NCBI GenBank assembly: GCA_029953675.1
Contig: JAMWBK010000007.1
Span: 682,001 to 746,000 of the forward strand
Reading direction: 5' to 3'
Source: Rhodosorus marinus CCMP1338
Lineage: Eukaryota > Plantae > Rhodophyta
Length of the DNA stretch: 64,000 nt
Below, in pieces: positions 1-64,000 of this stretch. The notes beneath the pieces are model-generated. The model was not told the DNA's origin. It worked only from the letters and a program-made list of their open reading frames with translations, and searched no databases. Positions within the stretch are counted from its first letter, which is position 1. Each line of letters opens with the position of its first letter. A program made the position numbers and the translations under genes.

Positions 1-727
1 CCTTCCAAAAGAAAACGAGGCCTTCTTGATTCTTTGCTTCAAGGGCATGCGGCGTTGAAGGTGAGCGTGTCTCAGCAAAACTCTATCCAACGTAACACTG
101 TTGGACCAACACGGGGTTGTTTGTCCGCTCACACTCCCCCCTTCCATGGACGTCCCGTACCAAAAGACGATGGGTGGTGTTCAACTCCAAAAAATGAGTC
201 TGTCCGGAATTTTCTTCCTGCAACAACTGCCGCAAAAGTATTATGAGAGGAGGTCCCCCCCAAGGAGGCGATAGGATTTCTAATTTCGGAAACCAACGGG
301 TTCTCTTCCTCTTTTCAATACTAACCGAGCGAGGTCAGCGCTTAGCTTTGTTCATTTAGTAGTGTTCCCTTTGTATTTGAAAGGCAGTGGGGAGGGAGAT
401 GGTTCCGCGGGCGGCGCGGGCGGAAGTCAGCGCTTGGGCTGGGATTACATAAGTTACCAAGTAACGTGATGCCGCTGACGATTTAGTTCTCTGGTGTGCT
501 TGCTTTAGCCCAAAAAACCTAGTGCTAAGCGGCTCGGGTTGTTGGTGTCCTTGCCAAGGCAGTCAGAGGTATATATAGGTGTTCTATCTAAAGCGAGTGA
601 CTGACTTGGGTAGCACTTTGGATAGCTTGTGGGAAGAGTGCTTTGGAGTAGGTTGCGGTGGACTTGGAATTGCTTTGTTGTTTATGTCCTTGATTATTCT
701 AGGAGGGTGCAGATTGTACGAAGGAAG

Positions 728-2479
728 ATGGGGGATGGTGAGATTGCTGGGGTGGGCTCGTTAAATATTCAAAGTGATTCTAACGCAGTCGGAGAAAGCA
801 GTCTGTCGACGGACATCAGTGATGTTGGGAATGCTCCGATGACACCAGGTGACGTCGAAAAGAATGGATCTATCACCATGGATGCGAGCATGAAAGCCAG
901 CTCCTTGAATGCGGAAAAGCTGGAGGCGTTGGACGCGACCCAAGGAGACAAGGCCAGATTCAACTTCAGGGAGTTTGTCAAGTACACTGGTCCTGGATGG
1001 CTGGCCGTGGTGGCGTACATTGATCCAGGGAACATGTACGCTGATATCACGGCTGGTTCTTCGTACGCGTACAGTCAGCTCTGGGTTGTCTTCTGGGCGA
1101 CTGTGATCAGTTGGCTGGCGTTGACGATCTGCTCCAAGTTTGGCATCTACGCAAGACAGCATCTAGCAAGAGCTTTTCGCGAGTCCTATCCAAAATGGGT
1201 AAACATTTCGATGTGGATTTTCATTGAGATGGTTGTGATCGCCACGGATATACCCGAAGTTATCGGCTTCGCGTACGCGTGCAATATATTCTTCGGATGG
1301 CCGTTCTATGCTGGTGTTTTGGCTTCGTTTGTGACAACGATGCTTTTCCTGATGGTCCTCAATATAAACAGGGGCTTCCGAATCCTGGAGGTCATGGTTC
1401 TCCTTCTCGTCGGGGCTATGTGTATCCTTCTGCTTGTGGAACTGTTCATCAACGGCGCAAACGTCAAACAGCTGTTCTTCGGATGGGCAGTTCCCACCGT
1501 GTGGAGTGGCTCCGTGTTCAACATGATCGGTATCATAGGAGCAGTAGTCATGCCGCACAATCTCTTTCTGCTGACTGGAGCAGTCCAGACGAGGATTCCC
1601 CGCGGAAGGACCGAAACGCGCAAAGTGTTTCTGTACTCAAAACTTGAGCCCATCATTCCCCTGTGCATATCTTGGATTGTGAACCTAAGCATTATCACCC
1701 TGGCTGCGAAGAACGTATTCCCAGAAACTTGTCCCAGTGGGGAGACGTCCGATCCTAAAGGGCAGTGTGCCGCCGGACCGGTCATCAATGACCCCGTACT
1801 GGACCCAAACTCCGTAACGCTGCTCGACTTCTGTCAGTACTTCGACAGCTCGACCTCTGGTGGCTGTACCGTATGGGGCCTGGCCCTCATCGCGGCCGCC
1901 CAGGCTTCGGCAATGACGACAACGTTCACTGGAAGCTTTGTTATGGACGGCTTCATCGAGATGAAGATCCCCGTGTGGACACGTTCAATCGGTACCAGAT
2001 GCATTGCCATCCTGCCCGCGGTGATCATAGCCGCAGTTCTCGATACCCCAGAGTCTCTCGACTATGTCATCGGCATTGTGAACGTTATTCTTGGGCTCGC
2101 TCTCCCTATCGCGTTGATTCCGTTGATCCAGCTAGCCTACAGCCGGTCGAAGATGGGGAAATACAGAATCTCCAAGATTTTGTACTGGGTTGCAATGTTG
2201 TTCAACATCTTCCTGGTCTTTTTCAACTCGGCTTCTTTCTACACCGATTCCGTGTTTGGTCAGTATATGGGCGCAGACCAAGCAGCAAGCAACTTCGTCT
2301 GGGCGGTGCAGGCTAATATCCTAGCAGACATCATAACTGTTGTCTACATCACCATTAACTTTTACTTTGTGTTCAGGCTGCCCACTACAACCACGTGTGC
2401 GGCTCTTGCGGACGAGGAGTACAAAACAGAAGCTGATACCGAGCCAATCGATCTCGGCGCTATAGGAGCGATGACGTGA
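728..2479 (+). CDS. NRAMP: NRAMP/MntH-family divalent metal transporter, single exon (ORF track starts at 629; likely ATG at 728)
   Basis: TM1 motif AYIDPGN, TM3 EMVVIATDIPEV, TM6 GAVVMPHN, transport-motif-like QASAMTTTFTGSFVMDGF, about 11-12 hydrophobic helices. Confidence 0.95.
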   Translation: MGDGEIAGVGSLNIQSDSNAVGESSLSTDISDVGNAPMTPGDVEKNGSITMDASMKASSLNAEKLEALDATQGDKARFNFREFVKYTGPGWLAVVAYIDPGNMYADITAGSSYAYSQLWVVFWATVISWLALTICSKFGIYARQHLARAFRESYPKWVNISMWIFIEMVVIATDIPEVIGFAYACNIFFGWPFYAGVLASFVTTMLFLMVLNINRGFRILEVMVLLLVGAMCILLLVELFINGANVKQLFFGWAVPTVWSGSVFNMIGIIGAVVMPHNLFLLTGAVQTRIPRGRTETRKVFLYSKLEPIIPLCISWIVNLSIITLAAKNVFPETCPSGETSDPKGQCAAGPVINDPVLDPNSVTLLDFCQYFDSSTSGGCTVWGLALIAAAQASAMTTTFTGSFVMDGFIEMKIPVWTRSIGTRCIAILPAVIIAAVLDTPESLDYVIGIVNVILGLALPIALIPLIQLAYSRSKMGKYRISKILYWVAMLFNIFLVFFNSASFYTDSVFGQYMGADQAASNFVWAVQANILADIITVVYITINFYFVFRLPTTTTCAALADEEYKTEADTEPIDLGAIGAMT

Positions 2480-3288
2480 TCATGTACATTGTGCAAGGAA
2501 TATGCTCTGGGTGCTTAAGCTGCGAGATAGAAAATGCTCTGCAGCTAAGTTTGTTTCGCTTTGGATATGCGTGTGTTCGTAGCCTTCAAATATATACATC
2601 GGTCCCTACGTTCTTTTTCGCGGACACCCTTCCTCAGGCGTCCGTCCAGACGCATGCAATCTATTCAGCGTGTTCCTCGTGAATCCTGACCAAGAATCCG
2701 TTCGAGTTCTACCCAGCGAGAAGAAAGCAACGGTGCTCCATCGTCAAACAGTGGCGGTGGAAACCACCAGCGGAAACTAGAGGATAGAGCTTGTATTAGT
2801 TGGAATCACGCCGCGCGTAGAGCTAAGTTCATCATCCTGTTCAAACCAGGTCGATCCCAGCGCGCCGGGTCAAGTCTTTCCATTGTGGCTCTCGAGGTCG
2901 ATGAGATCCGACAGACAAAAATGTTGGGCTACACGGAGTGAGTAACACTCTTCGATCTGAACTAGAGATACCCGAGACCCGGTACCACGCTCGGATCCCA
3001 ATAGGGCGTATCGCACTGCCCTAGTACCTTAGTAGTTAGCTTCACCGTACTGTCCGAAAATGGGCCCTGCGCTGGGGCTAGCAATTTGGGGAGATAGAAT
3101 CATTCACATCCCGGGCTATCCAGGAAGACGAGATCTGTCGGACTCCGCGATGAAGATGGGATTTATTATGTTGACCAAAAAGTGATCTTGTGGAATAAAC
3201 TGTTTATACAGAACTCGGTTGTAGTCTAATGAATTGACCACGGGAGAGAGGAGTGGTGTCTTTCGCAGTTTGGAGTGTGTGGGGTGGG

Positions 3289-5255
3289 ATGAGGACGGAC
3301 TCGCAAGGCTTTCTTAATGTTGGATTTGGTGATGGTCGGTGGATCGACGTCGATTCAAGTGTGGGAATCGCTCGTCGTAGACGAGGAATTCGCCGGAACC
3401 ATGTGAAAGAGAGTAAGCGCGTTGCGGCGACTTTGTTTGATGGATTCACGTCTGGTCCAAATGAAAGGCTAATGGATCTGGTCGTACGAGACTGTGAACT
3501 CATTCCAGAAGTCATGATCAATCAGCTTAGAATTCACTTCATGTCAAAGGTAAAAAGATCGGTTAATCGACCCCAAATCCCACTTTATTGTCATCTGGTC
3601 GGTTCGACGTCACTTTTGCTATCGCCTGATCGGCCTTGATATCACTCTGCTATCACCTGATCGCCTTGTTAGCACCATCTGCAGCTTGCTTTCACCTTTT
3701 TGTAACCATTCGCGTCTTCCCACTTGCCTTGTTTGTCGAATCTTCATCGTCTGCCACTGCTGGATCGCCTGAAAAGAGTCATTTGTTTTCGTGTGCGTCT
3801 GTGAAAGCCTAAGCTGTCGCTGAAGGAGCTTAAGGATGGAGCGTTATGGCTTGGTCAATGGTATACTGAGAACGGATACAGTGTCAATGATGTATTGCTA
3901 AGTCAAGTTCCGAGGAAGGACAACGGAGGCGTTTTGGTTTACGTGGCTAGAGAAAGGAAGGTTGGATCGTTTCAGTTTCGGCACCATCGACCTGGTGGAG
4001 GCGGATCTGGTGATGGACCTGGCAGGACCAAACCGGAGGTGATCACGAGAACGCTGGGGTTGAACGTTGGCTCACATTTTTGTATGCCACGAGATAGGTT
4101 CAACAGGCTCGATCACCTTCAACTCTTCGATGATGTCGAGATGCGTGTGGATAAGGTTGTCGACGTAGATCCAAAGTCTGGTGGAAACTTGGACTCGGAG
4201 GGAAGGCCAGCGGGCGTTCATCTTACCGTTGAACTGTTCGAAAAACCCACGGTGGAAATCGTGCCAGCGTTCTCGTTTAACCTGAAGACGGGAATGGTCG
4301 GCACCCTCAGTTTATCGGATAAGAACTTTCGAGGAAGGGGACATCGTGTATCCCTCTCGGCTTCCAGGTCTCAATCTGACGGCTACGAGACCATCATAGA
4401 CTTTGATAACCCGCGGTTCTTATCAAAGGGAAAGACCAGGTACGCATGGACGCTGAGGTCGTCTTCGTTAGCCGGCAGAACAGGAGCTTCGAGGACGAAG
4501 CACACCGGATCCTCCGTCTCTACAACGACCCCATTGGACTCCACCGGAGCATTATCTCTTCACTTGGGTGGACGAGCGGAGAGACAGTGGGGAGATGAAA
4601 CTCATGAACCGGTCAACCAGCTCGAGTTGTCAACAAGAATCGTCCATGATAAGCGGAGTGGCGCTGAAATTAGAACTGGACATAGACAGGAGCTTGGACT
4701 CACCCGTGGTGCAAATGTAAGCCCGCACGAACATTGCTTTTTTCCTCAAACGTTTTGGGAAGAGGGAGTTTTAGCTGAACCGTAAACGCGATCGCATGCT
4801 CGCGGTCCTCTCGTGTTTTTTTTTTGTCGCAGATGAACTGGATGGACGGAATTGTCAACTCGTTTTGGAGAGGCTTTGGAAGGATCGGAGTATTGGGTTC
4901 TTTGCTGAAAGGTAGACTGGGTATGGCGTTAGGCGCGGAGATTCATGCTCAAGGGACGACCAGCCCTGGAGTTCGGGAGCACTATTGGCACGGCGGAGAG
5001 ATCCGCGGCGAAAGGAGATCGCTTTTCCTTGGCGAGGATCGGTTCTGGACAAAGACAATCGCAGAGCTTAGAGCTCCGGTTCATGAAAGAGCATCACTGT
5101 TCGGGTTTGCGGAGGTCGCATCGGTCGCTAGCGGATCCTCCGTTAGTACGGTTGGCCTTGGGCTGAAGTTTCTAGGAACCATCTCCATCGTATACTCTGT
5201 GAACATGGACGGAAGCTGGACTTGGAAGGTCTTGCCTGTAGACCCTCACATTTAG
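3289..5255 (+). CDS. Omp85/BamA-family (Toc75/OEP80-like) beta-barrel protein, 3 exons (3289-3549, 3808-4716, 4833-5255), about 530 aa
   Basis: Both GT-AG introns are phase 0 and join open frames; POTRA-like LWLGQWYTENGY and EVITRTLGL segments; barrel-start motif SLSDKNFRGRG; loop-6-like YWHGGEIRG; terminal VGLGLKF; Arg-rich N-terminus resembling a transit peptide. Confidence 0.75.
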
Positions 5256-6436
5256 GAGCCCGAAACTCCTTCTAGGTATCCTTGACAAGGCCAAAATTCG
5301 GCATAACGGCACTACTTGAAACCCAGAGCGTATCTTCACGATACCAATGGCCATGACGACGAGATGTGCCGGATGCTTTTTTTTGCGCAGCACGAGCGAT
5401 CACAGGGGTCAGTGGAGCGCGGGGATATTCCTGTGGTTGCCTGCCTGTACAAGCAGCGGGTGGGTATATTATATCCTCACTGAAGGCGGCTTCCTCCCAC
5501 GTCAGTCCCGTTCTGGCCAGAAAACTAAAACGATCGTATCCGCGAATCGATCGCATTATGCAGTTGCCAGGCCACGAACGCGGTATTCGTTGATCAAGCA
5601 GAGACAAGAGAGTGTTTAACCAGGGAATTGTGACGACCAGCAGCGGATCGAGCTTCAAGAGTCGCAATGCTTAGTGTAGGAGCGACACTGCTTGTGGTTA
5701 AGAGTTGTAGCTTCAATCGGAAAACAATTTAGGAACTTGAGGAAAGAAGCGGACGGAATGTTCGCGCGTGTTTCACTACTGGCCTTCGCAACCTCGCCAA
5801 TCCAAGCCTCCTGCTTGGTAGGATACCCTGGTAGTAATCGTCGACTTCCAGAGACGCTACTAGGTTCACAGTACGGGACCCACCCAACTCGCTATCTGCA
5901 GAGTGGTGTTGCTGCAGCAGTACTGCGGCCATGACCATCTCGTAGAAACTCGATTTCAATGACCGGCTATTGTTTTAGAAATCTATTTCATGTGGATCGA
6001 GATGCAAGGGGACGGACCCACCTGGAGAGGTACCACATAAGAAAACGCGAGTATAAAAACTCATTGGATTGGATGCCAAGGATTAGCTAGTTCCCAGTTC
6101 CACGGTAGGGCCCTCCTATTTACACGAAACCTTTTCAAGAACTGCGTTGTCTTCTGCTTTAGTTTCCTGCTCGATTACCAGAAATCCCGACAAACCTTTC
6201 ATGGTAATGGACAGATTGTCTTCAAAACACGCATCGGTCGAATTGATCAGTCACTTGTAGCCCATTTTCTTATTAAAGCACAAAATAAAAAAAACTTCTA
6301 GATCTACGGAGGGAACAGTTCTTGTCTGTTCTGAACTGGTTTTTGGAATATAATGGTTTACTTCTCTACATAAAAGGACTATTCTAGGGTGAATCCGCCT
6401 TGGATATGGAATACAAAGAAGTGTAAACAAATATTT

Positions 6437-6792
6437 GAAAAGTATAAAAGAGTAAAAGCATAAAAGTATAAAAGTATAAAAGTGTAAAAGTATAAAAGTA
6501 TAAAAAGTATAAAAGTATAAAAGTATAAAAGTATAAAAGTATAAAAGTATAAAAGTACAAAAGTACAAAAGCATAAAAGTATAAAAGTACAAAAGTACAA
6601 AAGCATAAAAGTATAAAAGTACAAAAGTACAAAACTATAAAAGTATAAAAGTATAAAAGTATAAAAGTACAGACGCATAAAAAGCATAAAAAGCATAAAA
6701 AGCGTGAAAGTATAAAAGCACAAGGCGGATAAAAGCATAAAAGTATAAATAAAAGTATAAAAGCGTAAAAGTGTAAACGTATAACAGTATAA
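6437..6792. repeat. AT-rich 8-bp satellite (AAAAGTAT with AAAAGTAC, AAAAGCAT and AAAAGTGT variants)
   Basis: Dozens of tandem 8-mers read directly; they explain the spurious FYTFILLY ORFs at 6251-6848. Confidence 0.95.
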
Positions 6793-6851
6793 ATTGTTGG
6801 ACGAGCACAAGCAGAAATCGCCGAAGACACGAAAAGCTGCTCTGCCAAAAG

Positions 6852-7503
6852 CTAAACGCGCGGCTTACAGCCCTTGAGGAGGGGGGCTTCACAGGTAGTG
6901 GTACTTGTACTGGATTTGCATATACTTTCCATAGCCAGAAATTATAGAACAAGTCTTCCAGTACGATCCACAGCGCGGGCGTCCAATTCGGCCAAATCTT
7001 GGTGTCTAAATCTCGCCAATGCATAGTCCTCACGTCCACTGATATCTGAATCATCGTACACAAGCTAGGTCTCGAACTCAGTATCGTAGTTGAGTGCGAG
7101 CACCTCTTTGATATCAGCGTTCCTGAAATCAAAGTATGTCCTCGTCCTACGCTCCGGAGGTCTTGCTTCCACTATAACGAGTCGTGATAGTCTGTGTGCG
7201 GATCCCAGACGCTGGCCTCAAAACCGTAGGTCCGTGAACAATCCCCGGGTCCGTCATGGTCAGGAAGGTCCCCAACGTGTCTATCAATCATCGGTGAGCT
7301 TTCCGTACTCTTATCGTAATTTCGGCCATACCAACCTCTCGGGTATGAGCATGAATAGCTGCTCAGACCCTGTTCGCGGATGTGGCTTTGTTCTGGCATG
7401 GGTTTAGTTCGCACACGCTGGTCTGCCGCCCGCATACCTTAGTGGCACTGGTGCAAGTAGCAACAGCAACGAGCACACCCGAGAGCAGCATCATAATCTT
7501 CAT
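6852..7503 (-). pseudogene. Decayed gene for a secreted EGF-like-domain protein
   Basis: Signal peptide MKIMMLLSGVLVAVATCTSA from ATG 7503. Correcting a 2-nt insertion gives CELNPCQNKATCEQGLSSYSCS(Y)PRGWYGRN(Y)D, with two Cys codons now TAC. Frameshifts and in-frame stops follow. Confidence 0.65.
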
Positions 7504-9556
7504 CTCCTTCATCGTTTTTGCTCCGTTGGACGTGTCTTCTGCCTGATATGGCAGATCTCTTCGAGGTCGGTCTCAAGTCTTTCCGTGATTTTTCTCCGGA
7601 AACCTGGGATGGGAGGACACAACAATTCCTGGAATGTACAGACGCTAAAGCGCATGGCTTGCTCACTTGCGGAAAAACGGATTCAGATTACAGGCAGCAC
7701 TCAAAAGTTTGTAAACCGGTCTTCCCATAGTCTCTAGATCCTGACGAACAGCGCATTGGGTCGTTCAAATTTTTTGCCAAAAAGAACAGATGACTGTACC
7801 CCAAACCAGGACATTAGAGGAGGTTTCTTGAAGAGGGAAGAAACTGCTTACTCTTAGCTCAACGAAAAGAAAGAAGAGGTCCTAGGAGTGCGTGAGCATT
7901 CATCTGTTTCGACTTTGCCCTAAACTGGGTGCACAGACGCGCAACGGATCTCCTCCTACCGTTCTTGGGTGCTTCTGCGCAATCTTTTTCAGCCCTTTAG
8001 CTTCTACAGGGAGGGCAGTAGGATAAACTAGGATCTGCCCCGATCTGTGAAGCACTAAACGTACGGGTATCCTTCCAGGCTCCGCGGCGAGGGGCCTACA
8101 CAGAGCAGATAAGGCCTTCCCTCATAATTTATATATTCATAAAAGGTAACGGGCAATTTTTCAGCTCTCAATGGTATTCCAATCACCGGACGGCACCCAG
8201 GTGAAGCTGTCAACCAAGTTGCCCTTTTTGACCAGATCGATCTGATTGTTGGCTTTCGAGGAGTGAATTCACCACTACAAAATTATACTTGTTTTTAAAT
8301 CAGGCTCTGGGAATCTAGAGGCCAACTCGGCACCAGTTTCATCCAGCACCATGTCCCTCAATTCTGTTCAAGCCGTGCCACTCGAAACTGGATGCACGCC
8401 ATCCTGCTTAGTATCGCCTTAATATCATTTATACAATATACTCTTGCTTTTCATTAATTTTAATACTCATATAATCTACCTATTTAGTGTTTATGTCGGT
8501 AATATGTTAGGGTGATGCCCTCTTCAGGTTTAGGAAACGGCAAATGAGGACGCCACAGCGTGGATCCAGAACATGTTCCTGTGGGGAATCCTTCGCTGTA
8601 CGGGCTGCCATGAGTTGGAAAACTTGTGTTGACGTCTTCCTTACCCCCCGTCCTCTTCCGTGTAGTTGAACGACGGCACAGTACAGCTAATGACCATTGA
8701 TACGCAAACCAAAAAAATTAGCCGAAGGTTACACGGGAGAATAACTATTAGTTCTATTGCAAGCTCGCAGCGCCTTTTACCTGGAAATACCCAACCCCAA
8801 GATGCCTTCAATTCTCTTCAGAGCTGTCCAAGCTCTTGAACGAACCTGGTCGCCTGCTTTCGATCCGGAAATCTATCGTTAAGCAAGTTACGCTGTACGA
8901 ATTAGTACCGCCAGAGCCAATGAATAATACTTAAATATCTTACAACCAAGACGTGGCTTTGAGATGTTGCTCGGGGAGCTAGTGTTAGGGGGACCGCCCT
9001 CTATAGTGATTGAGTGGGTGAGTAACCCCTACTGGAGATATCACAATTCAATTCATGGTCAGCAAAGAACAAAATTGATCATTATTAGTGAGTTTCAGTC
9101 ATCTCCTGGATCTCAATCTCTATTATTCAGTTCAGTCATTTAGCTCAGATTTAAGCGTTTGTGGTTTTCCTCAGATAACCCAAAGCGGTACTTATGCTGA
9201 ACTGCCTCGTGGCTCTTGGTCCGAGATATCTGATCGCTCATATGGTTAGGGAGATTTTTACAGGCAACTGCGTGGCTACTGCATTTCCTCTTTCTCCTCT
9301 TGAAATGTTGAGGGCGACTACAAAGCCTTGGTTTTTGAAGACTCACATCGGACTACCATTTAATGAATATCTTTGTCAATCGAGCCATATTCAAGAAGCC
9401 AATCAAAAAGAGTGAGGAAATCTATTTTCATATGCTGTGTCCTGGTCCAGAATCGCTGGTCATGTGGCACAAGTTGATTTTCGTTTGCCGTTTCAGGTTT
9501 TACTTTGGTCTATCATTCCTGCTCTAGAAGCGCACCTGCAGCGGGATTCTACGTTT

Positions 9557-10162
9557 CTACAAGCTCATCTCGCCCTTAAGCTGCGAGCACCAGCTCTTCA
9601 CTCTGGCTTCAGTCATATCGGACTCATTGTCCTCATCGAGAGGGAGGCCAAGGAACTTTCCATTCTTAGCCGACTTGCTTGAGCTGTGGCTGTAATTGCC
9701 TTCGTCCGTGTATCCAACCATCTTGGCTCCCTGGGAGGAGAATTTGTCATGGAGCTCCTCGATGGCATCACAGAAGTTGTCTCCGTATCCGACAGAGTCC
9801 CCGAGACCAAAGATGGCAACTGGCTTCCCACTCAGGTTGAGTTTCTCAATCCCATCGTTGATGAACTCGTCCATGGGAGTGCCACTCCTGTCCTCATCCG
9901 CATCTGTGTTCCAAGTCGGGGCACCAACAATAAAACCGGTGCAGTCGGCGTAGTCAGCGGCAGATGAGATGTCTCCAACATCGATCGGATCCTTGCATTC
10001 AGTCCCGATATTCTGCTTGATCAGATCCGCAACGTTGGAGGTGTTGCCAGTGGTAGTCGAGAACAGGATTCCCACCGCCATATCGAGCCTCGTCCTCTTT
10101 CTGACCATCGGTCGTCCCCGTTGGGACTGCAGACCGAAAGAGCTCACGAATCCAGCCACCAT
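9557..10162 (-). CDS. FLDA: Plastid-targeted long-chain flavodoxin (IsiB type)
   Basis: FMN-binding FSTTTGNT, GAPTWNT, FGLGDSVGYGDNFCDA, long-chain insert and FLGLPLDEDN; transit peptide MVAGFV. Confidence 0.95.
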   Translation of the reverse strand: MVAGFVSSFGLQSQRGRPMVRKRTRLDMAVGILFSTTTGNTSNVADLIKQNIGTECKDPIDVGDISSAADYADCTGFIVGAPTWNTDADEDRSGTPMDEFINDGIEKLNLSGKPVAIFGLGDSVGYGDNFCDAIEELHDKFSSQGAKMVGYTDEGNYSHSSSKSAKNGKFLGLPLDEDNESDMTEARVKSWCSQLKGEMSL

Positions 10163-11437
10163 CTTTTCTTCACAAAAAAGGACAAAAACAAAGGCTTACG
10201 CTTAATACTCTCACCCCTTTATCTGCAAGATCAATTCAGTCTAGTCAACAGCTTGGCGCAGAGCTTTGTGTGTGCCGTAGATGAGGTCAATTTGTCGCCA
10301 TGATATACCCAATCCCTTTCAACCACCACTGTCGTCGAGCGGCAGTACCTCAAGCACCTCCTTCTCAATTGTATATTCCGAGGATTAGTTTAACGATAAT
10401 TACAGTATGATTTTCATTCTCAACTACCCCGTCCAGAAAACCAAATTCCAAAGGGTTTTCAAATCAATTTATATTAATGAGGGTTATTGTTTTGAAGAAC
10501 GAGAGACCGTGGGTTCTTACCAAAGTCGAGTGAAAATGTAACGTAAATTTTGATAAGATTTAGTCTATAGCCGATAGCTGCAAAACGGCCACACGCACAT
10601 GACGACGTCCTCAGAGGAATCTTCTCGCGGAAGGGGTGCGAAAATCGGGATGATTCGTTCAGAACCATACCAAGTTTGGACAGTCTGTAGAACTGAGTAC
10701 CACGATCTGCGTTAGCTAGGGCAGTGAACGACAGCTGAACCACTCATCATCTAACCACCCCGGGGCACTTTTGTGTGGAGTTTTCGTTCCCTTGTTTGGT
10801 GAACCCTGAATAATGCTTCTGAACAGTCATCGGCAACTACGGGGGGGGTTGGATGACTCTCCGCGAGTTAAAACGGAAGGAAGGCGGGGATTTCCGATCA
10901 GATCACAAGGAGGTTGTGGTTGAGGTTTCAAACATCCTCGTCAGGTGCAAAGAGCCTCAATCGTGGCCGCCGTCTCGGCGCCAATGATCAAGACTGCAAT
11001 TGTCGATTCCCGCTATTCCTAACTTTGGGTAAACTAGCATCCCGGAAAGTGGCAAAAACCGCAATCCTACAGGCTTCAGCGAGGAATTCACAGACCCTCG
11101 GCTTCCCAGCCTGAATCCAAGTCCCACAGCACAGCAAGCTAGCCATTCAATCGGTTGAACAACAGACTGAGTTTTGAAAGTCATTCAAAAAATATCCGGG
11201 AAATGGATAGTTCAACTCTTAGTTGGATTCAATATCAGTTTTCGTCTTCGCCATCAGATTCCGTCTGCTGCTCGTGCGTTTGTGGACCTCGCATTTGGGG
11301 TGAGACTAGTGGCCTATTTTGGGAGCGAGCAGCTGAAGCTCAACGCATGATGGGTGGCTCTTCCTTTGCCTTGCGTTGCATTTACTTTGGGCTTTTTGTA
11401 TTCAAATCATCAGGGTTTTGATGGTCTGGTTACCCTC

Positions 11438-12137
11438 TTAGTAATACTCGCCAGTGGACTTGCCCTTGGCGTCCAAGAGCCCGAACCAATACTCTGATTC
11501 AAACCTCTCCCTCGTGTTCACGTCAATGAGCACCTCGTAGCTGCCGTTCTCGATGCGGCCTGGGTATGTCGGAATTCCAGACGGTTCTGGGAACAAGAAT
11601 CTCAGGATGTTGGACACGAGCGGCGGGGATGGGATCCACGGTCCAACTACGTTTCCGTCGAGAAGGGAGTACCTTGTTCCGTACTGGGGGCACTGAATGC
11701 ACGGAATCTCCCCAACCTCACCCTAAACCCAGAATTCCTATTTAGTCAACCCACATCCAGAAAATCGCGGTAGGTAATGGCAAACTTACCTCAACATTAA
11801 CCAGTTTGCCGCTATCGAGTGGGACACTTGTTGGGGTGCCTTTGTTACCTGTGCAGTACAGATCACCATCAGGGGTACATACAACGACCAAATCAAGCCC
11901 CTCAACGAGTCTTGGGTAGGTGTTATCTGGCTGAAACTCAGCAACTGCTCCCATGTTGACCCATGCAAACTCGCTCGCGATTTGAGGAGCCTCAGCTTTC
12001 ATCGATACGGTTGATACCGAAGCAGCATGGACAGCCTTCGGTACCCCGAAACTGCCCGATGTGAAGCTGGTTCGCTTCTGCACCGCCGCAGATGCGCTCG
12101 GTCTCAAGAGTACGCTTCCGCCCGCTATGAAAGCCAT
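11438..12137 (-). CDS. Plastid-targeted Rieske-fold protein lacking canonical 2Fe-2S ligands (PSB33-like), 2 exons (12137-11790, 11722-11438)
   Basis: MAFIAGG transit peptide; 67-nt GTAAGT..TTTAG intron; Rieske scaffold LVVVCTPDGDLYCTGNKGTP...CIQCPQYGTRYSLLDGNVVGPWIP; ends YWFGLLDAKGKSTGEYY*. Confidence 0.75.
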
Positions 12138-14293
12138 TGCGTCCACTGCCGAGTTCTGAACAGCTTGTTTACCTTCTGACAATATATTCCCTACCAATAC
12201 ACGCGCTCTCCACTCCGAAAACACCCGGTTATGATACACAACGTCCTCGTCGCGCCGGCAACCTTATGAAGAGAAATACTAGATATCTCAACACCAATGA
12301 ATGGCACCCAAACGCCCGTTCGGATGGATACCCACTTGCCCAGAGCCATGGAGCGGAGGATGCAGTGTTTCTGTTGAGATCAACTAAACTATGATCTACG
12401 TTCAAATAATGAACGAGATTTAAGAACAAGCGGAAGAAATCTCTGCTTCAACTCGAGGTGCCGATTGTACCGCATCTCGCGGTTTTTTAACTGGCCTCTG
12501 TTCTGAAGTCTCCAGGGGTTGAGCGAGCGGGAAAACAAAAATACCATGGAAAGGCTCATTGCTGCCATATGCTGCTTGGAAAACGGGTTTTAGCCGAAAG
12601 AAGAGGGGGAAGCTCTGGCTTCGACAATAGCGGACCCAGGAGAGCCCGATGGGAAGGGGAGCTTCGAGAAGACTAGGTTGAGATCTAGGATGTACACATA
12701 ACGATGTTCTGTCCATTGCTGGCTTTCTGAATGCTTCAGATGTGGAAGGTTGTAGGGAGAGTATTTGAGCAGATTGTGAACGCTCCCATTTCTAGCGATC
12801 TTGGGCAACGGCGACTCCAAGCATTGTTGTCAGCTTCCTCACGAAAATTCACACTGGAAGCAGGTCAATAGCCATCCGCGCGATGATGGTATCGAATAAG
12901 TCTGGCTTCCGCCGGAAAACACATCGATTCCTCTCCCAAAACAATTTCTGCAAACCCCTGAACCAATGAGAGAGAGGAGAATGAAAAGCTTCCCAAAGCC
13001 CGTTCCCAGGTCTAATAAAGACTAGTCTTAGTCTCGTCTATAATGGTCTAAAATAATTCGCCTCCTAACGATACTCAACAATTTCGAGTATTTTCAGAAC
13101 CGCTTGGATATTTTTTGCTTCACAATCCATTTTTTGTGACAGTGCTCTGCCGGACTCTTCCAAAACAATGCAAATTCATTGGAAACTCCACCGGATCTTG
13201 AAAGCAGACCAGGCGACAGGCATTTGACACTTCATGGATGCCGTCCATAAAATGATAAGTCAATATTAAACCATCTAGCCAATAAAAGTCATCAGCGGTC
13301 AACAATAATGACTGAACTGAACGTTCTTGCGGATGACCGTGGAAGATCCGCTGGACCCCTCTTTATTAAAAAAAAAGAGGCGAGGATCAATTCACCCCTG
13401 GCAAAAAAGGAGCTTATTTTTCGTTCACTTACTAACCAAAAGAAATAAAATATTCCGCAGAAGCGCAGATACGGAGAACTTCTCATCAATCATCAGAGGG
13501 GTAGTCCACTCTGTTTCAATCTACAAAACAATGTACGTGACGGACACAAATATTTCTTAAAAGAGCGGGTTGGAATGAAAAAGATTGAACTATCTAATTA
13601 TATCTACTTTCAATAGCCTAGTTTTAGTACCTGACTTTTGAGGTTTCCCGCAAGGTGGGAGATCGGATTGATAGAAGATAGTGGGCAGGTGCTACCTGTT
13701 GCATGCAAAACGGAGTGAAAATGGTTTCGAGGATACACAAAGCGAAAAGCTTGGGGAATAGGACTCTATACTATTTTTTCATATTTTTTGAACTAGGGTT
13801 TTTACTATTTTCATTTTTTGGGGGCGGGGCGGGGGGAGGGAAGAGGAGGCTATGGGAGGGGTTGGGAAGGTTCCGCACGAAAGGCGTTGGAGATTGATGA
13901 AGATGGGCGTGCCAGAGTTTGGAGAGATGGCGGAAACTGTTCTGGGGAGGTTCCGCAAAAGATGCGAATCCTAGAATAGCTAGGGTTGGGGCGCGGGAGT
14001 TGCCGTATCGCCCGGTGGGACAATTAGTCGTAAGTGTCAGAATCTATCAGATCCTGGAATGTGAAACTTTTTGCTCGCCGTTTTGGGTGTTGTCTACATG
14101 TTCACTTCGTTCGACTCCGAAGCTTGCCGATTTACTCAGGTGGTAATGGGAGAGGTTGAGGTACCAGTTCAAAAGGGTTTCAAGAAGTAGTATACATTGC
14201 CGGGCCGTTCGCAGTGGAGCAGTCTGGGACTTAAAGATCGGGGAATTCTGTGAGTGTAGCAATTGAGAAGCGCTTCAATTCGACGAACCAAAC

Positions 14294-15151
14294 ATGGACG
14301 GGGCCTTTGTTATAAGCGGTCTTTTTGGTAGCTCAGTTGGTGGGACGTCCGTGGGAAGTTGGACGACATGTCCGGCAAGATCGCAGGTGAAGTCTGTGTC
14401 TCATCGTACGCGAGTACAAATCCATGCGTCCGGTGAGGATCTACCGCAGGAAAACACGGGCCTTGTCGGTCATGAGCTTCACGTTGAGCGTCTGCAGATG
14501 CTGATTATCAAGCGTATGAGTCAGGTTAGATGAGGGACAGGCATTCTGAAACACTTTCGTAACCATGAGGTGCTGACGAGCTAGCTTTCCTCTTGACGTC
14601 AATAGGCATACCAAGAAGTTGAGACGGCAAAAATGTCAGATACAGTCTACGGGTGTACGAGGGAGATCGTCTGTGCGATCATCGCTCTGTACAAGATGAA
14701 CATTGACCTACATGAGCTCCAGATGATGATGTTAAATGCTGAGAGAATGCAGCTTGGATGCATAGCCCCATTCGGTCGAATGCGGCTGATTCCTCAGCAG
14801 CTAAGGCTGGAAAGTCCCCTGACGTGGGTTGAGCGGAAGGCACTCCAACTATGGTGCAGAATTATATACTATGCTTTGGGTCATACCCACGACGCGAGCG
14901 GTGACGCTGAGCAAAAGACTCAGCGCAGCTGTCAAACTAGACTGCCGTATGAGATTCTCAAGGTTGTTGACTACTCGCTACTGTGCTACGGGACTAGACC
15001 TTCAATGCAAGTGCTGATGCTCAACCTCCAGCACCGCCAGTCCAACAGGTCGAAAATGAAGGGAGCAAGAGCTAATAGACTGTCCCTTGGAAGTCAATTC
15101 AAGATAGGCATTATCGCAGCTCTGACTATGTCAATAAGCAGGATTTCCTGA
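14294..15151 (+). CDS. Putative plastid-targeted protein of unknown function, 2 exons (14294-14524, 14606-15151)
   Basis: MDGAFV plus a Ser-rich transit-like leader; a phase-0 GT..AG intron joins two ORFs in frame; helical mature region. Confidence 0.5.
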
Positions 15152-16149
15152 GGGTCTTCTGAAAGGATAGCTGTTGAAGTTTATCGCGTTTGAGACCTCT
15201 ATAGAGGCCAAAGATTTCCAAATTGGAGCGATTCGCGGCTCCAGGTTGGGCTACTGTGCAAAGGAAACGGAAGAAGTAGTCCTTGGCGAACCACGGCGCT
15301 GGAGAATCTGAAATGACTTTGTAGGCCGATCGTCAACAAAGCTCTGCCGATAGTGATGGGTGGGCATAATGACGGTGAAGCGTGTGCACAAGCTTCCTGA
15401 ATACTATTATCTATGGGACCTGGGAGGGCATATGAGCAAGAAAACTGGGGTGGGTGTACTGACTGCTGATAAAGGATTTGTATAGTTGTATAAGAGTTTA
15501 AGAATTGTCCCACTATGAAGGCTTCCGCTCCGAGCCAGGGCTAAGAACTGCTCCTCACCCTGTATCCTGCCACCCGTTCAATGCGTTGAATATTTCTCTT
15601 TTGTTTAGTTGGAACCAAGGTTGTCACGGACTCTCACCATGAAAGCTGTCCCCTCAGATATCAATCTGTCCGACAATTGTTCGTCATCCCCGTGCGACGT
15701 GCGAAAGCAGATTTCCTCCTCTTCTGCGTTGCGGACCCAAACGTCCTCGGTGAGGTAGCTTCTACCCCACCAAGTCCCCCGCAGCATATCCGAATTCCCA
15801 GTCTTCACTTAACTCCACCCCATATCATTCAGATTTCCAGAGTGAACGCACGTAGTATCAGAGTAGTAACTACTAGCACAAGCAAGACTCAGTACTAAGC
15901 ACTAAAACACTGGAAGTGGAAGACTTAAGGGGTGTATGAAACTCACGCGATTGGCTAACCATTGGCAAGATATTTTGCATAATTGAATATTGTAGTTTTA
16001 CTGATTCGAGAGCAACTTGAACCAGAATCTGGCACAAAACAGAGATCAGTCATTTTCGTAATAAAGACTGAACCTAGCGTTTGTGTTTGCATGTTTTATT
16101 CGGAGACTCAGAAAAACGACCACTGAAGCGGTAGAATCACAAGAATCCA

Positions 16150-16890
16150 ACCTCAAAACAGGAGCCATGCGCCACAACACGAAACTCAAACGGATAAACG
16201 GCGAGGAAAGCCGTTCTGAGTGCTCACAGAACACTTGGTGGAGCAAACGGGAACCAATTGAGTTCAGCCTTTCGTTGTGGCGGTGGTTTACAACATACCC
16301 TCAAGCGCTACGCAGGAGGAAAGTGAATTAGGTACTAGGGCCAAAAGCGTGCAAGCCCATGTGGCGGTGGTGCGTCTCAACGAGCATGCTGCTAGAATAT
16401 CGCCAAAGAGCGACCCTTAATCGGCGTGTGAATACAAGAAACTCACGGGGATGGTCAGTAAAACATTTCTTTAGCCACTCCAAGCTAGCACTTTTCAAGA
16501 TGACCAAAGTTTTCCACAACGAAAGGCTGGAAACACTGAGAAAGGCCCTCTGAACGGGGGAGACTGGCCATGCTCTCGGTATATCATCGTTCTTTCAGAG
16601 GGTGAACCGCAGAAGCCGCTTCACCATGGCGTCGGGCAATAGAGTGGAGATATCTTCTTGACAAACAAGGGCAAATTTCCGCGAGGCCCGACCGTCTGGC
16701 GGCTGCGTTCGATACCCGGAGATGTAACGACGGGGCGTCGTGGCATAGGCTGATCGGGGCAGTTCCTGTGTGTGGGGCCAACCATAGTCAAAGCGTTCGC
16801 TCAGGATGTAATTCCGCCGCGTGTGACGTTTCGTTCGCTGTGGAAAGCTTTTTTCACCTGGAATATTCAAGCTTAAGAGTGGCTTCACAA
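16150..16890 (-). pseudogene. Decayed copy A of an unidentified local gene family (paralog of 21150-21970)
   Basis: Shared nucleotide blocks with 21420-21850 (AAGCGCTACGCA, GCATGCT.CT.GAATATCGCCA, TCAGTAAAACATTT, GTCAAA.CGTTCGCT); shared peptide EWL.KCFT.HP; stops and frameshifts. Confidence 0.55.
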
Positions 16891-16992
16891 ATGTTTCACT
16901 TAACTATCTGGGCAGTATCTTGTCCTCCTACGCCAGTTCAGTGCAACCCTCCCCCGCGTGCTTAGTAAAGCAGGTACTTCTTTCTTGACGTT

Positions 16993-17265
16993 TCATAGTG
17001 GCAGCGGCAGCTCCACGCGCCCCGGCCCCAAAGTGATGGTTTTAGTAGCATAGCCTGATGCGCTACGCAAGACGTAAAGGAAACTAGGGACTAGGGAGAA
17101 GAGCATAGAGTTGATTGTAATAGAAAGGAGATAGACTATACGGAGGTACCTCATGCCCTTGAGGAGATTGTTCAGGAGCTTTTGGAATTGAAGAGGAGGT
17201 AAAAAATGTGGTGAGGCGAGGGTAAATGTGGTGAGGCGAGAGTTATGCTGAAAAGGGAGGAGCAA
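16993..17265 (-). pseudogene. Fragmentary copy C of the same family
   Basis: AGCATAGCCTGATGCGCTACGCA near 17047 matches AGCATAGCCTGAAGCGCTACGCA near 21414; shared peptide RSASGYA. Confidence 0.4.
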
Positions 17266-19115
17266 GCTCCCTTTGTTTCTCCCTCAGTTTCCTTTGGGCG
17301 TCGAGAAGATCCTGGACCTACGTCCGCGTTTTTAACGTAAAACTTCGTTCGGGATCGCGTGTTCGTTCATCAACAGTAAAGTGCTCGTACTTAATATTGG
17401 ATGGCAACGTTCTTGCTGACGGTGATAGCTGGAAACTTAAGAATAGAGTTCATGGGAGCATAGAGTAGGAAGCACCTTTGAATCCCTCATCCACCTCCAT
17501 AGAGCATATTCCTTTTGCAAGTTAGGTGTCTATTTGTTCAGCATGTCTATCTAAAGCTATGATTTTGTGCCTCCGTGAATTTATTTGAGGCACGCAATGA
17601 TTGTTCCGATTAAGGAGGTTGTCGGTTCCCGGGAATTCAACTCGGGCTGAGCGTTGAATGGTTCCACAGTATCCTTTGCAACCAAATCGATAACGATGTC
17701 TCAATCGGTCGTGGCAAAACTGAGCTTCGACCACTTGCTTCAATAATCTATCTCACCAGCTGTATCGGAGAGACTTGAGTATTCCCCAGACTCCAAAGGT
17801 TCGACAACTTCCAGTATTTCACCCCCAAATAGCTACGTAATGCAGTGCTGCCAAGGATAGAGCGACTGAAGCTGGAACAGAGAAGGCTAGAGCGAAGTGG
17901 AAAGGGGGAGCGCTGCCCTGCAGAGTGAAAATGAAAAGACATATTAGATTTAAATTCCGAGCGACCTAGGCCAGGGTATCTAAGAGCCGGCCTCAGCAAA
18001 CACATCCCCAAAGTTGCCAGCCGAAGGCGGAGCGGGAAGCGGTTCCGACGCAGCCTTATTTGCTGCTTAGATTTCTAAAAACCAGATTAGGCGGTCTTTC
18101 GGATGTGACAAATTTCTAACCAGATAGTTGAGCCCGCTTACTCATCGGGGGACCGGGAGGGGGCTGCGGAGGGCGGAGGCCGGAAGCGAGAAGGGTAGCA
18201 CCTATATTCGTATTCGCTCACCACGTTTTACAGTGTCCACCCAAGAAAACTGAATACCACTGAACATTGGAACTGATAAGCTAAATCTTTAGTTCTTACC
18301 ACTATTTTCGAGAAGTCATGCGGGCTGCGACAATCCAAATTAATTTCATGTTTTCCAAAGCTTTTCAAGAGACGCTGGATTAGGAACCTAAAAATAGAAA
18401 CAAACGCCAACCCGCGTTTAGCCGATAGGGTTCTTCTTATGCTGACGATCCTCAGTTGCGATTTCAAAATGTATAGATTTTAAAATCGCTTTGAAGGGTA
18501 GCAAGTCATTGACGAGTCGTTGACTTCCGCGGACGCTACAACTTAGGCAATCGTGGTAAAACCTAAATATATCATCCATCAATGGTAAACCCGGGGTTAT
18601 GTTGGACATGCTCTGGTTTGTGTTTCAGAGGTTTTACGAGGTCGTTTCTCGATGTTCTCCGGCAATATCTACGTACCTTGTGTGTTTCCAATACAAGAGG
18701 AGGATGGTCGCCGGACAGACTGAGTTTAGGCAGATCTTTCCTTGATTCGGCGCCAGCGATCAACGCTCTACAGGTTTCTAGATCTCTTCGGGGCGTTCTT
18801 AACTTTCACACGCGGGTTCTATTTATGAAGTAGTGGCTCTTGCACTTGCCACCAAGAGGACGAAGTTGGTGCTTGTTGTCGACTATTCTTGGAAGCATCA
18901 ACAGCATCAACAGCATCAGCGGGTGAGAGCGGTGTTGGCTACTTAAGGGCGGTGTGCACACGGGAAAAGTTTGAGCCGAGAAAGAAGCCTACCAAGCAAA
19001 GTGAAGAGAAGACAAACAGATATCTTGATATACCAGACATCTAGGAACCGTTTGATATAATTTTTTTGTTTCGCAGTGAGAAGAAAGCAAAAGGAGAGTT
19101 TGGATTTCAGTGAAG

Positions 19116-19629
19116 ATGAATACCCAGAGGATCCTTTTCGTTGTGATGGTTGTGCTGGTGTTTTTACAGTTCGCTACCTGTGCTCCCGTGTTGAGGGAGA
19201 CGACGAACGCGAACGATGGGTCGGGGACGCAAACCTCTGGGGCAAACGCTTCCTCGGTAAGACCAATCGATTAGACGACAGGAACTGCAGTTCTTTGGAA
19301 GTTTCTCTTCCCCTTGTGCTAATGCAAATTCTCGTGGTCATGTCTACATAATACAGGGAGTTTGCCCAGAGGTCTACGGCGAATGCAAGTCTGTAAACCA
19401 GTGCGCTGTGTACAAAACGAATTCAAGAGAGTTGACTTGCTACGCGACCGGGGTCAAATGTGAAACTAGCTACCCACCCCACAAAGGCGTAAGTTCGTCT
19501 ACGTGTGCCTTATCAATTCGTAAAACAACAGTTGTACACCTCTGTTCCTAACTTAGTACTTTCATCCACAACCAGTATCTTCAGAAGGATGGATGCAACA
19601 TGTGTGTCTGTGGACCCAGTTCGAAGTGA
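19116..19629 (+). CDS. Small secreted cysteine-rich protein, 108 aa, 3 exons (19116-19256, 19357-19488, 19576-19629)
   Basis: Signal peptide MNTQRILFVVMVVLVFLQFATCA; two phase-0 introns (GTAAGA..ACAG, GTAAGT..CCAG) with CTAAY branch sites; 8 Cys in the mature part, ending DGCNMCVCGPSSK*. Confidence 0.75.
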
Positions 19630-21149
19630 TGGAGCCTACTTCGGCGCACGCCAGAACAGTCTAGAATCTCAGCTAATCGCTAATGCTTCACTACTGTAGT
19701 TACTACTGACTGCTGTCAGTAGTAACTTTTTCCCCTCCGGGCGTTTGTTCAGTCTCCGAATAAACACACATTCCTTCAACACTTTGCTCGGTCAGTTGCG
19801 CATCAAACCAAGCTTTTAATTGTAAAACGGATTTCAAAGGAATAAGTGTCTCACTGGGAAAACTTTTGAAAATACAAGAAGCATCGAAAACATCCCCCAG
19901 TCACCTAGAGTCTACAGCATTACGGGTACTTTCACAGAGAAACGACAAACTCAATGCATATGATGGGTTAGGCGCTTGGGGAAGCACTCAGTATTCCTTT
20001 ATACTGATGGCACAAGCTTGCAGTGATTTGTCTTGAACTATTCTATGGACTCTTTGAAGTGGTTTAGAGGGTTCTTAGCAACATTAGTGGACTCAGGTTT
20101 ACGTCGGGCAGAGCCATTGCGGTGCGCACCAGTCCTTGCTCAACGTGTACGGAGAATTGTCCTCTTCAAGAGCAAGCTAGAGCGCGTATGATCAGCTGCG
20201 TTCAAGTAGTGCTTTTATTTCTGCTCACAATCGTGGTTAATCACACAATCGAACGACGAAGTTGGCTTCCACCATGAACTGAAGTTTGTTGAACCCAAAC
20301 GGATCAGTTGCTGACCCCAGATACGTGTTCAGGAAAAGCCAAAACTAGACATTCGACCGTTATCCAGTCACCCCTATCATTATCGAACAGAAAATCCTGT
20401 CCTGATCCATCAGTCAGGGCAAAGCTGGTCCCACTTGACTCCAATTATCGTGATCAATAGCAGGACCGCTTTAAAAGCCGGTCTCATGTTGAAATTCTGA
20501 ACTGAGGACCCATCGCTCCTTGCACAGACTCCGAATATGTGACGAGTCCAGTATATAGACCCTGCTTCAATGCCGCGCCACGACGAGTTCGACATGCGAA
20601 AGCAAAACCAGCACAGAAGCAAACTATTGCTCTTGGCTCACCAGGATAGTAGTGAAATCCACGAACAATCATGCTAAAAGGATTTCGACTGCTAGACAAA
20701 CCCTTTCATTCTCTCTTTGTCTTAGAAATAGTTAGCGCCACAGTTTGTGGTTGCCACTAGAGTGACAACACCCTCCCCTCCCCCGTAACCCTATCGACGC
20801 CAAACCTTCAACGACCACTGCTCAACTTACTCGACGATCATCTCCCTGTCAGCATTTTTGGCTTTGTTACACACCTCTACATAATGGAAAAACACCAAAA
20901 TGTAGAATATTGTATCATATTATAGGCACTATCAATTTTCGGAAACTCTGTAATTCTCTTGAATTCCTTTGTAGAGCTAAAATATTCCTTTGATTTAGAA
21001 AATAAGTAGAATATTAAACTATATGAAGATACTTGTCATTGATTATGGTATCATTGTTGATTAATACAGCATCGGCTTGAGGGCACCTTGAGGGCAACTA
21101 GCTTGGATCAGGCACCTAGAGGTCTTGTGGGGCGTGGTTGGCAGCAAGT

Positions 21150-21970
21150 CAGGAAACGTCTTCTTCATCTCGCCGGAGGTTAAATGCCTCTGTATTGTTT
21201 AAGCATCTGGCAAGAAGCCCTGTACTGTCTTGCGGGTGGTTCTGAAGAACATGAACCCAGTTTCGGGCTAATCGGAAAGCGATTTCATGAGGTTGCTGAC
21301 TTGGCTGTGAGTTCCCATCGATAGCAATGGATGTGGTAAACCCCGAGTGTATGGACCTATGAATCTTCAAAACATTGCTACGCTAAATGAGCAGTTTTTG
21401 AACTGGCTTTATTAGCATAGCCTGAAGCGCTACGCACGGCGTGAAAAGGAATTAAGAATTAGGTAGGGAAGCGTGCAAACCCAGGCGCCTATGGGGCGCC
21501 TCGGCAAGCATGCTACTCGAATATCGCCACATAGAGACACTTAAACGCCGCAAAAGTTCCAAGTATTCACAGGATGCTCAGTAAAACATTTCCGCAACCA
21601 CTCCAAACCCGGCTTCTCCACGTGACCAAAGAGCTCAGCATACCGTCGTTCCTTCACTGGGCGAAGGGCCGAAGCCGCTGCTCCCCGGCGGCGGGAGGCA
21701 GCCGTGAGATGGGCGCTTGCCACAGGGCGATACAGCGGGGCGGTGCCCTATCCGAGACCGATCTGGGTAGTTCCGATTCCACCTCAACCGTATGCCCTAC
21801 CCGAGTCAAACGTTCGCTGAGAATATACTTGAAGCGAGTGTGACGCCTCGTACGAAGACCTCTCAACAGTGCGCATGAACCTAAGAAGTGGTAACCACAA
21901 GCTTCGCTCCGACTCTCACATCCCTGACGGAAAGACGGCCGATTAGAGTGCCACGGAGCTTGTGGCAAAC
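21150..21970 (-). pseudogene. Decayed copy B of the unidentified family
   Basis: Aligns by eye with 16300-16830; peptides LEWLRKCFTEHP and RSASGYA; multiple disruptions. Confidence 0.55.
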
Positions 21971-22390
21971 CCGGATAGAACCCGGATAGATCCGTGCAGC
22001 AGAGCGGAACTGAAAGGCATCGAGACGGTGACCCAGTGACGAAGGCAGCGTGGTTAACCCGAAGTGCGACAGGTTGCCTCCCATGCCGCGGAGGCGAGCG
22101 GCGGTGGTAGGCGCTGTGAGGGGAGAGTTGAGCAAGATTGCGTAACTAGCATCAAGGAAACCCTCAGCTGTCCATGGCTCGGTTCTTGTGCAGTCTTCTC
22201 TACGCTTTCATGAGATAAGTATGGGCACGTCTGGCTCGTGCGAGTCCCCTAGACTCTTGAAATGTTGCTTGATGTGTTAGATGCTCTGTTTTATTCCAGT
22301 GCGTGAATCCTGTTCCAAGAACATGGATTGAAAGATGCCTTTGAATAAATTAGACGCTCGAACCATGTCTAGGGAGCGATCATGACAAAT

Positions 22391-24724
22391 TTAGGTTGTC
22401 GGTTCAAGTTTGAGCTGCGATTTAACTTGGTGCGTCGCAGTGACCATATTTCTCAACGCAGCGATTGTCTCTGGCCATTTCCTAGTTTTCAAACCGCAGT
22501 CGGGATTCACCACGAGCTGTTCTGGAGGCATGCATGAAAGGAATTCCTGGAGCTTTTGCTGAATGTCAGTGACGGCAGGGACAACGGGAGAGTGAATGTC
22601 GTAGGTTCCTGGTCCCAAGTCCTTTCCATAGCCCGCCTTCTTAAACGCCTCAAGAGTCTCGTTTCCGCTTCGCGCGTTTTCAATGGAGTTGACATCCGCA
22701 TCCAACGCCATAATCGCATCCAAGCAATCGGTGAACTCTGCGTAGCACATATGAGTGTGAACAGAAGTCTCCGCTTTGGCCACGGCGGTGCTGAGCTTGA
22801 AGGCGTCCACCGCCCATTGAAGGTACACGTCTTTCTTGTGGTCTTTGAGCGGCATTCCCTCACGCAGAGCAGGCTCATCCATCTGGACAACTCGGCACCC
22901 TGCGCGTTCAAGGTCTGATACTTCATCCCGTAGACACAACGCAATCTGTAATGCCTGATCCTTTCGAGATATATCCTTCCGAGGGAATGACCAGTTGAGA
23001 ATCGTTACCGGGCCCGTAAGCATTCCCTTAACTGGTTTGTGAGTGAGGCTCTGTGCCACAACGAACTCACGCACCGTCATATCGTGCAAGCGTGTCAGAT
23101 CCGAGTAAACAATCGGTGGACGGACACACCGCGAGCCATAGCTCTGAACCCAGCCGTTCTGAGTGAAGGCAAAGCCGTCGAGCTTTTGGGCAAAGTATTC
23201 TACCATATCAGTACGCTCAGGTTCTCCGTGGACGAGAATGTCGATTCCGAGAGCCTCCTGGACGCCAATGTTGTAAGCGATTTGTTTATCGATTTCTGTC
23301 TCGTAGTCGGACTTGGATATGGTGCCGCTGATGAACCGTCGTCGCAATCGGCGGATCTCATCCGTCTGCGGAAAAGAACCTATCGTAGTTGTGGGAAGTA
23401 TGTGACAATCGGTCATCTGTTTGGGCCGTCGATCGCTGAATTGCTCAGGACGGCTCAAGTCGCTCGCAGTTATCGATGTGATTCGATCCCAAACAGGCTG
23501 CTTCTTTGGGTTCAGCCTGTAGAAGCCTTCCCAGCTCTCCCGCACCTCGCAGAACACATCCGAGGAAGCGGAACTCTCCAATTTCGAGAGGCCTTCACGC
23601 ACAGCGGTAAGCTCGCTTAGCTTTTCGTAGGCAAAGCTCAGAACTGGGGCGAGTCCGAGCTCCTCGTTCTGTTTAAGACTGACCTCCGCCTCTACGGTGT
23701 ATGGTAGGTGGTGCAGAGAGCAGCTCGGTTGCAAACTGATCTTGCTCGGAATCTTACCGCTCCTGAAGCATCCGTCAACTCGCTTCAGAAATTGCGTCAG
23801 CTCGTCAGGGTGAAATTTCCATATCGACCGTCCGTCTACAGCCCCAAGTCCAAGCCTCTTGTCTGCTGGAAATCCCGAAGTTTCCAGCATTGCAATGTTA
23901 TCCCCTCTGGTAAAATCCATAGAAACAGCGGCTACATTGCTGCCGCAAACTGCTCTGTAAACCCTCTCATCAAGGCCATCAAAATACGTCACCAAGTCCA
24001 CGGCCAACCTATCATCGGCAGTAAGGACACCGCGAGTACCATCGCCTCCGTACAAGGCAGCTATCATCTCCAGCATACCCAATCCTTTGCTAGTGACGAG
24101 TATTGGTTCATGTACTTGTACCTCCGTTACTCCCAGCTTCATGATGTGCTCGAACAATTCCACGTAGACATTCGTCAGCTTCTTCACGATGTCGCTCAGA
24201 GAAACATTCTTCAGCTTGCTCAACCCAACGTACGTCAATGGTCCAATTACAATAGGAACAGCGCGTTGGCTTCCGAGAGCATCTATCGCACGCGTTATCT
24301 CTTCCAGAAAAGATGTGAAATTCGCACGAGGGCTACAGTCCTGGTCTATCTCCGGGACTTCGTAGTGGTAGTTCGTATCAAACCATTTGGTCATATCCAT
24401 CGCGGGAATCCCTGTTCGACCCCTCGCCATCGCAAAGTACCGATCGGTATCATCCTCGATACTCTTAAAACGGCTTGGCTCACATCCTAACCTCATCGTC
24501 CAGTCCAGCATATGATCGTAAAGCGTGAAGTCACCAACTCCAATCCGATCAACTCCGGCGGCTAGCTGCACTCTCCAATTCTGTTCCTCCACAGAGTTCG
24601 CAGTATTCAGCAGCTCTTCCAGAGAAATTTGCTGCCTCCAGTACTTCTCCAAGGCATATTTCAACTGCCGAGCCTCTCCAACACGAGGAAACCCAATCGT
24701 CTCAACTGAAATTTCCATTTTCAC
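22391..24724 (-). CDS. METE: Cobalamin-independent methionine synthase, intronless, 777 aa
   Basis: N-terminal GFPRVG, TKWFDTNYHY, PTTTIGSFPQT, HGEPERTDMVEYF, Zn ligands THMCY and NPDCGLKTR. Confidence 0.98.
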   Translation of the reverse strand: MKMEISVETIGFPRVGEARQLKYALEKYWRQQISLEELLNTANSVEEQNWRVQLAAGVDRIGVGDFTLYDHMLDWTMRLGCEPSRFKSIEDDTDRYFAMARGRTGIPAMDMTKWFDTNYHYEVPEIDQDCSPRANFTSFLEEITRAIDALGSQRAVPIVIGPLTYVGLSKLKNVSLSDIVKKLTNVYVELFEHIMKLGVTEVQVHEPILVTSKGLGMLEMIAALYGGDGTRGVLTADDRLAVDLVTYFDGLDERVYRAVCGSNVAAVSMDFTRGDNIAMLETSGFPADKRLGLGAVDGRSIWKFHPDELTQFLKRVDGCFRSGKIPSKISLQPSCSLHHLPYTVEAEVSLKQNEELGLAPVLSFAYEKLSELTAVREGLSKLESSASSDVFCEVRESWEGFYRLNPKKQPVWDRITSITASDLSRPEQFSDRRPKQMTDCHILPTTTIGSFPQTDEIRRLRRRFISGTISKSDYETEIDKQIAYNIGVQEALGIDILVHGEPERTDMVEYFAQKLDGFAFTQNGWVQSYGSRCVRPPIVYSDLTRLHDMTVREFVVAQSLTHKPVKGMLTGPVTILNWSFPRKDISRKDQALQIALCLRDEVSDLERAGCRVVQMDEPALREGMPLKDHKKDVYLQWAVDAFKLSTAVAKAETSVHTHMCYAEFTDCLDAIMALDADVNSIENARSGNETLEAFKKAGYGKDLGPGTYDIHSPVVPAVTDIQQKLQEFLSCMPPEQLVVNPDCGLKTRKWPETIAALRNMVTATHQVKSQLKLEPTT

Positions 24725-27695
24725 TGAAAAGCCTTAATTATTTTCAAAAAACAATACTATAGAGGGCGGCTAGTTCCTTTCTCATGGCTCAAGTCGTGCT
24801 CGGTCACCTCCGAGTCAACCCTAGCAGAGCATTTGGGGTAGCGACCTTATAAGCGCTTCTGATACAAGGTTGACTAAGACGTCCTACTTCGCCTTTGACA
24901 CTCCCCGATCAATCGTAGACTGCTTTGACGATGTTATTGACACGGAACCTCAGGGAGGCCTGCTCCTCTTTGAAGCGTCCTTGCCCACGCCCAAGCCCAA
25001 ACCCTCCGACCATGGTCCTCTTCAGATCAAACCAAAAATATCACTTTTGTAGATACATCAGATCCCCAGATCCAATCTTCCGACAAGGCAACGATCGCTG
25101 CAGCTCCAGTGGAACTTCAAAACTGAAAACCCCCAAATTTAGTAAAAGATTTTTCAACAAACTTCCCCCACCTGCCTCTTTAGTAGTTGATCGGTTGTCT
25201 TTGTAAGTATTAAAAGCCTACCATTCCTTACCCTCTCATTCTCAAGACCCTATAGCAAACCCCCTAACTACAAACTGCCTCAAACCCCTATCTCAACCCC
25301 CACCCTCTTCTCTCCGGATCCCGATCCCACTGTCAGCAGCTCGTCAAAATTCACAGTACATAAAATTTCCAAATTACATAAACAAAAAGTAGTGAAAACA
25401 ATTATTTTCGGAGGAGAACAAAAATATGTCCCGATAAAATAACAAAAAAGAGTTGAAAAACTGGATATCGAATTATGAACGCAATTGTTCCAAATGTAAA
25501 TCATGCTCCTATATTTATTCTTTATTCATGGCCTACGGAAACGAATGTGCCAACGTGGCATACGCACGATTTCGTCTGGTTTAGAAGAGATAAGTTCTTA
25601 ATTAAGCAAAGTTCTCGTCCAAACGCGAACAATATGATTGACTAGTTGATTGATAATGGAAATTATTTTCATTATTGGACAAATTAAGGTTAGTTTTTGT
25701 TTTTAAAAAAGATGACGACTTGTGAAGGATAGACATTTGGAACGATGAAGGGCGGGGGGTTGGGGAGGCATCGGTGACTTTGTTGCCCTGGCCGGAGCTG
25801 CCGCGTTGACCTTCCAGTTTGCTCCTTTCCACGCACGTATCGAAAACATGCGAGGGGTCAGCGCAGTCCCATAAGAGGAGGCTTTGTTCCAGAAGATGAA
25901 GCGCTCGTCGTCGTGGTGCAATGACGCAATCAGTTTGTCCCCCGATGAGTCTCCTGGGGCGGGCATTTGAGTTTCATTTTTCATCGCCTTTTACTGTGCT
26001 GCTATCCGTAACTATCGTTAGAGCTCACTGGGAGTTCCTTTCACAAAAAGAGTGCTTCAAGATCGACAAGGTCCCCCGTTCTTGTTTCTTTGCGTATGAA
26101 ATCGAGGAGCAAGCTTTGAAGGTGACAAGCGTTCTCCGCGACTGCGATTCACAAGCGAAAAGAGTGGGCTGGGTCTCCTTAAAATTTGCACAAATCGTTA
26201 TGGTTCCGTGTTCCTCTCACCCTCAAAAACATCAATTTTCCGCATCGCCAAGCGCAGGAATGGAGAGGGATAGCTTTTAATACCGACGGGATATTAATGG
26301 GTCACTCGGATTCTGCTTCCTATCCATTGAAAATCCAACTGCCGCAACGACAACAAAATTAGAATCTGAACCAAGGAGATCAAAACGATGAAATTCGATG
26401 TGGAGCCTGCTTGAATTGTTGGAGGTTTTGGTCAATCGAATGGAACGGGTTTAGGAAGAGAAAAGCCTGACAAACGAACCGGCGGGGTTCTATTGAACAG
26501 TCTCCCTCAAATGCCCAGAATCCGTTCGAATTCTAGCGATTTAATGTCATCGCTTGCCATGATGGAATTTCGTGCGGCCGATGGGCTGCTTCACGCATTA
26601 ACTCAGAAGCCCATAACATTCATCAATAGCGTCGTATCGATAGTGAACCACCTATGCCGTAGAGCCAGCTTCAAGATTCTAAAGATTCTGCTCAGGGAGT
26701 GCTCTCCAGACGACGACCGAACTGCCATGTCGGAATTCTCAAAGCTCTGTTGCGGCGAAAAACGCACAACGAATTCGAGGGTTACGGCTTTGGTAACAAT
26801 TTGTATCGTCTGGTAATTGTTGGATTACTTAACTCGTGATCCGAAGTGTCAATTATTGTGGATGCCATCCAAAGCTCGAGTAGCTTTGAATACCAACACA
26901 CCTTGTGCGTCTTCGCTAGATCGTGGAATTAGGCTCTTAGTGCGTGCCTGAAAGTTTCGTCAAAATATTTCAGCATGTTCCCTGTATCCACAGACATTTT
27001 CAACGGAGATCTATTTTATTTTCTAATTTATGATAAGCTATGTTTGTATTTTAGTAGTTTATTGATCATGACGCCTTTTTATGGATAGAATTGGTCCTTC
27101 CCCTGGGGCTGGTCTGTTTCACCATTGCGTTGGGACATTGAGCTGGGACATTGCGTTGAGCTGGGACATGTCGCTATGACCATGACTGAATGCAAGCAGT
27201 CTTCCGTAGCTCCTCCTGGATTTGTCAAAATTGAGGAGCTTTTGCATGGCAACACCCCGAGAGCTTTTCCGAACCGCGTGCGAGTTGCTTGGATAAAAGC
27301 AGATTGTTATAACACAGCCTGACGACGTTCTCACCCTTTGCCATCTGTTCCTCCTACTCAGACATCATTCCCAGGAGGTCTCGAACTAGGCTTCACAACA
27401 GGTTGTATTGCTACTGCTCTTCGACAATTTCTGTCGTATGATAGTAGAGGAATATCATCCATCCACTATCATACAACAGGAAAGCTCGAGTAGCCTGGTG
27501 ATCATCAAAACCATGTTTTCACGTGGTAGTAAAGTCGCACGGGTTCGCAACGGACTGCGTGGTAAGCTCTTCACACTATTCTCTCCAGCTCGCTCCAGTT
27601 ATTCGACTCGTGCACGGAAAATATTGAAGCGCAGACCCTAAGACCATACCACCCAGGGACGACGGAAAGCTCAACCTTTCTCAGCCGCAATGCCG

Positions 27696-30558
27696 TCATC
27701 GGGCAACTTGCTTGACCTCGACGAGGTGGCGAAGGACTTTTTCAGCGGCATTGACCACGTTGGTTCCAGGCCCGAAGATCATATCTACACCCTGCTTCTG
27801 CAGCTGAGCAAAGTCGTCCTCGGGGACGACGCCACCGAGAATGAAGGTCATATCCTCACCACCACCTCGCCGTACTTCTGAGATCAACTCCGGAACAGAC
27901 GTTCGGTGTGCCGCGGCGAGCGAGGAGATCCCAACGACATGGACGTCCGACTCGAGCGCCTGCCTCGCTGCTTCCGCCGGAGTCTGAAACAGAGGCCCAA
28001 GATCAACATCAAACCCGAGGTCTGAAAACCCGCTGGCAATGATCTTAGCTCCGCGGTCGTGTCCATCCTGACCGAGTTTCACAACCAACAAACGAGGACG
28101 TCTCCCTGTCTTCGTCTCGAACGATCTCGTCAGCTCCAGAACCTTGGAAACCTCGTCTCCGTGGGAATACTCCTGGCCGTAGACACCGCCGACCAATCCA
28201 GTTGATGCACGATGCCTACCCCAGACGTCCTCCATTGCCGAGCTTATCTCACCAAGCGTGCATCGAACCTCGCCTGCGTGTACACACGCTTCGAGTAGGT
28301 TGTCTCCACCGGAGGCTGCGAGTCGAATCTGAAAAAACGGCGTATTTGGAGGGCAAATGAGATGATTTTCTAACACCGCCACTCTGGGAGACAGATCCCG
28401 GACTTAGCGCTCGCGGAGCAGCGAACACTTACCCGTTCCAGTGCGGAACCGACTTGGTCGCTGTTGCGAGAGTTTCGCACAGATTTCAGCTTTTGGACCT
28501 GCTCGGATCTCACCGAACGCGTATCGACGATGCGCACAGGTACGCGGCTCCTGAGCTTGTCCTCACCGCTATTGTCCTTGCCGTCCTCATCCTGAACCCT
28601 GTGCTTGTTGACGCCAATAATTACCTCCTCACCGGAATCTATCCGAGCCTGCCTTCGAGCTGAAAACTCCTCAATCCTGCGCTTGGGCCAGCCCTCATAT
28701 ATGGATTTAGACATTCCGCCAAACTCATTGACTTCTCGGATGAGCACCTGAGCTCGTGACTCGAGTTCATCTGTGAGAGCCTCCATCATGTACGATCCTC
28801 CCCATGGGTCGGCAACGTTGGGTATTCCGGTCTCCTGCTGCAAGATGAGCTGTGTGTTTCGGGCGATTCTCGCAGAGAAGTTGGTCGGAAGAGCGATGGC
28901 CTCATCTAACGCATTCGTGTGGAGGCTTTGAGTACCACCGAAGACTGCGGCAAGTGCCTCAACTGTTGTTCGGACGACGTTGTTGTACGGATCCTCGGAG
29001 GTGAGCGAATACCCCGACGTCTGGCAGTGCGTTCTCAACTGGAAGGTTTGAGTCTTCTTTGCCTCGGGAAAATTCTCTTTCACCAGACGAGCCCAGAGCC
29101 GTCGGGCAGCTCGAAGCTTCGCGACCTCAGCGTAGAAATCCATACCAATTCCGAAAAAGAAGGAACATCGGGGTGCTATCGAGTCAATCTCTAATCCAGC
29201 CTTCTTCGCACAGTGCAGGTATTCCAGCCCATCTGCAAGGGTAAAACCTAGCTCAGTTACAGCGTCCGCTCCAGCTTCTTGCCTAGTCGTCCAGAGTAGA
29301 AAAGAAAACGAAAACACACAACGAAGTCAGCTTGATTGTGCCGTCAAGCTTTGCACTCCACCGTCACACTCCTTGACCGCATGGGTCGGACCAAGAACGG
29401 ACATCAACATGTAAAGCACGGAAACAGTCAATTGTGTCGCCTTGCCAGTACAATTGACTGCTTCCATGATTTTGCTGAAGTTCCTTGCACTCTCAGGGCT
29501 CATCCGGCGGTTTTGCTTACAACTAACGATGAAACCCAGAGTGGAACGGTCGTCAACATACAAACCAACACGGCTGTAATACAGCTGCTTTAGTTGAGTT
29601 GTTCGTTCCCTTTCCACTCTCAAGCTTCGCCGGTCGGTGGCAAAAGAGCGTAAACAATCCGTCCAACCTGCTGGAGACTAGTCTATCGGATAGTGCATCG
29701 ACCTCGGAGCTGACTCGGTCAAAGTGATCTAGTTTGGAGTTGGACTTACATATGATAGCCAGATACAGATATGGTATTGAACTTTGGCATGTGCTTGCTA
29801 CAGTATCCCATGATGTCGGAGATGATTCTCAGGGACGGTTCGGGCGGATAGATGTAAGTGTTTCTGACCATGAACTCTTTAAGAATATCGTTTTGGATCG
29901 TCCCAGACAGGCTGGAAGGGCTCACGCCAGCTTCCTTCGCTGAAGCCTGGTTTCATATGAGCCGTGCTTTCAGCAACGCATTCCTTGGGCTTTGTTCGGA
30001 GTGCATGAGGTGGCTTTTTCTTACGATAAAAAAGGCGAGTACTGGAAGGACAGCACCATTCATGGTCATTGAAACTGAGACTGAATCGAGAGGAATCCCG
30101 TCGAAGAGTTCCTTCATGTCTTCTACAGTGTCAATAGCGACACCTGCTGCCCCCACATCGTCCGTGACCCGCTCATGGTCTGAATCATAGCCTCGATGGG
30201 TTGCGAGATCGAACGCTACGCTGAGGCCCCGAACGCCTCCCGCCAGACCCTCTTTATAGAATTTGTTCGACTCCCGAGCAGTTGCAAACCCCGCATACTG
30301 TCGAATCGTCCACGGTCGGTTGGTATACATTGTCGAATAAACCCCGCGCGTATAAGGAAACTCCCCCGGAAGCTCCTCGCCTTCTCTTTCACCCGAGTAC
30401 ACGGGATCCATCGGCACTCCAGCTGGAGAAGTCTTCCAGAGTTCCTTAACATCTCGTCGACCTTTCAACTCACGGTTTGCAGCATCCCGCCACCTCTTCG
30501 GTACAATCGTACCAATTCCACGCCTCGAAAGCCCTCCAAACCTCCCCACTCTCCCCAT
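27696..30558 (-). CDS. MUT: Mitochondrial adenosylcobalamin-dependent methylmalonyl-CoA mutase, 4 exons (30558-30025, 29946-29750, 29282-28433, 28328-27696)
   Basis: [42 protein letters not shown] rebuilt across intron 2, B12-binding DGHDRG; Arg-rich presequence. Confidence 0.97.
29283..29749 (-). promoter_or_regulatory. Structured 467-nt intron 2 of MUT with a candidate stop-containing cassette exon (29670-29521)
   Basis: Internal CAG acceptor at 29671 and GTAAGC donor at 29520; in-frame TGA at 29555-29553; a 9-bp stem, a G.U-containing stem and a 16-bp stem. Confidence 0.45.
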
Positions 30559-31151
30559 CCTGCCTGCCTCCCACCCCAGAATCACTCCATTCAACAAGCT
30601 AAAAGTTCAAAAAAACCAAGTCCAATCCTTCATATACGAGACAGACTAACCTTCAGTCTGTTCAGCCTCTGTCCTGATCATATCCGCTCACTCGGTTCCA
30701 ATTCATTCCACTCCAACTCTTCCCCTTGAAGTAGTGTATCTAACACCTTGCTCAGGACTCTCCATATCTCCATCGCCTGCTGACACTTCAATCCAAACCT
30801 CAATCGGAAACCTCCTGGTGCTGAGCGCTGGGGGCTGATGATCACTTCGGCTCTGATCCACTAGGACTAGTACTGGTGCTGGGTCAGCATCAGCATCAGT
30901 GTCTGGAGTGTTAAAAGGAAGAAGCAGTGAGCTGTGGCTCGAGCGTGCCGCAATTGTAAGCGTTGGAGATGGAATGCAAAGTTGGAGTAGTTCGGACAAG
31001 TCGAACAAGAACTGGGAGCTGTTGTCTCCAGAATCTGGTCCTAGCTGAGCGGTCCGCGCTGTTCTAGTGGCGTTGCCCCAACCTATTGAATGAACCCTAC
31101 TGAAGATACAATAGAACTGTTTCTATCGAGAAGGCATGAAAGTGCAGAGCT

Positions 31152-31332
31152 GAGAGGATATGGGATCTAGGATTTCACCAATAGCAGAAGGGCTAGTCCT
31201 ACGCCTCAAACCAGTACTGCTTCTATTATGGTTAACGCGAAAATCGAGAGGATATGGCATCTAGGATTCCAAAAACAGCAGAAAGAGTAGTCCTAGCACC
31301 TCGAACGGTACTGTTTCCCGGCCATGGTTAGC
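31152..31332. repeat. Diverged tandem duplication with a period of about 94 bp
   Basis: GAGAGGATATGG(G/C)ATCTAGGATT...AGCAGAA...TAGTCCTA...GTACTG occurs at 31152 and 31246. Confidence 0.8.
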
Positions 31333-32153
31333 TAACCGTGGGATGCGCAACGATGAAAAAAAAAATCCACAGGACATCGTGCCTCAAGGCTGAGAATCCC
31401 ACGGAAGACTGGAAGAGCAGACCAGACCACGACTTCTCCTCGTCGCTAGACGTACTTCTAGCTGAATCGAATTCTACCAATTCTTCGCAACGCTTTCTGC
31501 CGCTCTGAAAATCGCACCGGGAGTCTTTGAAAGCTCATACCTCGCCTCGGGGTGATTAAACTCCGCAGCTGCAAAATAAAACAAACCAAAGAACAAATCC
31601 GACGTGATCAGTACCAGTCATCGACGTTCTCTTAGGTCCAATCCCGTACGTCTCTTGTAAATGTCCTCGGACGCAAATGACTCTAGTGGTCGTCAGTCTT
31701 CGACGAAAAAGAACCCCAAACCCCTCTAAACAATCGATCCTGCTCGACAAACAATCAAAAACACAGTAATGATAGAAATCAATCTCCAAACCAAACCTAC
31801 ATTTAGATTGCATTTTCAGTCGTTTTTAAAATGACTGATCTCAATCGAAATCCAAGTCGATTTTCTCTCCACGGCCGCGACGACGGAAGTTTAGCGAATG
31901 ATGGGAAACCGGGGGGGCTGTTGCTTTTCACTTATTTTTCTATAAGAAAAGGATAAATGAGTTTGGACGTATCGATTTTTGAGATCTTTTTGTGATGTTT
32001 TGGACAGTAAGGGAGGGTGAGGGACGGAATTTGGTCGATTTGGTTCTTGTTTGGATGGGTGATGAAGAGGGTGGACTGGCTGCGGAGGGGAGGGAATTGG
32101 AAGGAGTACTCTTTTGTTGGGGATTTCTTTTTGTGGTTTTGAGAGACTAGAAG

Positions 32154-33293
32154 ATGGGTTATAAGAGGTTGGTGAAGAACAAGGCCTACTCCAGTAGGTA
32201 TCAGGTGAAGCCGAGGAGGAGGCGGTCGGGGAAGACTGACTACTATGCTCGACGGAAGTTGATTACTCAGGATAAGAGGAAGTACAATGCCCCCAAGTAT
32301 AGGCTTGTGGTTAGGATGACGAACAGGTAGGTTTTGCTAATATGGAGGATTCCCCGCTGGATGTGAAAGAACATGTTTGGCTACAGACGTGAAACGGGGT
32401 CAGACTGTACTAAGCGCCGCTTCCGAACGGAGCGAAGCGCGTTTTGTTTTATCAGAACAAGTACGGTGTTGACGGGACCGATCGTTTTATATATCGCAGG
32501 GATATTATTACCCAGATCGTTGCTGCGCGCATGAATGGTGACGAGATCATTGCCGCCGCCTATGCGCACGAGCTCCCCAAGTATGGCATTAGCGTGGGTC
32601 TGACAAATTACTCGGCCGCGTATGCCACCGGGCTTTTGCTCGCGAGGAGGACGCTAACGAAGATGGGACTTGCTGATACGTACGTCGGAAAGGAGGAGGC
32701 CGATGGTGAAATGTACGAGGTTGAGGCCGACGGTGACAAGAGGCCTTTCCGAGTTCTCATGGACGTTGGACTTCAGTCAACCACCACTGGAGCGAAGGTG
32801 AGTAAATTAGCCCTGGCGCTGTTGCTCTGAAGGCACAAGATTCTAACTCAATGTTTTTCTCTACAATCAGATCTTTGGAGCGATGAAGGGCTGTGTAGAC
32901 GGAGGCCTGGATGTTCCCCACAACGAGAAGCGGTTCCCTGCGTATACCAAGGACGAGGGATTCCTAGCTGACGAGCTCCGCAAGAGAATAGTCGGAGAGC
33001 ACGTCGCAGACTACATGCGAGAACTCATCGAGGAAGATCAGGACAGATACAAGCAGCAGTTTGCCAAGTACATCGCCGCAGGAATTGGCCCTGACGATGT
33101 GGAGGATATGTACCTCGAAGCTCACAAGAAGATTCGCGAGAACCCAGCGGCCTTCCCTAAGGAGAAGGACGAGTCCAGAACTCACCGCCAGTGGCGTGAG
33201 AAGAAGATCACTCTCGAGCAGAGGAGGGAGAATATTAAGACCAAGATCGCCTCCCTGATGCAGGCCGCGGCAGAGGAAGACGACGAAGAATAA
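32154..33293 (+). CDS. RPL5: 60S ribosomal protein L5 (uL18), 3 exons (32154-32326, 32500-32797, 32871-33293)
   Basis: [63 protein letters not shown]. Confidence 0.97.
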
Positions 33294-34242
33294 ATGTTCG
33301 GACGAGAACACGGAAGCGAAAAATTGTTCATTAAGCAAAAAAAGGATACGAGTCCAAGTACAACGCCAGAACCTCCAGCTCACATACTCCTTCCTTGCCA
33401 CCGCATTTGACTACCTACCGAACTGTCCCACACATGGGACGTGGCTAAGGATGGGACACTGCCACCCGTCGAAATCGGCTCGAATTCCATACTTCATGGC
33501 TTCTATTCATTTCACAAAACGTGTTGCAACACTAGAATGCAACTAGAATAGCTCCCATACCACCCCCTCCTTTGAGAACAGATACAATAGATATTTTGGA
33601 TGAATAATGGATGATTCTGAATCGAGATAGGGGAGGAGCTACCGGGGGTGCTTAAAGTTGAATTCTTTTTCTCGATCTTGCGGGCATTCAAAAACCCATA
33701 TTTACGGTAAATAACTGTTTTAACTCTATAAATAAACTGTGTTAGTAAATATAAATACGATCGTTCCACATGAAAATTCCTTTCAAAAGCTTCACATTTT
33801 TTGAAAACCTAAGTTTCGATCGTCGTATAATTGGATGAAGGGCGGGTTCGAGTTTGTCACTGTAACCGTACTATATTCGATAGGATCTTTTTAAAAAGGC
33901 GCGTAAAAAGAAGAATTTGGTTGCCTTGGGATTTGTTTGGAAGGAGAGAAGGGGGGAGGAGTGAAGTGGGTTTTTACTATCTGCAGTGAAGTATGGGATC
34001 CAATGTTACAGGAAAACGGCTGAAAAAAAGGTGGTTCTATAGGGCCAAAGGGGAAGATTGATGTATGACACCTTGCTCCATCATAGTAACGTTTGGCTGA
34101 GAAGGAGGTTGGAATAGAGAGGGGAGAGGGATGGAAGAAAGGCGCTCTTTGGAATGAGAAGCGCCGCTTGATATTTCTCGGAGATTCGTTTGTTGCGTTT
34201 TGGAGGGGAAGGCGACGCTGTTTGGAAGGAACGCGTGAGGGT

Positions 34243-34278
34243 GAGAGAGAGAGCGAGAGAGAGAGAGAAAAAGAGAGA
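34243..34278. repeat. (GA)n microsatellite just upstream of the 34312 ATG
   Basis: GAGAGAGAGAGCGAGAGAGAGAGAGAAAAAGAGAGA. Confidence 0.8.
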
Positions 34279-34311
34279 AACTTGTTTAGTGGTTTTGAGT
34301 ATATAGTTGTT

Positions 34312-36704
34312 ATGGCGGAATATGAGGATGGCGAAGCCGAAGTAGCAGATTCCACTGTGGTGAGGGTGGATGAAGGGAGTGCACCTGATGAAGTGCCTGT
34401 CCCTGGGGCTGACGTAGCGTCAGTACCTGGGGATGATGTTCCTGAGCGGCCTGAGATTATCGACGGTAGTCACAATGAGGTGAAGCCTGTGTTTAAACGG
34501 GCTCCTCCGATGCCGGTTGTTCCCGAAAACCTCAAAGTAAGCCAGCAGGCTCTCCTCCGATGCTCCACGAGCGTCAAGTGGAGAACAGCTATACAGTCCG
34601 GAAGGCGTAGAATGGGTGGACAATATCTGGCACGGAGCTAACGGGCGGTTTGTTTTTTTTGTACGGTTCAACCCCGTAGGACTATCCGCTACCGCCTCCC
34701 ATAGCGAATGACTTTAAACATTTCAAGCCCAGCGTGCAAATGGGCCCGCACAGCGTCATGAAGTTCCGGCCTCCACCGGCAGTGAAAAGTGAAGAAGTAT
34801 GGTTTCAGGGTAGTGTCCCGGAGAGTATCTCAGTATCAATCTCAGACGGTAAGGCTCTGGGAGAGTCCGATATGAGCATTGTCGACTCGGCATGGCTCAA
34901 CGCCAACTCTCTAGCTGTGGCGAAGAGCGACGGGATGGTGGATGTGTACAACGTGCACTCTCAAAAACTCGTGACGCAGTTCCGACCGTATATGGACGAT
35001 GATCCAGTCCAGCATCTGGCCTCCCTGGAGAAGACAATTGATGATGATGACTTTGAAGCAAATTTGCTCAAGGTAGCTACTGTTTCCGGTAAAACGAGAA
35101 CTGTAAGGACGTGGGAGTTGGACGGGGACAGGGCTGAGCTTATTCGGTCCATTGCGGTTCCGAAAGATGGGACCGAAGTCGCTATGTCTGTACCTCTTGT
35201 TTCTAAATTCAAGATGCCGGTTCGCGATGATCTAGTTTCGAAGCCAAAGGAGAGGAGAGAAGGTGAATTTGAATCTGTCCTTCAAGCGGCTGAAGAGGAC
35301 TACGCAGAGCTGGAATCGACATATGCTGTGAAGGCTAAGGAGGCCGAGTTCGATGGGCTTATCGCGGAGGCACAAGCTGAGACTGAGGCCATGGAGGCCA
35401 GTTACGCAGCGGCTGCGGCGGCTGCTGCAGCAGCAGCCGGTACCGCAGTGGTTTTGGGTGCTGGTGAGTCTGATGAAGCGGAGGCAGCGGAGCTTGAAGA
35501 GGCCGAAGAAGAAGTTTCCGCGGAGACAGCAGAGCTTGAAGAGGCCGAGGAAGTAGCTTCTGCAGAGGCAGCAGAACTGGAGCAACCCGCAGAAGCGGCG
35601 GAAACGGCCAAAGAAGATGCTGATTTGGACGCTGTAGCACAAGCAGAAATAGAAGAGGACTCCGCTGCCGCCGACGCTGCCGCTCTGGCTGCAGGTACGG
35701 CCGCTGGTGCCGCCGGTGTTGCCGGCGCTGCTGCGCTAGCAGATGACGAGGCTGCAGGTGTAGCCCAGGCGGTAGGTGCTGACCAGGCCATCGAACAGAC
35801 ATCTGCAAGGTCGGTCGTTAATCAGACAAAAGTACCGCCCGCGGACGATGGAGGTAATGCCGGCGCGATAGCCGGGGCTGCTGTTGGTGGAGCTGCGTTG
35901 GGAGCTCTGGGGACAGCCGCAGTTGTAGCGGCGACTAAGGGAGACGACGAAGCGGAAGAAGAAGAAGAGGTTGCCGAGGAGACTGTCGAAGAGACAGCCC
36001 CTGAAGAAGCTGTGCCAGAGCCTGTTGAAGAAGACCTCGCGGCAGAGCCGACCCTGGAAGAGGTCTCAGCTGAGCCCGTCGCCGAAGAAATCCCCGAGGT
36101 GGATTCGAGTGACGGCGTTGCAGAGGCGGCAGCAATAGGTGGTGTATCTGCGGCTGCTGGCGCCGCCGCTGTCGTAGAGGATACCGACACTGACCCATTC
36201 GCAAAATTCAAGTCTGCAGAGGAGCAGGATATTGCTGCTAAAAAGGCGTATGAAGACCAGCTCACACAGAGGAAGAGCGTGCCTGCCGGTGCAATCGCTG
36301 GAGGTGCAGCCGCTCCAGGTCTTGCGACAGTAGCTGCGGCTGCCGACGATGGAGCGGAAGACGACGAGGCTGAGTATGAAGTGGTTGAGGAGGATCAAGG
36401 CTTCGTCTACGAAGATATCGAGGTGTATGAGCCAATTCCACCCGAGGAACTCAAGCCGGGTGTTGAAGCAAGTACCGCAGCTGGATTGGGGGGCGCAACA
36501 GCAACGGGAGCGGCCGTGGGGGATGCGGCTCTTGCAGAAGATGAGGATGATGAAGAGATAGAAGAATACGTAGAGGAGACCATCGAGGAGCGCTATCTCG
36601 AGGAAGATGAAGACGACGACGATATTATTGAGGAAGAGGCAGTGGAAGAGCTTGAGGTCACGTACGAGGACGGGGTTGTTGTCTCTGTTGAAGGGGCAAA
36701 CTGA
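34312..36704 (+). CDS. Large acidic Ala/Glu-rich protein of unknown function, about 749 aa, 2 exons (34312-34536, 34680-36704), with a short WD40-like segment
   Basis: Phase-0 GTAAGC..GTAG intron joins ORFs 34093 and 34734; beta-propeller-like SAWLNANSLAVAKSDGMVDVYNV and TVSGKTRTVRTWEL; long E/A/D low-complexity tail. Confidence 0.75.
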
Positions 36705-36890
36705 ACAAAAAGGAACTCCAAAGCGCTCTGAACTCTTGCATGAGGAGCAAGTAAGATAGAATGGCTTTGTCCTCAGGCGGTGTAGTTGATCTGTTCATTC
36801 CTTTTTTTTTGTGGTATCGCTTTTGTTCTGAACGCCGGAACGCCGAGTTCGGGGAAACACGAGAGCAACGGGCGGTCAGCGGGCTCAGCG

Positions 36891-36919
36891 CTCAGAAACC
36901 TGCGACGCAGGTTTCTGAG
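36891..36919. other. Perfect 14-bp inverted repeat with a 1-nt centre
   Basis: CTCAGAAACCTGCG-A-CGCAGGTTTCTGAG. Confidence 0.85.
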
Positions 36920-37549
36920 AGAACCGAACTATCTTTTGATTAATTTTTTGAGACATAAAAAAAGTCTTCTATTCGTTAGTATCCCCTTAGCTCACGCTCA
37001 GCCAGACACCACCCTCTCCGTAATCCTTTCGATCTAAACCTCGGTCATAACTGAAACAAGAAGCGAAGACCATACGACACGCGCCATGCTTAAATAACGC
37101 GCTTACGGATGCTTCAGCACAGACAGAAATGATCTGCTTCAAGACAAGCCTAAGCACGTCTATGTTGTTTCCGTGAAATCCACAACAGCCCATGTGCGTT
37201 GAAACCCTGACAAGCTCATCCTCATCAAGTCACTGGTTCTGATGCTGACGTGGACATATTAACCACATCCCTGCCGTCAAAGCACTATGTTCGGTACTGC
37301 ATCTTCACGTGAGGAGAACAGTATCCCTTTTGACCCGAAAGCAAGTACTGATTCGGCTCAAGAGTCGAGTAAAGAGGCTGGACAACGACCGTCACTTTCC
37401 TCATCACTGGTAAGCGGATCGGCTTGGCAAAATGTGAAGCAGCCCGTCTAGCAAAATCCCAGAACTAAGTTTGGTGTTACGTCCGAACTAAGATATGGGT
37501 ACTGGAGTCCGTGTGTCTGCAAGCATTGCTCAGGACAGTAAGTGCTGGG

Positions 37550-37909
37550 ATGGAAGGACGTGAACTGAGAAATCGGTTTCTGTTTGAGTCGTCTTTGGCG
37601 TTGAAGGACGAGGCTCCGAGCATATCGAGGTATCTCTCGAGAAGACACCAGCAACGGTTACCTGAAGCACCTGATCTAGTCCGATGTGAGCGCTGTTCGA
37701 CGATTCTTGTTGGAAACAGAACGAGGGTCAGGAAGGGTCGGGCGGTGCGGGTCTGCAAGGGATGCGGTAACATTGAGCGGTCAATAAGGAAATCATGCCC
37801 GAAGGAGGAGACGCTCAAATCGCCGGCGGAGGTTACAAGCAAACCGGGGAAGAAGAAGCAAGCATTAGACAAACCCACTAAGCTGAGCAGTTCATTCCTC
37901 TTTGAGTAG
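37550..37909 (+). CDS. Rpr2/Rpp21/Snm1-like zinc-ribbon protein (RNase P/MRP subunit family)
   Basis: N-terminal RNRFLFESSLAL..P.ISRYL helix pattern; CERC...CKGC zinc ribbon; basic tail. Confidence 0.6.
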   Translation: MEGRELRNRFLFESSLALKDEAPSISRYLSRRHQQRLPEAPDLVRCERCSTILVGNRTRVRKGRAVRVCKGCGNIERSIRKSCPKEETLKSPAEVTSKPGKKKQALDKPTKLSSSFLFE

Positions 37910-37929
37910 AACTCAGCTGGAAACGACGA

Positions 37930-39450
37930 ATGAAGGGCCTGTACGCGCAATTCACACAGTCGATGCTTGAACCTGTTCATGACCAGACGTGCTATGACAT
38001 CCTTGGCGTCAAGGTGAGCCCTCCCGCTCAGGAATGTACTGCGCTGGGCGGCTCGCTGCGTAGGAGTTGGTTCATGCTTGGGGAGGGTGCTCACCTCTCC
38101 CACGGTGCGTATGGTGCTGCTTCAGTTTTCGTACAGAATACTGGAGACGCGATCCGTGCGAAGATGGAAGAGGATCCCGTGAGGTTCTTCTACGAGCTAC
38201 TGTTCCCAGCGCTGTCGCTGTCACTTCGAAGGACGGCACAGTTCGTGAGCGGAGCTGCAAGGAACATGGCCTTCGTCCCCAATGTCGAGTTTGCAATCTC
38301 GGCGGCGCTGCAGAGCCTAGCCCAGATCGAGCTCTTTCCAAACGGCTGCAAGATCCTCGTGACTTCGCTGACCTACGGGGCCGTTAAAATAGCCGCAAAA
38401 GAGGCCGCCTCCAGGAAAGGCGGCTGGATCGACGTCGTGGAGATACCAACCTGCGACGACTGCACCGACGAGGAGATCCTCCGGCGCTTTCGTGGTAAGC
38501 TCAGAGGATCGAGCATTGCCGTTTTCGAGCACATCTCGTCGCCCACAGGCCTGGTTATGCCCGTAGAGGAAATCTGCAAACTCTGCCGTGAGCACTCCGT
38601 TCTAAGCGTTGTGGATGGCGCCCATTCCCTCGGAGCTGCCGAGGTCAATCTTGAGCGAATCCGCGCGGACGTATACACTTCAAATGGGCACAAGTGGTTG
38701 ATGAACCAAAGAGGGTGTGCTTTCCTAGCTGTCTCCGAGCAAGTCAGAGACGTTCTCCACCCTGTCCTAGCCTCTTGGGGCCACGACAAAGGTTTCAATG
38801 CTGAGTTTGTTTGGCAGGTAAGCCCAACTTGTAATTCATTCTCGCAGGAGAGACCATCCACATTCGCCTAGACTAAATCTGCTCGACAAACCCACAGGGA
38901 ACAATGGACTACACCCCAATGCTCACAATGCCAGCTGCGATATCGTTTCTGACCTGGTGCGGTCGTGGAAATCCGGAACAAGTATACAGGAGAAACCATC
39001 GTCTTGCCTGCTGGGCTGCAGATATGCTTTCTTACATCCTCGATACAAAGACTTTGTTTCCAAGGTGTGACAGAGCTGCTCAAAACTCCAAAGACGATTG
39101 TTTTTCGCTCACCAAAGTCTTGTACTCTTCCACCCCGATACAGCGAGATGGTGGCTTGTATGGCGTGCGTTAAGCTACCAGTCTATGCGAATCCTATTGA
39201 AGAACTACGACTAGTTCTCTCCCAGAACGAGCCGCGAGTACAAGTCGCTGTCTTCTTCTTCGTCGTCGACAATGAAGACGACCGCTATCTACGGATATCA
39301 TGCGCAATTTACAACGATGTATGGGACGTTTTGACGCTCGCTAAGAAGCTGCTTGATGTTATCAGGGCTCCCGAAGAAGCCCACCGTCGATTGCGTCGCA
39401 AGGAGGCCCTTGTAAACCTCGATCTTGAGCGAAGCTTGGATGGCTTGTGA
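37930..39450 (+). CDS. PLP-dependent class V aminotransferase/C-S lyase (L-cysteine desulfhydrase or Egt2 hercynylcysteine-sulfoxide lyase-like), 3 exons (37930-38817, 38898-39064, 39144-39450)
   Basis: FEHISSPTG, VDGAHSLG, Schiff-base Lys in YTSNGHKW, WQ|GTMDY across intron 1, YLRISCAIYN. Confidence 0.85.
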
Positions 39451-39482
39451 AAGGTCTCCTGAGGTAGCCTGATCGGGTATTG

Positions 39483-39922
39483 ATGAGGGAGATTGGAAAT
39501 GATGTTGCGGAGCCCAAGCTTTTACTTGATGTTCGAAAAAGGATGGACACGGTGCTAAGATTGCCCTGGAACTCGACGACGACGTTTGTGATCATTGGAG
39601 CGGCAATTGCGACAGCGGGCGTTGTCGCTCTTCAAGCACAGGTGAGCTTTTTGCGCTGTCGAATTGAGGGCTTCTTGTGAGGGAGTTTTAAGCGCTGGCA
39701 TTGCTTTTGTCTGTCGTCTGTGCTTTTTTTCTACAGAAACCGAAAGTCTGTGATAGCTGCAAGGGTCTGGGGGCCTTTAAGTGCTTCGTCTGTGACGGAT
39801 CGGGGACGATAAAATTGCCAAAACAGCGCAAGCTGGAGAAATGTAAGACTTGCAATGGCCTTGGAAAGACCCGCTGTCGTCCTTGCAAGGGCAGCGGATA
39901 CATCAAGGAATACGTCGGCTAA
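39483..39922 (+). CDS. Small membrane-anchored DnaJ-type zinc-finger protein, 2 exons (39483-39641, 39737-39922)
   Basis: One hydrophobic helix, then four CxxCxGxG repeats (CDSCKGLG, CFVCDGSG, CKTCNGLG, CRPCKGSG); no J domain. Confidence 0.8.
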
Positions 39923-40155
39923 CGCTTAACTGAGTTGGGGCCTCGTGTCCCTCCCAAAAATATTTTTGATACGGAAACAAAGAAACGTCGGGAAGAAGAT
40001 TTGGAGGAGGAATCGACTCGTTGAAATAGCGAAACGACGGGCTTTGTTTCTATTACGGATGAAAAGGGCCACAGACGTAAAATTAAAAGGGTAGCCCAAC
40101 AACAATTGCACTGTTATCCACCAGCTCCACCCACTAACTCACGAAGAGCAAAAGG

Positions 40156-40229
40156 CGCCGGCGGAGGGGCTCGAACCCTCGACCACCAGGTTAAAAGCCT
40201 GGCGCTCTAGCCGACTGAGCTACGCCGGC
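40156..40229 (-). tRNA. tRNA-Lys(TTT)
   Basis: Full cloverleaf: GCCGGCG acceptor stem, anticodon loop CTTTTAA, T-loop TTCGAGC. Confidence 0.97.
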
Positions 40230-41401
40230 ATAAATTCCGAAGAAAATTTCTTTTTTTATATAATACAACTTATTTTGAATGAGACGCCCCTGACCTCAGT
40301 ATTCTCCAGGCCCGTTCGAGCTTAACTTCTCAGTTGACTGCAGGCTGAACGATTTTGGTGTGACTAGATTGTAGTAGGTTGTAGAAAACTACCACTCGCT
40401 TCTGCAGTGGGAAGCGAATTCTATGGAGATGTCCTGATTGCTTGATTCGAAACAGCTCTGCTTGCTTGATGCCCATGTAAAGGACTTGTTTAGGTTAGGT
40501 CAACGAGCATTGATATCTGATCCTTCTGAGATCTCGAGATAGAAGTCTTCTCGAACTCCATTGAGGAACGGAGGTTGGAAATGAAACTGTCTCCTTTGGT
40601 ATTCGCTTTGTAGCAGATGTTCAGAAACATCCGAAGCGTCCTATGCCTTCCTACCTGCGTGCATGTTCGGCTATAATCCACTCCATAGACCTGGCGTGAA
40701 ATGCGCACAGACTAAAGATTGAGAATTTACGTTACACGTTCCAACGGTAAAGAAAAGCTACCAATGCTAACGCATTGGTAGTTGACATTACCGTGGCTCG
40801 ACGGACACTGTACAATATCCGAATCATGGCACTGTCGTAGTACTTCTAGCTCCAAACTGAAGCAGCTCTTTAAAGTTGCGATGTGTCCCCAGAGTGCGTT
40901 CGGCGAGAGAGTATTGTGAGACCAAAGCGCTCCAAATGAAAGCCTTGAAACCTGTGATGTTCTCATGAGAGAAGCGGTTGGTAGAGGCAGCCCGCCGCGG
41001 AGAATGAGGAGATGAGTGATACATCAGTGACCGTTGACTTAGCCTGTAAATCCGATCTGCTTTTGGCTTCTCGAGCTGCTTCAACGTGGACTAAGATTCC
41101 CCTCTTCCGTGCTATGCCCTTGAAGCTACTGCGGAGAGGGACTGATTCATACAAGGCGAGCACTTGCGCCATGTCTGAATACTGCCGTGCAAGGAGACTT
41201 TTTTCGTTCCTTTATTTCACCGGAACATGTAGACAATGAGATACGGTCAACACGGTTTTCCAGAAGTGTACTAGGGAAACGTGTTGCTGGTCCGAACGAC
41301 AGCAGAGTCAAGCCGGTAGATGAACATTATGAACAACACTACGAGTTCGGGTGCTGTGTGAATTCAAAAGGACCATATGAACAAGCTCCTTGTCTCTTTA
41401 C

Positions 41402-41701
41402 TCAGCTCTGCTTCTCCCCACGACTCGACCCGTCCTCGGCGAGTCCACGGATAATATCGTGCAAACTCATCTCCTTCGCTTTCGGTTCCTCGTCCCTCGA
41501 ATCGGCTTTGATAGACTCGTGCAGGTTGAGCAGCTTCTTCAATTCTTCCTCGCCATAAAACTTGTACAGGTCCTTCCTCTTATCCCCGCCCTGCAAGTTT
41601 CTTCGACAAGCTGGCATGTTCCTATCGGATCTCCTAGAGCAGTAGCTCCGAGACGTTGAGATCCTCACGGATGAATCAAAACCTCCTGAGGCGAATGCCA
41701 T
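41402..41701 (-). CDS. Small putative plastid-targeted protein, 99 aa
   Basis: MAFASG plus a Ser/Arg-rich transit-like leader; charged helical mature part (EEELKKLLNLH, SLHDIIRGL). Confidence 0.5.
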   Translation of the reverse strand: MAFASGGFDSSVRISTSRSYCSRRSDRNMPACRRNLQGGDKRKDLYKFYGEEELKKLLNLHESIKADSRDEEPKAKEMSLHDIIRGLAEDGSSRGEKQS

Positions 41702-42685
41702 GATTCTTCTCGTTTCTATGAGGGAAAACCCGGAGCTACCCTAGCAGACAATACTTTCCAATCCTCCTTCTGCGTACCCTTGGAGCTCAAAGTACCCTTC
41801 TTCAACTTCACGATAGTCCTGCTTCCCCAAACCACTTTTCCCAAAAAAATCCCAACTAGGAAAATATTTCTCATCTAAAATATTTCATTATACATAATTT
41901 TGTTTTCGAGAATTTGCATGTAAAAAGCACTTGTACTGTCATCTCGTTTCTCTCAGTAAAAAGTGCCCCTTGACGGGATGTAACTCATATAGAGCTGCTC
42001 GAAAATAAACCTCAAGGTTAGGCTACGTCGTTGGGAAGTTGAACAGGTGGAGGCCATGTGCAAAGTTCGACCGTCATATCTTGAAATATGCATGTGCCTA
42101 GTCACCAGTGACGACTTTTCCTACCATGCGTTTGCCCTCTCAGCCGTGGCGCTGAGTATTCTGGATTGTCTTTGATAGTTCGTGCTGCCCGTTTAGCAAG
42201 CCAGTATGGTACCCAGAGGGACACATGAGATAGCCAGCTCGAAATCAGAGCGGCATTGCTCTATCGGAGAAAGGAAATCTCCAGCTCAAACGCCGAAACA
42301 GCCATCCGGCCACTGCGGTTTGCGTGCAGGATTCTAGTCGTTAAAAAGCCTCTCCCAAAAAGGCTTTAGGCCAAGATTATGAAACTACATGGCCTCAGAG
42401 GAATTCATGGACTAGCGTCTTCAGCAAGAAAACAGCGCTACTATAGATCAATAGAGGAGTTAAGAAAAAGCTCCAGCTCAAGCAGCCAACCGATCCATAT
42501 CCGGCGATCCGATCTTCCGGAACGTACGATCGATCGATACCCAAAGGTATCTCGTCGATCCTAAATTCTCGGATTGGGATTGAAGCTAGAGGTGAGAACC
42601 CGGAATGGTTCTCTGAGACATGGTTTCCTTTGATGAAGTGATCTGAAGGAATGAAATGGACTTTCCAGATTGACGATTAACAATT

Positions 42686-43986
42686 ATGGAACTGTCTTTC
42701 GTGATCAAACCTGGCGCTACGGTTCGTCGCAGGGGCGGTAGATCGGTGTTGAGTCTTAATCGTGGTGGTGATCTGCGCAGGATGAGGATGACCCGGGTAG
42801 AGGCCAGGTTGGATGCTGAATCTGTATCAGAAGAGGATATTAAGAATGCAAAGGAGTTGATCCATAAGTGGCAGAATCCTCCCGAGGAGGAGTACCCTGC
42901 GTGGTTGCCGCAGACGATCGAGTACTCGGTGCGATGTGCACAGCAGGCGACGGCATTTGCGTTGATGGATTCTGTGACAAGGATCAGTGTAGATCTTCCG
43001 TTGGGAAGAACGCGGAGGGATGGGTTGAAGTGGTCGACTCTAGAGCAATGCTTGCACGAGTCCTCCGTCCTCGCCCCGCACTACTGCCAGGCCTTCAAAG
43101 GAGCAAGTATTCGACTAATTCTCGCCGCAGAACCTCTTGGAAGAAGCGTCGAATGGCTGCAGAGCCTGCAGACACTCGATGAAGCCGCTGAAAATCCTTC
43201 TTCGGATGAATTTGATATCGTGATCATAGCTAGCGCAACCCGAGGAGACGCAGATAAGGTCCGGACGCCATAGACAAAATTGAGTCACAGACGAAAGCCT
43301 GCTCACACGGTTAAGACGTTTGATCTACTGTGCATCAGATATCGAAGATCGTCTCCGAGTGCTCGAAGGACACTGCAATCGTTCTCTTCAACTGTTTCAT
43401 CGACGCTAATCTAGAAGAGGTCAGCCCTTCGGAGCAGTTCACTCCGGTGTACATTTGTCGTCGATATGAAGGGGGTGCTGTTCTATTGTCTGGTCATGGA
43501 AGACAATGGGACTGTTTCGCAGAGCTCTCCGTAAGTGACAAAAAAACCTCGAGCAACACCCACGATGGTCACAAAACTCCTCAATCGCTGGCTGACAGTC
43601 TATCCAACTCTTTGGCTCTGAAATCCCTAGATCTTTGAGTTCGAGCATGTATCAAGAACGTCACCAGAATGGCGACCTAGCTGTCAGAATCTAAAGACAG
43701 CACTTCAAGCGGATGGTATCACTTTTGATCCCCTCACTCGCTACTACAACTCAAACCTCGATCTGAAGAGCGCTGGGTAAGGAATTCTCTCTGTAACGTC
43801 CTCCAGAACGGAGAGGACTAGTCTTGCCTGCGCCTCCGTACTGAAGGATTCTACCAACGTGGGTTCTTCTTCCTCAGGTTCTGGCCGTTTATGATCATAT
43901 GCTTTCCTGAAGTGCTCCCACTGGACGAATCGATCCTTCCTGAACCAGAGCCAAAGCCTACTAAGAAACGCTTCGGATTCTTCTAA
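42686..43986 (+). CDS. Plastid-targeted DUF1995-like protein, 4 exons (42686-43258, 43339-43530, 43631-43776, 43878-43986)
   Basis: MELSFV transit peptide; LPQTIEYSVRCAQQATAFALMDSVTRISVDLP resembles the DUF1995 N-terminus; three GT-AG introns keep the frame to ...KKRFGFF*. Confidence 0.6.
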
Positions 43987-45503
43987 TCACAGTCTCAAGC
44001 AGGAACTACGAGATCAGCATCGCTCGACGACAACGTCGAATGTCGGACTCTTGAAAAGCGTAGCTCATGGCGCTTTTCTCGTCGACGAGCGACTTCTGCA
44101 GTACCTTCTCCGGACCGTCAAGATACATCCAGACCCCTGCAGTATGTGACTATGGTGATCTTCACCTCCGTGCAGGGAGGACTCCAGAAAGTCTCTTCGG
44201 TCTGCGAGTAACGTGCTCCTACTACTTACCATTTCCGCAAAAGGGCTTTTCTAAATCCTCTTGTCGAGTTCTGACTCTAAGACGATACAGACCCGGTGTT
44301 CAACCAGCAGCATCAGGTAGCTTATGTCGCCAACTAATGGTATTCCAGCCTTCGGTTCTCGAATGACGTGTAAGATCCAGAAACCGATGTCGCACTCTAC
44401 ACAGATCAGAAGATCCGATTCAAAGCAAGCATGCAGAACTCGCGTTTGTCTGTTCAGTCGACGAAGTCACTTAGCATCACTGCTCACCCTTTCACTAGCA
44501 CCGAAGATATCTTTGAAGTCGTTCAGGATGTTTCATCCTGAGATCCATGAACGCATATATCCAAAAGCGCTTGCTGAAGCCGCGGACAAGTGCGTCACGC
44601 TCTTAAAGTTCGTCGACACAACTGAAAGCGCCATCGGCTGAGGTTCAGGTGCTTGTCAGGGCCTCCGGCCATACTGAAGTAGGTTTTTGTTCAGATCGAA
44701 GGCACCACACGAGAATGAATGTAGGATCATGTCTACCAACTAATTGGGCCCTCCACTAGATCTTCCATCAACAAAGAGTTTCTTTGGCAAGAAGCTCAAC
44801 CACCTACTAGATGGACCCGACTGATACAGATTTATGCACATTACCCTTCGTTGAGCAGATTAGTGAACAGCGAAGCAATTTGTAAGCCCCGGTATTAATT
44901 CTATATCAGATGGCTTCTCGAAGATCATCGTCGAATGACTCTCCAATTCTGGTATTCGTTCCTAGTCCGAAAGACGGCAGGTTTCATTGTCAACTGCGGA
45001 AGGTCCAACCAGACCACCTCCAACCCAAATTGAGTATGCAGGAAGCAACGGAAAGGAGAGGAAAGCTTGAAACTATTCCTCATTCGTAGGACGAGTCCAC
45101 GATTCCATTCAGATATGCTTTTTGATACCCAAATTAATCCATCCATCCAAACCTCTTTCATCCTTCAGGGTAGTAAAAACGTACCCTGAAGCAATGGGAA
45201 CGTCTTGAGAAAGTATTGAGGAAGCTCGCACAGTGTGCGGCAGGGTAGGGAGGTGGGTCCTTTTGGTATCCTCTTGTCTAGGTTCAAAGAGAGTAATAAA
45301 TCTTATATGTTGGACTTCTTCATTTTATCAGAGGAGTGAAGATCCAAACTTTGTGATGCAGGTAGGCTTTTCTTCATCCCGGGCTCTTTTTGTTTGTGTC
45401 GGAGTTGAGAACGGAGGTTTGGAGGTGGATGTGAGGGTGTTTTCTCTGAGGCCAGTGTTGTTTCTGGTTTCGTGTTTTTTTTGGTGGACGTGAACAGGCC
45501 TCT

Positions 45504-46372
45504 ATGTCAAGAACGGAGGAGAAGATCAGGTATGGGAGTAGAGTTCTTGTAAAGCACCCTCTGAGATGGGATTTGATCGGTATCAGGCAAGCGTCGTTAA
45601 CATTTGGGCTTTTTTGGTTTTCGGCTTGTTTTGTTGCTCTAGTTACGATTGGTCTCAGACGAGTGATGCCGTCTTGTTGATATTTAGAGCATCAAAAGTG
45701 GTTAAGAGCGGATCAGATATCGAGATAGACAAGTCGTCGGTAATGAAATCAACAACTCGGTTCGCTCCAGACTGTTGTCCAAGCATTCGCCCTACCAGCC
45801 GCGACTGGCCTCTGAGTGAACATGAGGATCGGAACACTGTATTTGTGCGTCCCAACCGTCAACTGACGAAAGCGTGGTTAATCTCCTGTTTATTTGGTAC
45901 CTCAGGTCGATGTATCGCTCAGCAGACCTGATTGTCCGGACTACGTGATGAGCTCGCGCTTACCGGGTGAAGTCAACGTAAGAAGCAGTTCCTATACATT
46001 TTATTCTGACCGTGTTGAAATTAGACTCGTAAAGGCCTCTCCGGGTGAGGAGTGGAGACTCCCAGATAGATCTGGGACAAAAAAGGTAGCACTGATTCGG
46101 CACATGAGACGTCCGACAGTTTACGCGGCCATTTTCTTAGCATGTTTCGCTTCTTTCCCCTGTAGGACTGGGAAAAAATCGCTTCAACCATCCCTGATCA
46201 GGACAAAGGGTCCATCGACCACGTACTTCAGAGCATTTACGAGAACGCGGATGAGGACACGCGGCGTGCGATGAACAAATCCATGCAGGAAAGCAATGGC
46301 ACTGTGCTTTCCACCGACTGGGCAAAGGTTGCCTCAGGACGAGTTGAAACATATAAATCGACAGAGTCATAG
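45504..46372 (+). CDS. SGT1: SGT1 co-chaperone (CS and SGS domains, no TPR), 169 aa, 4 exons (45504-45529, 45643-45739, 45906-46085, 46166-46372)
   Basis: CS start YDWSQT and VEIRLVKA; SGS IYENADEDTRRAMNKSMQESNGTVLSTDW. Confidence 0.9.
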
Positions 46373-47095
46373 TCAAGACCCTTGGACTCTCTAAGGACTA
46401 CACGCTGCCGGGCTGTCACATCCTATGCGCTTCACTCACGGATTCAGTCTTCCAGTCCCACCCCTGCCCCTTAAAAATTCCAAAATACAAAGCAATATTA
46501 GATATTCTAAAGAACAGTTTTTGTGCAGAGGTTCAATCGATAGTTCATTGGCCAATTAGCTGAAGTATATCCAATTAAATCAGCCAGCTCAAAAGAGCTT
46601 ATCAATCATTGGTGAAAGATTTCGTATTAAAGCCAATCATCGTACTGAATGGAGTCGGGTAGAAAACAACGAATGAATTAGATACACCTGTCGCTAAATA
46701 CCAATGGAGGTAAAGTATGGAATTGTCAGGAAAAGATGGCGAATCTAAGCACTGTATCTGTTTGTTTGGAAGAATTTTTGAGAATGTCAGGGTTTGGACA
46801 TGTTGTGGGGTTTTTTGAGGTGTCTGCTCTAATGTGATGTGGGAGGGATAGCTGAAGGATCAGGAGAGTGGATGGAGACCCTGTCCACTAGTTCGGAAAA
46901 ATTGAATGACTTTTATTAAGAATATAACATAAAGGTTTCATTTACCTGCTCCTTTTCTGATTCAAATCTTTGCTGATTTGCTTTCCCCGCCCGCTTGACA
47001 ATAGGAGCCTCGCTCGCACTGCTCAGTTGTGTGTGTCTTTGTGCCTCAGTCCCTGTGGGGTCGAGTCCTTGCGGTTTGATTTTGTGCCAGTTCGA

Positions 47096-47476
47096 TTAGA
47101 ATCCGCGCTCCTTGTCAACAACCATGAGACCAGGAAAGAGACATCTGTAGTTGAATACGTCGATAAAGTCTGGGGTCGGATCAGACTGGCATCTCATTAG
47201 CGCGGTCTCTGTTTCACGGACGACTGTGCGCGCGCGCTTGTTCTTCTTCTTCTTCGCCTGTTTTTTTTTCATTTTCCTTATCAATCCACGAAGTTTCACC
47301 TCGTCAGACCCTGTCCGCGCTGCCCTATCCCCATCGTCTCCTCTTCCTTTCTTCCACCTGATCCCACAGGCGTTGCAAAGAGACTTGGAGCCCTTCGGAC
47401 CACAACGCCACATGGGCGTTTTACTAGTGCCACAGTGCACACATCTGCGTTCATCCTCCATTTCCAGTGCTACCAT
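47096..47476 (-). CDS. GATA-type zinc-finger transcription factor
   Basis: [30 protein letters not shown] (Cx2Cx18Cx2C) followed by a Lys-rich NLS-like stretch; the 3' end may be spliced. Confidence 0.85.
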
Positions 47477-49015
47477 ATTCCCAAGACAAACAACCTCCTA
47501 CATGTCTCAGAACTCCATCCACATCAATAAGAAATAAATTTAACGCACTAGACTATGCACTCAGATCCATACATCCCCGCTCACTCCTGAACTGCTTCTC
47601 AACCCCTCGCGACCCCCTGCTTCATTCACCAATTCCCCCAAAATACATATCTCACCAGCTGAGCCTCCATTAGTCCGAACCCCTCCCGTGCTATCAACAC
47701 ACTCAAAATTTTGCGACAATGACAAAGGTCACTGTCATCAATCGTTCAGCTCGTGGCTAACGACCTTCAGCTTGAGTCTCTGCTTCAACTTTGGCTCTCC
47801 GAGACTTGTGTCCTCTTCCAGTATAAGGACAAAGCTGATGTCCAGAACTTTTCGCCTCGGAGGATAGGCTCGAGCTTGCAAAGGGCTCCTCAGCAACCCC
47901 TCCTACCAGACATTCTAGGAAAATGACTGATCACAAATCTCCTGCTCCCCTTCGTATCTTGTTTCATAGTGTTTAGGAGGCGCTTCTTCTTCCAGCCCCA
48001 CTCATTTTGATGTGGAATCAAATTGACTGCTTGTTGGATTGAATGAGGGATTTGGGTGCTTGCAGTGAAGCTCTTGGTCCCCTAGCTCGGAGATTTGCAA
48101 CGCACCGAACTCGACAGCCGAGGAGAACAACTCATGACAGAGAAGCTTTCTGCCTCGTTCAGCAAGTCGTAACATCGAGGACGGCTTTGAGAGGTGTAGT
48201 GGAGGCAGTTCACTCTCTGTCGTGTTCACACAAATTCCACATACGAGAGGAAACATCAGGAGACGCGTTGAGGGCAACTTGAACGAGGTGAGCGGTCCCG
48301 TCGCGTAAAGAATTCCGGCGGCGGTTAGCCTGAAAGCTTAGCTGAAGAATGGCTTGGTCAGAAGACCGTAGGAGCTTTGCATCCGATTTTTTTCTATCAA
48401 ACAGTATAGAAGATTCGTCCTTGAGTACGAACGTCCATTTCACACTCCGCGCATGGCGTTCTCCGGACGAAACCAAAAAAAATCGCCCCAAAAAGCCAGC
48501 CAAGCGCGACGAGAGTATCTACTTCGCAACTAATCCGCTTACAGCATGTAGACCGCTACTAGTCCATAATTGGTTGAAATCTTCTGAAAACTGATTTATA
48601 TAACAATATACAATAATTTTATCCAATTAAGTATACGAAAAGCATTCATAGAATTATTAGTGAATACGATTGGATGGAGTACATAGTTAATTTTAAATTT
48701 TTGTTCATATAGACTGCTTCCCTATGTTCTAAAACATTAAAAATCAGCATGGCGAGATTCTCGCTGGTAACATTGGGTATTAAACATTCCTTTTTTGTGG
48801 CCTGAACACGTGCAGTTGCTTTTTTTTTTCAATTTGGTCCGGCCGTAACCACGAGTATCATCGGCCGTATCTCAATGGCCGAGCCGGTGGTATCGAAAGC
48901 GTCGATTTTGAGAAAATCGATCCTGACAATGGCTTAAGTACGGATTTTTTGGTTTTTGGGGTTTGGTTGTCGAGTTGGATGCAATTGAAGCAGTGGAAAG
49001 CTCGCATATAATTTC

Positions 49016-51716
49016 ATGATGATTCGTAGGGTTTTTAAAGTGGAAAGGAGCCTTTCAGGCAGGCGCTGGATGAGTGGGATTCTGGGAGAAAGTACTCTTC
49101 CTAAGATCTCTAATGAGAAGTGCCTCACTTATGCGCCTGGATCATCTGAGCGGAAGGTATGCGCTCTGCTCGCTTTCATAAGGGAATACGTGGATCCGAT
49201 AAGCTGGACTGACCGTGCTCTTGTCTGGATCTGTTCTGCACTTGTGAAAGAACGTGCGTGAGGAGTATGATGAGCAGGCCAGGCAATGCCCACACATTGC
49301 CTGCGTTGTCAATGGGAAAGATGTCCTCACTGGTACGACCATGGAGCAACTGATACCTCACAAGTAAGGTCGAATCGGCTGACGCAAATCAGTCACGTTG
49401 CCAGCCGAGTTGTAGAACCCTCACCCAAAATATATTGCCTCCCATTCACCAGTCACAAAAAGTCGATATGCACGTTTGAAGCACTCACCCCAAAGCTTGT
49501 AGAAGACGCAATAAACGGTAAGTTCTCTCGATGCGCAATTCCAGTTAGTCGTCTGAACACATCACATTGACCAGCGTCTCGGTACTTGACGACAAGGTGC
49601 TCTGAAGGCAAAAATGTCATGGGAGAACTTGCCCTTGGATGAAAGGGCTGCTGTGTTTCTGAAAGCTGCGGACCTGTTGGCTACCAAATACCGAGCGAAA
49701 ATTAATGCCTCCGTCATGCACGGACAGAGCAAGACTGTGTGGCAGGCGGAAATCGATGCTGCTGTTGAGACCATAGATTTTTGGCGGTTTGGTACGGGCA
49801 TGCTCAAAAGGTCAACTTCTTCCCACTCCGACAAGGTCTAAGCTCATCCATTCGCGATTCGCAGGTGCAAAGTTTGCAAAGAGCGTGTACCAAATCCAGC
49901 CCACTGAGAACGACTTCGGTGTCTGGAACCGTATGGAGTACCGACCGCTGGAAGGGTTTGTATCCGCGATCACCCCGTTCAATTTCTTAGCGATAGGCGC
50001 AAACCTACCGTCCACACCGGTTCTGATGGGCAACGTCGCGCTATGGAAACCTGCGGAGAATTCAGTTCACGGTAGGTGCCCTGCTCCATAGCTTGTGATC
50101 TTTTGATTGCGATAAATGGCCTAAGCAGCATCTATGATTTGTAGGAGCGAAGATCATCTACGACGTGTTGACAGAGGCTGGTCTTCCGGAAGGGGTGATA
50201 CAGTTTCTTCCTGGAGAGGTGAGAATTTGCCTCAGGGAGACGTGTCGAACAAGTCCGAGAACTGGAATGATGAAGATCCTGACTGTTCGTGTCTCTCCCT
50301 TAGGGCTTACCTTTTGCCCAGACGACTCTTCGGTCCCGGGACTTGGCCGCAGTACACTTTACTGGGTCCACCACTGTGTTCGATACTTTGTGGAATGAGG
50401 TTGGCAAGAACCTGTCCCACTACAAGACCTATCCTCGGCTGGTGGGAGAAACTGGTGGCAAAAATTTCCATGTGGTTCACGAGACTGCTGATGTTGAGCA
50501 CGTTGTAAACTCGACTATACGAGGAGCCTTTGAGTTCCAGGGGCAAAAGTGTTCGGCGACATCGAGAATGTACGTTCCGAAGAGCCTGTGGCCCAGAATA
50601 AGGGAAGGAATCGCTCAGAAGTTGCCAGAACTGAAGGTCGGCAGTCCAGGCGAATTTGATGCATTTATGGGGGCAGTGATCAATAGAAGGTAAATGCTGG
50701 ATAACATCCGAGTATAGTCAACCCGTAGATGATCGCTGACGGAATAGGTATCACTGGACTAGGGCCTTCGACCGAGTGAGCGGCTATATCAAGAGAGCGA
50801 AGGAGAGTCCTTCATGTCAGGTATTTCTGCCACTCTTTCCTTCTTGCTGCGACTAGTGCAGCGCTTGACCCGATTCACTGAGTTGCTCCGGATAACCTTT
50901 TTGTTTTCCGTGAATCGGTCCTACAGGTGGACGGGGGTGCATTTGATGACTCGAAAGGCTATTTCATTGAGCCAACAATGATCACAACCACTGATCCAAG
51001 CTATGAGTCCATGCGAGAGGAAATATTCGGTCCAGTGCTAACAGTATATGTCTACGAGGTATTTTTCATTCAAAATTCTCGGCAAATGCCGGAGCGCAGA
51101 CTATGGGGAGAGTTTTCCGGGGGATATGGTGGAATTCACGTTTGTGTCTCACTGCTGAGCGTAGCATGCCTCGGTTTGTGGAGACGGAGGAGCGAGGATT
51201 CTTCTCTGCACCTTCCCGAACAGATAACGCTCAAACCCAGGTTCCGTTCCCGGTCGAGATGCATGCGCTAATCATCGGGTGTTTGTGTTTGTTTCTTCAG
51301 GATGACAAGTTTGAGGAGACTCTGGAGCTGTGCGACAAGAGTACAGCCTATGCCCTCACTGGCGCTGTGTTCGCGCGGGACAGAGGAGTGATAAATCATG
51401 TTTTGAATAAGCTTCGACACACGGCAGGCAATATCTATATCAACGATAAGTAAGAAATAGACCTTCAATAATTCACAGTACTCTGACTTGAGGTATACAA
51501 GCAACTGATTAAGAACGCTCGACCTCATGTCGCCTGAATGTCAGGTCGACTGGATCGATCGTGGGGCAGCAACCATTCGGCGGAAGCAGAAAAAGTGGCA
51601 CAAACGACAAAAGCGGAAGCGCAAACTGTTACATGCGATTCTGCTCACCAAGAAGTATCAAGGAGAACTTTCTGCCTCTTGGGGATGTGTCTTACCCATC
51701 CATGGCTGCAGAATGA
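49016..51716 (+). CDS. ALDH4A1: Mitochondrial delta-1-pyrroline-5-carboxylate dehydrogenase (ALDH4/Put2), about 11 exons
   Basis: YRPLEGFV.AITPFNF, FTGST, GETGGKNF, catalytic FEFQGQKCSA, EEIFGPV, STGSIVGQQPFGGSRKSGTNDK; stop TGA at 51714-51716. Confidence 0.95.
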
Positions 51717-52201
51717 TTTGGTGAATGAGTCTTCTTGCCTTTGCACAGTGGATCTATCTAAGCGCCACGAGCTTGGGTCGAATGTGTAGGGGAAGCCATT
51801 CACGGATACAGGCGATGCCGCATCTTAGCCGAGGAGTGGACATCGCTTGAATCCCCGTATTGCTCGTTTCCAGCCAGTAATCGGGAGAGGAGGTCGGCAG
51901 AACGTGAGCATTCAGTTCTGACAGCGCTTCCTAGTTAGGTCGAGCATGTCCTGTGTTGATAGCTTTTTGAGCATTTGGTCATAACTCCGCAGAAAATACC
52001 ATGCCAAAAAAATGAAATGCTATAGTCCAATCTGGCCGATGGCCGAAGACATCTAGCCCCAGTTCTTACTTTTAGCTGAAGGCCAAGGAAGCCTCATCTA
52101 TAATTCCAAAGGGTGAAGACCTTTGCTCTATCGAGAAATGAAGCAAGCAGGCGGTGATAAGAAATATTTAAATAACACGATAAACCCGTTTTCCGGGGTG
52201 A

Positions 52202-52274
52202 GGGGGTGTAGCTCAATTGGTAGAGTGCGCGCTTAGCATGCGCGAGGTACCGGGATCGAAGCCCGGCATCTCCA
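52202..52274 (+). tRNA. tRNA-Ala(AGC)
   Basis: Cloverleaf with G3.U70 identity pair, anticodon loop TTAGCAT, eukaryotic Ala-type T-loop ATCGAAG, downstream T-run. Confidence 0.97.
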
Positions 52275-53149
52275 CTTTTTTCCCCTAAATGAGGAAATTG
52301 ACTGCTCCCAACAAATAAATTGAAAAACAAAACAGGATCCCACGATATTGAAAAAGCCGGAGGGCAATCAACTTACAGCGATTTATCGAAGAAAAACACA
52401 TACATAGCTTTATTTCTAAACCAGAAAACCAATATCAAAAGGCGGTTTTCAACGAGAAACGCAATACTCTCCAACCACCTCCCTATCCCCTCCCCCGCAC
52501 TTTCAAGAAGCTGCCATCCATGACTCCATATCGTATTTCATCCACCCAGTACCTTCTTCCAAGAATACACGCACAAATTCGAATTTAGGAAAACTTTGGG
52601 AACGCTGCGACGTTAGAATTTGTTATGGACCGCAGCGGAGGCTTTCCCCCCCTCTAAATAAACTACAATCACCTTGCTTCTCGCCCTGCCCTAATGCGAC
52701 TACTGTTTACACGGCTCCTTTGTCATTTCATAGTATATAGTGTTTCGTAAGCGAATCAGAAACTTGAAACATTTCACTGCAAAGCATCGGCCAATCCGTA
52801 CAACGAATACGCATTTATTTTTGATAATCAATTTTACGTCGATCAATGTAGCTATTTGCTCCTTTTTTTAATATTCCCAAATTCCAAAACTAAGGTTTAA
52901 GATTTTTACATATCACAGAAGAAAAACAAGAGCCTCCTTTTTTCTAATTCGCACAAGATCGTAGAAACGGCTAACCATTGTAGAAAACGAGATAATCAAT
53001 AATTAATATTGGATATAGCGATATAAAAACAGTATATACTTGTTAACTCGCCTTTTTTTTTTCTTTTCTTGCATGATAATGATTGATATTTTCATCGAAA
53101 ACGACAGGAGCGATAAAGCGGTGCTTTTTTCCTTGAGCGCGATATGGAT

Positions 53150-53470
53150 GTGTGTGGGAATAGGTGTGGTAACATTGGTTGTGTGTACTTGAACGAGTTT
53201 TTGGCCCGGACACTGTTGTCTGATCTTTCTCCTCTGGGAGAAGATGGCGGGTCAGGACGTTGGACGAACCCAGACCCTAAATCCTTGCGGTAGGTCAGAA
53301 CTGGAAGGGCGTCCTGACGCTGACCCGATGACGAGGAGAGAGTGGTTAACCAAAGGGAGTAGGTGTGGGGTATTCATTGGTGGTGTGTGCTGGAGGAGTT
53401 TTGGCCCGGACCCTGTTGTCTGCTCTTACTCGTCCCAGTGAAGAAGTCGGGCCAGGACGTTGGAGGTTCT
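53150..53470 (+). repeat. Two diverged copies, offset exactly 200 bp, of a segment containing a conserved 53-nt hairpin upstream of the SPX gene
   Basis: TGGCCCGGAC.CTGTTGTCTG...CGGG(T/C)CAGGACGTTGGA at 53202 and 53402. Confidence 0.8.
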
Positions 53471-53773
53471 TTTTCAATTTTTTTTTGTTTTTTTTTGTTC
53501 TCTCTCTCTTCAAATGTTACAGTAGAAAAAAGCTGTAAGGGACGTCGTTTTCTATTAATTTATTCTCTGATGGAAGCTTTTTTTTGGATGGATTAAAAGT
53601 GGGGTGGGTAACAGTGGCTGCTAATAGGATGTGTTGTCTTGGCCGACCGGTTATGTATGAGACGGGGCGGTGGGAGAGTTGGTTGAGGAAGGGTTGGGGA
53701 CTGGGAGGGTGGGAGAGGGGTGGTGTTGTGTGAGGGTAGGTATATTGGGGTATTGTTTTGGGGGCAGTAGAAG

Positions 53774-55007
53774 ATGAAGTTTGGAAAACAGTTGAAACAA
53801 ACTGTTCAGGATAGTCTACCTGAATGGAGACCGAACTTTCTAGACTATAAGGATTTGAAGAAGAAGATCAATGGGGAGGTTGCTGGTGAGCATGTGGAGG
53901 GGAATAGCGACTCCTCGGCGGAAGCTACTGCTAGGTCCAGCAGCGAACGTCCAAATACGCACAAGTTTCTCGAGGCACTGAGGACTGAAGTGGAGAAGGT
54001 TAACAACTTCTTCTTGGATATGGAGGAGGACTTTATCATTCGATTTCAGCTTTTGGGATCGAGGGTGGATGATCTTGTAAGTTGGCTTACATTCCATTGC
54101 GGTTTTACTTTCTTCATTCTCACACTCTCTCGTTTGTCCGGGGCACCTCTAGAAGAAGGAAGACTCTGTGGACCGACGTAAGGTACAGGATTTGTGCAGG
54201 AAGCTGATTGATTTTCAGGGCGAGCTGGTTCTGCTCGAGAATTTCTCGGTTATTAATTACACAGGATTCAGGAAAATTTTGAAGAAGCATGATAAAAAGA
54301 CTGGCCTCGATCTGCGGAATACGTTTCTTCTTGCAGTACTCGACACGCCATTCTTCCTATCAAATTCGTTGCGGAGACTGATGAACGAGGTAGAGAATAA
54401 GCTCCTGTCCTTGGATATGTATAGCAAGTTTCGGCGGACAAGCTCGTACAGACCACTTTCCGGGGGAGTGCGAGAATCCACCGTGCAGTACGGAATGCAA
54501 CCTGTTGTTAAACTGCTTGAAAATGGGGACGAGGCTTCAGCGTCAAAGCTGATGAGGCATTTGGATGGAGCATCTGTGGATAAAGTCCGCGTACACTGGA
54601 AGGCGATGAGAATGCAACACTCATCGCATGGACTTGTCTTGGATTCAACAGATGACCACTTCATAGGCATCGCGGTTGTCACGCCAGCGGAAAAGCTCCA
54701 GTTTCATGTGAAGGAGGGACAGACATTTGGCAAATGCCTGACAGGACAACTTCACCTTCGCCGGGCCAAGGATGAGAGTTCACCCGTCAGGGACGCTTCC
54801 GTTACTGGACCATGGCCGGCAATTCGCTTCCGCCAGGGTGAGTTTCACGAGTGGGAGAACAGATCAAATTTCAGTGCGCTGATTCTAATGGTGATGATTC
54901 CGGGTTTCCATGGAGACACAGACCAGTTCTCGTTCCCTACGGACGAGAACGGAACCATCAAAATCTCCCAGGACAAGAAAATCTTAACTCTATTTCCTGC
55001 TTTATAA
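53774..55007 (+). CDS. SPX-domain protein fused to a degenerate PCO/ADO-like cupin, 2 exons (53774-54076, 54153-55007)
   Basis: MKFGKQL, YKDLKK and KILKKHDK SPX ligand-binding clusters; C-terminal FIGIAVVTPAEKLQFHVKEGQTFGKCLTGQLHL...VRDASVTGPWP...GEFHEW...ALILMVMIPGF. Confidence 0.85.
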
Positions 55008-55365
55008 GAACTGACTGGCAAACGGCAATAGAATAGTAGAGCGCACGAGCCTAATAAAACACTAAATTAGGGATCACAGAATTGTTGAGAGTACTTCTGC
55101 ACAGGTATACAAAGTGCAGAAGCTCAAAGCGGTTATTCGCAACCCCAGCGACCGCCATGGAGATTGACCCGATCGCCTCCGGACAAATCTACAACCTTGT
55201 ACATAATTCAAAAGACGTAACAACACTGCGCTGGATGGTGAAGTCTGTGGTCAAGTACGACTTAGCCTCCCTTCCACACATCTGTTCTCATTCGGCAACG
55301 AAATTCCGAAACTTCCGCCCTGCACCACACCAAAAAAACTAAACTACCACCCAAAAAAAAATGGT

Positions 55366-55447
55366 CGTACTCTGTGAGATTCGAACTCACGCGGGATGAA
55401 CCCACTAACTTAGCAGGCTAGCGCCTTAACCACTCGGCCAAGAGTAC
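55366..55447 (-). tRNA. tRNA-Ser(GCT)
   Basis: GTACTCT/AGAGTAC acceptor stem, long variable arm, anticodon loop CTGCTAA, T-loop TTCGAAT, followed by a T-run terminator. Confidence 0.95.
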
Positions 55448-57459
55448 AACGGTTCAGTGTGGGAGAAATTATAAATTATTATGTAAGATTGTATGTAGCA
55501 CATTGTCCACGATACTCTAGCATTCAAAAATACACTGTATTTCTTGATTCTCTGTTATTGATTGATGCGATGACGTCTGAACTTGGTATGGGCGGCAATA
55601 CGACTGGGAAAGGGTCTAGAGAGTTTCACGGAATTTTTGGTAATATAGGTATTCAATGCCGGTGCCGATCACGTTGCGCGCTCCTCCACAAGGGGCGTCG
55701 GAAAATCCAAACTAAACGGTCGGCGCGAAAGGTTGTGGGTTCCATGGTAAGGAGCCGTTGTCACGCCTGTGTGCTACTCACTCAGCGGTTTTACGAATGC
55801 AGTCCAGTGAACAATTCTCAATCATTCCCTCAAGCGCCTACGTCTGGAAGAAAGATGTACGTCTCAACGGGCGTCTCGCGAAATTCGCCCTGGCAGGGCA
55901 GGGCGAGATCGACTTCCCGAGAATACAAAATAAGGAGCCGAGCACCGCGAGAGTTCTCCCCTGTCCCATCACACCACCAAAATCTACACACGCCCCTAAA
56001 GCATCGAAGCTTATGGAGGCCGGGGCGCAGTCAATCAACGAAAACAATCAAGGAAAAAGGAAAAAAACAAGGCGAGCAAAGGATACCATCAATCACAAGT
56101 CATCAATAAAAAGCACTTAACCCACACTTGGCTGCGCTACTCACGTCGTGAGCAAGTGTTGCCAAGCTCCTCCCCAGCGGAACGATCAGTATCCTACCCG
56201 TATCCGAACAGCATTGGTATCATCATGATACTTTTTTTCAGAGCCTATCTACCCTGAGGAGGCTAAAAGGAGCGATGATGACGCTTCCCAGTCTAACATT
56301 AAAGATGCTTTCTAGTGACATCGACATCCCGCTCCCGATCGCCTTCCGAAATCCCCCCCCTCCCCTGCCCCCCCGCCACTAGCACCACAAATTAGAGAAA
56401 TAAAGCTGCGAGTATCTCATTGCTAACCATAAGCTTTCCCTTGATATGCCGTCTTCTTACTTTTCTCGTTTTTGTAAATAATTTGATGCATTTAACCCTG
56501 GAATCCTGGAAACGAGGCACAAGCTTATCAAGACTGTTCTCCAATCATATACGAATAAATCCCAATATAGAAGCCCACACGCAACATCATTGGTCATAAA
56601 CAGTTCTATCCTTAATATTTTTACGTTATTTGGTTTTGTTTTGCCGTCAGCATGAGTCCCTGGCAGTGATTTGTAATAGAAATACATAGCACACACCTCC
56701 CTCCCGAACATTCATTGGCCCGTTCCAATGGTTGTTGTATGTCGTTGGTATGTCGACCAAGGAAGGTAACACTGGCCATGGATATAGGTAAAATTTTGCC
56801 CAAGGAAAATCAAACTACCAATCGCAATGTAATTGGTTCAAAAAGTAAATATTTTATAAATAAAAACCCTTTTTGTGATCGACTTTATCACCAATCTAAT
56901 ATCGTTTTTCAGTATTTTTCTAAATAGATTTGAAAGGGTGATTTCCGAGTTTCAAAAAAACAACAACACGGATGGTATTTTTTGATTGGAGGATTTTTCG
57001 TTGTACACTAGAAAAAAAGATGAAATAGCCGAACCTCAAAAGGATTATGTTTTGTAGTATTTATTTGATAGGTTTTACTATGTGTGAAAAACGAAGAGAT
57101 TTGTTTCCTTTTGAGACGATATGGTGCCGGACACCGAAAAATTATTACATTTTTGGGAACGGGCGGGAAACATTAGATGATCGATGAGTCCTTGGGTTTC
57201 TTGGCCCATTTCAGAGGGGGTCGGGGCGAGTGAGGCTATATAAGCATTAGGTGGATGAGAAGATCTTCGGAGAGGGAGGTGGGTTTTGGGGAGAGAGGTG
57301 ATGGTAAGGTCTGTTTGACTGTATATGAGGTGTTGTAGTACACTGTAGAAGAGGGAGTTCTTTTTTTGGATGGTTTCAATTTTTCGCTTGTTTTTGTTGG
57401 AATTGTTTTGGTATTTTTCTGGAGGAGGGGGGCGAAGGAAGGGAGAGGGGGTCAGAGCT

Positions 57460-59322
57460 ATGGGTGGTGATTTGTCGAAGGCGGTTCCGTACGAGGACAG
57501 GCCGTTTCCAGCTAGAACAGCTCGGCCTTTGGTAAGTCTTCCTGGGAATATGTTGAGATTTGGACAGTCTGTCACGCTCGCCGCTGGGCTGTGGACGAGG
57601 AACTTGGTGACGTCAGCTGAGGAATCGGTGGAGAGCTCGATCAAATATCCGGTAAATTTTGAGCTGGATGAGATGACTCAAGAGACAAAGAGGGAATCAG
57701 GGCGATTCAGCATTGAGTTTGCGACGTTGGCGGCGCGACTGGCGTGTTTCTCGTATTTGGAAGGTGGTATGTATTGGCGGTCTGACACGAGACCGGTAGA
57801 TAGCTTCCACGTGACACACCCTTCCCAGTTTTCCATCGGGATGCTCGCTGCCTCGAACAAAATTCCTGCCTTCGTCCAGGGATTTGAACCAGATCTAATA
57901 CCGGAAAGCGTTGTCGTCAACGGTGAATCCGTACCTCTCGACACTCAGCTTGCGAGCGGATGGGGCAGGGTTAACTCTGGTTTGCTGAAGGAATTTGATT
58001 CGGATACCGACGTTGTCATCATGCACGACGTGAAGAAGGAGACGATCTATATCATGTGGCAGGGAACACAGTCAAATACGGATGCAATCAATGACGTACG
58101 ATTCTTGCCCCGCTACTGGCCCTATGGCAACAAAAGTTACTTCGCATCGGAGGGTTTTGTGAGAAGCCACGAGGCGGTGATCATGGACGTAAGGAACACT
58201 ATAGAGAAGCTGTGGAGTACGAATCAGTACAAGAAGATTTTCGTAGTGGGGCATAGTCTTGGAGGAATCTTGGCAAACCTCAACGCGCATGCGCTCTCCT
58301 ACCTCATGCAGAAGGAACTCGAAGAAACGGGCTTGCCCAAGGAGGAGAGGCTTGTTTGCTACACCTTTGGGGCGCCTAGGGGAATGACATGGGAGTTGAG
58401 GAATGACTACAACGAGCGTGTTCCCCACTCGTATCGGTTCCGAAACGATGAAGATATTGTCCCGAGGATTCCTTCGCCGAATAAGTACCATGCAGGAATC
58501 CCTATTATTTTGGATGAGCATCGTGTGGTTCTCAACTTCGATGAGAGCGCAATTTCGAGCTTCATAGACGACAAGTCGGAGATCAGCGAGGCGTTCTCAG
58601 ACCACCACATAAGCAGCTACCTTTCTCACATTATTGGGCTTCAAAGTCGATTGCGAGTCACACCAGAACAGTCCGACCAGATTGAAAAAGCTTTTGCAAG
58701 TTTAGTGGAGCCGACAGATCAAAAGCAGGCGTGGACTATATTGCAGCCCACTGAGAAATCTAAGACGAACCCGTTGGCCCGATATCTCAAGGTCGGGGTT
58801 GACCCTGTGCCTTTGCCGGCAGGGGTGAAGGCTATTCTTCAAGAAGCTTTTGGCAAGGAGAAGGTGACGGATGAAATCTGCGATAACTTGCTGTACTATT
58901 CGAGCAAACTCAACGAAACGCATATATTCGATCTGGAGAATTCGGAAGATGTGCAGGAGGTGTCAATTAATTGCTTCAGGACGTCGTTTTCGGAGCTCGT
59001 ACTGGAAAGTGACAAGGCTCTGAACATTGACAAACTGCGGTACCGTTTGGCCTTTGATCAGATGGATAGTGACAAGAATGGACTACTGTCTCCGAGGGAG
59101 TTCGTGCAAGCAGCGATGACGGTGAGGGGCGAAGGTGACCTGTCGAAGGAAACTGAAGATGAAGAAATTATCAACTCGCTACGGAAGGAGTTCAAAGAGT
59201 GCTACAACCACATGAAGGTTCCGTATCCTGAAGATCCGAACATGGAGCTTTCCACCGTCAGCTTCACCGAGTTTTACATATGGGCGAAGGAAAACAAGAT
59301 CGCCGCTGAGCAGCTGAGATGA
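57460..59322 (+). CDS. Class 3 lipase with C-terminal EF-hand region (likely ATG at 57460)
   Basis: IYIMWQGTQS, nucleophile GHSLG, YTFGAPRG, NDEDIVPRIP, SDHHISSY; EF loop DSDKNGLLSPRE; N-terminus MGGDLSK. Confidence 0.9.
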   Translation: MGGDLSKAVPYEDRPFPARTARPLVSLPGNMLRFGQSVTLAAGLWTRNLVTSAEESVESSIKYPVNFELDEMTQETKRESGRFSIEFATLAARLACFSYLEGGMYWRSDTRPVDSFHVTHPSQFSIGMLAASNKIPAFVQGFEPDLIPESVVVNGESVPLDTQLASGWGRVNSGLLKEFDSDTDVVIMHDVKKETIYIMWQGTQSNTDAINDVRFLPRYWPYGNKSYFASEGFVRSHEAVIMDVRNTIEKLWSTNQYKKIFVVGHSLGGILANLNAHALSYLMQKELEETGLPKEERLVCYTFGAPRGMTWELRNDYNERVPHSYRFRNDEDIVPRIPSPNKYHAGIPIILDEHRVVLNFDESAISSFIDDKSEISEAFSDHHISSYLSHIIGLQSRLRVTPEQSDQIEKAFASLVEPTDQKQAWTILQPTEKSKTNPLARYLKVGVDPVPLPAGVKAILQEAFGKEKVTDEICDNLLYYSSKLNETHIFDLENSEDVQEVSINCFRTSFSELVLESDKALNIDKLRYRLAFDQMDSDKNGLLSPREFVQAAMTVRGEGDLSKETEDEEIINSLRKEFKECYNHMKVPYPEDPNMELSTVSFTEFYIWAKENKIAAEQLR

Positions 59323-61089
59323 ACCGTGGCAATCAGCAGAAGAATTTTAGTTGAGCGCAGACCATCGTTCGTAGTCCACTAGTTTCTCTCCTATGGGATT
59401 TCGCGTTTTCAAGTAGGCGAGAACATAACTCTCGTTACCGCATGCTCCATCCTCCAGTCAGTACCCAGTTGCTCTCTCTAGAGCACGTCAGCGCCCAACA
59501 TCCATAAACATATGTATTTCATTGTATCTCGCAGATGGCCAAGTATTTCATAACTGGTTTCGGTCTGCTACCGAGGAACAGATTCTATCTCCCGGTAAGA
59601 GCCTTTATGAATGCCAAGCCTGGATTGACCGTGGATTCCAAGAGGACGCATTCGACCTCTCCAGAATGATTGAAAATAGGTTTGACATAAGATACTTAGA
59701 CCAATCGTATCAGACTGGGCCCAACCCTGATTGGCCAATATCGAATGTCAATAAGGCAACATCGAACAGATTAGCAGATTCTTCGCTAGGCCGCGGTAAC
59801 CCAAAAACTCAACCGCAAGTACAATTTCCTGCTGTACGGGAAGCAGCTTTTGGAAGCTGATACCCTCCACGTGACATGAAGTGTATCGACTTCAAAGAAA
59901 AGCTTGAAAACGACTATTTGGGTCGTCGACTCTATAGACTTCTCGTTGGCTCAACGAAGTGCTCCGTGAGCACCCCGACCGACTCTCCTCGCTCCTTACC
60001 CGTATGCATGTACTAGTCATCCCTTTGATTTACCTTCCCTTCCCCCCCCCCCCTTTTGGTTCCCTTTTAGTTTACGACTAACCCATTCATTTAAAGAGGC
60101 CAAAAGACAGTCGCGAGCATATCCTCCCAGCGAAGCAACCCAAACCTATCAATCATAAGAAACGTGGAACCAAAAGCTGATTTCCTTCCCATCGCGCCGT
60201 CTCTATTCAGAAACAACTAAAAACATTGAAATCAGGTTTCGATGCAACTTTTTTTTTTTTTCTCTCGAAAGAACGAATCAAAAAACCTACGATGATTGAG
60301 CAACTGATGGACTTTAAGCAGGAATGGAACGCCCCCCAAGGCTTGCTGCTTAGGATGAGAAGGTCTAAGAATGATTGGAGTGTAGCGATCATACATCCAA
60401 TGTGTATGCCACTTGAATAGGGTGGAGCCACAGTGCGAAATTTGATAGAGGCGACGCTCATGTTGAGTTTTTTTTTGATCAGAATCCGATGTGCGGTTTT
60501 GAGGGTGACGTGCTTTCCTTAGCCCTCCGCGCTCTGACTGAACGCGTGCAAGCGGCAAGTCTAGATATACAGCTTTTGTCTGTTCTGGATTTTGGATCGT
60601 GGCATGAGGACAATGACCTGCCAAACTACATGAAATGACCATGCTTTTGAAACCCCCTGGTCATCTTATCTGCTCTGCCCAGGCTTTTGGAGTGGTATGG
60701 ATAACGTCCATACGTAAATGGATAATTTTAGGGTCAGTCGACCTTAGATACAGTGCAAAAAAGTGTAGAAGTGTAAAAGTGTAAAAAGCTTAAAATTCTC
60801 AAGACGAACGAATGGTTTAATCGGAGGCTGAAAAAAAAACCCCGAGGGGAAAAAAAGACTAAGCGCGGCGAAGTACTCGCGCCTCCAACATCAAAGCGGC
60901 ATTCATGCGCCACAGCAGGAAACTTAAGCGGGTAAACAACGATTGAAGACGGTCAGGGCGTTCGCGGAACAACTCCCGAAGCCAGCGAGAACCAAGGAAA
61001 GCGATCCCGCAGCGAAATTCTCAAGAGGGTACGCATAAATTGGGGTCCCCCCCTTGCCCCTTGGAGGATGGAGAGTTCAGTTGGAGTTT

Positions 61090-61440
61090 ACACCCCGACC
61101 GTCACAGCAATCCATTGGGATGCTTCTTGCGGAGAGCAATTTCCTTCACTCTTCCAGGGAATTCGCGTGACTTCATCAGTCACGAGTACAATCGGAAACA
61201 CTCCAGGGGGACGGGAAAGATCGACTGGGTATCACAAAGGAGCATGAAAGTGACACGGATCTTATTGTACGACGTGGCTGCCGAGACCATCTATATCGTA
61301 ACAGGTACAAGGAACACAGTCTAGAAAGGATTTCCTCCAGACTGATCTGCGCTATTTTCCCCGCTACTGGCCTTATCACTACAAGGATGGCAGACGCTTA
61401 TTTGCCTCCCGAGGTTTCGTGAGGAGCCACGAGTCGGTGA
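61090..61440 (+). pseudogene. Frameshifted partial paralog of the class 3 lipase
   Basis: YDVAAETIYIV and QGTQSRKDFLQTDLRYFPRYWPY...FASRGFVRSHESV match HDVKKETIYIMWQGTQS...FLPRYWPY...FASEGFVRSHEAV; no GHSLG seen after it. Confidence 0.75.
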
Positions 61441-62597
61441 GTGAGGATCTCATGATTTTGCGCTCTTCAAGCCGTGGAATATCTGCCGCCCGTTCTCGCT
61501 TCGATTACCTTTTACGTGCACTAGCAGTGATTGGCGTGTTTGAGAACCTCCTTGATGTGAACAATGTTTAGCTCATGCGGAGCACAGCCGTGCACAGGGG
61601 CCGGCAGAGAGGCGAAGGACGCTCTTGTGGGAAAAGGATGAAATCTGCGAGAACAAAACTCTGGAAGCGCGTGACTTCCAGAGTTTTCTCCTTCAGTAGT
61701 CTTTTGCTCTCCTCCTCTTTTTTCGGTCTCCGACTAGCACATTCGTTTCAGTAAAACTACGCCAGCATATTGAAGCTCCGTCCCAGCCACACCCGCTTGT
61801 CAGTATCATCAAGGTCAACTCAATACACAACTGAGCCGCTCGCAAACTCTCTGTCTGATCAAAGCTGTCTTGGAACTGATTTCCTCATGCGATTAGACTG
61901 GAGCAAGAAGGCCCTCCCCCCTGCGGAGCCTCCAACGTAGTGGCGAAAAGCTTCCTCACCCAAATCGAAACCCTCGAGACATCGCCGCCGCCGCGGTTCG
62001 ATCTCGCAGCAGAAGATGAAATGGTATTACTATCAAACGAATTGCTTCATTCCTGTGTAAAACATATTCACAAACTAAAAAGAATATGAAACCAATTTTT
62101 TTAAGCCGTAGCGCCTACACTTTGTATCCTTCTACCTTACCGAACTTCGCCATCGATCGGAATCCACAACTTTTGACGGCGTTTTGAGCTTGCGAGCGAA
62201 CTCAAGGAAACATGTCTTGGCTAATTTTTTTTCGCATGCAACAGTCATTTGCCCTCAACCACGGCCGATGATAGATAATGCTAGCTCGGCACCAAAAGAG
62301 ACGCCGCTTCATCCAGCGTCAAAACCGAGCTTTAGCTGATGTACTACAGTGTAAATCCATTCTGAGGAGTCTCACTGGTTCCTTGAAAAGGCAAGTTTTG
62401 GAGTGGCTTCGCAAAATGTGTTACTGACCATCCTGCCGAGTATCTTGTACTCTTACACCGGTTCAGTAGTCTATTTATAGAGAGCTTCCTGCAGCATTCT
62501 AGTGGCATGCTAGCCGATGCTCGCTACCAACGCCTTGGCTTGCACGCTTTTGTTACTCGTCTCCAGTTCGTATTAAGCCCTGCGTAGCGCGTATGGC

Positions 62598-62755
62598 TAT
62601 GCTAGTAGAACGATCAACCACTTTGGGGATGAACGTGAATTGATTCGTATGCTAAGAGAACATCGCTAACATACCTGTAAAAATACAATAAAACCATCAA
62701 CCACTTTGGGGATGAACGTGAATTTACCATATGCTAATAGAACATCCCTAACATT
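62598..62755. repeat. Tandem duplication, period 83 bp, with a 29-bp identical core
   Basis: ATCAACCACTTTGGGGATGAACGTGAATT at 62613 and 62696, each followed by TATGCTAA.AGAACATC.CTAACAT. Confidence 0.85.
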
Positions 62756-64000
62756 CGTGCTTCGGCGCTAGCTCATCGCCTGGTACCTCTGGTCACTGAG
62801 TGCTTTGGGTTTATGGATTCCGTTGGTTCTCGTTGGCTTCGGGAATTGTTCCGCGAACGCCCTGATCGTCTGTCCTCGTTGTTTACCCGTTTAAGTTTCT
62901 TGCTGTGGCGTGTGAACGCTGCTTTTATGTTGGAGGCGCGATATCTTCGCAGCGCTCAGTCTCTTTTTTTCCCTTCGGGGTTCTTTCTTTCGGTCTCCGA
63001 TTAAACAAATTCATTCATTCAACATGTTGACAACTGTAAAAATATCCGTCAAAATTTCCGAACGTATTCAATCAATGAAAAGGTAATAATGATTAGGTTT
63101 CAGTTTCTACGTCAGCGAACGACAGCTTGTCCCAATCTTTTTGATATCACAACTGTTGGCTTTCCTATCATAAACGCATAGTATCGCTTTAGCGATGCTC
63201 ACTTAGTTTATTTTGTCCGGAAACGCATTTGGTCTCGCCATCGATTTCCCGTGATTCCTCCACCCCCTCCCCCCCCGCCCATGGACTCTCGTCTGTTGCG
63301 GGAAGGCGAGCCCACCAATCTGAATAGAACTGATCTGAACCCAAAAAAACCTTTACAATCCATTTGCAGAACGGGATAAAATAGGCCATATACCATCAGA
63401 CGGTTCGCAACAACGAAAACGCTCCCCTTCATCAACTTGGAGATCGTTGCGTTGTTGTCCCACTCCGTTTCTTGAGGCTCGTTCGCTTACATCCAGCATC
63501 TTTCTCCCTTCTCAACGGTGTTCTTAGCCCTAGAAAATGGTCTCATATCCCGCCTCTCTGCATGTCGGCCAGATTCCTATTTCGATTTCGATGAAACGGA
63601 AATTTTTGAGGACGAGGGCAAATCAATACCAACACGCGTTGATAATAATAATACTTATTTTATCAAAATGATATACGGGGAAGGGGGGGGGGGAGAGGGG
63701 GTGGGAAAGAGGTCGAGGGCTCGACGGCTCCCGCTGAGCAGCTGAGCAGCCCTCGACCCTAACTTTCTTCTTGTTGGCATTCTTTCAAGAGTCTCGCAAA
63801 GGGGTCGATGGGAATCCTACATTGGACGAGAAAAACAGATATGGTGTACGAAATGAATTAGGGCGGTTTCGGGTACGGTGATGAAAAAGATTTTTTCATT
63901 TGTTTTTCTGGTTGACACTCTTGCATCAGGTGTGTGAGATGCGCCATTTGCAATTTGAGGGCAAAGGTGATTAAGTTCTGCAACAGCACACACCTGGGTA

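Follow-up and report, generated by a model that had tools for sequence, protein, structure and literature searches.

In long yeast introns, stable stems act in cis on splicing (PMC12350175, PMC2536676). The "zipper stems" and hairpins lying between the 5' splice site and the branch point in Saccharomyces cerevisiae (PMC12350175, PMC2536676, PMC12311795) are the published analogue of the element that we describe here in a red alga. Intronic structures controlling poison exons are also of a known kind (PMC11162794) and lend plausibility to regulated splicing. In the literature that we searched, TPP is the established riboswitch class in algae, plants, and fungi (PMC5882874), a point against a cobalamin riboswitch. 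To find a cobalamin riboswitch in a eukaryote would be a major advance, and the claim of a sequence-only reading that such a switch lies in an intron of a mutase gene therefore needed a real test.

The window is a stretch of 64 kb of nuclear DNA from Rhodosorus marinus CCMP1338 (contig JAMWBK010000007.1), and all features described below are on its reverse strand. Its methylmalonyl-CoA mutase (MCM) gene, NDN08_004421 (27696-30558), was defined by a spliced model and Pfam, with coding exons at 30558-30025, 29946-29750, 29282-28433, and 28328-27696. The spliced product is 100% identical to KAJ8903312.1 (737 aa) and matches PF01642 and PF02310; an exact look-up of these 737 residues returned no record. 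The gene model bears out the earlier claim on intron lengths (78, 467, and 104 nt for introns 1, 2, and 3). Intron 2 (29283-29749, GTAAGT...TAG, phase 2) splits the codon that follows His in the motif GYH(M)QEAG, and its retention leads to an immediate stop (CAT ATG TAA; HM*) and a truncated product of 244 aa. It is long by local standards, the total intron length per gene being 0-246 nt in seven annotated neighbours. This length, much above anything in those seven genes, counts against the explanation that we favour, which leaves it unexplained. A BLAST search of the window found no other copy of the intron and therefore no sign that it originated as a repeated element. Its open frames (98 codons in sense, 85 in antisense) have no Pfam match. 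GAGTG occurs four times within it, and simple arithmetic predicts roughly one 5-mer with that many copies by chance. A metagenome scan with the conserved 18-mer of the exon 2/intron 2 junction gave five chance matches, none of which encodes a mutase.

We compared intron 2 with its orthologues in two other Rhodosorus lineages (L001 and L002), both available because they are retained in transcripts. Pairwise identities among the three copies are 0.74, 0.79, and 0.68, those at 4-fold sites of the same lineages are 0.79, 0.79, and 0.74, and intron 3 stands at 0.79; silent sites have drifted by ~21-26%. Blocks invariant in all three copies reach 13 nt at most. By these comparisons, intron 2 evolves at a neutral rate. 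A more distant relative (contigs L008 and L009) has an intron at the same position, of 208 nt, in which we found neither sequence similarity to the R. marinus intron nor a hairpin of the sort described below. A candidate branch site, CTGAC (29326-29330; CTGAT in L002), lies ~44 nt upstream of the 3' splice site; its consensus suggests this role. The hairpin that had been noticed there is present with 7 bp (29350-29344/29335-29329) and overlaps the candidate site, as does a second short helix (29715-29708/29332-29325). Both are of chance length in shuffle tests.

A single structure stands out from this background. The 16-bp stem described in the sequence-only reading exists and grows to 19 bp once G.U pairs are counted (29468-29450/29435-29417), closing a 14-nt loop in the sense-strand RNA midway between the internal donor and the branch site. 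None of 300 dinucleotide shuffles of intron 2 reached a 19-bp stem. The hairpin (29417-29468) has local z-scores of -6.4, -5.0, and -3.4 in the three lineages, a structure conservation index (SCI) of 0.87, and a column-shuffle z of -7.4. Eight of its nine one-sided substitutions keep pairing and one further pair is compensatory (T-A to C-G), counts that come from a manual alignment of the arms in three sequences, fewer than a statistical covariation test takes. We aligned the arms by hand because MAFFT had placed the 3' arm wrongly. All three lineages keep the hairpin, which, on this comparative evidence, makes it the single element of intron 2 under selection. The same cannot be said of the intron as a whole. 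Its minimum free energy (MFE) has a z of -3.6 in the window that is not matched in the orthologues (-0.75 and -1.7), and we therefore claim no global structure; the covariation term of RNAalifold is positive (+4.9) and gives no net support to a global fold.

Such a hairpin could be a small-RNA precursor (a mirtron-like microRNA) or an RNase III-type cleavage site that degrades unspliced pre-mRNA, with neutral spacer making up the remainder of the intron. A strong stem conserved on the sense strand only, with a diverging loop, fits this possibility, as do the imperfect extension of the lower stem in the window sequence and the fact that few local inverted repeats of the 64 kb are as strong. Yet the continuous stem, of 19 bp in the window, is shorter, bulged, and rich in G.U pairs in L002; the microRNA matches in Rfam are noise (E ~9, other strand); and C/D and H/ACA boxes are either missing or unconserved. 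We therefore regard a small-RNA or RNase III role as improbable. Likewise, the suggestion that an snoRNA might provide a mundane explanation found no Rfam snoRNA match, and neither L001 nor L002 retains the UGAUGA-like and ACA motifs of the window.

What do transcripts say about the intron? The evidence consists of the GenBank annotation and of assemblies of the marine microbial eukaryote transcriptome project (MMETSP), that is, of assembled isoforms and not reads. A fully spliced 737-aa form exists, along with MMETSP isoforms retaining intron 1, 2, or 3; intron 2 itself is retained in contigs L001, L002, L010, and L011. Retention is thus a property of all three MCM introns and is not specific to the second. 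GenBank holds a second isoform, KAJ8903313.1 (758 aa), which we reproduced exactly by including a 63-nt cassette exon (29562-29624) that is in frame and has no stop. The genome was annotated with BRAKER2 and RNA-seq hints, a procedure that, as we understand it, reports alternative transcripts only if the hints require them. The AG acceptor of the cassette (29625-29626, GCGAAG/C) falls within the 13-nt block invariant across the three lineages, although we take an AAG acceptor to be weak by consensus. Its donor (29556-29561) reads GTATGT, changes to GTACGT in L002, and is lost in L001 (ATATGT). The cassette swaps a Met for 22 residues and so inserts a net 21 beside the His in the conserved motif GYH. 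This His presumably corresponds to the catalytic His244 of published accounts, and because the insertion adjoins it, the 758-aa isoform is probably inactive as an enzyme.

The cassette shows few marks of constraint. Mean identity in the region is 0.68 across the three lineages, not above the neutral rate, and the encoded peptide differs between the window and L002 by 3 synonymous versus 6 nonsynonymous codons. The frame is open in these two lineages, and the L001 copy is degenerate, with an in-frame TAG and no GT donor. None of the MMETSP isoforms of two lineages contains the cassette. A protein search with the cassette-junction peptide returned no cassette protein, a weak negative given that it also missed the GenBank isoform itself. 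Inclusion is probably low, with the cassette isoform making up a minority of the mRNA.

How far, then, does intron 2 resemble the proposed switch? In that proposal, a CAG ending at 29671 and a GTAAGC starting at 29520 (29520-29515) would bound a hypothetical 150-nt poison exon (29521-29670), predicted from sequence only, and two alternative pairings of CACTCT would control its use in response to cobalamin. The motifs exist as described: both splice-like sites are there, TGA 29555-29553 is the first stop in frame within the 150-nt segment, AGAGTGGAA (29620-29612) is perfectly complementary over 9 bp to TTCCACTCT (29546-29538), a second AGAGTG occurs at 29493-29488, and the GGGTTTCATC/GATGAGCCC hairpin carries the internal donor at its tip. 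As observations they are thus all present, and the long hairpin alone exceeds chance. A perfect stem of at least 9 bp appears in 32% of dinucleotide shuffles of intron 2, and the donor-tip hairpin (z = -1.4, +0.1, and -0.3 in the three lineages) is neither significant nor conserved. The internal donor at 29520 is GCAAGC in L001, its GT replaced by GC. The either/or pairing switch is thus not supported. The prediction of an internal exon holds in a broad sense, with the boundaries misplaced: the annotated one spans 29624-29562 instead of 29670-29521, and the sites at 29671 and 29520 are used by none of the isoforms of the annotation or the MMETSP assemblies. Because it is in frame and stop-free, the annotated cassette is not a premature-stop poison exon; the TGA directly follows its donor.

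The proposed link to cobalamin fares no better. We searched Rfam with the whole window at the gathering score and with 29200-29830 at E<=10 using permissive filters. Neither the cobalamin riboswitch (RF00174) nor the related AdoCbl classes matched in the window or in intron 2, and intron 2 contains no TPP (RF00059) or other family. The matches at E<=10 are noise: hveRNA, TLS-PK6, and two microRNA models (E ~8-9, other strand). Conservation of intron 2 (0.68-0.79) falls short of that of an aptamer and is similar to that of 4-fold sites (0.74-0.79). A cobalamin riboswitch in which the two CACTCT pairings control the sites at 29671 and 29520, and with them the stop-containing exon, can invoke the existence of the motifs and the fact that the host gene encodes a B12-dependent enzyme. 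It has to contend with the lack of any aptamer match at E<=10, invariant blocks of at most 13 nt in a neutrally diverging intron, the decay of both alternative pairings in L001, a donor-tip hairpin that never beats shuffles, an internal donor turned to GC, splice sites used by no isoform, and an unrelated intron at the orthologous position of the distant relative. We give it almost no credence. The test of the riboswitch, as far as sequence can provide one, is negative: there is no aptamer, evolution is neutral, and conservation does not extend beyond the genus. No part of intron 2 is recognisable as a ligand-binding aptamer, and a B12 switch in this intron is not supported. The interpretation of the sequence-only reading thus holds in part, for an alternative exon and for one stem, and is not supported for the switch and its cobalamin link.

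Regulation of another kind deserves more weight. The cassette, retention, or both could be used deliberately to reduce the level of functional mutase mRNA, a form of unproductive splicing in which the ratio of isoforms would depend on RNA structure and a trans-acting protein; the signal might be B12 or the supply of propionyl-CoA, and no contact between RNA and ligand would be needed. One observation that fits is an imperfect stem-loop (29538-29620), closed by the 9-bp stem 29620-29612/29546-29538, within which lie most of the cassette exon and the donor of that exon. It beats shuffles in the window (z = -3.8) and in L002 (-2.8), which could mean regulated inclusion rather than noise. It does not in L001 (+0.25), and at the alignment level its z of -2.3 is equalled by 1.7% of nulls, which is marginal. 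An annotated alternative exon, the conserved hairpin at 29468-29417, and the exceptional local length of the intron would also fit regulation, as would the position of METE, the gene of the B12-independent methionine synthase, immediately downstream of MCM. These points are countered by the neutral divergence of the intron, by the occurrence of retention in all three introns, and by the nature of the cassette, which lacks a premature stop, is absent from the MMETSP isoforms of two lineages, and is not conserved, L001 having lost its donor and its stem and gained an in-frame stop. On balance, we consider regulated unproductive splicing unlikely. It is more doubtful still that the hairpin and the exon-enclosing stem form a structure-gated device tuning productive mutase mRNA to B12 status, the sensor being a protein or, with the lowest probability, the RNA. 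Were it true, it would amount to cofactor-responsive control of the splicing of a B12-dependent enzyme in a eukaryote.

A response to B12 could not have shown in these transcriptomes because all come from B12-containing media: CCMP1338 is grown in L1, which we understand to contain B12, as presumably do the culture media of MMETSP. No cobalamin riboswitch was found upstream of METE either (Rfam, E<=10). We take METE to be the classic B12-repressed gene of other algae, and its adjacency to MCM therefore makes the locus convenient for experiments on B12-dependent regulation. As a carrier of METE, R. marinus probably tolerates medium lacking B12.

The account that we consider probable is simpler: a long, neutral intron, prone to retention, that harbours a minor alternative exon and a single conserved cis hairpin. 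Intron 2 would be an ordinary spliceosomal intron of the GT-AG type, old and conserved in its position, that grew long within the genus Rhodosorus. Being long and containing internal splice-like sites, it would be imperfectly processed, with three outcomes: 1) in most mRNA, 29750 would be joined to 29282 to give the 737-aa enzyme; 2) in a minority, the weakly defined 63-nt exon would be included to give the 758-aa isoform; and 3) in some transcripts, the whole intron would be kept and translation would end at once. The hairpin at 29468-29417 may influence splicing in cis by bringing donor and branch site effectively closer together, by masking cryptic sites, or both, a role that we infer by analogy. 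The locus thus documents, in a little-studied class of red algae, a long intron whose annotated alternative exon keeps the reading frame and probably abolishes enzyme activity. It also provides, in a hairpin kept by pairing-compatible changes, a candidate cis-acting splicing element in algae, where to our knowledge almost nothing is known of such hairpins.

Four described systems bear comparison with the locus. With eukaryotic TPP riboswitches (PMC3597705, PMC4260697, PMC5882874) it shares the idea of an intronic RNA choosing splice sites in a cofactor-related gene; unlike them, intron 2 has neither an aptamer detectable by covariance models nor deep conservation, and MCM uses its cofactor and neither makes nor imports it. 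Like the regulatory structures of poison exons (PMC11162794), it has an internal exon flanked by intronic pairing and a short helix over a candidate branch site, whereas its exon lacks a premature stop, exon and flanks are not conserved above neutrality, and the branch-site helices are of chance length. Retention, with its early stop and its occurrence at every MCM intron, does not differ in substance from the widespread intron retention of the red alga Galdieria sulphuraria (PMC5880011), and we regard this part of the picture as ordinary. The zipper stems of S. cerevisiae differ in that the Rhodosorus helix is a local hairpin that leaves the ends of the intron unpaired, is known from three sequences, and has a putative effect on splicing. 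The likeness lies in the setting: in both cases, an organism of short introns has one exceptionally long intron in which a strong pre-mRNA helix has been maintained between the donor and the branch site.

The product of the minus-strand methylmalonyl-CoA mutase gene (MCM) carries the Pfam domains PF01642 and PF02310, and its best protein match, NDN08_004421 ("hypothetical protein", Rhodosorus marinus), is 100% identical over its full length. Four exons (30558-30025, 29946-29750, 29282-28433 and 28328-27696) and introns of 78, 467 and 104 nt make up a spliced model that equals the 737-aa GenBank protein exactly, and the bounds that a sequence-only reading had given for intron 2 (29749-29283, GTAAGT...TAG) are correct. 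This intron really is long relative to its surroundings: the total intron per gene in seven neighbouring genes, taken from the NCBI annotation as gene span minus coding length, is 0 to 246 nt. The nuclear assembly of CCMP1338 (GCA_029953675.1; MCM lies on contig JAMWBK010000007.1), a single-celled red alga belonging to the Stylonematophyceae, was annotated by BRAKER2, and the RNA-seq hints used for this were obtained from L1-medium cultures (PMC10250338). Around the gene lie a duplicated 72-nt direct repeat (31152-31223 and 31246-31317; copies 75% identical and 94 nt apart), which precedes the start codon by about 600-750 nt and stands between MCM and the divergent ribosomal protein L5 gene, and, just downstream of the stop codon, an inverted repeat (27416-27494; 38-nt arms, 74% complementary, 3-nt spacer) within the stretch covered by the transcripts L001 and L002. 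Farther away, a 656-codon open frame (34734-36704, plus strand) is of low complexity and very rich in Ala, Glu and Asp; several antisense open frames overlapping it are likely composition artefacts.

L001 and L002 are transcript assemblies of MCM from two other Rhodosorus lineages (JGI contigs), in which introns 1 and 3 are precisely spliced out and intron 2 is kept, providing two orthologous sequences (454 and 467 nt). Both contigs seem to be re-assemblies of Rhodosorus samples from the marine microbial eukaryote transcriptome project (MMETSP); L001-lineage proteins cluster with an MMETSP0315 sequence, L002-lineage proteins with MMETSP transcripts 40389-40396. The pairwise identity of intron 2 across the three lineages (0.74, 0.79 and 0.68) is equal to or below two neutral yardsticks, the four-fold degenerate sites of MCM in the same comparison (0.79, 0.79 and 0.74) and intron 3 (0.79, copy from transcript contig L010). 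No sub-region of the three-lineage alignment stands out, and its longest invariant block is 13 nt. A more distant relative, whose mutase is 73% identical, is represented by the Logan genomic contigs L008 and L009 and has introns at the same three positions (194, 208 and 471 nt); its intron 2 has neither shared sequence nor a comparable hairpin with that of Rhodosorus. The longest mutase intron of this relative is not intron 2 (L008:1559-1766), in which a GGGGT repeat run stands opposite a C-rich tract, but intron 3 (L008:2611-3081), which contains a GT microsatellite.

These comparisons bear on the proposal that intron 2 holds a cobalamin riboswitch. Of the two features of such an element that can be sought in silico, a match to the family model and conservation above the neutral level, intron 2 has neither. 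Rfam 15 at gathering scores returned three nuclear tRNA genes from the whole window (Lys-TTT, 40154-40229, minus; Ala-AGC, 52202-52275, plus; Ser-GCT, 55362-55448, minus) and nothing within MCM, while permissive filters at E<=10 over 29200-29830 gave four noise matches, with no cobalamin, TPP or other aptamer and no snoRNA. Moreover, intron 2 of the more distant relative is unrelated in sequence, which is unlike the behaviour of an aptamer. The literature searched gives TPP as the established riboswitch class of algae, plants and fungi (PMC5882874); guanidine aptamers in vertebrate RNAs were described in 2025 (PMC12335538), and we found no report of a cobalamin riboswitch in eukaryotes. We consider such a riboswitch in intron 2 extremely improbable. 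Since L1 medium contains B12, and the MMETSP cultures had it too, the transcriptomes are uninformative on B12 responsiveness. The next gene downstream of MCM, on the same strand, is the intronless METE (cobalamin-independent methionine synthase; 22391-24724; Pfam Meth_synt_1 and Meth_synt_2), a classic B12-repressed gene of other algae, and the spacer of about 3 kb is without annotated gene. On its upstream side (24500-27800), Rfam at E<=10 gave no match, cobalamin riboswitch included.

The locus has a second GenBank product, KAJ8903313.1 (758 aa), which is reproduced exactly by a model with an extra 63-nt exon (29624-29562, minus strand; acceptor GCGAAG/C, donor /GTATGT at 29561-29556) that turns intron 2 into two introns of 125 and 279 nt. 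BRAKER outputs an alternative transcript only if RNA-seq hints call for it, so junction reads for this cassette exon probably exist. The sequence-only reading had predicted a 150-nt poison exon (29670-29521) here. Its CAG ending at 29671 and GTAAGC starting at 29520 are both present, with TGA 29555-29553 as first in-frame stop between them, and an alternative exon does exist inside this segment; its boundaries and frame are others, and the TGA is the triplet directly after its donor. The annotated exon has neither a stop nor conservation and is not a poison exon. The 21 residues that it adds are inserted immediately behind the His of the invariant GYHMQEAG motif. This His has a gap-free alignment both to the human enzyme and to the alpha chain of the Propionibacterium shermanii mutase (chain index 243), and we take it for the residue known in the literature as catalytic His244. 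As the insertion adjoins this putative catalytic residue, the 758-aa form is expected to be inactive. The cassette codons differ between the window and L002 by three synonymous and six nonsynonymous changes, and the L001 copy has AT in place of the donor GT and a TAG in the frame; judging from these copies, the exon is under no selection as coding sequence. A protein database search with the cassette peptide returned no containing protein, a weak result given that the GenBank isoform itself was also missed. The sense frame of the exon stays open 98 codons past its donor (29327-29623, minus strand); it has no Pfam match, is closed in L001 and L002, and is probably due to chance. The purine-rich start of the exon, AGAGTGGAAAGGGAA (29606-29620, minus strand), can pair with the polypyrimidine tract of the 3' splice site, TTTCTTTTCTACTCT (29293-29307, minus strand), in a helix of 15 bp including G.U, of which 14 pairs are kept in L002 by hand count and which is broken in L001; this could be a composition effect.

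A survey of isoforms in the L002 lineage, made from a protein cluster listing and its sequences, comprises the fully spliced form (737 aa), forms retaining intron 1 (201 and 534 aa), intron 2 (244/241 aa ending ...SGYHM, and 448 aa) or, in frame, intron 3 (774 and 571 aa), and combined retention isoforms; no listed product has the length of about 282 aa expected from the 150-nt exon. Each intron is retained in some isoform, so that retention characterises all three of them, consistent with intron retention as reported in red algae (PMC5880011). Retained intron 3 lacks a stop in this lineage (L010:2242-2352); the same frame in the window (28329-28432, minus strand) hits one. Retention of intron 2 leads to an immediate translation stop (CAT ATG TAA), as regulated unproductive splicing with a protein sensor might use, and this explanation, set beside retention in introns 1 and 3, is unlikely.

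The RNA motifs of the sequence-only reading are all found at their stated coordinates; most of them are no more than chance expectation, one long stem being the exception. AGAGTGGAA (29620-29612) is perfectly complementary to TTCCACTCT (29546-29538), AGAGTG recurs at 29493-29488, the hairpin formed by GGGTTTCATC and GATGAGCCC, bulged and with the internal donor at its tip, is found as described, and a hairpin does touch CTGAC (29330-29326), with 7 bp (29350-29344/29335-29329) instead of 6. Perfect stems of 9 bp or more appear in 32% of dinucleotide shuffles of intron 2, and the donor-tip hairpin is no more stable than its shuffled versions (z = -1.4). The whole-intron MFE z-score is -3.6 in the window and -0.75 and -1.7 in the orthologues; RNAalifold found no net covariation in the whole-intron alignment, and tests by region show no difference from column-shuffled alignments for the 5' and 3' parts or for the donor tip. 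The stem-loop closed by the 9-bp stem, enclosing the cassette exon and its donor, is marginal in the alignment (z = -2.3, equalled by 1.7% of nulls), with single-sequence z-scores of -3.8 in the window and -2.8 in L002, and is absent in L001 (+0.25).

The exception is the stem reported with 16 bp and one G.U pair, which is confirmed and, with G.U, reaches 19 bp (29468-29450/29435-29417), a length attained by none of 300 shuffles. The hairpin has a local z-score of -6.4 and belongs to the small set of strongest local inverted repeats found in the 64-kb window. It is clearly conserved across the three Rhodosorus lineages (structure conservation index 0.87; column-shuffle z = -7.4, matched by 0 of 300 nulls), a comparison of three sequences with arms aligned knowing the structure. 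In this structure-aware alignment, a standard pair survives 8 of the 9 one-sided substitutions (P from 1e-4 to 0.02 if random substitutions are compatible at 0.25-0.5), both partners of one pair differ (T-A has become C-G in L001, T.G in L002), two single-base indels make bulges, and the loop diverges in sequence and length (14, 15 and 20 nt). Almost all compatible changes make or resolve G.U pairs, which are A.C mismatches on the opposite strand, and therefore place selection on the pre-mRNA strand, in agreement with the sense-strand preference proposed for this stem. The hairpin might also be a small-RNA precursor or an RNase III site, which we hold to be quite improbable.

The best-supported picture, and a reasonably probable one, is that of a neutral long intron with imperfect splicing, a minor in-frame exon, retention and one cis-acting hairpin. 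An old intron would have been lengthened in Rhodosorus and would now drift neutrally, its imperfect splicing giving rise to the minor alternative exon and to retention. The hairpin, which sits halfway from the internal donor to the branch site, would act in cis and probably help the spliceosome, either by shortening the effective distance or by hiding cryptic sites. GenBank already lists the alternative isoform; the novelty, which is modest, lies in the conserved hairpin and the three-lineage comparison. Stems within long introns of yeast (PMC12350175, PMC2536676) offer an analogue for the role of the hairpin, and MCM intron 2 has those features of a structured long intron of this type that are testable in silico.
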